A DNA stretch of 38,778 nucleotides from Desulfuromonadaceae bacterium UBA6124 (GCA_002423365.1 DIVU01000161.1:1950-40727); one strand, 5' to 3'. Shown: positions 1-38,778, numbered from the stretch's first letter. Program-made: numbers and translations. The notes: a model not told the origin generated them from the sequence alone.

Positions 1-52
1 CACGGGACTGAAAATCCCGGTGTCGGCAGTTCAATTCTGCCCCTGCCCACCA
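1..52 (+). tRNA. tRNA-Phe (GAA), 3' part; 5' end lies outside the window
   Basis: Anticodon arm CGGGA-CTGAAAA-TCCCG, T arm GGCAG-TTCAATT-CTGCC, acceptor 3' strand CCTGCCC, discriminator A49, encoded CCA at 50-52. Confidence 0.95.
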
Positions 53-191
53 CAGTTTCAACAGGTTAACGCGGCCCCTCGGCCGCGTTTTCCTTTTCTA
101 TGCCCGCCACTCTGCCCGCCGCGTCCAAGGGCGAAACCGTCAGCCGCTTGGCGGCCACCCGCAAGTTGAGGTGCGATCCGGCCTCTCCGGC

Positions 192-281
192 CCGGTTGCC
201 CTCCTTTGTGTTCGCCATCGCATGCAAGCAGGAAGTCCACGGAAACCGGATCGATTACAAGTATCTTCTGCACCTACGTCC
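192..281 (+). repeat. Interspersed repeat module C (right-end type, ends CACCTACGTCC)
   Basis: Colinear and similar to 15242-15331 (shared CACGGAAACCGG..TACAAGTAT.TTCTGCACCTACGTCC). CTACGTCC is duplicated again at 289-296. Confidence 0.8.
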
Positions 282-416
282 GCCCAGACTACGTCCCCCC
301 AGACTCCTCCAACAACCCGGAGAGAACTCGGGCCTCTCTTGCCTTCGCGTCCTGCGCGTCTCGGCCCAAGCCCTTTTCCGTTGCCTCGCCCCGCGCCATT
401 CACTAGGATAGCAGCC

Positions 417-979
417 ATGCAAGAAACGGGAGGCGTTGTGGGGCGTCAGAGGGGGGTCCCTCCTCCGAAAAAGATCGTCATCATTGCCGGCCCGAACGGG
501 GCGGGGAAAATACGTTTGCCCGGGAGTACTTGCCCCGCGAGGCCGACTGCCCTGATTTCATCAACGTGGATCTGATCGCGGCCGGCCTCTCCCCCTTCGA
601 CCCGGCACGGGCCGCCCTCCAAGCCGGACGGGTGATGCTCCAGGAGATCCGACGTCGCGTCCGGGCCGGTGAGAGTTTTGCCTTCGAGACCACCCTGTCT
701 GGCCGGCAATACGCGCGGTGGATCTCCCGGTGGCAGGCGGCCGGGTACCATGTGAAGTTGATCTTCCTCCAGTTGCCCACTGTCGATCTGGCCCTGGCCC
801 GGGTCGCCGCCCGGGTAGCTCAAGGGGGGCACGAGGTGCCAGCGGTTGTGGTGCGACGCCGCTTCACCGCAGGCTGGCAGCACTTCCAGGCACTCTATCG
901 CCCCCTCGTCGATTGCTGGATCGTGTACGACACTGCCGAGGCGAAGCCGCGTCCCCTCGCCTCAGGAGATAAGCGATGA
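417..979 (+). pseudogene. Zeta-toxin-like / AAA_33 P-loop ATPase with a frameshift at ~510
   Basis: RBS AGGA then ATG417. IVIIAGPNGAGK Walker A is in one frame; the rest (TFAREYLPREADCPDFINVDLIAAGLSPF, SFAFETTLSG, RVAQGGH) is in another. A 1-nt loss in AAA-A(c)T-ACG would restore GKTTF. Confidence 0.8.
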
Positions 980-1158
980 GTCAGCGCCTATTACAGTCCC
1001 GCGACCCCGACATCCTCGCCAGCGAAGCCGCCCTGCGGCGTGCCGCCCGGCGCGCCCGGGCCATTGGCCGTCAGACCGGCGCGCCCGTGTACGTGCTCAA
1101 GGCGGGCCGGATCGTCGATCTTACGCCGGCGCGCAAGGTTTCTTCGCGATCCAGATAG
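976..1158 (+). CDS. Small basic protein, probable partner/antitoxin of the zeta-like ATPase
   Basis: ATGA overlap with the upstream stop. 60 aa with an AALRRAARRAR...G.PVYV..G.IV pattern typical of the small genes paired with this ATPase family. Confidence 0.65.
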   Translation: MSQRLLQSRDPDILASEAALRRAARRARAIGRQTGAPVYVLKAGRIVDLTPARKVSSRSR

Positions 1159-1164
1159 TCCGCC

Positions 1165-1277
1165 GTCATCCGGATCAGTCATCCGCCATCATCCGGGACC
1201 CGGCCGTGTCTTGGCGGAGGATGAGGGGACCGGTTCCGTACAAGTTGATACAGTTGACATCGTCCCCTAACTTGACA
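1165..1277 (+). repeat. Repeat module B with tandem TCATCCG motifs
   Basis: TCATCCG occurs three times in 1165-1199. 1207-1277 matches 13198-13268 at 67/71 nt, and 1187-1207 matches 11719-11739 at 20/21. Internal inverted repeat AGGGGAC...GTCCCCT. Confidence 0.9.
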
Positions 1278-1565
1278 CGTGAGGGCTGTTCTCGCGAGGA
1301 CTCGGCATGAGTCCGGAACACGCTGGCCCCGACCGCTGGCATCAGTCCGGTTTCCCTTGACCCGCTCCGCCCGTCGGCAGTAAGGTCCCCCCGTTCGTCC
1401 CAGACCCCTCCCGCATCCGCCAAGCCGGAGGATCAGCGTGACGGCAAGCGCAAGTACCCAGCGCACCCCACGACCCTTCGCGGCAATCATCGCCGCCAAG
1501 GGTCGAATTGTTTCCTGCGTGCAAGGCAATCCGACCGGCTAAGGACGCAACATGCTGAACATGGA

Positions 1566-1591
1566 AACGTCCCGGATGACGTCCCGGATGA
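1566..1591 (-). repeat. Inverted, tandemly duplicated CATCCGGGACGT end motif
   Basis: ACGTCCCGGATG is a perfect tandem pair (1567-1578, 1579-1590). 1566-1582 is the exact reverse complement of 15073-15089. Confidence 0.85.
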
Positions 1592-2025
1592 GAGGAGCTC
1601 GTTCTCCATGGTGAGCTCCCCGATCCGCTGCATGGCGGTGTCCAGGGCGGCCTGGGTGGCATCGCCGCCCCGAGCCTTCAACGCGCCCTCGAGCCCCTGG
1701 AGCGCCTGCTCCCGCCACCGGGCCAACCGGTACGACGGGACGCCGAGTTCGCGGGACAGCGCCTCCAGCGCTTCGCCCCGGAGGAGGCGGAGTACCACCT
1801 CCCGCTTCCGCGCCACACTCCACCGCTGGCCAGGGGCCAACGGCCCGACCGGCGGGCACCCTCAGCTTGCGGCCCCTCGCCTCCAGGTTTGCTGCTGCTC
1901 GCGCCTGCTCCTGCTGCCGTCTGGTCTTTCGGCTTGTTGGTCATCGGATCCCGATCCTCCTTGGGTGCACAGATTTACCACAGATTTACCGCAAATCCGT
2001 GTCCAGGGAAACCGGTGTCGCTATA
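1592..2025 (-). mobile_element. IS3-family remnant: left end plus frameshifted, truncated OrfA
   Basis: RBS AAGGAGG + ATG1944, then a frameshift into RWSVARKREVVLRLLRGEALEALSRELGV...WREQ...IGELTMENELL (HTH + zipper of IS3 OrfA). No OrfB. Putative terminal repeat TATAGCGACACCGGTTTCCCTGGACAC starts at 2025. Confidence 0.75.
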
Positions 2026-2056
2026 GTCGGCTGATGCCCTTGAAGAACGGATTTTT

Positions 2057-2272
2057 GTGGCGGTGCGGCGTGGGCCGTTGTCCAAGTCCGAAATTGCCGT
2101 CGCAGTTGGCAAGCAGGCGGTGGACGGTCAACCCCATTCCGCTGTCCGGCAGTTGCTCAAGACGGGACTCATCGCATACATGCTGTCCGACAAGCCCAAC
2201 AGCCGGCTGCAAAAGTACCGGCTGACCCTGGCCGGAGAGCGCGCGCTGAGGGAGCAGTTTCGCGAGCGATGA
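2057..2272 (+). pseudogene. Orphan C-terminal winged-helix fragment (Fic-like C-terminal / ATP-dependent regulator type)
   Basis: LS.SEIA...L...GLI....DKPNSRLQKYRLT..G is the characteristic C-terminal wHTH signature. No RBS or N-terminal domain; it abuts the IS end. Confidence 0.6.
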
Positions 2273-2404
2273 GAATGCCGTTTAGCCGCCGGTGGCAGAT
2301 GTGCGGTTGGCGAACAGAATTAACCCACCCGCCATCTGTGAGGCAGACCGAGAAGAAATCACTCCTCCTTTGGTGGCTCTTGCCGCTGCAGCGCAGTGTA
2401 CGGT

Positions 2405-3091
2405 CTAGTAAACGGCAGCATACTTTTCGGTCAGCGATTCTCTTGCAGCGTACAGTTTTGCTTTAGATCTCACCAGCCACCACCAGGCGGCTCCAATACT
2501 CAATGCCAAAATCAACAATGATAGAACAGTCGCGATCGAGAAGTACGAAATCGTGATGCGCGTGGCAGGTTCTATCCGGACCAATTCAACACTACCCTCC
2601 GGTATGACAGACAGCAGTGCGTACACAATCCAAAAGGCTGCCGCTGCGAGGATGATTACAATTTCCCACAATACAAAACCCAAATTGGAGAGCGGCGGCA
2701 ATGCTGGTGTGGTTGGGAGTAAGAGGTAATTGGCAAGCAGCCCGTCTTGCTCAACAAAGTAACGGCGCATCAGGTTCACGCATCGCGCATAGAGGTACTG
2801 CTCCAAGCGTGCGTTAAGCAGCGCCAACGCTATTACAGCATCCAGAATGGCCACCACGATCATCAGCGTGGGGACGAAATGAGGATCAAGCGGAGTCGAT
2901 CTCTCTCGAGTAAGCAGCGTCGCCATAGTCAGAGGAACCGCATTGATACCCAGGAAGTAGTTGAATATTCTGACTTGCACATCGTGCAACTTGCCAAAGG
3001 CGGAGGATATATTTCTGTACTCTTCAAGGACGAATACTGCAGATGGCTGGGTGGTGCGGTCATCAGACGGAACACTGTCTTCTTGCTCCAC
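2405..3091 (-). CDS. Hypothetical multi-pass (~4 TM) membrane protein
   Basis: Long ORF. GTG3091 is preceded by AAGGGGG. Four hydrophobic segments follow a LEEYR..S...(helix) N-terminus. Confidence 0.7.
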   Translation of the reverse strand: MEQEDSVPSDDRTTQPSAVFVLEEYRNISSAFGKLHDVQVRIFNYFLGINAVPLTMATLLTRERSTPLDPHFVPTLMIVVAILDAVIALALLNARLEQYLYARCVNLMRRYFVEQDGLLANYLLLPTTPALPPLSNLGFVLWEIVIILAAAAFWIVYALLSVIPEGSVELVRIEPATRITISYFSIATVLSLLILALSIGAAWWWLVRSKAKLYAARESLTEKYAAVY

Positions 3092-3340
3092 GGTGGACCC
3101 CCTTGGAGATGAAAGGCTGGGCTGTGCTGACACGTCAGTTCACGTCAATCCCCTTGGCTGATCTTCTGTGCCTAGACACGGAACCGCATGTTGGCCCGAG
3201 AGAGGGCAATATCGTACGCCTGCCGGAAGTCGAAATCAACAAGGGCCCCTGCCGCGGCGCAAGCCGCGGTCAGTTTCCCATCAGGATACTGCGAAACGTC
3301 TATGGAAACGGTCGCTACACTGCAAGACGCAAAAAAGTGG

Positions 3341-3368
3341 TTGACTTGGGAAGAATATGCAGTATTTT
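3341..3368 (+). promoter_or_regulatory. Putative sigma70 promoter of the DGQHR operon
   Basis: TTGACT-16 nt-TATTTT ending 8 nt before ATG3377. Confidence 0.45.
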
Positions 3369-3376
3369 GCTGCACT

Positions 3377-4393
3377 ATGCATTTACACACTGCAGTCGAC
3401 ATTCCTGGAATTCTGGGCTACTGCGGTGCTTTCAAGGTGTTCCTCGCCTCGGCGCCGGCCTCCCTCCTGACCTCCCTCTCGATCACAGACGTACTCGACG
3501 AGGATACCGGTAAAGGCTACCAGCGGCCCTATAACAAGTGGCACAGCCTTGATTTCCGCCGTTACATCGTCCAACCTAGCGCCTCGACCATACCCCTCGT
3601 CTTTAATCTTCGCCCGGAATTCCGCAAGCGCTGGCGCCTGCTTCACCACCAGGGTGGCCCGCCCATCTTGCGCCTCCATCGCGGACAGCCTTGCCTTGCG
3701 GTGGTGGACGGCCAGCATCGGTTAGGCCAACTGTCGGACTTGACCGTCCCTCTCGCGTTTATGGCCTACATCGGCTTGGATGTGCGGTCAGAGATGTCCT
3801 TGTTCTCGACCATCAACAGCAAGTCCAGAGGCCTTGCGTCTTCGCTCACTGATTACCTATACAGTTCGTTGACAGACGACTTGCTCCAAGAGGCTCCTCA
3901 TCTGCTCCTTGCCAGACGTCTCAACGAGGACCCATCGTCGCCTTGGTTCAAGCTCATCCGGTATGGCGGCACGTCTACATCCAGCCCACATCGCCGGGTT
4001 TCTCTAAGGATGATGCAAAAGAGTATCGGGCGATTTCTGAAGAAGATCAGAGGTGCCGGGGCGAAGCCGGTTGATGACTGCTACCGAGTGATCCTCGCCT
4101 TTTGGACCGCTGTTCGAGATACGTTCCCTGATGAGTGGCAGGACCCGAGACGCCACATTCTTACGAAGGGTCTAGGGCTTTACTCTTTGATGCTCTTACT
4201 CACCGATCTTGCTGAATCTCGCCAGTTCTCCGAACTGACACAACTGGAATTCTATCGGTTGCTCGAACCGCTCAGGACTGGAATTGATTGGGGTTCGCGC
4301 GGTACCTTCGCTCAGGCCGGTGGCCACAAGGGAGCGGTTCAAGTGTATTTGACCCTGAAGGAGAAGATCTTCGATGCGCGTTCTTCTCGTTGA
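3377..4393 (+). CDS. DGQHR-domain (DndB-like, ParB/Srx superfamily) protein
   Basis: GYQRP and LAVVDGQHR motifs plus F.TINSK. Start placed at ATG3377 (ATG3302 is an alternative). Overlaps the next gene by 20 nt. Confidence 0.9.
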   Translation: MHLHTAVDIPGILGYCGAFKVFLASAPASLLTSLSITDVLDEDTGKGYQRPYNKWHSLDFRRYIVQPSASTIPLVFNLRPEFRKRWRLLHHQGGPPILRLHRGQPCLAVVDGQHRLGQLSDLTVPLAFMAYIGLDVRSEMSLFSTINSKSRGLASSLTDYLYSSLTDDLLQEAPHLLLARRLNEDPSSPWFKLIRYGGTSTSSPHRRVSLRMMQKSIGRFLKKIRGAGAKPVDDCYRVILAFWTAVRDTFPDEWQDPRRHILTKGLGLYSLMLLLTDLAESRQFSELTQLEFYRLLEPLRTGIDWGSRGTFAQAGGHKGAVQVYLTLKEKIFDARSSR

Positions 4394-5963
4394 ACCGGCT
4401 TATCGGCGAAGGGCATTGCAGACAGCGGCGGAGTCCGCCGATTGGTCTGATAACGGGAGCAGGGTGGACGACGAAAGGTTGTGGTATCCACCACTTGGAC
4501 TCCTAAAGTTGTCTCGCTATCACAAGCTGAGGGGCGATTCCGTCTCCCTCACTGTAGGGTGCGATGCCTCCACGCTGCCCACTGGAGACCTTATCCAGGG
4601 GGGTTCAACTTGGGATCGAATTTACATAACCACCCTGTTTACATTCACCCTTCGTCAGGCAATCGACACTATCAATTTCTACAAACAGGCGGTGGGCGGT
4701 ACTACCGCCAAGCTGTTTGTTGGGGGTATTGCGGCGACTATCCTTCCGGACAGCATCTTTGAGCAGACGGGGGTATATCCCATTCGAGGGATCCTCACAT
4801 CGTCCACCACAATCGGGATGACGGATGATGTGAACATCGATACGCTCTGCCCTGACTACGACGTTGTCGCCAGTAGACCATACGCCATTCAAGATACTTA
4901 CTATGCCTACACCTCTCGCGGATGCGTGAATCACTGTCCTTGGTGTGCAGTCCCAACACTTGAGCCGACCTTCGTTCCTTATATAGACATCCGACCTTCC
5001 ATGATCGAAATGCGCCGCCAGTACGGCGATAAGGCGCGCCTTAAGCTCATGGACAATAATGTGCTTGCATCCCCGGCGCTCAGCAGCATCGTTGACGACC
5101 TACTTTCCATGGGCTACGGGCGTGGCGATCATACTGAGACTCGACCAAAGAAGCAGCGAGTTGTAGATTTCAATCAAGGCCTGGATGCGAGTTTCATTAC
5201 TCAGCAGTCGATCGAGTGCATCTCCAAATTACACATCGCTCCCTTCCGGGTTGCGTTTGATCGCATTTCCGAAAAAGATTCATACGTTCGAGCGATTGAG
5301 CTAGCTGTGGCACACGGATTCCGCGATATCTCGAACTACATGCTCTTCAACTACTCTGACACGCCGCGGGACCTGTATGATCGGTTGCAGGTTAACATTG
5401 CCCTGAACGAGAGATATGCCTCTGGCGGGCGTCAGCGCCGTGCGGCCCAGATCTTCTGTTACCCAATGCGCTACGCACCTATCTCCGACTCTTGTCCGGG
5501 CGACGATCCGAATGTACGAGACAGGACGAACGCAGCGGATGCCACGTCTTGCGACTGGCTTGCGAACCCCTCGTGGACAAAGCGGTTCCTGAGGAATATC
5601 GAGATTATGAAAGGGGCGGCCCAAGGGGCAATTTCATCCACGCCGAGCCTTGCCCGAAGAACCATCGGTCACAGCTTCGAGGAGTTCCTCGCCAATCTCT
5701 ACATGCCCGAAGTGCTCTTGCGCTATCGCAACCAGCATGAGAAGCGCGTCTACGCGAAGGAGCCACGGCGAACCGCAGGCACAGGCGACGTGGAGGCATT
5801 CAGGAAGTTCATCCTCCGCCTTCTAGATCGTCGAGATGATTCATTTGAATTCTTCCATAATTCAGTTGCATCGAATTCGCGCGCGATTGTCTCTGACGGC
5901 CTTCGCCGATGTAGGGACAAAGAGATGGCCGCATGGTTCAGACTGTATCTGGAAAAGAGGTGA
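4374..5963 (+). CDS. Radical SAM protein with N-terminal B12-binding-like domain
   Basis: SRGCVNHCPWC (CxxxCxxC). N-terminal VLLVEP..YPPLGLLKLS..VGGIAATILP. DNN and DFNQGLD core motifs. Confidence 0.9.
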   Translation: MRVLLVEPAYRRRALQTAAESADWSDNGSRVDDERLWYPPLGLLKLSRYHKLRGDSVSLTVGCDASTLPTGDLIQGGSTWDRIYITTLFTFTLRQAIDTINFYKQAVGGTTAKLFVGGIAATILPDSIFEQTGVYPIRGILTSSTTIGMTDDVNIDTLCPDYDVVASRPYAIQDTYYAYTSRGCVNHCPWCAVPTLEPTFVPYIDIRPSMIEMRRQYGDKARLKLMDNNVLASPALSSIVDDLLSMGYGRGDHTETRPKKQRVVDFNQGLDASFITQQSIECISKLHIAPFRVAFDRISEKDSYVRAIELAVAHGFRDISNYMLFNYSDTPRDLYDRLQVNIALNERYASGGRQRRAAQIFCYPMRYAPISDSCPGDDPNVRDRTNAADATSCDWLANPSWTKRFLRNIEIMKGAAQGAISSTPSLARRTIGHSFEEFLANLYMPEVLLRYRNQHEKRVYAKEPRRTAGTGDVEAFRKFILRLLDRRDDSFEFFHNSVASNSRAIVSDGLRRCRDKEMAAWFRLYLEKR

Positions 5964-5968
5964 TAAGG

Positions 5969-7465
5969 ATGCCCCAGGCTCTCCTCGGTAAGCAGTTGCT
6001 CGATGTCATCGCGATCGGCATGTACAATACGCCGCTCATGACCCTCCGTGAGTATGTCCAGAATTCTGTTGATTCCATAGATGAGGCGGTTGAGAGTGGC
6101 ACACTGTCTACATCTAAGGGCCACGTGAAGATTCAACTCGATGGCGCCTCCCGCACCATTCTCATTGAAGATAACGGTGCTGGTATCCGGGCTCGAAATG
6201 TCGAAGGTCATTTGCTGACAATTGGCGGCAGCGCGAAACGTGCTGCAACAAATCGCGGTTTTCGAGGGATTGGTCGCCTTGGCGGACTTGGCTATTGCGA
6301 TGCATTGTTGTTTGAAACAAAAGCCGCAGGTGATGACGCAGTGTCTTGCGTCTGCTGGGATGGAGTTGCGCTGCGGAAGGAGCTAGGGGCGTCCGATGCG
6401 GCAGATGCCGTAGATGTCATCCGACGGATAGTGAAAGTGACGCAGCGGCGAATCGCCAAAGGCGACCCCGATCACTACTTTCGGGTAACGCTGAGGGGCG
6501 TACACCGATTTCACAACGATATTCTGATGGATATGCGGAATGTCTACAGATATCTATCACAGGTCGCGCCCGTTCCGTATGATCCTGAACAGTTCTCCTT
6601 TGTGGACAAGATTGAGGAACACCTTGGTAGCCTTGCGGGGTTTCGACATTACTCGCTGTCGCTCAATGGACGTCCAGTCTATCGTCCATATGCGGACACC
6701 ATCGAAGTCTCGCCCGGTCGTAATGACCGCATGCGGGACGTCACGCTATTTGATGTACCGGATAGCTCTGGAGGTACCATCGGCAAGGGCTGGTACGGAA
6801 TCACCGGCTTCCTTGCCTCACTCCCCGCGGCCTGTAGTATGCGGGGGGTCCGGCTTCGGCAGGGAAACATCGAAATCGCAAATGAATACTTCTTTGCCGA
6901 ATATCTGACTGAACGTCGCTTCTGCACTTGGCACATAGGGGAAGTACATTTCCGCCTTGGTTTGCCCCCGAACGGACGCCGTGATGGCTTCCACAACACA
7001 CCAGATTACGAGAAAGCCCTGGAATTTTTCCTCGTTCTTGGCAAACACCTCAGTAAGCTCTGTCGGGATTCCTCTAAGGAACGAGCTTCGACGCTAGGGG
7101 TAACACGCGAACTGGATACCGCTGAGCAATACCTGGAAGATGCTATCTTTCTGGATGCCGATCATGTGGCATCAATGCAAGAGACTCTCCTGCGCCGCAT
7201 GGGGCTGCTTCGAAAAAGACTTTCTACCCGGAAACCGCAGAATGGCCTTCTTGAACGAATCGAGGTGCTTGAGGGGCGCTTACGGGACCTCTCGAAGGAT
7301 GCGGCTCTGCTTCTCCATCGTTTGGACGGACGACGGCTCCGCCACGCGGAGCCGAAGGAACTCCTCCTCGATGTGTTTCGCCGATTGCTGGCGGACGGTG
7401 ATCACATTCTCATTGAGACAAAGCTTAAGACAATCCTAGAGCCGTATCTTACATCAGAACCCTGA
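5969..7465 (+). CDS. GHKL-family (MORC/Hsp90-like HATPase) ATPase
   Basis: REYVQNSVD (ExxxN), IEDNGAGI (DxGxG), GFRGIGRLGG. RBS GAGGTG overlaps the upstream stop. Helical C-terminus. Confidence 0.88.
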   Translation: MPQALLGKQLLDVIAIGMYNTPLMTLREYVQNSVDSIDEAVESGTLSTSKGHVKIQLDGASRTILIEDNGAGIRARNVEGHLLTIGGSAKRAATNRGFRGIGRLGGLGYCDALLFETKAAGDDAVSCVCWDGVALRKELGASDAADAVDVIRRIVKVTQRRIAKGDPDHYFRVTLRGVHRFHNDILMDMRNVYRYLSQVAPVPYDPEQFSFVDKIEEHLGSLAGFRHYSLSLNGRPVYRPYADTIEVSPGRNDRMRDVTLFDVPDSSGGTIGKGWYGITGFLASLPAACSMRGVRLRQGNIEIANEYFFAEYLTERRFCTWHIGEVHFRLGLPPNGRRDGFHNTPDYEKALEFFLVLGKHLSKLCRDSSKERASTLGVTRELDTAEQYLEDAIFLDADHVASMQETLLRRMGLLRKRLSTRKPQNGLLERIEVLEGRLRDLSKDAALLLHRLDGRRLRHAEPKELLLDVFRRLLADGDHILIETKLKTILEPYLTSEP

Positions 7466-7475
7466 TGCACCTCCG

Positions 7476-8471
7476 CTAGTCGCACTTCTTCAGTAATCGG
7501 AGGGTGAAAGTGTTAATCCTCTTGAGTTCAAATTTGCACTTATCCAGCTGGGCTGACGGCATATCGTCGATTGCCTTGTCCAGTCCGGCTTTCGCGACGT
7601 ACATACGGAACTTAGTGAGTGTCTTGAGCACACTGTTATTTACCCCGCGGGTCTCCGCAGTACTGTAGGACTGCTCAACCGGCATATCTTTATCCAGAAA
7701 CTGCTTGAGCGGCTTCCCGCCGGCAGCAATTACCTTGACCACCCTGTTGCGTATTTCAACAGCCCGGGCGATCTCTCCGCTCTTGATACGTGCGACTATC
7801 ACGCGATCCAGGTCGAGGTTTTCCTCTCGCGCCTTCCGTACCTTCCCTGATTTGAGGTACTCGTAATAATAGCTCCACCGCTGCGGGTCCTCGTCACCGT
7901 GGTCAACCATAAACTGGTACACTTTTACAAAGGTCCCGATGACTCGGGCCGACAGGCCAATCTCTTTGGTCATTTGGCTAATTGAAGCGTTGTGTTTCTT
8001 GAAGCGCCTCCACAGATAGCCGGCCTGTTCGAAGGGGCTCCAGTCCTTCCGCTTCGTAATATGGTACTCGCCCAGCAGGGCGAAGACGCACTCCTCCGGT
8101 ATGTTGGAGGGCAGCAAAGTACACTTTACCTGGCCCCATTCGATTGGGTTTCCTTCCGCGAGCTGTCGATAGGCGGCTAAGCGACTGTTACCTTCCAGAA
8201 CGACATAGTCTCCATCCCGAACAATCAGTGGCTCGATCACTCCGCCATTCGCTCGAATGGACGTCGCCAGCTCCTTCACATAATCGCCTTGGCGAAGACG
8301 CTCCTCGATCTCTCGCTGGCTGAGATCGTCTGACCCGCCATGCACTATCGAGTAGATGCGAGGATTGTCGGAGTAGAATTGCAAATCCTTCTGCTTGAGC
8401 ATGCAAGTACGTATGGGTATCTCCCTGCCCAAAATGGTGATGCTGCCATCAGCGCCATCAGGCAATTCCAT
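7476..8471 (-). CDS. ParB/Srx-like N-terminal domain protein (copy 2)
   Basis: NPRI...SIRANGGVIEPLIV...VVLEGNSR and H....KDWSPFEQA. RBS GGAGG. Confidence 0.82.
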   Translation of the reverse strand: MELPDGADGSITILGREIPIRTCMLKQKDLQFYSDNPRIYSIVHGGSDDLSQREIEERLRQGDYVKELATSIRANGGVIEPLIVRDGDYVVLEGNSRLAAYRQLAEGNPIEWGQVKCTLLPSNIPEECVFALLGEYHITKRKDWSPFEQAGYLWRRFKKHNASISQMTKEIGLSARVIGTFVKVYQFMVDHGDEDPQRWSYYYEYLKSGKVRKAREENLDLDRVIVARIKSGEIARAVEIRNRVVKVIAAGGKPLKQFLDKDMPVEQSYSTAETRGVNNSVLKTLTKFRMYVAKAGLDKAIDDMPSAQLDKCKFELKRINTFTLRLLKKCD

Positions 8472-8485
8472 GACAGTCCCTCCGA

Positions 8486-9967
8486 TTAGGCCTCTGCGCC
8501 AGAGCTCAGAATGTCATGAACGATCTCTCCGTAATCGTATGACATTCGGCTCGCATACTGCTCCTCGGAAATATCGCCTTGGGCCAGCTGGGCTGCAAGA
8601 TGCTTGGCGTCGAGCAGGTAGTCAATCCATTCGTCGATAGAATTGTGCATGATGACGTTGTATACGTGGCACACTTTCTTCTGGGAAATGCGGTGAATCC
8701 GATCTTGTGCCTGCAAGTAGTCGTCCAGGCTAAAACTTCTGTCATAGAAGAGTACGTGATTGGCAACCGTAAGCGTCAGCCCCTCTTTCGCCGACCCCGG
8801 TGTGGCAATCAATATATTCGCATCTGGTTTATGCAGGAACTGCTGCAATGATGTCTCGCGATCGTCCTGCTTCATCCGGCCGTGAATTCTCACCGTACCA
8901 AAAGATCGGAACTTCTTCGCGAGCCATTCAACATTATCGACAAAACCAGTCCACAGAATGCACTTCTCCTTCGCATCCATAATCTGCTTAACGATCCGCT
9001 CCGTTGGGGCAAGCTTGCCAGGCTCAGCATTGTAGGATTCATCGACTAAATAGGGGTTTGAGGCAATCTGAAGTAAACGAGTCAATCGCTTAACCAGCTC
9101 GTCCGAATCGTCCCGCAGTGGCACGCCATTATGGACAATCTCCGCCCAGGTCTGCTTTCGCACCTTCTCGTAAAGACGCAGCTGTTCCGGCTCCCATTCG
9201 GCGGGCACGGCCTCGACGACCTTCTCCGGGAGCTGAATAACTCCCCCCGCCTTTGTCTCCCTCACGGCAAAACGAGCAATGCGCGAGTGCAGGGCAGCTA
9301 GGGTCTCCTCGAAAGAGTTTCGGCGTTGTGAATTACTCGCCAAATCGTTTGAAAGATTGGCTGCCCGCTTGAAGTCTGGAAAACTCGTCCCAAGAGATAC
9401 ACCTTGGTCCAAGAACCATACTTGCGCCCAGAGATCGTAGGGACGATTAGCGATCGGAGTGCCGGTCATAATAACCCGTCGCTTGAACCGTGGCGCAAGG
9501 TCGAAGAATGCCTTGGCGGTTGTGGAGGAAGGGTTCTTTATCTTTGTGGCTTCATCAAGGATGACACCAACATCGCGAGTTCTCAGAAACAGCGCGAGTC
9601 GAGCGTGCTCGCTTACCACCACTTCATAGTGCGTCAAGATCAGACGTGAAGGACTATTGAGTACTAAGTAATTGTTACGTCTGTCTTGTGTCAGAAGCTT
9701 TGGGCGGAGATAGGTATGGGCTTGAAGTTCACGTTCCCAATTCCGAATCAATCCTTTCTTTACAACGAACAGGACTGTATCGACAAGTCTCTGATGAAGC
9801 CAGTACAGCATCAAGTCTATCGCAATCTTGGTCTTGCCGAGCCCTTGCTCATGGAATACCGCTCCAAACTCGAGATCACGAAGCGCGGCTACAGCGTTCG
9901 TCTGATAAGCATACGCTTGGTATTTGCAGTCCAAACGCGGTTCCTTACGCAGTACAATCTTCGGCAT
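8486..9967 (-). CDS. Stand-alone SNF2-family SF2 ATPase/helicase
   Basis: HEQGLGKT (I), ILDEAT (II), MTGTP (III), SAKEGLTL..ANHV (V), QAQDRIHRISQ (VI). Confidence 0.9.
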   Translation of the reverse strand: MPKIVLRKEPRLDCKYQAYAYQTNAVAALRDLEFGAVFHEQGLGKTKIAIDLMLYWLHQRLVDTVLFVVKKGLIRNWERELQAHTYLRPKLLTQDRRNNYLVLNSPSRLILTHYEVVVSEHARLALFLRTRDVGVILDEATKIKNPSSTTAKAFFDLAPRFKRRVIMTGTPIANRPYDLWAQVWFLDQGVSLGTSFPDFKRAANLSNDLASNSQRRNSFEETLAALHSRIARFAVRETKAGGVIQLPEKVVEAVPAEWEPEQLRLYEKVRKQTWAEIVHNGVPLRDDSDELVKRLTRLLQIASNPYLVDESYNAEPGKLAPTERIVKQIMDAKEKCILWTGFVDNVEWLAKKFRSFGTVRIHGRMKQDDRETSLQQFLHKPDANILIATPGSAKEGLTLTVANHVLFYDRSFSLDDYLQAQDRIHRISQKKVCHVYNVIMHNSIDEWIDYLLDAKHLAAQLAQGDISEEQYASRMSYDYGEIVHDILSSGAEA

Positions 9968-9984
9968 CTCAATTCCGCTTCACT

Positions 9985-10395
9985 TTAGCCAGGCAGTTGA
10001 TCCAGCACGACATGGCCATTGCTAGGTATGTCGAGGTCCCTACATATACGGGCCAAGATGCTCCTGGCGAGACGTGTCATATCCCACGGAACAGCCAATA
10101 CCAGTCGAGTTGTCAGGCCAGAATCACGGGTCTCCAAGAAGGCGGTCAACTGATCGAGTGTATGCTTGGTCTGCAAGTCCCAACGCGTCTTTGCCTCGCC
10201 AATCACAAGTTGAGAGTGTCGCGTATCGCGAACATATACGTCGGGTAGATAGCCATGAATCTTTGGAGGCCGGCTCAACCTCGTAAAATCTGGGTGGTCG
10301 ACAAGCATAAGCCCGGGGTCACCTGTGAGACAGTTGGCGCAAATCCAGTGCGCGAGGAGAGCAACCAGGGAGAGATGCGAAGAGGACTCGGACAT
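9985..10395 (-). CDS. Small putative PD-(D/E)xK nuclease
   Basis: E...H N-terminal helix, GYLPDVY and VIGEAKT. TAATG stop/start overlap with the upstream ParB-like gene. Confidence 0.7.
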   Translation of the reverse strand: MSESSSHLSLVALLAHWICANCLTGDPGLMLVDHPDFTRLSRPPKIHGYLPDVYVRDTRHSQLVIGEAKTRWDLQTKHTLDQLTAFLETRDSGLTTRLVLAVPWDMTRLARSILARICRDLDIPSNGHVVLDQLPG

Positions 10396-11408
10396 TACTC
10401 TTCAATCCCTATATCGCGGCACAAATCGACAAGAACATCTTTGGACTCAAACAACGCAGTGACATCCGAATCGTTGCGGCGCCGACGCATGCTCTGCAGC
10501 TCGGTGTAATTCAGGGTATCAATGCGTCTGCAAAACTCTCGCGCGAGTTCTTCCAGCGGGGTCTCTTGCAAGTTGGAGCTTGACGCGGGCGAATCCACAA
10601 CCTTCGCTGCTTCGGCTATATTGGAGTCGAGGAAGACACGCCGGGCCCTATCGTCCTTCAAGACTTGCGGCAACTTGCGAATCATCTGTAATGGGTAGAG
10701 CTTATGCGTATGTACCCATTCTGCAAAGTCCCCTTTGGTAAAACCCGCCTTGGCTATGGCTTCCTTTATCGTCTGTTTCTGAAGTTCAACGAAGGCGCTG
10801 AAGCGGGAGGCATCAAAGTCCTGGTCGCTCTCGATAACGGCGCGGTAGTGCGTCTCCATATCCGTGTAGGCGTCGATATATCGCTGAACATCCCGGCGGT
10901 CCCCGCCGCAGAAGTCGACGATTTGAGAAAAGGCAAGATTCTGGCGATTTCGTAGCATGTCGAGGTACTTGGCTTTAGAATACGGGTCCCATTCACGCGT
11001 CCCGACCAGATGCGCTTGGAGGCGTATTGCGTCTATCCCCTCTGGGTTAAGATCGTCATAGACCATCGCAGGAATGGAGGCCCATGGGCCATCGGGTTGA
11101 GTCCTCCGTAACTCGCGGTAAATATAAGTCCGCGTATTGCCTTCTATGACAACCAGTCTTCCGTCGGCATGGCGATTTACGATAATGGGGTGAATTATTC
11201 CACGGTTCGTCTGGATGGACTGTCTTAGTCCTTGAAAACTCGGCCCGCTGGCGTCGTCCCGGGCTCCACCGGATAGGGCCAGCTCAACCTGTTCGCGAGT
11301 CGGATTTGGATACATCTCGAGAATCCGAGCCACCCGCGGATTCGCGAGATCCATTTCAAGCGATTCAATGTCCAGGAGCTCAAACGCGCAGTTCAGCTGG
11401 TCTGCCAT
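10395..11408 (-). CDS. ParB/Srx-like N-terminal domain protein (copy 1)
   Basis: ATG11408 after GGAGAGAGGA. NPRV...SIQTNRGIIHPIIV...VVIEGNTR and HLVGTREWDPYSKA. Confidence 0.82.
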   Translation of the reverse strand: MADQLNCAFELLDIESLEMDLANPRVARILEMYPNPTREQVELALSGGARDDASGPSFQGLRQSIQTNRGIIHPIIVNRHADGRLVVIEGNTRTYIYRELRRTQPDGPWASIPAMVYDDLNPEGIDAIRLQAHLVGTREWDPYSKAKYLDMLRNRQNLAFSQIVDFCGGDRRDVQRYIDAYTDMETHYRAVIESDQDFDASRFSAFVELQKQTIKEAIAKAGFTKGDFAEWVHTHKLYPLQMIRKLPQVLKDDRARRVFLDSNIAEAAKVVDSPASSSNLQETPLEELAREFCRRIDTLNYTELQSMRRRRNDSDVTALFESKDVLVDLCRDIGIEE

Positions 11409-11479
11409 CTTCCTCTCTCCAGTGGCCCAGCATTTGGACCGAGCGCGATAACAAAGAATTGTTCTTCTTTGACTACATA

Positions 11480-11516
11480 ATAAAGAAACACCGACTCCGA
11501 GGGTGGGAGTCGGCGC
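11480..11516 (-). terminator. Intrinsic-terminator-like hairpin, possibly bidirectional
   Basis: CCGACTCC (11491-98) pairs with GGAGTCGG (11506-13). T-rich tails on both strands. Confidence 0.5.
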
Positions 11517-11718
11517 TTTATTTTCCCTGGGGCCACCCTCTGGATCATCAGGTGACATTCTCTGAACACCAAGGGATCTACGACACTTATTTTTACCACA
11601 AATCTGCAACTCTCGGCAAGAACGCTGAGAGCCGGCCCCACAAAATAGGACAGGCGGTTAAGTGGAAACTCTGCTCTACTTGACGGGACAACTCGACGGC
11701 CCCTCAAGGAGAGCAGCC

Positions 11719-11739
11719 CATCCTCCGGGACCCGGCCGT
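11719..11739 (+). repeat. CATCCTCCGGGACCCGGCCGT end motif at the right island border
   Basis: 20/21 identical to 1187-1207. Confidence 0.75.
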
Positions 11740-11960
11740 TTGATCGGTGTCAAGGCAGATCCCTCCTTGCGATGTCGGGACATCGTGTGGGATGGGTCTC
11801 TGGGTCCGGGGCTCTCGAGAGTCCGCTCCGAGGGACGCCTTCCGCGCTCCATCGTAGCGGTGCCATGCGGCGCCGGCACGCGGTGCCGGGCCCAACCGGC
11901 CTCGTTCGAGCGGCGGAAGTAATGTGTGTAATGTGGGACGTTTCAGCCGAATTAACCTTG

Positions 11961-12255
11961 TTGTCCTCCGGGACGTTGCCTCCGAACCTGCTGTCTGCTA
12001 GCCATGACCCCATCATGCCCCGGGAGGGACGGCTCGATGTCCCCACGCCCCTTCATCACGTGATGGGGTTCAAGCTGTTTCTAGCTGGCCACTGTGGGAT
12101 ACGGGACGATGTCAACTTCATCAACTTTTCGATATTTCCGCTCCGCCTCGCTGCGTCCATCCCCTAACGTGAATTATCCGCCTGCGACCAACCGGCGTGT
12201 GCGTGCGGAACGCGCCGCGGCATCTGCCGGGCCGGCGTTTTCGTTGATGCTTTCG
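11961..12255 (+). repeat. Repeat module A (long form), RAYT-derived miniature element
   Basis: ~295 bp near-identical to 17474-17769. Encodes MPREGRLDVPTPLHHVMG. Contains GGGACGATGTCAACT, the reverse complement of the module B end. Followed by TCATCCGGAAC. Confidence 0.92.
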
Positions 12256-12282
12256 TCATCCGGAACGAGAGGCGAGAAGCCC

Positions 12283-12326
12283 TTGACACGGGGCAAAGCC
12301 GACGATACCGTATTCATACATTGTAT
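12283..12326 (+). promoter_or_regulatory. Promoter and probable operator of the RHH-PIN pair
   Basis: TTGACA-17 nt-TACCGT. Palindrome ATACA-T-TGTAT at 12316-12326. Confidence 0.6.
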
Positions 12327-12350
12327 TACAGGTAGAAAGGGGTGTCTCGC

Positions 12351-12638
12351 ATGGCCGAACGCAAACTCATCACGATCTCGGTCTCGCCCCAGCTCCTCGA
12401 CAAGGCGGAGCGCCTCGCGGCGCAGGAGAATCGGACCAAGTCGGAGCTGGTGCGCGAGGCCTTGCGCCTTTACATCGACACGAGCGAGCTCCGGCGGCGG
12501 ACCACGCGGGAGCAACTTGCCCCCCTTCTGGACCGCGTCCAGACGCGGACCCTCGCCGTCCCGCCCCTTGAGATCCGGCGCCTCATCCGCGAGGCGGTGC
12601 GGGCGGCCCGGCGTACCGCGCCCTCGGTCAAGGCATGA
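12351..12638 (+). CDS. CopG/ribbon-helix-helix antitoxin
   Basis: LITISVS...AERLA..ENRTKSELVREAL. ATGA overlap with the PIN gene. Confidence 0.88.
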   Translation: MAERKLITISVSPQLLDKAERLAAQENRTKSELVREALRLYIDTSELRRRTTREQLAPLLDRVQTRTLAVPPLEIRRLIREAVRAARRTAPSVKA

Positions 12639-13069
12639 GAGTCGTCCTCGACACCAATGTGGTCGTGTCGGCCGCGCTCATCCGGGGCGGCAATGAAGAC
12701 CGCATTCTCCGCGCCTGGCAGCGTGGGGCGTTCGACGTGGTGGTGTCCCAAGCAGTCCTCGCAGAGATCGGACGGGCGCTTCTCTACGAGAAGCTTCGGA
12801 AATTCCGCTGGATGTCCGAGGCGGAGATCGTCGCACTCCTCGAACTGCTCGGGCAAGAAAGCATCCTCGTCCCGGGACGCGTGACGGTGACGGAGAGTCG
12901 GGATCCCACCGATGACAAGTTTCTCGCGGCCGCGATCGAGGGGCGCGCCGGGTACCTGATATCTGGCGACAAGGATCTCCTGACGGTCAAGCCCCCCCGC
13001 GGGATCCGGATTGTCCGTCCCGCCGCGTTCCTGGAGATTCTCCGGAAAGGAAGAGATCCCAGGCCGTAG
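12635..13069 (+). CDS. PIN-domain toxin (VapC-like, PIN_3 type)
   Basis: VVLDTNVVVSA, RDPTDDKFL, LISGDKDLL acidic active-site motifs. Confidence 0.92.
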   Translation: MRVVLDTNVVVSAALIRGGNEDRILRAWQRGAFDVVVSQAVLAEIGRALLYEKLRKFRWMSEAEIVALLELLGQESILVPGRVTVTESRDPTDDKFLAAAIEGRAGYLISGDKDLLTVKPPRGIRIVRPAAFLEILRKGRDPRP

Positions 13070-13197
13070 ACGGGGATCAATCCGTCGGGGACCGCCACGC
13101 ACTCCCGCGGGAAGATGGAAAGCGGGCAGACCGCATCGCCCGCGTGGCCCCCGGCGGCGGAAAGCCGGCCTGGCTCCGCCTCAGAGACGACCGCCCC

Positions 13198-13268
13198 TGT
13201 CTTGGCGGAGGACGAGGGGACCGGTTCCGTATAAGTTTATAAAGTTGACATCGTCCCCTAACTTGACA
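13198..13268 (+). repeat. Repeat module B, second copy
   Basis: 67/71 identical to 1207-1277. Confidence 0.9.
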
Positions 13269-13412
13269 GTCGCTGCTTCCTCAAGGCTCTGGCCCAGTAT
13301 CTTTCCGAAGCGAGCCGGGGAGGTGTCGTGATCGCCGGGCTGGTGCCGCCCTGCGGTGAACCGTCGGCCGAACCAGGAGCGGTCGGCCGCGAGAGAGAAG
13401 GGAGGGGGACAG

Positions 13413-15014
<1,602 letters not shown>

Positions 15015-15072
15015 CCGGAGGTGTACGGTTTCACCCCAAAGCCCTTGCGACGCCGAGGTCGTCATACGCAAC

Positions 15073-15332
15073 ACGTCATCCGGGACGTTGCTTCCGAACC
15101 TGCTGTGTGCTAGCCATGACCCCATCATGCCCCGGGAGGGACGGCGCGATGCCCCCACGTCCCTTCATCACGTGATGGGGTTCAAGCTGTTTCCGGCTGG
15201 CCACTGGTTCGGGCACAGACCGCTGGCCAACCGGAAGCGATCCGGCTGACCTCCTTCGGGCTCGTCATCGTATGCGAGCGGGCAGTTCACGGAAACCGGT
15301 TCGTCTACAAGTATTTTCTGCACCTACGTCCC
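15073..15332 (+). repeat. Composite miniature element: module A left part + module C
   Basis: 15077-15206 matches the A copies and 15242-15331 matches 192-281. Bounded by GGGACGT ... ACGTCCC. Confidence 0.88.
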
Positions 15333-15446
15333 CTCAGGCATTCGGGCAGCCCGACTTATGACGTCGCGCGCGTCGCGCTGCCTCCCGGCCGAACATCTGC
15401 GCGTCAAAGTGGCTTTGGAGTCGTGTGTTTCATCCCGTGTTCAGAA

Positions 15447-15542
15447 TTGACTATAGTTCACGTAACGTGTACATTTAATAAAGATGAACATACATGATCT
15501 CAGCCTCGGGTCCAGGCCTGGCTGTGTTCACGATCCGTGAAC
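15447..15542 (+). promoter_or_regulatory. Promoter with two operator palindromes upstream of the abiE-like pair
   Basis: TTGACT-17-TACATT. GTTCACG-N3-CGTGTAC at 15456-72 and perfect GTTCACG-N3-CGTGAAC at 15526-42. Confidence 0.7.
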
Positions 15543-15566
15543 GATCACAGAACTTGAACAGAGGGA

Positions 15567-16631
15567 ATGGTCATGCGGCTGGCTGAGCGAGAGCACAAGC
15601 TCCTGGAGGATGCGCTGGAGGCATTCATCCGCGGGACGGGATTGCATGCCGCCATCCTCGCCGACGAGCCAAAGACTGTTGAGGGCCGTTACCCCGATGC
15701 GGTGATCGAGGTCGGGGGACCTGGCAAGCCGCTCCGGCTCGCCACGAAGATCAGGGCCATCGATCGGGCCATCGCCCTCGCCACGGCCAAGCAGCATCTC
15801 GAAAGGCTCGGTAAGCCGGGCCTGCTCGTGACGCCCTACCTGACCGCCGAGCTTGCCGCCTACTGTCGGACGACGCTCGACCTCCAGTTCATGGACACGG
15901 CCGGGAACGCGTACCTGCGCGCCCCGGGCCTGTACGTCTTCATCCGAGGTGAGCGTCCGCGGGGCGGGGTGGGACGGGCCGCCGGCACCCGGGGCGGAGG
16001 CACGGCGGCCGCGCTGCGCGTCGTGTTCGCCCTGCTCTGCGCGCCGGAACTCCTCAACGCTCCGTATCGGGACATCGCACGCGCTGCCGGTGTCGCGCTG
16101 GGTGGGGTGGGGTTGGTGCTCCTCGACCTCCACGGTAGAGGCTACGTGCTGGGCGCTCAGCGCACCCGCGATCGCCGCCTGAGAGAGCCGGGACGACTGG
16201 CTGAGGAATGGGTAACCAACTACCCGATCAAGCTACGTCCGCGGCTCAATCCGCGCCGGTTCGGTGTGGCCGACCCGCGCTGGTGGCAGCAGGCCAGGCT
16301 GCCGGAGGGCGCCTTCTGGGGGGGAGAAGTTGCCGCCGCCAAGCTCACCAGGCATCTGAATCCGACAACTTACACGATCTACATCGATCCGGGCAAGCGG
16401 CGCGAAGGTATCGGCCTGCTGGTGCGAGACCATCGGCTGCGCGCCGACCCGGACGGCCAGCTCGAGATCCTTGACGCCTTCTGGAATTTCCCGGGGAGGG
16501 CAAAGCAGCCCGATCTCGTGCCGCCGCTCCTGGTCTATGCTGACCTGTTGGCCACCCTGGATCCTCGCAATCTGGAGATCGCCAAGCGGATCCGGGAAGA
16601 ACACGTGGACCATGCGCTCCGTTCCGCGTGA
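15567..16631 (+). CDS. Type IV TA antitoxin, AbiEi-like
   Basis: FMDTAGNAYL, central HTH (YRDIARAAGVALG), WGGEVAA, PLLVYADL. Overlaps the NTase gene. Confidence 0.85.
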   Translation: MVMRLAEREHKLLEDALEAFIRGTGLHAAILADEPKTVEGRYPDAVIEVGGPGKPLRLATKIRAIDRAIALATAKQHLERLGKPGLLVTPYLTAELAAYCRTTLDLQFMDTAGNAYLRAPGLYVFIRGERPRGGVGRAAGTRGGGTAAALRVVFALLCAPELLNAPYRDIARAAGVALGGVGLVLLDLHGRGYVLGAQRTRDRRLREPGRLAEEWVTNYPIKLRPRLNPRRFGVADPRWWQQARLPEGAFWGGEVAAAKLTRHLNPTTYTIYIDPGKRREGIGLLVRDHRLRADPDGQLEILDAFWNFPGRAKQPDLVPPLLVYADLLATLDPRNLEIAKRIREEHVDHALRSA

Positions 16632-17469
16632 GCGTCGTCTCGATCCGGATATGCTGGAAGTCTTGCGACACGTGGATGGTGTGGCGCGGGATCTGGCCGT
16701 CGACTATTTTGTGGTCGGGGCGATGGCACGGGACATCCTGCTGACCGGTGTCTTCGGGCTCTCGGCGGGGCGGGCAACCCGAGACGTGGATCTCGCGGTG
16801 GCCATGAAGGACTGGCAGGAATTCGAAGCGATGAAGAGCCGCCTCGTTCGAGCGGGTGCGTTCGGAACCGACGAGCGCATCGCGCAGCGGCTGTACTGCC
16901 TGTTCGGCTCCGGCGACACCGGTTATCCTGTCGATCTCATTCCATTCGGCGGCGTGGAGCAGCGAGAGGGCATAATCGCCTGGCCGCCCGATGGCGCCAT
17001 GGTGATGAATGTGGCCGGTTATGGCGAGGCGTTCGCTTCCGCCATCCTGGTAGAAGTGGAGCCCGGCTTCGCCCCCCGCGTGGTCTCCTTGGCGGGCCTG
17101 GCAATCCTCAAGTTTATCGCGTGGGGCGAACGGGGCGCCGGCGATTCCCGCGACGCGATCGACCTCGCAACTCTGCTCCGCCAGTACGGAGCTGCGGGCA
17201 ACGCGGACCGGTTATACGGGGCCGAGATCGGCGTCCTGGAAGCCGTGAGCTACGATTTCGATCTCGCCGGGGCCCGGTTGCTCGGGATGGATGCCGGGCG
17301 CATCGTGGCGCCATCGACACGGAAACAGATCGTCACACTGTTTGACGACTCGGCGCGCGTGGACCGCCTTGTTCTCCATCTGGCCCAGGGGCTGCGCGCC
17401 GCGCAGAGCGCTCTGGCCGAGGCTGGCCAGTTGCTTGCCCAATTTCAAGCAGGATTCCAGGGGCTGTGA
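16612..17469 (+). CDS. Type IV TA toxin, AbiEii-like nucleotidyltransferase
   Basis: VVGAMARD, RATRDVD, DLIPFG, LK..AW..R...D..D. Confidence 0.85.
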   Translation: MRSVPRERRLDPDMLEVLRHVDGVARDLAVDYFVVGAMARDILLTGVFGLSAGRATRDVDLAVAMKDWQEFEAMKSRLVRAGAFGTDERIAQRLYCLFGSGDTGYPVDLIPFGGVEQREGIIAWPPDGAMVMNVAGYGEAFASAILVEVEPGFAPRVVSLAGLAILKFIAWGERGAGDSRDAIDLATLLRQYGAAGNADRLYGAEIGVLEAVSYDFDLAGARLLGMDAGRIVAPSTRKQIVTLFDDSARVDRLVLHLAQGLRAAQSALAEAGQLLAQFQAGFQGL

Positions 17470-17473
17470 CGCC

Positions 17474-17769
17474 TTGTCCTCCGGGACGTTGCCTCCGAAC
17501 CTGCTGTGTGCTAGCCATGACCCCATTATGGCCCGGGAGGGACGGCTCGATGCCCCCACGCCCCTTCATCACGTGATGGGGTTCAAGCTGTTTCCAGCTG
17601 GCCACTGTGGGATACGGGACGATGGCAACTTCATCAACTATTCGATCCTCCCCGCTCCGCCTCGCTGCGTCCATCCCCTGACGTGAGTTATCCGCCTGCG
17701 ACCAACCGGCGTGTGCGTGCGGAACGCGCCGCGGCATCTGCCGGGCCGGCGTTTTCGTTGGTGCATTCG
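17474..17769 (+). repeat. Repeat module A (long form), second copy
   Basis: Near-identical to 11961-12255. Starts 4 nt after the abiEii stop. Confidence 0.92.
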
Positions 17770-17843
17770 AGGAGTGCGGCCTATGATCTGCCGCGCGCCA
17801 GCAGGGGGGGATCGAGACGGGGACCGCGGGGCGGGGAGGGGGC

Positions 17844-18731
17844 ATGGGAAACGATCCCAGGGAGATCGATCTGCGGGCCGCCGCGCTGGTCATCCTGCTG
17901 GCCTGTATCTGGGGCGGGAATCCGATCGCCATCAAGCTGAGCCTGGCGGACGCCCCGCCCATCCGTCAGGCCTGGATGCGCTTCGTCCTCGGCGGGCTCA
18001 CCGTGCTCGCCTGGGCCTGGCAGAGCCGGATGCCCCTCCGCATCGCGCGGCAGGAGGTGGGCCCGCTCCTGCTCCTCGGCGTCCTGTTCACGGTGCAGAT
18101 CGGCCTCATGAATCTGGGGGTGAAGTACACCTCCGCCTCGAACGTGGCGGTCCTGCTCAACGCCTATCCCATCTATACCGTCCTCCTGTCCCATCTCTTC
18201 GTGCCGGGGGACCGACTGACGGGCGGGCGGGCGGTGGGGGCGCTCCTCGCCTACGCGGGCGTGATCCTCCTCTTCGCCCAGGAGTTCCGCCTCAGCTCGG
18301 CCGGCCTGGCGGGGGATGCCATCGTCTCGGGAAGCGCCTTTCTCCTGGGGGTGAGGACCATCTGCATGAACCGGGTCGTGCAGCGGATCGAGCCGGTGAA
18401 GCTGCTCCTCGCCCAGGTGGCCTTCGGTGTGCCCTGCTTCCTTCTCTGGAGCGCCGCCGCGGAGGCCGGGGAGCCCACCCGCTACACCGGAGCGCTCCTC
18501 CTCTCGCTGCTCTTCCAGGGGGTCGTCGTCGCGGGGTTCAACTTCATCCTGAACCTCCGCCTCCTCCGGATCTACAAACCGAGCGGCCTCGCGTCGTACT
18601 ATCTGGCCACGCCCCTCTTCGGCGTCTTCCTGAGCTGGCTGATCCTCGGCGAGGCGGTGGCGGGCCACCTCCTGCTGTCCGCCTGCCTGGTGGTCGGCGG
18701 GATCGCCCTGGCCAACCGCCGCCCCGCCTGA
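17844..18731 (+). CDS. DMT/EamA-family transporter
   Basis: About 10 TM segments in two repeats. IWGGN, R.VLG, TSAS, P.FGV..SW.ILGE. Confidence 0.9.
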   Translation: MGNDPREIDLRAAALVILLACIWGGNPIAIKLSLADAPPIRQAWMRFVLGGLTVLAWAWQSRMPLRIARQEVGPLLLLGVLFTVQIGLMNLGVKYTSASNVAVLLNAYPIYTVLLSHLFVPGDRLTGGRAVGALLAYAGVILLFAQEFRLSSAGLAGDAIVSGSAFLLGVRTICMNRVVQRIEPVKLLLAQVAFGVPCFLLWSAAAEAGEPTRYTGALLLSLLFQGVVVAGFNFILNLRLLRIYKPSGLASYYLATPLFGVFLSWLILGEAVAGHLLLSACLVVGGIALANRRPA

Positions 18732-18781
18732 CCGCGGACCGCCGCCCCGGGAGATCCGAGCATCCCACCACCTCTCCATGC

Positions 18782-19050
18782 CATCCGGGACGTTGCCTCC
18801 GAACCTGCTGTCTGCTAGCCATGACCCCATTATGCCCCGGGAGGGACGGCTCGATGTCCCCACGCTCTTTCATCACGTGATGGGGCGGGGTCTGGAGCGG
18901 CGGGTTCTCTTCCGTATCGATGCCGACCGCGCCGACTTCCTCGCCCGGCGGGCGCCCCTGGCCCCGGGCGGTGTCCTCACCGGGCCCACCTGGACCCTCC
19001 TTCCCAATCACGTCCATCCCCTGACACAACCTGGGACTCATCCCCTGTCT
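18782..19050 (+). pseudogene. Module A end plus truncated RAYT/IS200-like (Y1 HUH) transposase
   Basis: ATG18832 gives MPREGRLDVPTLFHHVMGRGLERRVLF..D.DR..FL...WTLLPNHVHPL, including the HUH motif. Similarity is lost after ~19050 and the catalytic Tyr region is absent. Confidence 0.85.
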
Positions 19051-19069
19051 TGGAGCAGCAACATGCGCA

Positions 19070-19147
19070 CCTATCTTTCGCGGTCTGTTCGGCCTCTCGG
19101 ATCAGGTTCGGCGAAAGCGGCACGGTTCACGTCTGCGTCGTGCACAT
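19070..19147 (-). pseudogene. Degenerate RHH/CopG antitoxin fragment
   Basis: GGAGGA + ATG19147 gives MCTTQT*TVPLSPNLIREAEQTAKD, resembling the 12351 protein (ITISVSPQLLDKAERLAAQ). In-frame TGA and truncation. Confidence 0.45.
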
Positions 19148-19462
19148 GGTGCAAATCTCCTCCAAGGGTGTCATCCCCAGTAAGGAGGATGCCCCTCCTC
19201 GTCGAGGCCAGGAGGTCCTTCGGCCTGCCCATTGATCCACGGCTGGCGAGGATCCCCCTAGGCCGCTCAGGCCCCGGTGTCTCTGTGCTCTTTACGCTGT
19301 GCCCTCGTCCTTCTGCTCTAGTGAGCCAATTTCCTCTTGACCCTCTCCTGGCGTAAAGGGTAGGGTCTCACGGGTGTCCGCGATTGCTGGGTCGGGCGGG
19401 ACAAGCCTGCTGGGCGCCCTCACCGGACAATCAACCACAATAGAGTTTTCAGGAGCAATCCC

Positions 19463-20467
19463 TTGCGGAAGTTCATCTTCGAGAGACTACTCTTTCTCCC
19501 TGTCGTCTTGTTCTGCATCTCCCTGATCGTGTTTCTGGCCATCCGCTTTGCGCCTGGCGATCCGGCCGAGATGACGATGCAGCAGTTTGCCACCGAGGCT
19601 GAGCTGGCGAGGCTGCGGAACGAGTGGGGGCTCGACAAGTCTCTTTTGGCGCAATACATCGACTTCGTCAAGGGTGCGATAACGGGAGATCTGGGGCGCT
19701 CGTTTTTCGGAAATGTCCAGGTCATAGACCAGATCAAGGAGCGTTTTCCGGCCACCATCGAGCTGGCAATCGCCAGCACGGTGGTGAGTGCGTGCCTTGG
19801 GGTCCTTGCCGGAGCCCTGGCGGCGGTGCACCGTGGGCGGTGGCTGGACCACCTCAGCCGGATCATCGCCCTCTTCGGCATCTCCATGCCCGTATTCTGG
19901 CTCGGGCTGATGCTGATTGCCCTCTTCTCTGTATACCTCGGATTGCTGCCGGTGTCCGGTCGGTACGAAACACGACTCGTTCTCGATCCGGTGACAGGGT
20001 TTCTCCTCCTTGACTCCCTCATCAACCGAGACTGGATTGTTTTTCAGTCGGGCGTGAGGCACTTGCTCTTGCCTGCGCTCACCATGGGGAGTTATGCGGC
20101 CGGTATCGTCGCCCGATTCACGCGATCGTCCATGCTGGAGGTGCTCGGGCAAGATTACGTCCGAACAGCACGCGCAAAGGGACTCTCGGAGCGCGTTGTG
20201 GTGTATGTGCATGCTCTCCGGAATGCCATCCTGCCTGTGGTCACCATTCTTGGGTTGCAGTTCGGCTCGTTTCTGGGGGGGGCCGCCGTGACGGAGACTG
20301 TCTTCGCCTGGCCCGGCATCGGTAAGCTGCTGGTGGATTCGATCCTCCTGCGCGATTATCCGCAGGTGCAGGCGAGCGCGCTTCTCCTCGCGGTTACGTA
20401 CGTGCTCATCAACTTGCTCGTCGATCTGAGCTATGCCCTCATCGATCCCAGGATCAAGTATTCATGA
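19463..20467 (+). CDS. Peptide/nickel ABC permease (DppB/OppB-like)
   Basis: PGDPA, GDLGRS, S.PVFWLG, DYVRTARAKGL, HALRNA. TTG start after AGGAG. Confidence 0.93.
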   Translation: MRKFIFERLLFLPVVLFCISLIVFLAIRFAPGDPAEMTMQQFATEAELARLRNEWGLDKSLLAQYIDFVKGAITGDLGRSFFGNVQVIDQIKERFPATIELAIASTVVSACLGVLAGALAAVHRGRWLDHLSRIIALFGISMPVFWLGLMLIALFSVYLGLLPVSGRYETRLVLDPVTGFLLLDSLINRDWIVFQSGVRHLLLPALTMGSYAAGIVARFTRSSMLEVLGQDYVRTARAKGLSERVVVYVHALRNAILPVVTILGLQFGSFLGGAAVTETVFAWPGIGKLLVDSILLRDYPQVQASALLLAVTYVLINLLVDLSYALIDPRIKYS

Positions 20468-21306
20468 TGCGCTCGCGTGCTCTTCGGAGTTTCGTGCAGA
20501 ATGGTCCCGCGATGGTGGGGACGGCCGTACTGCTCGTCTGCCTCGCCTGTGCGCTGTTTGCCCCGCTGATCTCCCCCTACGATCCGATAGTCCAGAACAC
20601 CGCCAACCGTCTGATGGGGCCATCGGCAGCCCATTGGCTCGGGACGGATGATTTTGGCCGGGATATCTTGAGCCGGATCATCTACGGATCTCGAACCTCG
20701 ATGCTCGTCGGTGTGGCGGCGACCAGCATCGGATTGATCCTGGGCACGCTGCTGGGAGTCATGGCGGGTTTTGTCGGCAAAAAGACCGACCAAGTCATCA
20801 TGCGGGGGATGGATATCCTCCTCAGCTTCCCCTACATCCTGCTTGCCATCGTGATCATGGCGCTTCTCGGGCCCGGCATCAGCAATCTGATGATCGCCAT
20901 CGGCGTGTCGCGGCTGCCGATCTTCGCCCGCGTAGCGCGCAGCATCGTGTTGGCGATCAAGCATAACGAGTATGTCGATGCCGCCAGGACTTTGGGTGCC
21001 CGGGACTGCCGTCTCCTTGCCAGGCATATTCTGCCAAACGTCGTCCCGCCGCTGATCGTCCAGGGGACGGCCTCCCTGGCAGAGGCGGTGGTGACCGCAG
21101 CCTCGCTGAACTTCCTGGGGCTTGGCATCCAGCCGCCCACACCGGACTGGGGGGCCATGGTCAGCGATGGTCGGCGGTATGTCTTCGATAAATTTTTCAT
21201 CCCGCTTTTCCCGGGCTTGGCCATCACGGTGGTAGTGCTGAGCATGAACCTGGTAGGGGACTGGGTGCGAGACGTCCTGGACCCGCGGCAGCGGCAGGAG
21301 ATCTAG
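20464..21306 (+). CDS. Peptide/nickel ABC permease (DppC/OppC-like)
   Basis: HWLGTDDFGRD, EYVDAAR.LG, HILPN, FLGLG.QPP.PDWG. Confidence 0.93.
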   Translation: MMRSRALRSFVQNGPAMVGTAVLLVCLACALFAPLISPYDPIVQNTANRLMGPSAAHWLGTDDFGRDILSRIIYGSRTSMLVGVAATSIGLILGTLLGVMAGFVGKKTDQVIMRGMDILLSFPYILLAIVIMALLGPGISNLMIAIGVSRLPIFARVARSIVLAIKHNEYVDAARTLGARDCRLLARHILPNVVPPLIVQGTASLAEAVVTAASLNFLGLGIQPPTPDWGAMVSDGRRYVFDKFFIPLFPGLAITVVVLSMNLVGDWVRDVLDPRQRQEI

Positions 21307-21341
21307 CGGCGAGGTCTTGCCGCGTGCAAGGAGGTGCGCCG

Positions 21342-22445
21342 GTGGAATCGGTCGACAGAATCGTTCGACACCTGAAGGATCAAGGACTCGATGCGCTGAT
21401 CGCATCTTCCCCGGAGACGACGCATTACCTCATCAACGCCCGGCTCTTGATGCAGCGCCTGATCCCTGACCGCTTGACGTTCGTCGTCGTGACCGCTGAC
21501 GGAGCCTGTACCCTGGTGACGGCCGCCTCGGATGTTGATCACGCAAAGCGCGACTCCACGGCAACAGGATTCCACGGCTACACCGCGGCGCAGGAGCCTG
21601 CGGAAGCACTCTGCCGTGCCCTCGAAAAGATGGGTCTGGCACGCGCGAAGCTGGGGGTAGAGGCCAACTACATGCCATCCCGGGATCTCTGGGCCCTTGC
21701 CAGAGCTCTTCCCGACGCTGCCGTGGTCAGCGGTGACGAAGTGGTCCGGTTGGCGCGCATGACGAAGAGCGAGGAGGAGATCGCGAAGCTGCGCCGGGCG
21801 GAATACTTAACGGAGATGGCGGTGTGCGCCGCTTTTGCCATGACCCACGAGGGCGATTCCGAGCGCGAGATGCAGTTGGCCGTCACCCTGAATCTGATGC
21901 GCCAGGGGGCGGAAGCGGTGGATTTTGTGCTGCTGCAGACAGCCGAGAACTCCACGAAGTTTCACATGCCGTCCGGCTCGTACCGCTGCAAAGCCGGCGA
22001 TGTGGTTCATCTGGACACCGGCGCATCATTTGGGAGTTACCGGTCCGATCTTTCCAGGAACATCGGGATCACCCGGCTTGCGCCAGAGCAAATTGACACC
22101 TATGCTCGCCTCTGGGATGTCCAGCGGGAGATCATCAGCGACATGCGCCCCGGACTTGCGGTGAAGGATCTCTGCGGCAAGTACCTGAGGTGCATGCAGA
22201 AAACCGGGCTGACCCCCCCCTCCTCGTACCTCGGCCACGGCATCGGGCTCTCGTCGCATGAGTATCCGGAGATGACCACCGAGTCGGACGCTGTGCTGCT
22301 TCCAGGCATGGTGGTCTCGATCGAACCGACGGTTTTCGTTCCGGGTGACGCACGGTATGACATCGAAGATACGGTGGTTGTCACCGACGCCGGGGGTGAG
22401 ATGCTGTCAGGGGCGCTGAATCGCCGGGAGATTTGGATCGTCTAG
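21342..22445 (+). CDS. M24 (Xaa-Pro/creatinase-fold) metallopeptidase
   Basis: Ligands HLDTG, YRSD, GHGIG..HE, IEP, IED. GTG start after AAGGAGG. Confidence 0.9.
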   Translation: MESVDRIVRHLKDQGLDALIASSPETTHYLINARLLMQRLIPDRLTFVVVTADGACTLVTAASDVDHAKRDSTATGFHGYTAAQEPAEALCRALEKMGLARAKLGVEANYMPSRDLWALARALPDAAVVSGDEVVRLARMTKSEEEIAKLRRAEYLTEMAVCAAFAMTHEGDSEREMQLAVTLNLMRQGAEAVDFVLLQTAENSTKFHMPSGSYRCKAGDVVHLDTGASFGSYRSDLSRNIGITRLAPEQIDTYARLWDVQREIISDMRPGLAVKDLCGKYLRCMQKTGLTPPSSYLGHGIGLSSHEYPEMTTESDAVLLPGMVVSIEPTVFVPGDARYDIEDTVVVTDAGGEMLSGALNRREIWIV

Positions 22446-22519
22446 CGCCCCTGAAGCCGAAACGGCTTAGCGGCCTTGCCGTGTAAGGCATCCGTCAACC
22501 TACTTACCAGGACGGTGAG

Positions 22520-24067
22520 ATGATGAACTTCAAGGCACTATTTCGCAGGACGATGCTGCTGCTGCTCGTGGGGCTGCTCGCAACCGGAGGTGCGGCCTGG
22601 GCCGGAGCCGGCAAGACGCTCGTGGTCGGCTTCGACGCCATGAACGACAGCTTCGACCCGGCCGTGTTCACAAGCTGGATGGGGATCAATACCATCAATA
22701 ACGTGTTCGACACGCTGGTCCAGACCAAGGACGGGGCAAAGTTCGAGCCGGGGCTTGCGACGTCGTGGACGATCTCAAGTGACGGGCTCACCTACACGTT
22801 CAAGCTCCGCCAAGGCGTGAAATTTCACGACGGGACCGCGTTCAATGCGGACGCGGTGAAATTCAGCTTCGAGCGGCAGCTCGATCCCAAGCATCCCTAC
22901 CATGCCCCGGGAATGACCCAGGCCCAGCTCGCCTTCGGTTCCGTGGCGCGGATCGAGGTGGTGGGTCCCTACGAGATCCGCCTGGTGCTGAAGCAGCCCA
23001 ACGCGGCACAGCTGGCCAACCTTTGCATCTTCTCCACCGGGATTGTGAGCCCGGAAGCGGTGAAAAGGCTGGGGGCAGACTTTCCGGTGAAGCCGGTGGG
23101 TAGCGGCCCGTTCAAGTTCGAGCGGCTGGACAAGGGACAGCAGATCGTGCTGAGCGCGTTTAAAGAGTACTGGGGTGGGGCACCGAAGGTCGATCGCGTC
23201 ATCATAAAAGGCATCCCCGAAGATTCGGCCCGCAAGGCGGCGCTTCTGTCGGGAGAGATTGACCTGACGACGTATGTGGATCCCAAAGACATCAAGGACT
23301 TCAAGGCAAACAAGAACCTCAAGGTCGAGCAGGCCGTGGCGAACAGCACGGGCTACATGGGTATGAACCAGCGCCACCCTGCCTTGGCGAATCAGAAGGT
23401 TCGGCAGGCCCTGAGCTACGGAGTCAACCGGCAGCAGATCGTCGATGTGATATTCGAGGGGCACACGAAGGTGGCCGGCGGGTGGTTGCCACCGGTTCTG
23501 TTCGCCCACGATCCTTCCCTGCAGAAGTTCTACGCGTACGACCCGGAAAAGGCCAAGAAGCTTCTGGCCGAGGCCGGTTATCCCAATGGGTTCGAGGTGA
23601 CCTTTGACGTTCAGGCATCAGCGCACTGGCCGCGGCTGGCCGAGCTGGTGCAGGAAGATTTTCGAAAGATCGGGGTCAAGGCGATCATCAGGAAAGGGGA
23701 CGCCTCGGCCATGGTTGCCATGGTAAACGCCGGGAAGCACGGCATATTCTTCATGGACTGGACGGGCGGCAACCTCGACCCCGATTATTTCATGATCTCG
23801 CCCTTCCACTCGGAATCGCCGCGGGCCAAGGGGCGATTGTTCTATGCCAACAAGCAGTACGACAAGCTGGTCGTAGACGCCCAGAAGACCTCTGATCTGG
23901 CGAAGCGCAAGCAACTCTACACGGCGGCCCAGAAAATTTTGGTGGAAGATCCAGGAATGGCCTTTCTGTATTACAACGTCTTCACGGCGGTGATGAACAA
24001 GAAGGTGACCGGCTTCGAGCTCAATCCAATCCGGTATCTGTTCTTTAAAGATGTGGCTATGGAATAG
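22520..24067 (+). CDS. ABC substrate-binding protein, family 5 (DppA-like)
   Basis: Signal peptide. YTFKLRQGVKFHDG, GSGPF, YDPEKAKKLLAEAG. Confidence 0.95.
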   Translation: MMNFKALFRRTMLLLLVGLLATGGAAWAGAGKTLVVGFDAMNDSFDPAVFTSWMGINTINNVFDTLVQTKDGAKFEPGLATSWTISSDGLTYTFKLRQGVKFHDGTAFNADAVKFSFERQLDPKHPYHAPGMTQAQLAFGSVARIEVVGPYEIRLVLKQPNAAQLANLCIFSTGIVSPEAVKRLGADFPVKPVGSGPFKFERLDKGQQIVLSAFKEYWGGAPKVDRVIIKGIPEDSARKAALLSGEIDLTTYVDPKDIKDFKANKNLKVEQAVANSTGYMGMNQRHPALANQKVRQALSYGVNRQQIVDVIFEGHTKVAGGWLPPVLFAHDPSLQKFYAYDPEKAKKLLAEAGYPNGFEVTFDVQASAHWPRLAELVQEDFRKIGVKAIIRKGDASAMVAMVNAGKHGIFFMDWTGGNLDPDYFMISPFHSESPRAKGRLFYANKQYDKLVVDAQKTSDLAKRKQLYTAAQKILVEDPGMAFLYYNVFTAVMNKKVTGFELNPIRYLFFKDVAME

Positions 24068-24091
24068 CACCGACACGAAGGCAGAAGACTG

Positions 24092-24134
24092 GGGCCCGGG
24101 GAACAAGGCGATTGTTCCTCGGGCCCTTTTTTTT
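24092..24134 (+). terminator. Rho-independent terminator
   Basis: GGGCCCGGGGAACAA-ggcga-TTGTTCCTCGGGCCC followed by T8. Confidence 0.9.
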
Positions 24135-24465
24135 GAAAGGTAATCCTGCTCCTCCTGAGGTTGGCTGCAGGGCAGAGTTTCCGCTCGTCCGTCTGTACAC
24201 TATTGCGGGGCCGGCTCTGTTGTTTCTGAGATGATCAAAAACCTATAGACTGCTCCAGTTTGAAGTTGAGTGTTCGGCCGATGTGCACTAGCCTTAACGC
24301 AGACCGATCGGTAGGGCCAGGCCAGACCGGGCCTTCGAGGGATGCGGGCTGCGGTTGCGCTGAGCCGACGGAGTTTTCATCGACCAGGGCCCCGGCCGCT
24401 CCCTCGCGGTGCGGCCGCGCGAGGCGCTCGCGCGCTGCGGCTCGGCGGAGAGAGAGAAAAAAAGG

Positions 24466-25698
24466 ATGAGCGTCCTGTTCCAGCCGGTGACCGTCGGCGG
24501 GCTGCGCCTGCGGAACCGTTTTGTCCGTTCGGCGACCCAGGATTATCTTGGCAACCCGGACGGGAGTGTCTCCGACCGGCAGGTCGCGCTGTACCGGGAG
24601 CTGGCGGCGGGGGGCGTCGGCCTGATCGTCTCCGGGCACGTCTACGTCGCGCACCCGCTGGGGCGGGCGAGCGTGAACCAGAACGCCATCCACGACGACC
24701 GGTTCGTCGACGGCATCCGCCGGCTGGCGGAGGCGGCCCACGCCGAGGGGGCGGCGCTCGTCCTGCAGATCTCCCATGCCGGCCGGCAGACCCCCCAGGA
24801 CTGGCCGGAGGGCCAGGTGCCGGTGGCCCCGTCGGCGGTCCGGGAGGGGGGGACGGGCCGCAGCCCCCGCGCGCTGACCGAGGAGGAGATCTGGTCCCTG
24901 ATCGATGCCTTCGCCGCGGCGATGGGGCGGGCCCGGGCGGCGGGCTGCGACGGGGTGCAGCTCCACGTCGCCCACGGCTATCTGCTCTCCGCGTTCCTGT
25001 CCCCGTACACCAACCGCCGGACCGACGCCTGGGGCGGCAGCCTCGAGAACCGCTGCCGCATCCTGCGAGAGATCCTGGCCCGCGGCCGGCGGGCGGTGGG
25101 CGAGGCGTACCCGGTGCTGGTGAAGCTCAACTCGACGGACGGATTCCCGGGGGAAAATGTCCTGTCGCAATCCGACGTGACGGCCGCGGCCTGCCTCCTG
25201 GCCGGCTGGGGGGTGAGTGCCATCGAGGTGAGCGGCGGGCACCGGGAGGCCCGGGGGGTGATGTCGCGGCCCAAGGTGCTCTCGCCGGAACAGGAGGCCT
25301 ACTTCGCCGAGGCGGCGCGGGCGGTGAAGGCGGCGGCGGGGGTCCCGGTCATCCTGGTGGGCGGCCTCCGGTCGCGCGCCGTGATGGAGCGGGTGGTGAC
25401 GGACGGCTCGGCCGATCTGGTCGCCCTCTCCCGCCCCCTCGTCTGTGAGCCGGATCTGGTCAACCGCCTGCGCGCGGGGCAGGCGAAGGCGGCCTGCGTC
25501 TCCTGCAACGCCTGCTTCAATCCTGACGGCCTCCGCTGCTGGCGGCTCTCGGTGCGGATTCCTCCGCCTGGCCGCTTGGGCCCCGTGATCGAGCGCTATC
25601 CAGGATCGCACGACGAGACGGACGGTGCAGAGCGGGAGGCTGCCGCAGGCACGACAGCGCCGGTCGTGACGGATGAGGGGACGAAGGGGCCGACATAG
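24466..25698 (+). CDS. NADH:flavin oxidoreductase (Old Yellow Enzyme family)
   Basis: LRNRFVRSAT, QISHAG, HVAHGYL, N.R.D.WGGSLENR, C-terminal CVSCNAC..C. Confidence 0.93.
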   Translation: MSVLFQPVTVGGLRLRNRFVRSATQDYLGNPDGSVSDRQVALYRELAAGGVGLIVSGHVYVAHPLGRASVNQNAIHDDRFVDGIRRLAEAAHAEGAALVLQISHAGRQTPQDWPEGQVPVAPSAVREGGTGRSPRALTEEEIWSLIDAFAAAMGRARAAGCDGVQLHVAHGYLLSAFLSPYTNRRTDAWGGSLENRCRILREILARGRRAVGEAYPVLVKLNSTDGFPGENVLSQSDVTAAACLLAGWGVSAIEVSGGHREARGVMSRPKVLSPEQEAYFAEAARAVKAAAGVPVILVGGLRSRAVMERVVTDGSADLVALSRPLVCEPDLVNRLRAGQAKAACVSCNACFNPDGLRCWRLSVRIPPPGRLGPVIERYPGSHDETDGAEREAAAGTTAPVVTDEGTKGPT

Positions 25699-25781
25699 TT
25701 CACGGACACGACTTCCGACGCCAGCGCGTCTCCCGGGCCGCCCCGGGAGAGTTGTTCCACTGCCCGCCAAAGGGGCCCGCC

Positions 25782-26042
25782 ATGATGCGCTGGAGCACAG
25801 CGGGCCTGCCCGTGGTGCGCCGGCGGGGGAGATACGCGGTGCAGTCTCTGCTCTTTCTCGGATCGGCGGCCCTGGCCTACGGGATCGTGGCCTGGGTCGG
25901 CAACCTGCGGCGGGGGGAGGATCTCGCCACCTCGCTCACGCACGGGCCCGCCCTGATCGTCTTCCTGGCGGCCTTCCTCGCCTTCGTCGGCGGCGGGAGC
26001 TGGCTGATCTGGGCGGCCCTGCGGGCGCTGCCGGGCGGGTAG
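25782..26042 (+). CDS. Small two-TM membrane protein
   Basis: AAGGGG RBS, two hydrophobic stretches, host-like codon usage. Confidence 0.55.
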   Translation: MMRWSTAGLPVVRRRGRYAVQSLLFLGSAALAYGIVAWVGNLRRGEDLATSLTHGPALIVFLAAFLAFVGGGSWLIWAALRALPGG

Positions 26043-26196
26043 CCGACTCCTCGGTCCCGGGCAGAGGCCGGGGACGCGGCGGCCGGCAAACGGTCTGGCG
26101 CGGCTATGCCGCCTGCATCGACCCGGAGGGCCGGCCCGCCGGAGCCTCTCCGTCCTGAGCCTTGCCGCGCGCCAGCATCGTCCACGCGGAGCGCCC

Positions 26197-28158
26197 ATGC
26201 CATCGGAAGTCGGATTCTTCCGCGATCTCACCTATGTGCTGCTGGCCGCCGGCGTCGGCGGGGCTGTCGCGTGGCTATTGCGCCAGCCCATCCTCATCGG
26301 GTATGTCCTGGGGGGGATCCTCGTGAGCCCCTTCACGCCCGGTCCGGTCATCTCCGAGCTTCACACCTTCGAGCTGTTCGCCGAGATCGGCGTGATCCTG
26401 CTCATGTTCTTCATCGGCGCGGAGTTCTCGCCGCAGGAGCTGTTCCGGCTGAAGTGGGTCGGGTTCGTGGGAGGGACGCTCGGGATCCTCGGATTGATGG
26501 GGCTCGGCTTCGGCGCGCTCCGGCTGCTCGGCTGGCCGCCCATCCCGGCGCTGATCGTGGGGATGATCGTCTCCACGGCAAGCACCCTGGTGCTGGTCCG
26601 GCTCCTCCTGGATCGGGGAGAGCTGCACGCCCGCCACGGGCGGGTGGCCGTCGGCATCACCCTGATCGACGACCTCGCCGTGGTGATCTTCATCCTCATC
26701 ATCCCCTCCCTGGGGGCCCTGGAGCCGGGGCGGCTCGCGGCCGTCGGGCTGGCGCTCGGCAAGTCCGTGGCGATTCTCCTCCCCTTCGGCCTGCTCGCCT
26801 CGACGGTGTTCCCCCGCCTGCTCGGACGGATCGCCCGGACGCAGGACCGGGAGCTGTTCCTGCTCGTCACGCTGCTGCTCAGCGTGGGGACGGCGGCGCT
26901 GAGCCAGGCCGCCGGACTCTCCCTGGCGCTCGGCGCGTTCCTGGCCGGGCTCCTCATCAGCGGATCCGACTACGTCCACGAGGCGCTGGCCCGCCTCCAG
27001 CCTCTTCGCGACGTCTTCGTGGCGGTCTTCTTCGTGACCGTGGGGGTGCTGATCGATCCGCGGACCCTCCTCGACACCCTGCCGCTGCTGGGGACCATGA
27101 TCGGCCTGGTGGTGCTCGGCAAGCTGGCGGTCTGGTTCCTGCTTGTCCGGCTGTTCCGCGAGAGCTGGCGCACGGCGCTCCTGGTCGCGGTGAGTCTCAC
27201 CCAGATCGGAGAGTTCGCCTTCCTCCTGGCGCGCGCCGGGATGGAGGCGGGCCATCTGGACCAGGCCGTGTTCAACGCCACGCTCCTCACCGCCCTCGTG
27301 ACCATCCTCCTCAACGCCGTCCTGGTCCGGGCGGCGCCGGCGTGGCTTGCCGGTCGGAGCGGCGGCAAGGCCGATCCCGACCTCCAGGAGGAGAGCCCGG
27401 AGGCGCGGCAGGGTCACGTCATCCTGTGCGGGTACGGCCCGCTGGGGAGCGCGGTGGGGGAGGCGCTCGAGGCGTTCAAGATCCCCTGCCTGGTGGTGGA
27501 GACCGCCCCCGACGCCATCCGGGGACTGACCGACCGCGGCGTCCCCGCGCTCTACGGGGATGCCCGGCAGGAGGCCATCCTGGAGCGGGCCGGCCTCGGG
27601 GCGGCGGCGGCGCTGATCGTCACGCTGCCGGAAAGCGAGGCGGCGTACGGGATCGTGCGGGCGGCGCGGAGCCGGCATGGCGCCATCCCGATCGTGGTGC
27701 GGGCCGGATCGCCTGAAGAGCAGCAGCGCCTCAAGGCGGCCGGGGCCACGGCCGTGATCCAGCCCAGGTTGGAGGGGGCCTCGCTGCTCATCCAGGAGAC
27801 CCTGGCAAGCCTCGGGTTCCCCGCCGCACGGGCCGATGATTATCTGGAACGCTTCCGGCAGGCCATGGGACTCTCCATCCGCCGCTGGTCGGTGGGGTCG
27901 GATGTCCTGCCCGAGGTGCGCGAGATCCCGGTCGTCGCCTCGGCCGAGCTGGCGGACCAGTCGCTCCGGGAAGCGCGGGTGCGGGAGCGGTTCGGGGTCC
28001 TCGTCCTGGCCATCCGACAGGCGGACGGGACGAGCCTCGTGAGCCCGTCTCCGGACGCCCCGCTGCGCCCCGGGGACCGGCTCCGCGCCTTCGGCCTGCC
28101 CACGCAGCTGGCCACCTTCGCGGCGGCCGTCGGCGAGGCTCCCGCGGACGGCAATTGA
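26197..28158 (+). CDS. CPA2 cation:proton antiporter with TrkA-N and TrkA-C domains (KefB/YbaL-like)
   Basis: AEIGVILLMF.IG.E, LGAFLAG, QIGEFAF, HVILCGYG, YGDA, C-terminal RCK_C. Confidence 0.92.
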   Translation: MPSEVGFFRDLTYVLLAAGVGGAVAWLLRQPILIGYVLGGILVSPFTPGPVISELHTFELFAEIGVILLMFFIGAEFSPQELFRLKWVGFVGGTLGILGLMGLGFGALRLLGWPPIPALIVGMIVSTASTLVLVRLLLDRGELHARHGRVAVGITLIDDLAVVIFILIIPSLGALEPGRLAAVGLALGKSVAILLPFGLLASTVFPRLLGRIARTQDRELFLLVTLLLSVGTAALSQAAGLSLALGAFLAGLLISGSDYVHEALARLQPLRDVFVAVFFVTVGVLIDPRTLLDTLPLLGTMIGLVVLGKLAVWFLLVRLFRESWRTALLVAVSLTQIGEFAFLLARAGMEAGHLDQAVFNATLLTALVTILLNAVLVRAAPAWLAGRSGGKADPDLQEESPEARQGHVILCGYGPLGSAVGEALEAFKIPCLVVETAPDAIRGLTDRGVPALYGDARQEAILERAGLGAAAALIVTLPESEAAYGIVRAARSRHGAIPIVVRAGSPEEQQRLKAAGATAVIQPRLEGASLLIQETLASLGFPAARADDYLERFRQAMGLSIRRWSVGSDVLPEVREIPVVASAELADQSLREARVRERFGVLVLAIRQADGTSLVSPSPDAPLRPGDRLRAFGLPTQLATFAAAVGEAPADGN

Positions 28159-28236
28159 GGCCTGCCCACGCCAAGGCCGCAGCGCCGCGCGAGCTGCCCA
28201 ACGCCGCAGGTGGCCCGTTTTCAGCGGCCTGGTCGG

Positions 28237-28650
28237 CTACTGGCGAACGCCCCCCTTATCCCCCTCCGACAGATGCTCGAAGGTTTCGCCGGTGTCGGCA
28301 AAGGTCCGGGTGACGTGGGTCGATCCGTAGACCCAGAGGATGCGCATGGGGACGGCGCCCCGGTTGATGAAGCGGTGGTCGGTCCCCGCCGGGACGTGCA
28401 CGGTGTCGTAGGGGACGATGGGGTACTGCGCTCCTCCCACCTCGACAGTGGCCTCGCCCTCCAGTAAAACGACCATCTCCTCGGTGTTATGCTGGTGCAG
28501 CTTCAGGGCGCCGCCGACGGGGAAGGTGCTGATCCCGCTCACGAAAGCCTGGGCTCCGGTCGAGCCGAGCAGCAAGGGTTTGGTCTCGACCCCGCTGCCG
28601 CGCGGGACCACGGGGATCTTGGCGAAGGTGACGATGCGGGGATCGGACAT
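28237..28650 (-). CDS. Cupin-domain protein
   Basis: LHQH..EE..LEG and VPAG..H.F.N. ATG28650 after GGAGG. Confidence 0.88.
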   Translation of the reverse strand: MSDPRIVTFAKIPVVPRGSGVETKPLLLGSTGAQAFVSGISTFPVGGALKLHQHNTEEMVVLLEGEATVEVGGAQYPIVPYDTVHVPAGTDHRFINRGAVPMRILWVYGSTHVTRTFADTGETFEHLSEGDKGGVRQ

Positions 28651-28762
28651 GGGGCCCTCCGGAGAGAGGAAACTCGCCTCCCCTGGGCCTGCGCCGGGCG
28701 CGCAGGGGCGGGGAGGCCGGACGCTACCATCGGATACCTGAACTGTCAAGCTGGGCTGGAGC

Positions 28763-28887
28763 TGCAGAACCACAGAGCCGCAGAGCCGCAGAGCCACAGA
28801 ACCGCAGCACCGCAGTACCATAGAGCCGCAGCACCACAGCACCGCAGCACCGCGGTACCGCGGAACTGCAGGACCGCAGAGCCGCAG
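28763..28887. repeat. Degenerate ~8-bp tandem repeat (CCGCAGAG/CCGCAGCA)
   Basis: About 15-16 imperfect units read directly in the intergenic region. Confidence 0.85.
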
Positions 28888-28924
28888 GGGGATAGAGGTG
28901 GGGATGGCCGAGGGGGCGGGGGGA

Positions 28925-29293
28925 TCAGAGGGTCATCGCCGCCACTTTGTACCAGAGGACCCGCTCGAGGTATTTCAGGTCGATGGGCTTGACGAGGTAG
29001 TCGAAGGCGCCGCGCTGGAGCGACTGGCGGCCGATCTCCCGATCGTTCACGGCGGTGAGCATGATCACGCCGATCTCCCGGTCGATCTCCCGGATCTTCT
29101 CCAGCACCTCCATGCCGTCCATCCCCGGCATGCGGATGTCGAGGAGAACGATGTGGGGCCGCTCGTCCTTCACCTTCTGAAGCGCCTCGCGGCCGCTGTA
29201 GGCCACGAGGGGCTCGTATCCTCTGCCGGCGACGAACTCCTGGATCAGCTCGACGAAATCCGGTTCGTCATCGACAATCAGGACCCTCGCCAT
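28925..29293 (-). CDS. Single-domain CheY-like response regulator
   Basis: VDDE, LLDIRMPGMDG, LTA, YLVKP. Confidence 0.93.
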   Translation of the reverse strand: MARVLIVDDEPDFVELIQEFVAGRGYEPLVAYSGREALQKVKDERPHIVLLDIRMPGMDGMEVLEKIREIDREIGVIMLTAVNDREIGRQSLQRGAFDYLVKPIDLKYLERVLWYKVAAMTL

Positions 29294-29327
29294 TCCTGTC
29301 TCCTTGCTGGGGTGTGCGACGGATCGA

Positions 29328-29897
29328 CTACTCCTTGAAGACGATCTTCAGCACCGACTCGATGTCGGGGAGCTTCACCGGCTTCGAGAGCAGCATGGCC
29401 GGGCCGAACTTCAGCGCGGCGATCGCCTCCTCGTGGTGGGGGAAGCCGGTCACCAGGACCACGACGGCTTCGGGATCGCGCCGCTTGATGGCCTTGAGAA
29501 CGGCGGCGCCGCCGATGTCGGGAAGCAGGAGGTCGAGGAAGATCAGATCGAAACGATCCTTCCGCATCGCGCGGAGCGCCGCTCGCCCGCCGGGGGCCAG
29601 GACCACCTCGCACCCCTTGAGGGTCAGCGCCGCCTCGAATGCCTCGAGGACGCGGGGATCGTCGTCCACCACCAGGACGCGCCGGGGAGGGGGCGTGTCG
29701 AGGGTGATCGGGATCTTGCTGTCGAGCAGGAACCGCTGCAGGTCGGGCCGTGCGACGCGGAAATGCCCCCCGGGGAGGCGATAGGCCTCGAGCTTGCCGG
29801 CCCGGATCCAGTTGAAGACCGTGACCGGGGTGACGTGCAGGATGCGGGCGACGCCCCAGGTGCTGAGCGGTTTTTCTGACGAGGTCACCAGGATCAC
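29328..29897 (-). CDS. Excisionase-like HTH + receiver-domain regulator
   Basis: LS...VARIL.V...TV.NWI..GKL.AY.LPGGH.R followed by VDDD, LDLLLP, VTG, KP. Start uncertain. Confidence 0.85.
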   Translation of the reverse strand: MILVTSSEKPLSTWGVARILHVTPVTVFNWIRAGKLEAYRLPGGHFRVARPDLQRFLLDSKIPITLDTPPPRRVLVVDDDPRVLEAFEAALTLKGCEVVLAPGGRAALRAMRKDRFDLIFLDLLLPDIGGAAVLKAIKRRDPEAVVVLVTGFPHHEEAIAALKFGPAMLLSKPVKLPDIESVLKIVFKE

Positions 29898-29964
29898 CCC
29901 GCGAGACCCGAACCTAGCTCCTCAGGGCTGGACGCGTCTTGGCCTGTCCAGCGCGAAAAATCTC

Positions 29965-30017
29965 CGGTTAACGTTTTTAACGAATATAAAATATTTAATA
30001 CCAGCCGGCCTTGTCAA
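29965..30017 (-). promoter_or_regulatory. AT-rich promoter region of the regulator pair
   Basis: TTGACA (30017-30012) with TATTTT 18 nt downstream. GTTAA-N5-TTAAC inverted repeat. Confidence 0.5.
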
Positions 30018-30127
30018 GGGAAAGCGTGCAGCCGGGGCGGGAAACTCCTTGCCGGCGGCGGGGCTTCGAGCCCCCCAGGGGTCGAGGGGGCTCGGGCACG
30101 CTCCGCGCGACGCGGGCTCGTGCCGCC

Positions 30128-30481
30128 TCAGAGGAGCCGGGGGGCGATCGGCGGGTCCGTGGCGCCTGGATCTTCCGGCGGGGGCGGGGTGCGCCGCCTT
30201 GCTGTCCGCGCCGCGGTCGACCTGGCCTCGGCGCGGGCCGTGGCGCGGGCGTGGTCGCGGGAGAAGGTCCGGGCCGACTCGGCGAAGGGCAGATCGAGCT
30301 GCTTCCACCGCGTGAGGCGGCGGCGCAGCTTCCGGCAGGCGTCCTCGTCGCGCCGGGTGAGGCGGCCCTGGCCGGCCACCGCGGCCTCCAGGTAGCTCTC
30401 GGCGACCTGCAGGAAGGTGGCCAGCCGGTGCAGGCTGATGCCGGTCTCGCCGAGGAAGCGCTGGAGATTGAAGGGGGTCAT
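30128..30481 (-). CDS. Hypothetical protein, possible HTH
   Basis: GGAGGA RBS. L.RFL...GIS...LA..L.V..SYL pattern resembles an XRE-like HTH. Confidence 0.55.
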   Translation of the reverse strand: MTPFNLQRFLGETGISLHRLATFLQVAESYLEAAVAGQGRLTRRDEDACRKLRRRLTRWKQLDLPFAESARTFSRDHARATARAEARSTAARTARRRTPPPPEDPGATDPPIAPRLL

Positions 30482-30957
30482 CCGTCCTCCGGAATGCTGC
30501 GGGAGCCGGTCCGTAGCTCTCGCGCCCCGGCACGGGAATCGGTTTGGGGACGAGGCGCGCTAACCCTACCCGATCGGGGCGGATCAGGCAACCGGCGTTT
30601 TTGCGCGGTCTCCTTCCGTTTTTCTCCACCCGCCCCCGTGCTCCGCCGTCCACCCGAACAGTTTTCTCCTTGTGCCGCGCGCTCTTCTGAAATATAAGTC
30701 TCGACAGCGGCGCGCCGAGCCCTCTCCGGGGGGAGCGGCTGGCGCCCTGGGCGGTCCGGCCGCCGTACCGGACCTTTCCTGCCCCGCTCTTCTTTTCAAG
30801 GCGCCGCGTGGGGTTCTCCTCGCCGCCCGCCAGGCCTGGACACGCCGATCGGAGGTGCCGGCCGGCCTGGATCTTGCGGAACAAGAGCGGCTCCCGGGGA
30901 TCCGGAAACGATTCCTCCGCGCGAGTCGAGGCCGCAGTACGATCGAAAGGAGCCGTG

Positions 30958-32349
30958 ATGTACCTCGAGAGCTTGAGTCGATCGGCTCGTGAAAAAACTG
31001 TCCGCGCGCTGGTGATCGGCGCCGGGGAGTACGGTTTCTCCTTCGTGTTCCAGTCCTGCCACACCCCCGGCCTGTTGGTCGCGGCCATCCACGCCCGGCG
31101 GACGGAGCGGGGGGTGGCCGCCTTCCGGCACGCCGGATACGCCGAAGAGGACATCCGGGTCTGCGAGGGGCTCCAGCAGGCCAAGGCCGCCCTGGAGGCG
31201 GGCAAGGTGGTCGTCTCCAGCGACGCCCAGATGCTGATCCAGCTTCCGATCGACATCGTCGTGGAGGCCACGGGCGCCCCCGAGGCCGCCGCGGTTCACG
31301 CCGATCTGGCGCTTCAAGGGGGCAAGCACGTGGCCATGGTCTCCAAGGAGCCCGACTCCGTGGTCGGACCGCTGTTCCACCGCAAGGCCAAGGCGGCGGG
31401 GCTCGTCTACACGCCGGTGGACGGCGATCAACCGAGCCTCCTGATGCAGATGGTCGTCTGGGCCCGGCTGCTCGGGCTGGAGATCCTCTGCGCCGGGAAG
31501 AGCAGCGAGTACGATTTCGTCTACGACCGGGCGGCCAGGCGGGTGACGAGCCTGGACCGGGAGGCGGACGGCGCGGCGGTCGACGGGCTCTGGGAGATCG
31601 GATCGCGGGAGGTCCGGAGCGTGGTCCGCTCGCGCGCCGAGGCGCTGGCGGCGATCCCCCAGCACACGGTCCCCGATCTGGTGGAGATGGGACTGGTGGC
31701 CAACGCGGTCGGGCTCTGCCCCGACGTGCCGGATTTCCACGCCCCCATCGCGCGCGTCCCGGAGGTGGCCGACATCCTGGTGCCGGCCGAGCTGGGGGGC
31801 CTCCTGCGGGGGGACAACCGCGTGGATGTCTTCAACGCCCTTCGGCGGCCCGACGAGGCGAGCTTTGCCGGCGGGGTGTTCGTGGTGGTGCGCTGCCGCG
31901 ACCGGAAGAGCTGGGAGGTCCTGCGCGGCAAGGGGCATGTCGTCAGCCGCTCGGGCGAGGCGGCCATGATCTACCGGCCGTCCCACCTCCTGGGGGTCGA
32001 GTCGGCGACCACCGTGCTGTCCGCCGTGCTGCAGGGCCGCTCCTCGGGGCCCGACGACGTAGAGCCCCGCTTCGACGTGGTGGGAAAGACGAGCCAGCCG
32101 CTTTCGGCCGGGACGCTCCTCGAGGTCAAGGGGCACCACCACCAGATCGACGGGGTGGACGGGCTCCTGCTCCCGGCCCGCGCGGCAACCGGGTGTAACC
32201 CGGTCCCCTTCTACCTGATGGGCGGTCATCGCCTGCTGCGGGACGTCCCGGCCGGCACCATCATCACGGCCGACATGATCGAGCCGCCAACGGAGTCGCG
32301 GTTGTGGTCCCTCCGCCGGGAGATGGAGGCCGTCTTCGGCCTGGGCTGA
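30958..32349 (+). CDS. Homoserine-dehydrogenase-like NAD(P) oxidoreductase with C-terminal SAF domain
   Basis: VIGAGEYG, VVEATG, GKHVAMV.KE.D..VGP, DGDQP, L.RDV.AG..IT... Confidence 0.85.
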   Translation: MYLESLSRSAREKTVRALVIGAGEYGFSFVFQSCHTPGLLVAAIHARRTERGVAAFRHAGYAEEDIRVCEGLQQAKAALEAGKVVVSSDAQMLIQLPIDIVVEATGAPEAAAVHADLALQGGKHVAMVSKEPDSVVGPLFHRKAKAAGLVYTPVDGDQPSLLMQMVVWARLLGLEILCAGKSSEYDFVYDRAARRVTSLDREADGAAVDGLWEIGSREVRSVVRSRAEALAAIPQHTVPDLVEMGLVANAVGLCPDVPDFHAPIARVPEVADILVPAELGGLLRGDNRVDVFNALRRPDEASFAGGVFVVVRCRDRKSWEVLRGKGHVVSRSGEAAMIYRPSHLLGVESATTVLSAVLQGRSSGPDDVEPRFDVVGKTSQPLSAGTLLEVKGHHHQIDGVDGLLLPARAATGCNPVPFYLMGGHRLLRDVPAGTIITADMIEPPTESRLWSLRREMEAVFGLG

Positions 32350-32623
32350 GCCCAGGCTCCTGTCTCCCCCGCCCCGCCCGCGCCGGCCCCAGGGGGCGAC
32401 CCGAACAGTCCAGGGGAGGGGACGACGGCCGCATTTCCCGTTGTCTTTCCCCGGGTCCGGGGTCATAGTAGCCGTGCGGGGAGGGGCCGACGGCATCCGA
32501 TTGCGGCGACGTTCCCGTCCGGGACGGGGCGCGGACCCACCGACCCGGCCCGGTCCGCGGATATCCCCCTCGGTGACGAGGATGACAGCTTCCGGCCGGA
32601 AGCCAGAGGAAAGGAGACACTCG

Positions 32624-33598
32624 ATGAAGGCGCCGTACCACGAGCTCGGCCTGGTCAACACCAAGCAGGTCTTCAAGAAGGCCATGGAGGGCGGCTACGC
32701 CGTCCCGGCTTACAACTTCAACAACATGGAGCAGCTCCAGGCGATCGTCATGGGCTGCGCCGAGTCGAAGTCGCCGCTGATCTTGCAGGTCTCCAAGGGG
32801 GCCCGGGACTACGCCAACCAGACCCTGCTGCGCTACATGGCCATGGGGGCGGTGAAGATGGTCCGCGAGACCGGCTCGCAGATCCCCATCACGCTCCACC
32901 TGGACCACGGCGACTCCTTCGAGCTGTGCAAGTCCTGCGTCGAGTCGGGCTTCTCCTCGGTGATGATCGACGGCTCGCATTTGCCCTACGAGGAGAACGT
33001 CGCCCTCACCAAGCGGGTGGTGGACTTCGCCAACCCCTTTGACGTGAGCGTCGAGGGAGAGCTGGGGGTCCTGGCCGGCATCGAGGACGACGTCAAGGCC
33101 GAGAAGTCCAACTACACCGACCCCAAGGAGGTGCAGGATTTCGTGGGGCGGACGGGGGTCCACAGCCTGGCCATCTCCATCGGAACCTCCCACGGGGCTT
33201 ACAAGTTCAAGCTGAAGCCGGGCGAGAGCGTGCCGCCGCTGCGCTTCGACATCCTGAAGGAGATCGAGCGGAAGTTGCCGGGCTTCCCCATCGTCCTGCA
33301 CGGGGCCTCCTCGGTCCTCCAGAAGTACGTGGCGATGATCAACGAGTACGGCGGGAAGATGGAGGGGGCGGCCGGCGTGCCCGAGGAGCAGCTCCGCGAG
33401 GCGGCCCGCTCGGCGGTCTGCAAGATCAACATCGACACCGACGGCCGGATGGTGGTGACCGCCGTCATCCGCAAGGTGTTCATGGAGAGTCCCAAGGAAT
33501 TCGATCCGCGCAAGTATCTGGGCCCGGCGCGCAAGGAGCTGCTGGAGGTCATCAAGCACAAGAACACCAACGTCCTCGGCTCGGCGAACCGATACTAG
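32624..33598 (+). CDS. fba: Class II fructose-bisphosphate aldolase
   Basis: LHLDHG, SVMIDGS, VEGELG, GTSHGAYK, VLHGASS, KINIDTD. Confidence 0.96.
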   Translation: MKAPYHELGLVNTKQVFKKAMEGGYAVPAYNFNNMEQLQAIVMGCAESKSPLILQVSKGARDYANQTLLRYMAMGAVKMVRETGSQIPITLHLDHGDSFELCKSCVESGFSSVMIDGSHLPYEENVALTKRVVDFANPFDVSVEGELGVLAGIEDDVKAEKSNYTDPKEVQDFVGRTGVHSLAISIGTSHGAYKFKLKPGESVPPLRFDILKEIERKLPGFPIVLHGASSVLQKYVAMINEYGGKMEGAAGVPEEQLREAARSAVCKINIDTDGRMVVTAVIRKVFMESPKEFDPRKYLGPARKELLEVIKHKNTNVLGSANRY

Positions 33599-33785
33599 GC
33601 GCCGCCGTCAGCCGCCGGCGATCGGGAGACGGTCAGAATCATGGGGGCATGTCCCGTCCCGGGGCATGCCCCGCTGTTTTCCCGGAGAGAGCAGACGGAG
33701 AAAGCCCTTGTGCTCTCGGCCCCGCGATGAATAGAATCCCGGCGCGACGCCGTCTGTCGGACCCTCCTTGTTCACGGAGGCGCTG

Positions 33786-34061
33786 ATGACGCCACGGCTC
33801 GAAGACTATCTCCCGGATGCGCTGCGGAGGCTGGAAAATCCTCAGACCGATATCCCTCGAATCGCCAAGGATCCGCGCCTGACCGCACCCATCGCGGGGG
33901 CGTTCCGTTTCGCTCTGGAGCGCATGGGGGCCGAGGCGCGAGCGGCGGCGCCACGCGTCGCGCCGCAGGCTGCCTCGGCCCGGCCTTCCATGGCCTGCCT
34001 CGACCACCCGTGCGGTTCTCCCCACAAGACGGGAGACCCCGCCGGGAAGGAGACGACATGA
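33786..34061 (+). CDS. Hypothetical protein
   Basis: GGAGG RBS + ATG. Stop overlaps the next start (ATGA). No recognisable motif. Confidence 0.4.
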   Translation: MTPRLEDYLPDALRRLENPQTDIPRIAKDPRLTAPIAGAFRFALERMGAEARAAAPRVAPQAASARPSMACLDHPCGSPHKTGDPAGKETT

Positions 34062-34849
34062 GACTGACGGCGAACGGCATCGGGATGCATTTCACGCTGA
34101 ACGGGGGGGCGGGGCGGCCGCTGGTGACGCTCAGCCACTCGCTGGCCACCCACCTCGGCATGTGGGCGCCCCAGGCGGCGGCGCTGTCCGCCCGCTACCG
34201 GGTTCTCCGCTACGACACGCGGGGGCACGGGGGGACCGAGGCCCCGGAGGGTCCCTACAGCCTGGAGCAGCTGGCGGAGGACGCCTACCAGCTCCTGCGG
34301 GGGCTGGGGGTCAGCCGGACCCACTTCATCGGCCTCTCCATGGGGGGGATGATCGGGCAGCTGCTGGCCCTCACCCATCCCGAGGCGGTGCGGAGCCTGA
34401 TCCTCTGCGACACCTCGAGCCGGGTGCCCGCCGAGGCGCGGCCGGCCTGGGACGAGCGGATCCGGACGGTGGGGGCGCGGGGGATGGAGTCCCAGGTGGA
34501 GCCGACGATCGGCCGCTGGTTCACGCCGGGATTCGTCCGGGAGCATCCGGAGGCGGTGGAGCCGGTGCGGTCGATGATCCGCGGCACGCCGCCGCAGGGC
34601 TACATCGGCTGCGGCCACGCCATCAAGGGGCTGGATCTGACCGATCGCCTGGGGGGGATCCGGGTGCCGACCCTGGTGGTGGTGGGCGAGGATGACCCCG
34701 GGACCCCGGTGGCCGCCGCCCGGATCATTCACGAGCGGATCGCGGGGTCGGAGCTGGTCATCCTGCCGTCGGCCTATCACCTCTCGAACCTCGAGCAGGC
34801 GGAGGCGTTCAACGCCGCGGTGCTCGCCTTCCTGGACAAGGTGCGCTGA
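34058..34849 (+). CDS. 3-oxoadipate enol-lactonase-like alpha/beta hydrolase
   Basis: SHSLA....MW..Q, YDTRGHG, GLSMGG, GEDD, HLSNLEQ (PcaD/CatD-like). Confidence 0.88.
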   Translation: MRLTANGIGMHFTLNGGAGRPLVTLSHSLATHLGMWAPQAAALSARYRVLRYDTRGHGGTEAPEGPYSLEQLAEDAYQLLRGLGVSRTHFIGLSMGGMIGQLLALTHPEAVRSLILCDTSSRVPAEARPAWDERIRTVGARGMESQVEPTIGRWFTPGFVREHPEAVEPVRSMIRGTPPQGYIGCGHAIKGLDLTDRLGGIRVPTLVVVGEDDPGTPVAAARIIHERIAGSELVILPSAYHLSNLEQAEAFNAAVLAFLDKVR

Positions 34850-34885
34850 GACATCGGCGGCGAGAGGGCAGATGGAGCATCGCGC

Positions 34886-36007
34886 ATGAGCCGCGGTATC
34901 ACGTGTCCGAGGTGCGGCCTGGTGCAGCTGGCCGGCCCGACCTGCAAGTCCTGCGGCGCCGCACTGGGCGGCCCGGCGCGTCCGGTCGGCCGGCCCGGCG
35001 TCCAGCCTGCGGCGATTCCGGCCGAGGGCGGGAAAGCCCCCCGGCCCCCTTCCGGAGCCCCGCCCGAGATCCGCCGCCTCTCCTTTCATGGGGCCGGGGG
35101 GAGCCTCTTCGGGATCCACGTCGTCAACACCTTCCTGACGATCGTGACGCTGGGGGTGTATTACTTCTGGGGGAAGGTCCGGGTCCGAAGATACCTCTTC
35201 GGCCAGACGGAGTTCGAAGGGGACCGCTTCGCCTTCCACGGGACCGGGAAGGAGCTCTCCCTCGGGACGCTGAAGGCGGTCGGGATCTTCCTGCTGCCGA
35301 TCCTCCTCCTGGGCAATCTCCCCGGCATCCTGGCGCTCCCCTGGTGGGTCGACATCCTGGCGGGGATCCTGGCCTACCTCCTGTTCCTGACCTTCCTGCC
35401 AATGGCCATGGTGGGGGCCAGGCGATACCGGCTGAGCCGCACCTCCTGGCGCGGCATCCGCTTCGGCTTCCGGGGAGAGCTCACGACATTCCTCAAGCTC
35501 TTCTGGATGGGGGGCGTCCTCAGCGCGCTGACCTTCGGGCTCTACTACCCCTTCTTCGAGACCAGGCAGCAGGCGTTCTTCGTCGAGAACTCCCGGTTCG
35601 GCACGCAGGGATTCGACTTCGACGGGAACGGGCGGGAGCTGTTCTGGAGCTTCCTCCTCACGACGCTGCTCCTCCCCTTCACCTTCGGCCTCTCCTGGAT
35701 CTGGTACCTGGCCCGGAAGCGCCGCTACTTCTGGGAGCACACCTGCGTCGCGGAGGCGCGCTTCCGCTTTCCCATCACGGGGGGGAAGCTGCTCGGACTG
35801 TACCTGGTGAATCTCCTCCTCCTGCTCTTCACCCTGGGACTGGCCTGGCCGTGGGTGGTGATCCGGAACGCGCGCTTTGCCTGCCGGCACCTGGTGCTGG
35901 AGGGGCCCCTCGGCCTGGAGGCGATCACCCAGCAGGCGGGAGAGGCCTCGGCCACGGGCGAGGGGCTGGCCGGAATCCTGGACACCGACCTGGGACTGGG
36001 CGTATGA
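34886..36007 (+). CDS. YjgN/DUF898-family membrane protein with N-terminal Zn ribbon
   Basis: F.G....F.I..VN..LTIVTLGVY..W.KVR and related repeats. N-terminal CPRC...CKSC. Confidence 0.88.
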   Translation: MSRGITCPRCGLVQLAGPTCKSCGAALGGPARPVGRPGVQPAAIPAEGGKAPRPPSGAPPEIRRLSFHGAGGSLFGIHVVNTFLTIVTLGVYYFWGKVRVRRYLFGQTEFEGDRFAFHGTGKELSLGTLKAVGIFLLPILLLGNLPGILALPWWVDILAGILAYLLFLTFLPMAMVGARRYRLSRTSWRGIRFGFRGELTTFLKLFWMGGVLSALTFGLYYPFFETRQQAFFVENSRFGTQGFDFDGNGRELFWSFLLTTLLLPFTFGLSWIWYLARKRRYFWEHTCVAEARFRFPITGGKLLGLYLVNLLLLLFTLGLAWPWVVIRNARFACRHLVLEGPLGLEAITQQAGEASATGEGLAGILDTDLGLGV

Positions 36008-36038
36008 GCCGGCCCGGGGCAGCCGGGATGTCGTCCGG

Positions 36039-37181
36039 ATGAGGCGACTGGTGCGGGTGGAGTGGACGGGGGCCTATCTGGACGGGCGGATGCCGGTGCG
36101 CTGCCCGGCCGCCATCCGCCTCCTGCGCCAGGGCCTCGAGATCACCCTGGCGGATGGCAGGGTGCTGTCGTGGCGATACCGGGAGCTCCGGCAGAGCCAG
36201 GGCTTCTATGCCGGGGAGGAGGTCCGGCTGGAGCGGGGCGAGCCGCTGCCGGAGGCCCTCCTGGTGGCGGAGCCCGGTTTCCTCGTCAGCCTCCACCGGG
36301 TCGGGCGGGAGGCGGCCGCGCATTTTCACGACCCCCGCCGCCGCTCCCGCCGCCTGATCCTCACTGCCCTGGCCGGGCTCGGGGCGGCGCTCGCCGCCGC
36401 CGGGACCTACTTCTGGCTGATCCCCGCCGCCGCGGACTCCGCGGCCGGCCGCGTGCCCGTGGCATGGGAAGAGCGGCTGGGCCGGGCGGCAGTCGAGCAG
36501 CTCGCCCCGCCGGGGACACGCTGCACGGATCCCGAGGTGGCCCGGGCCGTCGACACGATCATGGAGCGGCTTTCCCGGTCGATCCCGGAAAATCCCTATG
36601 TCTTCCGGGTGGCCGTGGTCAACGACCGGCGGGTCAACGCCCTGGCGGCCCCCGGCGGGCATATCCTCATCTTCCGCGGGCTGCTGGAGCGGGCGAAGTC
36701 GCCCGAGGAGCTGGCGGGGGTGCTGGCCCACGAGATCCAGCACGTCATCCGGCGGGACGTCACCCGGGCGATCCTGCGCCACGTCTCCGCCGGGCTCCTG
36801 CTGGCCGCGCTGACGGGGGATCCGACCGGCGCCATGAGCTACGGCCTGGAGGCCGCCCACGCCCTGGTGTCCCTGGAGTACAGCCGGCAGACGGAGATGG
36901 GAGCCGACGTCGGAGGCCTCGCGCTCCTGCGGGCGGCCCGGATCGATCCGGCGGGCGTGCTGAGCTTCTTCGAGGGGATGCTGGCAGCGGAGCAGAAGAC
37001 GCCCCAGCCCCCCCTCTACCTCTCCAGCCATCCGAGCACGCTCGAGCGGCTCGTCCGGCTGCGGGCCATGGTCCGTGAAACCCCCGTCGCCCCGCCCCTC
37101 CCCCTGCTGCCAGAGGTCGAGTGGCGGACACTCCGCCTGCGCTGCGGCGGCCCTCCCGCCGGACAGAAGCTCCCGCGCTGA
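36039..37181 (+). CDS. M48 family metallopeptidase
   Basis: VNALAAPGG, GVLAHEIQH, YSR..E..AD, LSSHP. Usual YjgN partner. Start uncertain. Confidence 0.9.
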   Translation: MRRLVRVEWTGAYLDGRMPVRCPAAIRLLRQGLEITLADGRVLSWRYRELRQSQGFYAGEEVRLERGEPLPEALLVAEPGFLVSLHRVGREAAAHFHDPRRRSRRLILTALAGLGAALAAAGTYFWLIPAAADSAAGRVPVAWEERLGRAAVEQLAPPGTRCTDPEVARAVDTIMERLSRSIPENPYVFRVAVVNDRRVNALAAPGGHILIFRGLLERAKSPEELAGVLAHEIQHVIRRDVTRAILRHVSAGLLLAALTGDPTGAMSYGLEAAHALVSLEYSRQTEMGADVGGLALLRAARIDPAGVLSFFEGMLAAEQKTPQPPLYLSSHPSTLERLVRLRAMVRETPVAPPLPLLPEVEWRTLRLRCGGPPAGQKLPR

Positions 37182-37253
37182 GTCCGAAGTCTTTTCTGGC
37201 GGCAGAGAGAGTCCGCAAAAGCATCCCGCGGCGCTGCGGGAGCGCTGCCTCGA

Positions 37254-38778
37254 TCAGAGGGGGAGCGCTTCCACGGCCCGGTAGAGCTTCGTCGGGTCGG
37301 GGTGTGGCGGCCAGGCCAGGATCTCCAGCCCGTCCGCCACGTAGCTCGGATGGCGCATCCCGAGGAGGACGCAGGAGACTCCCGGGGTGCTCGCCAGGGC
37401 CCAGAGCGCCTTGCGCGAGAGGGGCTCGCTCCGCCGCGCGAGCGGCAGGTGGGGGTTCAGCGCGGCGGCGATCCGGTTGCTCGCGGCCTGGCTGTGCCGG
37501 GCGGCCCGGACGCGCATGGCGTCGAGCAGGGTCTCGAGCGCCGGGAGATAGCGGCCGCGCCACGCCTCCCAGGCGGCCGCCAGCGGTCCGTCGAGCCCCT
37601 GGTCCAGCGCCTGGATCGCCCCTCCGACCGTGGGCGCGATCATCTGCTCCTCCAGCTCCCGCCACTGCTCCAGTCCTTGCAGGTGGGCCGGCAGGGTCTG
37701 GAGCTGATCCGCCCAGCGGAACCATTCGGCGGCGGGCGGGGTCCCTTCGGGCGCCTGGAGCTTGGAGGCGATGCCGCTCCGGAACTCTGCCTCCAGGGCG
37801 GCGACCTGGCGCAGGGCCTCGTCGAGGGAGACCCCCGGCGGCTCGTTCTCGTCGGCGACGTCGGCCAGACGGATCAGGCCGCTTCCGGCATGGGCGTTCA
37901 GCGGGCGGTTCGTCAGGACGGCGATCCCCTCCCGGGCGGCCAGCGCGAGCGGAGTCTCCGTCCCGTCCTGGCCGGTGTTGGCCAGGAGCGCCCCCCCGGC
38001 CTCGAGGAGATTCAAGGGGAGCTCGAGGACGCGGAGGTGGTGATCCGGCCCGCCCCCCTCCCTGGCCGCCTCGAGCATCCGCGAGAGGGAGACGGCCTCG
38101 GCGTCGTCCGCGGGCAGGACGACCGTGTTGGACGAGACCCCGTACCAGGCGATCCGGCCGGCCTGGACCTCGCCTTCCAGGAAGCGAAACGCCTCGCGGA
38201 GCCGCCGATAGAATTCCGCGCGCAGCTCCTCCAGCTTCCCCTGGCGGCGCCGCTTGGCGTCGCTCAGGAAGTATTCGGGGTTGTGGAGGAGGCAGACGTC
38301 CAGGGTCTCGAGCCGGAGACGGTCGAGTGAGCGGCCGAGCTGATCCCGCAGGTACTCCGGGTGCAGACAGTGCCAGCAGCCGTCCAGGTACTTGACCATC
38401 TCCGGGAAGGGGCGGCCGGCGGCCTCGCGCTCTGTCGCCAGCCCCAGGTTCTGGCCCTGCACGTAGCCCAGCTTGGAGACGACCACCACGGCCTCGCGGG
38501 AAAGCGACCCCGAGGCGAAGCGCTCCGCCAGGACCGATCCCACCAGCCGCTCGCTCGCCCCGTCCGTGTAGTTGGTCGAGGTGTCGATCAGGGTCGCGCC
38601 CCCCTCCAGCGCGGCGTGCAGAGCCTCGCGGTGCTCCGGCGTCTCGTCGTCCACCCGGTATCCGCCGAACCCCAGGCGGCTCACCGAGAGCCCCGTGCCG
38701 CCCAACCGGGTGTACCCGCGGGCCCGCCCGGATGCCCGGAAGCGCTGGGCGGCTGCCGCGGTGGCCTCGGCCGTGGCG
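37254..38778 (-). CDS. Aldo/keto reductase family protein, 5' end outside the window
   Basis: S.LGFGGY, IDTSTNY..G.SE, VSKLG, LLHNPE, YGVSSN, LLGMR. The frame stays open to the window edge. Confidence 0.9.
   Translation of the reverse strand, partial: ATAEATAAAAQRFRASGRARGYTRLGGTGLSVSRLGFGGYRVDDETPEHREALHAALEGGATLIDTSTNYTDGASERLVGSVLAERFASGSLSREAVVVVSKLGYVQGQNLGLATEREAAGRPFPEMVKYLDGCWHCLHPEYLRDQLGRSLDRLRLETLDVCLLHNPEYFLSDAKRRRQGKLEELRAEFYRRLREAFRFLEGEVQAGRIAWYGVSSNTVVLPADDAEAVSLSRMLEAAREGGGPDHHLRVLELPLNLLEAGGALLANTGQDGTETPLALAAREGIAVLTNRPLNAHAGSGLIRLADVADENEPPGVSLDEALRQVAALEAEFRSGIASKLQAPEGTPPAAEWFRWADQLQTLPAHLQGLEQWRELEEQMIAPTVGGAIQALDQGLDGPLAAAWEAWRGRYLPALETLLDAMRVRAARHSQAASNRIAAALNPHLPLARRSEPLSRKALWALASTPGVSCVLLGMRHPSYVADGLEILAWPPHPDPTKLYRAVEALPL

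What the first reader, a model, noticed from the sequence alone, without database searches (positions are those of the whole stretch)
3377..11408. Candidate undescribed seven-gene DNA-modification/defence system: DGQHR-radical SAM-GHKL >< ParB-SNF2-nuclease-ParB
Seen: two operons with overlapping or near-abutting genes (20-nt overlap, 5-nt gap, TAATG overlap, 14-17 nt gaps) converge with only 10 nt between the final stops. They share the same lowered GC, sit near a tRNA, and all frames and catalytic motifs look intact. Known: DGQHR proteins occur in Dnd and Dpd DNA-modification loci, and prokaryotic MORC-type GHKL ATPases, SNF2 ATPases, ParB-like domains and PD-(D/E)xK nucleases recur in restriction-modification-like loci. 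No DNA methyltransferase, DndC/D/E, DpdA/TGT or Brx gene is present, and I cannot match the set to a named system. Inference: a two-armed system in which one arm (radical SAM-centred) marks or senses DNA and the other (SNF2 + nuclease + ParB pair) restricts.
Basis: partly seen in the sequence, partly recalled or inferred. Interest (0 to 1): 0.92.

Follow-up and report, generated by a model that had tools for sequence, protein, structure and literature searches.

The report
Radical-SAM-centred modular DNA defence island
Seven intact, horizontally acquired genes form one copy of a widespread, unnamed gene system in which an unstudied radical SAM enzyme with a vitamin-B12-type domain is paired with swappable nuclease/motor modules, and it likely protects against phage by marking the cell's own DNA with a chemistry not yet described.

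Summary
Observation confirmed: all seven genes, junctions and motifs are as described, in a 53.8% GC island (genome 61%) beside a tRNA. All seven recur together in 12 of 29 non-redundant loci holding radical SAM (rSAM), SNF2 and ParB, in three arrangements. It is not a fixed seven-gene unit. The ParB-nuclease-SNF2-ParB arm almost always has the rSAM beside it, but the rSAM also pairs with PbeA/C/D, HerA, PD-lambda-5A, DrmA/B or type IV Cas genes, often where a DNA methylase or DndC normally sits. Two loci 93.5% identical across the core carry different arms. The model has a cobalamin-type class B fold. Best reading (0.45): restriction-modification-like, with the rSAM as self-marking enzyme. 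Rivals: a protein-modifying guard (0.2) or a nucleotide-making enzyme (0.17). No function is shown, and my defence-island test was inconclusive. No full PADLOC match; the only printed mention found is probably one line on an HSP90 plus rSAM neighbourhood. This scan has reported the system before on other DNA (nine earlier notes).

The parts
1..49 (+). 3' part of a tRNA gene (anticodon GAA, Phe, read by eye); probable insertion hotspot
   Evidence: Rfam RF00005, 34.2 bits, cut at the 5' end; no duplicated 3' end found in the genome
2405..3133 (-). Membrane protein, 242 aa; possible accessory effector, not part of the conserved set
   Evidence: Pfam 8xMP E 4e-4, under cut-off; relatives beside the same rSAM family in L055/L056, L040 and L087
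3377..4393 (+). DndB/DpdB-like ParB-fold protein, 338 aa; Gly variant of a DCQHR clade
   Evidence: TIGR03187 126.5 bits, over cut-off; DpdB 75 against cut-off 300; start Met conserved in alignment; motif counts; model resembles ParB/Srx chains only weakly
4374..5963 (+). Radical SAM enzyme, 529 aa, with an N-terminal cobalamin-binding-type domain; the constant core of the system
   Evidence: CxxxCxxC invariant; model pLDDT 88.6; best folds AprD4 Z 17.0 (rmsd 4.0, 360 aligned), MgmA Z 16.4 (4.0, 332), TsrM/MiaB/RimO Z 14.3; 2564 homologues among 8000 scored
5969..7465 (+). Hsp90/paraMORC-like GHKL ATPase, 498 aa
   Evidence: HATPase_c_3 37.4 bits; best solved relatives HtpG and TRAP1; adjacent to the rSAM in 43 of 56 loci
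7476..8471 (-). ParB-like protein 2, 331 aa (NPR, EGNSR, helix-turn-helix)
   Evidence: ParB_N E 0.002; weak PD-Lambda-5_A and PDC-M38A hits; alignment
8486..9967 (-). Stand-alone SWI2/SNF2 ATPase, 493 aa
   Evidence: SNF2-rel_dom 93.8 bits, Helicase_C 61.8 bits; 49-59% identity to 15 orthologues
9985..10395 (-). Small predicted PD-(D/E)xK nuclease, 136 aa
   Evidence: PD51 and E67-A-K69 conserved in alignment; no Pfam hit; nearest named Atlas clusters are PDDEXK_11 and AHJR-like at 0.87-0.88, leads only
10395..11408 (-). ParB-like protein 1, 337 aa (NPR, EGNTR); paralogue of ParB2
   Evidence: ParB_N E 0.003; 28% identity to ParB2 over 158 aa; alignment

Best explanation
The island is one copy of a modular gene system whose constant core is a radical SAM enzyme with a cobalamin-type domain, and it likely works like restriction-modification, with that enzyme likely marking self DNA and the ParB-nuclease-SNF2-ParB arm likely cutting or blocking unmarked DNA. 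Shown: the gene set, intact motifs, the fold class, mobility, and swapping of the partner arm. Inferred steps: (1) the enzyme makes a 5'-deoxyadenosyl radical from SAM, abstracts a hydrogen from a nucleotide in DNA, and adds a methyl group from methylcobalamin at an unactivated carbon, as class B enzymes do (established chemistry, recalled); (2) the Hsp90-like ATPase clamps or presents the substrate, or loads the enzyme, and the DndB-like NTPase drives or regulates it, as DpdB and DndB do in their systems; (3) the two ParB paralogues form an NTP-gated DNA clamp, SNF2 translocates, and the small nuclease cuts where the mark is absent. The atom modified and the target sequence are unknown.
For: One-sided dependence. 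Searching from the arm: 7 of 8 plasmid records with a ParB2 match also hold the rSAM within a few kb (the eighth is a weak hit, not fetched); 7 of 8 viral-contig loci have it adjacent and the eighth has a distant rSAM of the same superfamily overlapping ParB1. Searching from the rSAM: only 8 of 27 well-flanked loci carry this arm. Position: the rSAM follows PbeA-PbeC-PbeD-like genes (5 of those 27 loci; PADLOC PbeA 742 bits, PbeC 405 bits), also in two genomes where no dndC was found (G127, G331; 94% and 92% complete), while PMC10853773 (passages) says such modules recruit Dnd genes or cytosine methylases. It directly follows PD-Lambda-5_A in L123 (240 bits), whose normal system was labelled with a methyltransferase domain and called RM+Abi-like (PMC9519451 passages), and follows DrmA-DrmB plus a NERD helicase in L121. 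Arms exclude each other (0 of 17 arm loci have Pbe) and swap: L027 and L037 are 93.5% identical over 4.2 kb of core but carry Pbe versus PLD-HerA arms. GHKL + SNF2 + restriction-fold nuclease is the paraMORC R-M layout (PMC2292703, parts 1-2 of 4 read). Only 2 of 103 scanned neighbours were C5 DNA methylases (L087, 5.9 kb away in its own operon; L136, a distant phage member).
Against: No experiment. Cobalamin binding is untested: Pfam B12-binding is 16.6 bits against a cut-off of 32.1, and the top fold match AprD4 is a dehydratase that, from memory, does not use cobalamin. The top Foldseek hit MgmA methylates a protein. No DNA-binding domain was identified in the rSAM. Some partners (cyclase-like protein, DGQHR-HEPN, PIN) look like suicide effectors that need no self mark. 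G222 (100% complete) has the four-gene arm plus a DGQHR gene and no family member was found, though the operon runs to a contig end. CxC/Pbe modules also occur without Dnd genes in many bacteria. The neighbour-enrichment test showed no excess (9 of 55 against 12 of 94). The PD-lambda-5A and DrmA/B cases are one locus each. Most plasmid hits are rhizobial kin.
Confidence: 0.45

Rival explanations
1. Guard or antitoxin model: the radical SAM enzyme and the Hsp90-like ATPase act on a protein, not DNA. The chaperone would present the partner effector, the enzyme would modify it and hold it inactive, and infection (for example loss of SAM) would release it.
For: Top Foldseek hit is the protein methylase MgmA (E 3.6e-10). 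[quoted passage not shown] Partners are chemically diverse.
Against: The partners share no fold that one modifying enzyme could recognise; most are DNA motors and nucleases. The GHKL is missing in 13 of 56 loci, including Pbe loci L094 and L095. The same preprint notes the cyclase is also inserted into R-M and BREX operons as a backup.
Confidence: 0.2
2. Nucleotide model: the enzyme converts a free nucleotide into an antiviral product or signal, as viperins do, which the three ParB-fold proteins would bind to switch on the nuclease arm.
For: Best VIA match is AprD4, a radical sugar-diol dehydratase (Z 17.0, tied within 1 with MgmA). A DGQHR-family gene lies near the rSAM in 38 of 51 loci, several as long forms, one with a weak HEPN hit. 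ParB folds bind CTP, ATP or GTP (PMC12704722 passages).
Against: Viperin itself scores only Z 8.9 and lacks the N-terminal domain. HerA, BglII-like and Pbe-only loci have no ParB-fold partner in view. It does not explain the methylase-like position.
Confidence: 0.17
3. Not immunity: a mobile DNA-repair, recombination or element-maintenance cassette (for example radical repair of a DNA lesion with clamps and a motor).
For: Found on plasmids, viral contigs and beside recombinases; spore photoproduct lyase is a radical SAM DNA-repair enzyme (Z 8.1); no neighbour enrichment; distant family members sit in phage replication regions (L076, L136).
Against: Partner modules are recognised defence parts (PbeA/C, DrmA/B, PD-Lambda-5_A, HerA). 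Patchy spread (0 of 9 congeners, 9 of 401 phylum genomes) and arm swapping are typical of conflict systems.
Confidence: 0.12

Closest known systems
Prokaryotic MORC/paraMORC restriction-modification operons (Iyer, Abhiman and Aravind 2008, PMC2292703)
   Same: GHKL ATPase with a SWI2/SNF2 helicase and a restriction-fold nuclease; sporadic, laterally moved.
   Different: No DNA methylase; a radical SAM gene sits beside the GHKL; MORC motif absent; the paper has no occurrence of 'radical' or 'ParB'.
Dnd phosphorothioation with PbeABCD (CxC-ABC-ATPase/DndE systems, PMC10853773)
   Same: DndB-like ParB-fold protein; relatives of this core carry PbeA, PbeC and a DndE-like gene.
   Different: No dndA/C/D/E here, and dndC not found in the genome (79% complete); the paper's two 'radical SAM' mentions concern DndC only; its supplement could not be read.
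Dpd 7-deazaguanine modification-restriction system
   Same: DpdB-like DGQHR protein; SNF2-type helicase (DpdE-like hits).
   Different: No DpdA transglycosylase, DpdC or preQ0 genes in the locus; DpdB score 75 against cut-off 300.
PD-lambda-5 (PMC9519451)
   Same: ParB-like proteins with the same NPR/EGNxR pattern (weak PADLOC hits); in L123 a PD-Lambda-5_A gene is followed by this rSAM family.
   Different: Two ParB paralogues plus nuclease and SNF2; no classical methyltransferase.
Class B (cobalamin-dependent) radical SAM enzymes: MgmA, TsrM, TokK, OxsB, and the related AprD4
   Same: N-terminal Rossmann-like domain plus radical SAM barrel over about 330-390 aligned residues.
   Different: 10-17% identity; no sequence-level match in the PDB; those enzymes act on proteins or small molecules, none of the listed hits on DNA.
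PAACC + HSP90 + radical SAM neighbourhood (bioRxiv 10.64898/2026.10.19.760177, section 32)
   Same: Probably the same rSAM-HSP90 pair (L005, L126, L131).
   Different: One line only, read as toxin-antitoxin-like; no DGQHR, ParB, SNF2 or Pbe contexts in the passages seen; supplements closed.

Membership tests
Radical SAM superfamily | CxxxCxxC motif on a partial TIM barrel | tested here: met
   C184/C188/C191 invariant in 53 of 53 rows; top 29 VIA rows are radical SAM enzymes
Class B cobalamin-dependent radical SAM | N-terminal cobalamin-binding-type Rossmann domain | tested here: met
   Top fold matches span residues 1-450; residues 1-150 match AerR and a photocobilin protein (Z 7.9, 7.4); Pfam B12-binding is under cut-off here and just over it in relative L129 (33 bits)
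Class B cobalamin-dependent radical SAM | Binds cobalamin and transfers a methyl group | not testable with these tools
   Needs reconstitution; AprD4 has the fold without this activity (recalled)
Methylthiotransferases (MiaB/RimO) | Three further conserved cysteines for a second cluster (recalled definition) | tested here: not met
   Besides the triad only C63 (45 of 53) and C513 (32 of 53) recur
MORC family | GHKL ATP-binding motifs | tested here: met
   E28, N32, D68-N-G, G97-F-R-G invariant
MORC family | GhXhhpXXRhl motif in the S5 domain (PMC2292703) | tested here: not met
   The likely matching stretch reads RGVRLRQGNIEI at 292, no Arg at that place (placed by eye)
paraMORC R-M operons | SF2 helicase and restriction-fold nuclease nearby | tested here: met
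   SNF2; PD..EAK protein (nuclease call rests on motif and weak leads)
paraMORC R-M operons | DNA methylase gene in the operon (frequent, not universal) | tested here: not met
   None among the eight proteins
Dnd (DndABCDE) | dndC, dndD, dndE | tested here: not met
   No hits in the locus; TIGR03183 not found in G000, 79% complete
Dnd (DndABCDE) | DndB-type DGQHR protein | tested here: inconclusive
   DGQHR domain over cut-off, Pfam DndB 27.3 against 29.1; a separate DCQHR clade
Dpd | DpdA transglycosylase with DpdB and DpdC | tested here: not met
   No DpdA or DpdC hit; DpdB far below cut-off; rest of the genome not searched for dpdA
PbeABCD | HKD-helicase, CxC ABC ATPase, DndE-like gene | tested here: not met
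   Absent from this locus and from a six-frame search of G000; present in relatives
PD-lambda-5 | ParB-like A protein plus methyltransferase | tested here: not met
   Best PD-Lambda-5_A score 21 bits over about 80 residues; no methyltransferase
Anti-phage system (any) | Reduces phage plating or plasmid uptake | not testable with these tools
   Needs cloning and challenge

The most novel reading that the evidence does not exclude
A new class of DNA self-mark for bacterial immunity: a B12-dependent radical enzyme that methylates (or otherwise alters) an unactivated position of genomic DNA, possibly the sugar or backbone, and serves as a plug-in replacement for DNA methylases and DndC across at least six unrelated restriction arms (ParB-nuclease-SNF2-ParB, PbeA/C/D, HerA, PD-lambda-5A, DrmA/B, BglII-like), with deeper relatives coupled to type IV CRISPR effector genes.
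Probability: 0.33. Interest if true: 0.93.

Novelty: new variant of a known kind. Interest (0 to 1): 0.74.

Why it matters
Known bacterial self-marks come from a short list of chemistries (base methylation by classical methyltransferases, phosphorothioate, 7-deazaguanine). An enzyme family with 371 clusters at 50% identity (E up to 1e-30) that repeatedly occupies the marking position would add radical, possibly B12-gated, chemistry to that list and could explain Pbe-type modules that lack Dnd genes. It is directly testable: all seven genes lie as one operon on plasmids of cultured soil bacteria (Rhizobium leguminosarum WSM1325 pR132505, Mesorhizobium NZP2077).

Tried and rejected
Sequence search of the PDB with the rSAM profile: 0 matches. 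Foldseek with the DGQHR model: nothing at E up to 0.001, weak ParB/Srx rows only. Defence-island enrichment: 9 of 55 neighbours of 13 arm-bearing loci against 12 of 94 control ORFs from 14 arbitrary regions had a PADLOC hit at 1e-10; many hits in both sets are housekeeping homologues and one control region lay about 20 kb from an rSAM locus, so this is inconclusive; strong neighbours were Tiamat (L040, L081) and a C5-methylase operon (L087). att-site search: no second copy of the tRNA 3' end; an empty-site comparison with congeners was uninformative. Promoter and terminator scans were at chance level, with no terminator between the converging stops. No RNA holder listed. Assembly error as the cause of Gly for Cys: rejected, since 11 other proteins, among them the closest homologues, share Gly and a run contig over 3456-3792 shows no other letter (one sample, possibly the source). 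Sulfiredoxin-like role for the DCQHR Cys: not pursued, as this copy lacks it. Literature: eight answered searches plus searches found no description of the seven-gene set. Three comparative-genomics papers most likely to mention such contexts were not held, and the PMC10853773 supplement was unreadable. A recalled report of a B12 radical SAM enzyme making dimethylcytosine in DNA was not found, so I could not compare it. A crude motif scan for methylases missed a known D12 enzyme and was replaced by Pfam.
Full report
Observation. The block is 53.8% GC in a genome whose 8-kb windows average 61.5%; 0.9% of 335 windows are as low. A tRNA 3' part lies at 1-49. The genes are single-copy in the genome. 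The rSAM was found in 0 of 9 congeners and 1 of 60 relatives and in 9 of 401 phylum genomes, own included, so the block is a patchy, acquired island.

What the proteins are. The 529-aa protein has an invariant CxxxCxxC (53 of 53 rows). Its model (pLDDT 88.6) matches two-domain radical SAM enzymes with a cobalamin-type N-terminal domain: AprD4 Z 17.0 (rmsd 4.0, 360 aligned) and MgmA Z 16.4 (4.0, 332) are tied, then TsrM, MiaB and RimO at 14.3. It lacks the extra cysteine set recalled for methylthiotransferases. It has no PADLOC hit and no sequence-level PDB match. The family is large: 2564 hits among 8000 scored candidates, and 371 clusters at 50% identity with E up to 1e-30. The GHKL is Hsp90/HtpG-like and lacks the MORC motif given in PMC2292703. 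The DGQHR protein belongs to a clade whose motif is mostly DCQHR (106 Cys, 12 Gly, 2 Ser among the top 120); this copy and most of its nearest homologues have Gly. ParB1 and ParB2 are paralogues (28% over 158 aa). The small protein's nuclease call rests on a conserved PD...EAK and on weak Atlas leads.

Do the seven travel together? Yes, often. Among 29 non-redundant loci that hold rSAM, SNF2 and a ParB, 12 have all seven (my count from the table). The arm is upstream on the same strand in 23, convergent as here in 5, divergent in 1, with the internal order ParB1-nuclease-SNF2-ParB2 kept in most. Rhizobial plasmids with about 30% rSAM identity carry all seven as one operon.

Is it a fixed unit? 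No. The metagenome scan returned the best 80 of 541 confirmed matches from a partial scan; I collapsed them to 70 at 95% rSAM identity (this hid L037 behind L027). GHKL is adjacent in 43 of 56 loci with enough downstream DNA, and a DGQHR-family gene is near in 38 of 51 (the DCQHR orthologue in 23). Of 27 loci with at least 5 kb upstream and 1.5 kb downstream, 8 have the four-gene arm, 5 PbeA plus PbeC, 8 a 770-aa DGQHR protein and 3 a 458-aa DGQHR protein; none of 17 arm loci has Pbe. L027 and L037 share 93.5% DNA identity over 4.2 kb covering DCQHR-rSAM-GHKL yet carry different upstream arms. On a quick tree of 82 rSAM proteins the arm label needs 16 changes (at least 11 forced by well-supported branches; shuffled mean 25), so it is both inherited and repeatedly exchanged (labels set by hand, duplicates and fragments under 400 aa left out).

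The reverse search is one-sided. From ParB2: 7 of 8 plasmid records also hold the rSAM nearby (six distinct plasmids, mostly rhizobial kin); 7 of 8 viral-contig loci have it adjacent and the eighth has a distant relative (hhalign 97.7%) overlapping ParB1. In the phylum sample, G121 has ParB1-nuclease-SNF2-BglII-like-rSAM, while G222 has the arm and a DGQHR gene up to a contig end and no family member elsewhere; two further ParB hits had no arm. A restriction arm that rarely appears without its partner, and a partner that accepts many arms, is the pattern expected of a protective modification enzyme (inference).

Position supports that. The family follows PbeA/C/D-like genes, also in two genomes where dndC was not found; PMC10853773 (passages) says these modules recruit Dnd genes or cytosine methylases, but also that they occur without Dnd genes in many taxa. 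It follows PD-Lambda-5_A in L123 and DrmA-DrmB plus a NERD helicase in L121, one locus each, and a deeper branch follows type IV cas8-cas11-cas7-cas5 in L129 and cas7-cas5 in L130. Classical methylases were rare among neighbours: 2 C5 enzymes in 103 scanned ORFs (103 of 174 candidates, with most of the rest scanned) and one D12 enzyme in a phage locus.

Coupling within the core. A predicted rSAM-GHKL complex gave weak support: score 0.35, best of 3 controls 0.00, one of three runs 0.00, contact agreement at least 0%, partner pLDDT at least 76. The mark was reached by 116 of 157 solved and 2 of 215 mismatched pairs, but at 0.60 or under by only 18 of 157 solved pairs and by both mismatches. I give it little weight. 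One record fuses a degenerate DGQHR protein to the rSAM (P0241) and two join GHKL and rSAM pieces; single records that may be broken.

Against. Nothing here shows function. Cobalamin binding is not shown. The two best folds point to other substrates (a protein for MgmA, a sugar diol for AprD4), which gives the guard and nucleotide rivals. My neighbour test showed no enrichment (9 of 55 against 12 of 94), though the control was imperfect. G222 may be an arm without the enzyme.

What is in print. Searches found no description of this set. Seen: PMC2292703 (parts 1-2 of 4 and passages); passages of PMC10853773, PMC3226654, PMC12839542, PMC12704722, PMC9519451, PMC5699537 and bioRxiv 2026.09.30.754977; passages and section 32 of bioRxiv 2026.10.19.760177, which lists a three-gene cyclase-HSP90-radical SAM neighbourhood that probably equals L005/L126/L131. 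Three relevant comparative papers were not held, and supplements of PMC10853773 and of the preprints were not readable; they may list these neighbourhoods. PADLOC here is the 2023 release. Earlier notes of this scan describe the same system in other genomes; they are not independent evidence.

Verdict. Real, intact, mobile and unnamed in the sources I could test. It works most likely like a paraMORC/Dnd/Dpd-type restriction-modification system with a radical SAM enzyme in the marking role (0.45), and it is not a member of any of those families. About 0.8 that it is a defence system of some kind. Novelty: new variant of a known kind, with about a one-in-three chance of a new DNA chemistry. Interest 0.74.

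Noticed in passing
L129:7037-12570 and L130:8345-12594: Type IV CRISPR effector genes (cas8, cas11, cas7, cas5 in L129; cas7, cas5 scanned in L130) are followed directly by a member of this rSAM family and a second radical SAM gene; a CysH-type GKDS motif was not found in either locus.
   Followed up: partly
L089-L092 (rhizobial and Novosphingobium plasmids): A PIN_8 protein plus a second GHKL paralogue accompanies the core in all four annotated plasmids viewed, in varying orientation.
   Followed up: partly
window 416-979 and 976-1158 (+): By eye, a zeta-toxin-like P-loop gene whose frame is broken near 509, followed by a short possible antitoxin; no family hit was obtained (one search scanned another frame).
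   Followed up: partly
window 2078-2236 (+): Remnant of a winged-helix C-terminus, 51% identical over 53 aa to the Schlafen/AlbA_2 protein that flanks the same system in L065.
   Followed up: partly
window 12635-13069 (+), 15567-17469 (+): A PIN-looking gene (by eye) with a small upstream partner, and an AbiEi/AbiEii pair: further toxin-antitoxin modules close to the island.
   Followed up: partly
window 192-287 and 15242-15337: A 96-bp stretch repeated at 82% identity, once after the tRNA and once before abiEi; unexplained.
   Followed up: no
window 11486-11518: A 13-pair G+C-rich hairpin about 80 nt upstream of the ParB1 start, followed on the - strand by a T-rich run; possible attenuator.
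   Followed up: no
L040:1-4254 and L081:16631-19999: Tiamat (TmtA) genes lie next to complete seven-gene loci.
   Followed up: no
L136:8910-11068: In a viral contig a C5 cytosine methylase lies directly upstream of a distant member of the rSAM family, a layout that could give double modification of cytosine.
   Followed up: no
L040:13230-14648, L055/L056:3235-3894, L087:4886-6016: Relatives of the window's membrane protein (2405-3133) recur beside the rSAM family; the L040 copy is fused to a 5'-nucleotidase (NT5C) domain.
   Followed up: partly
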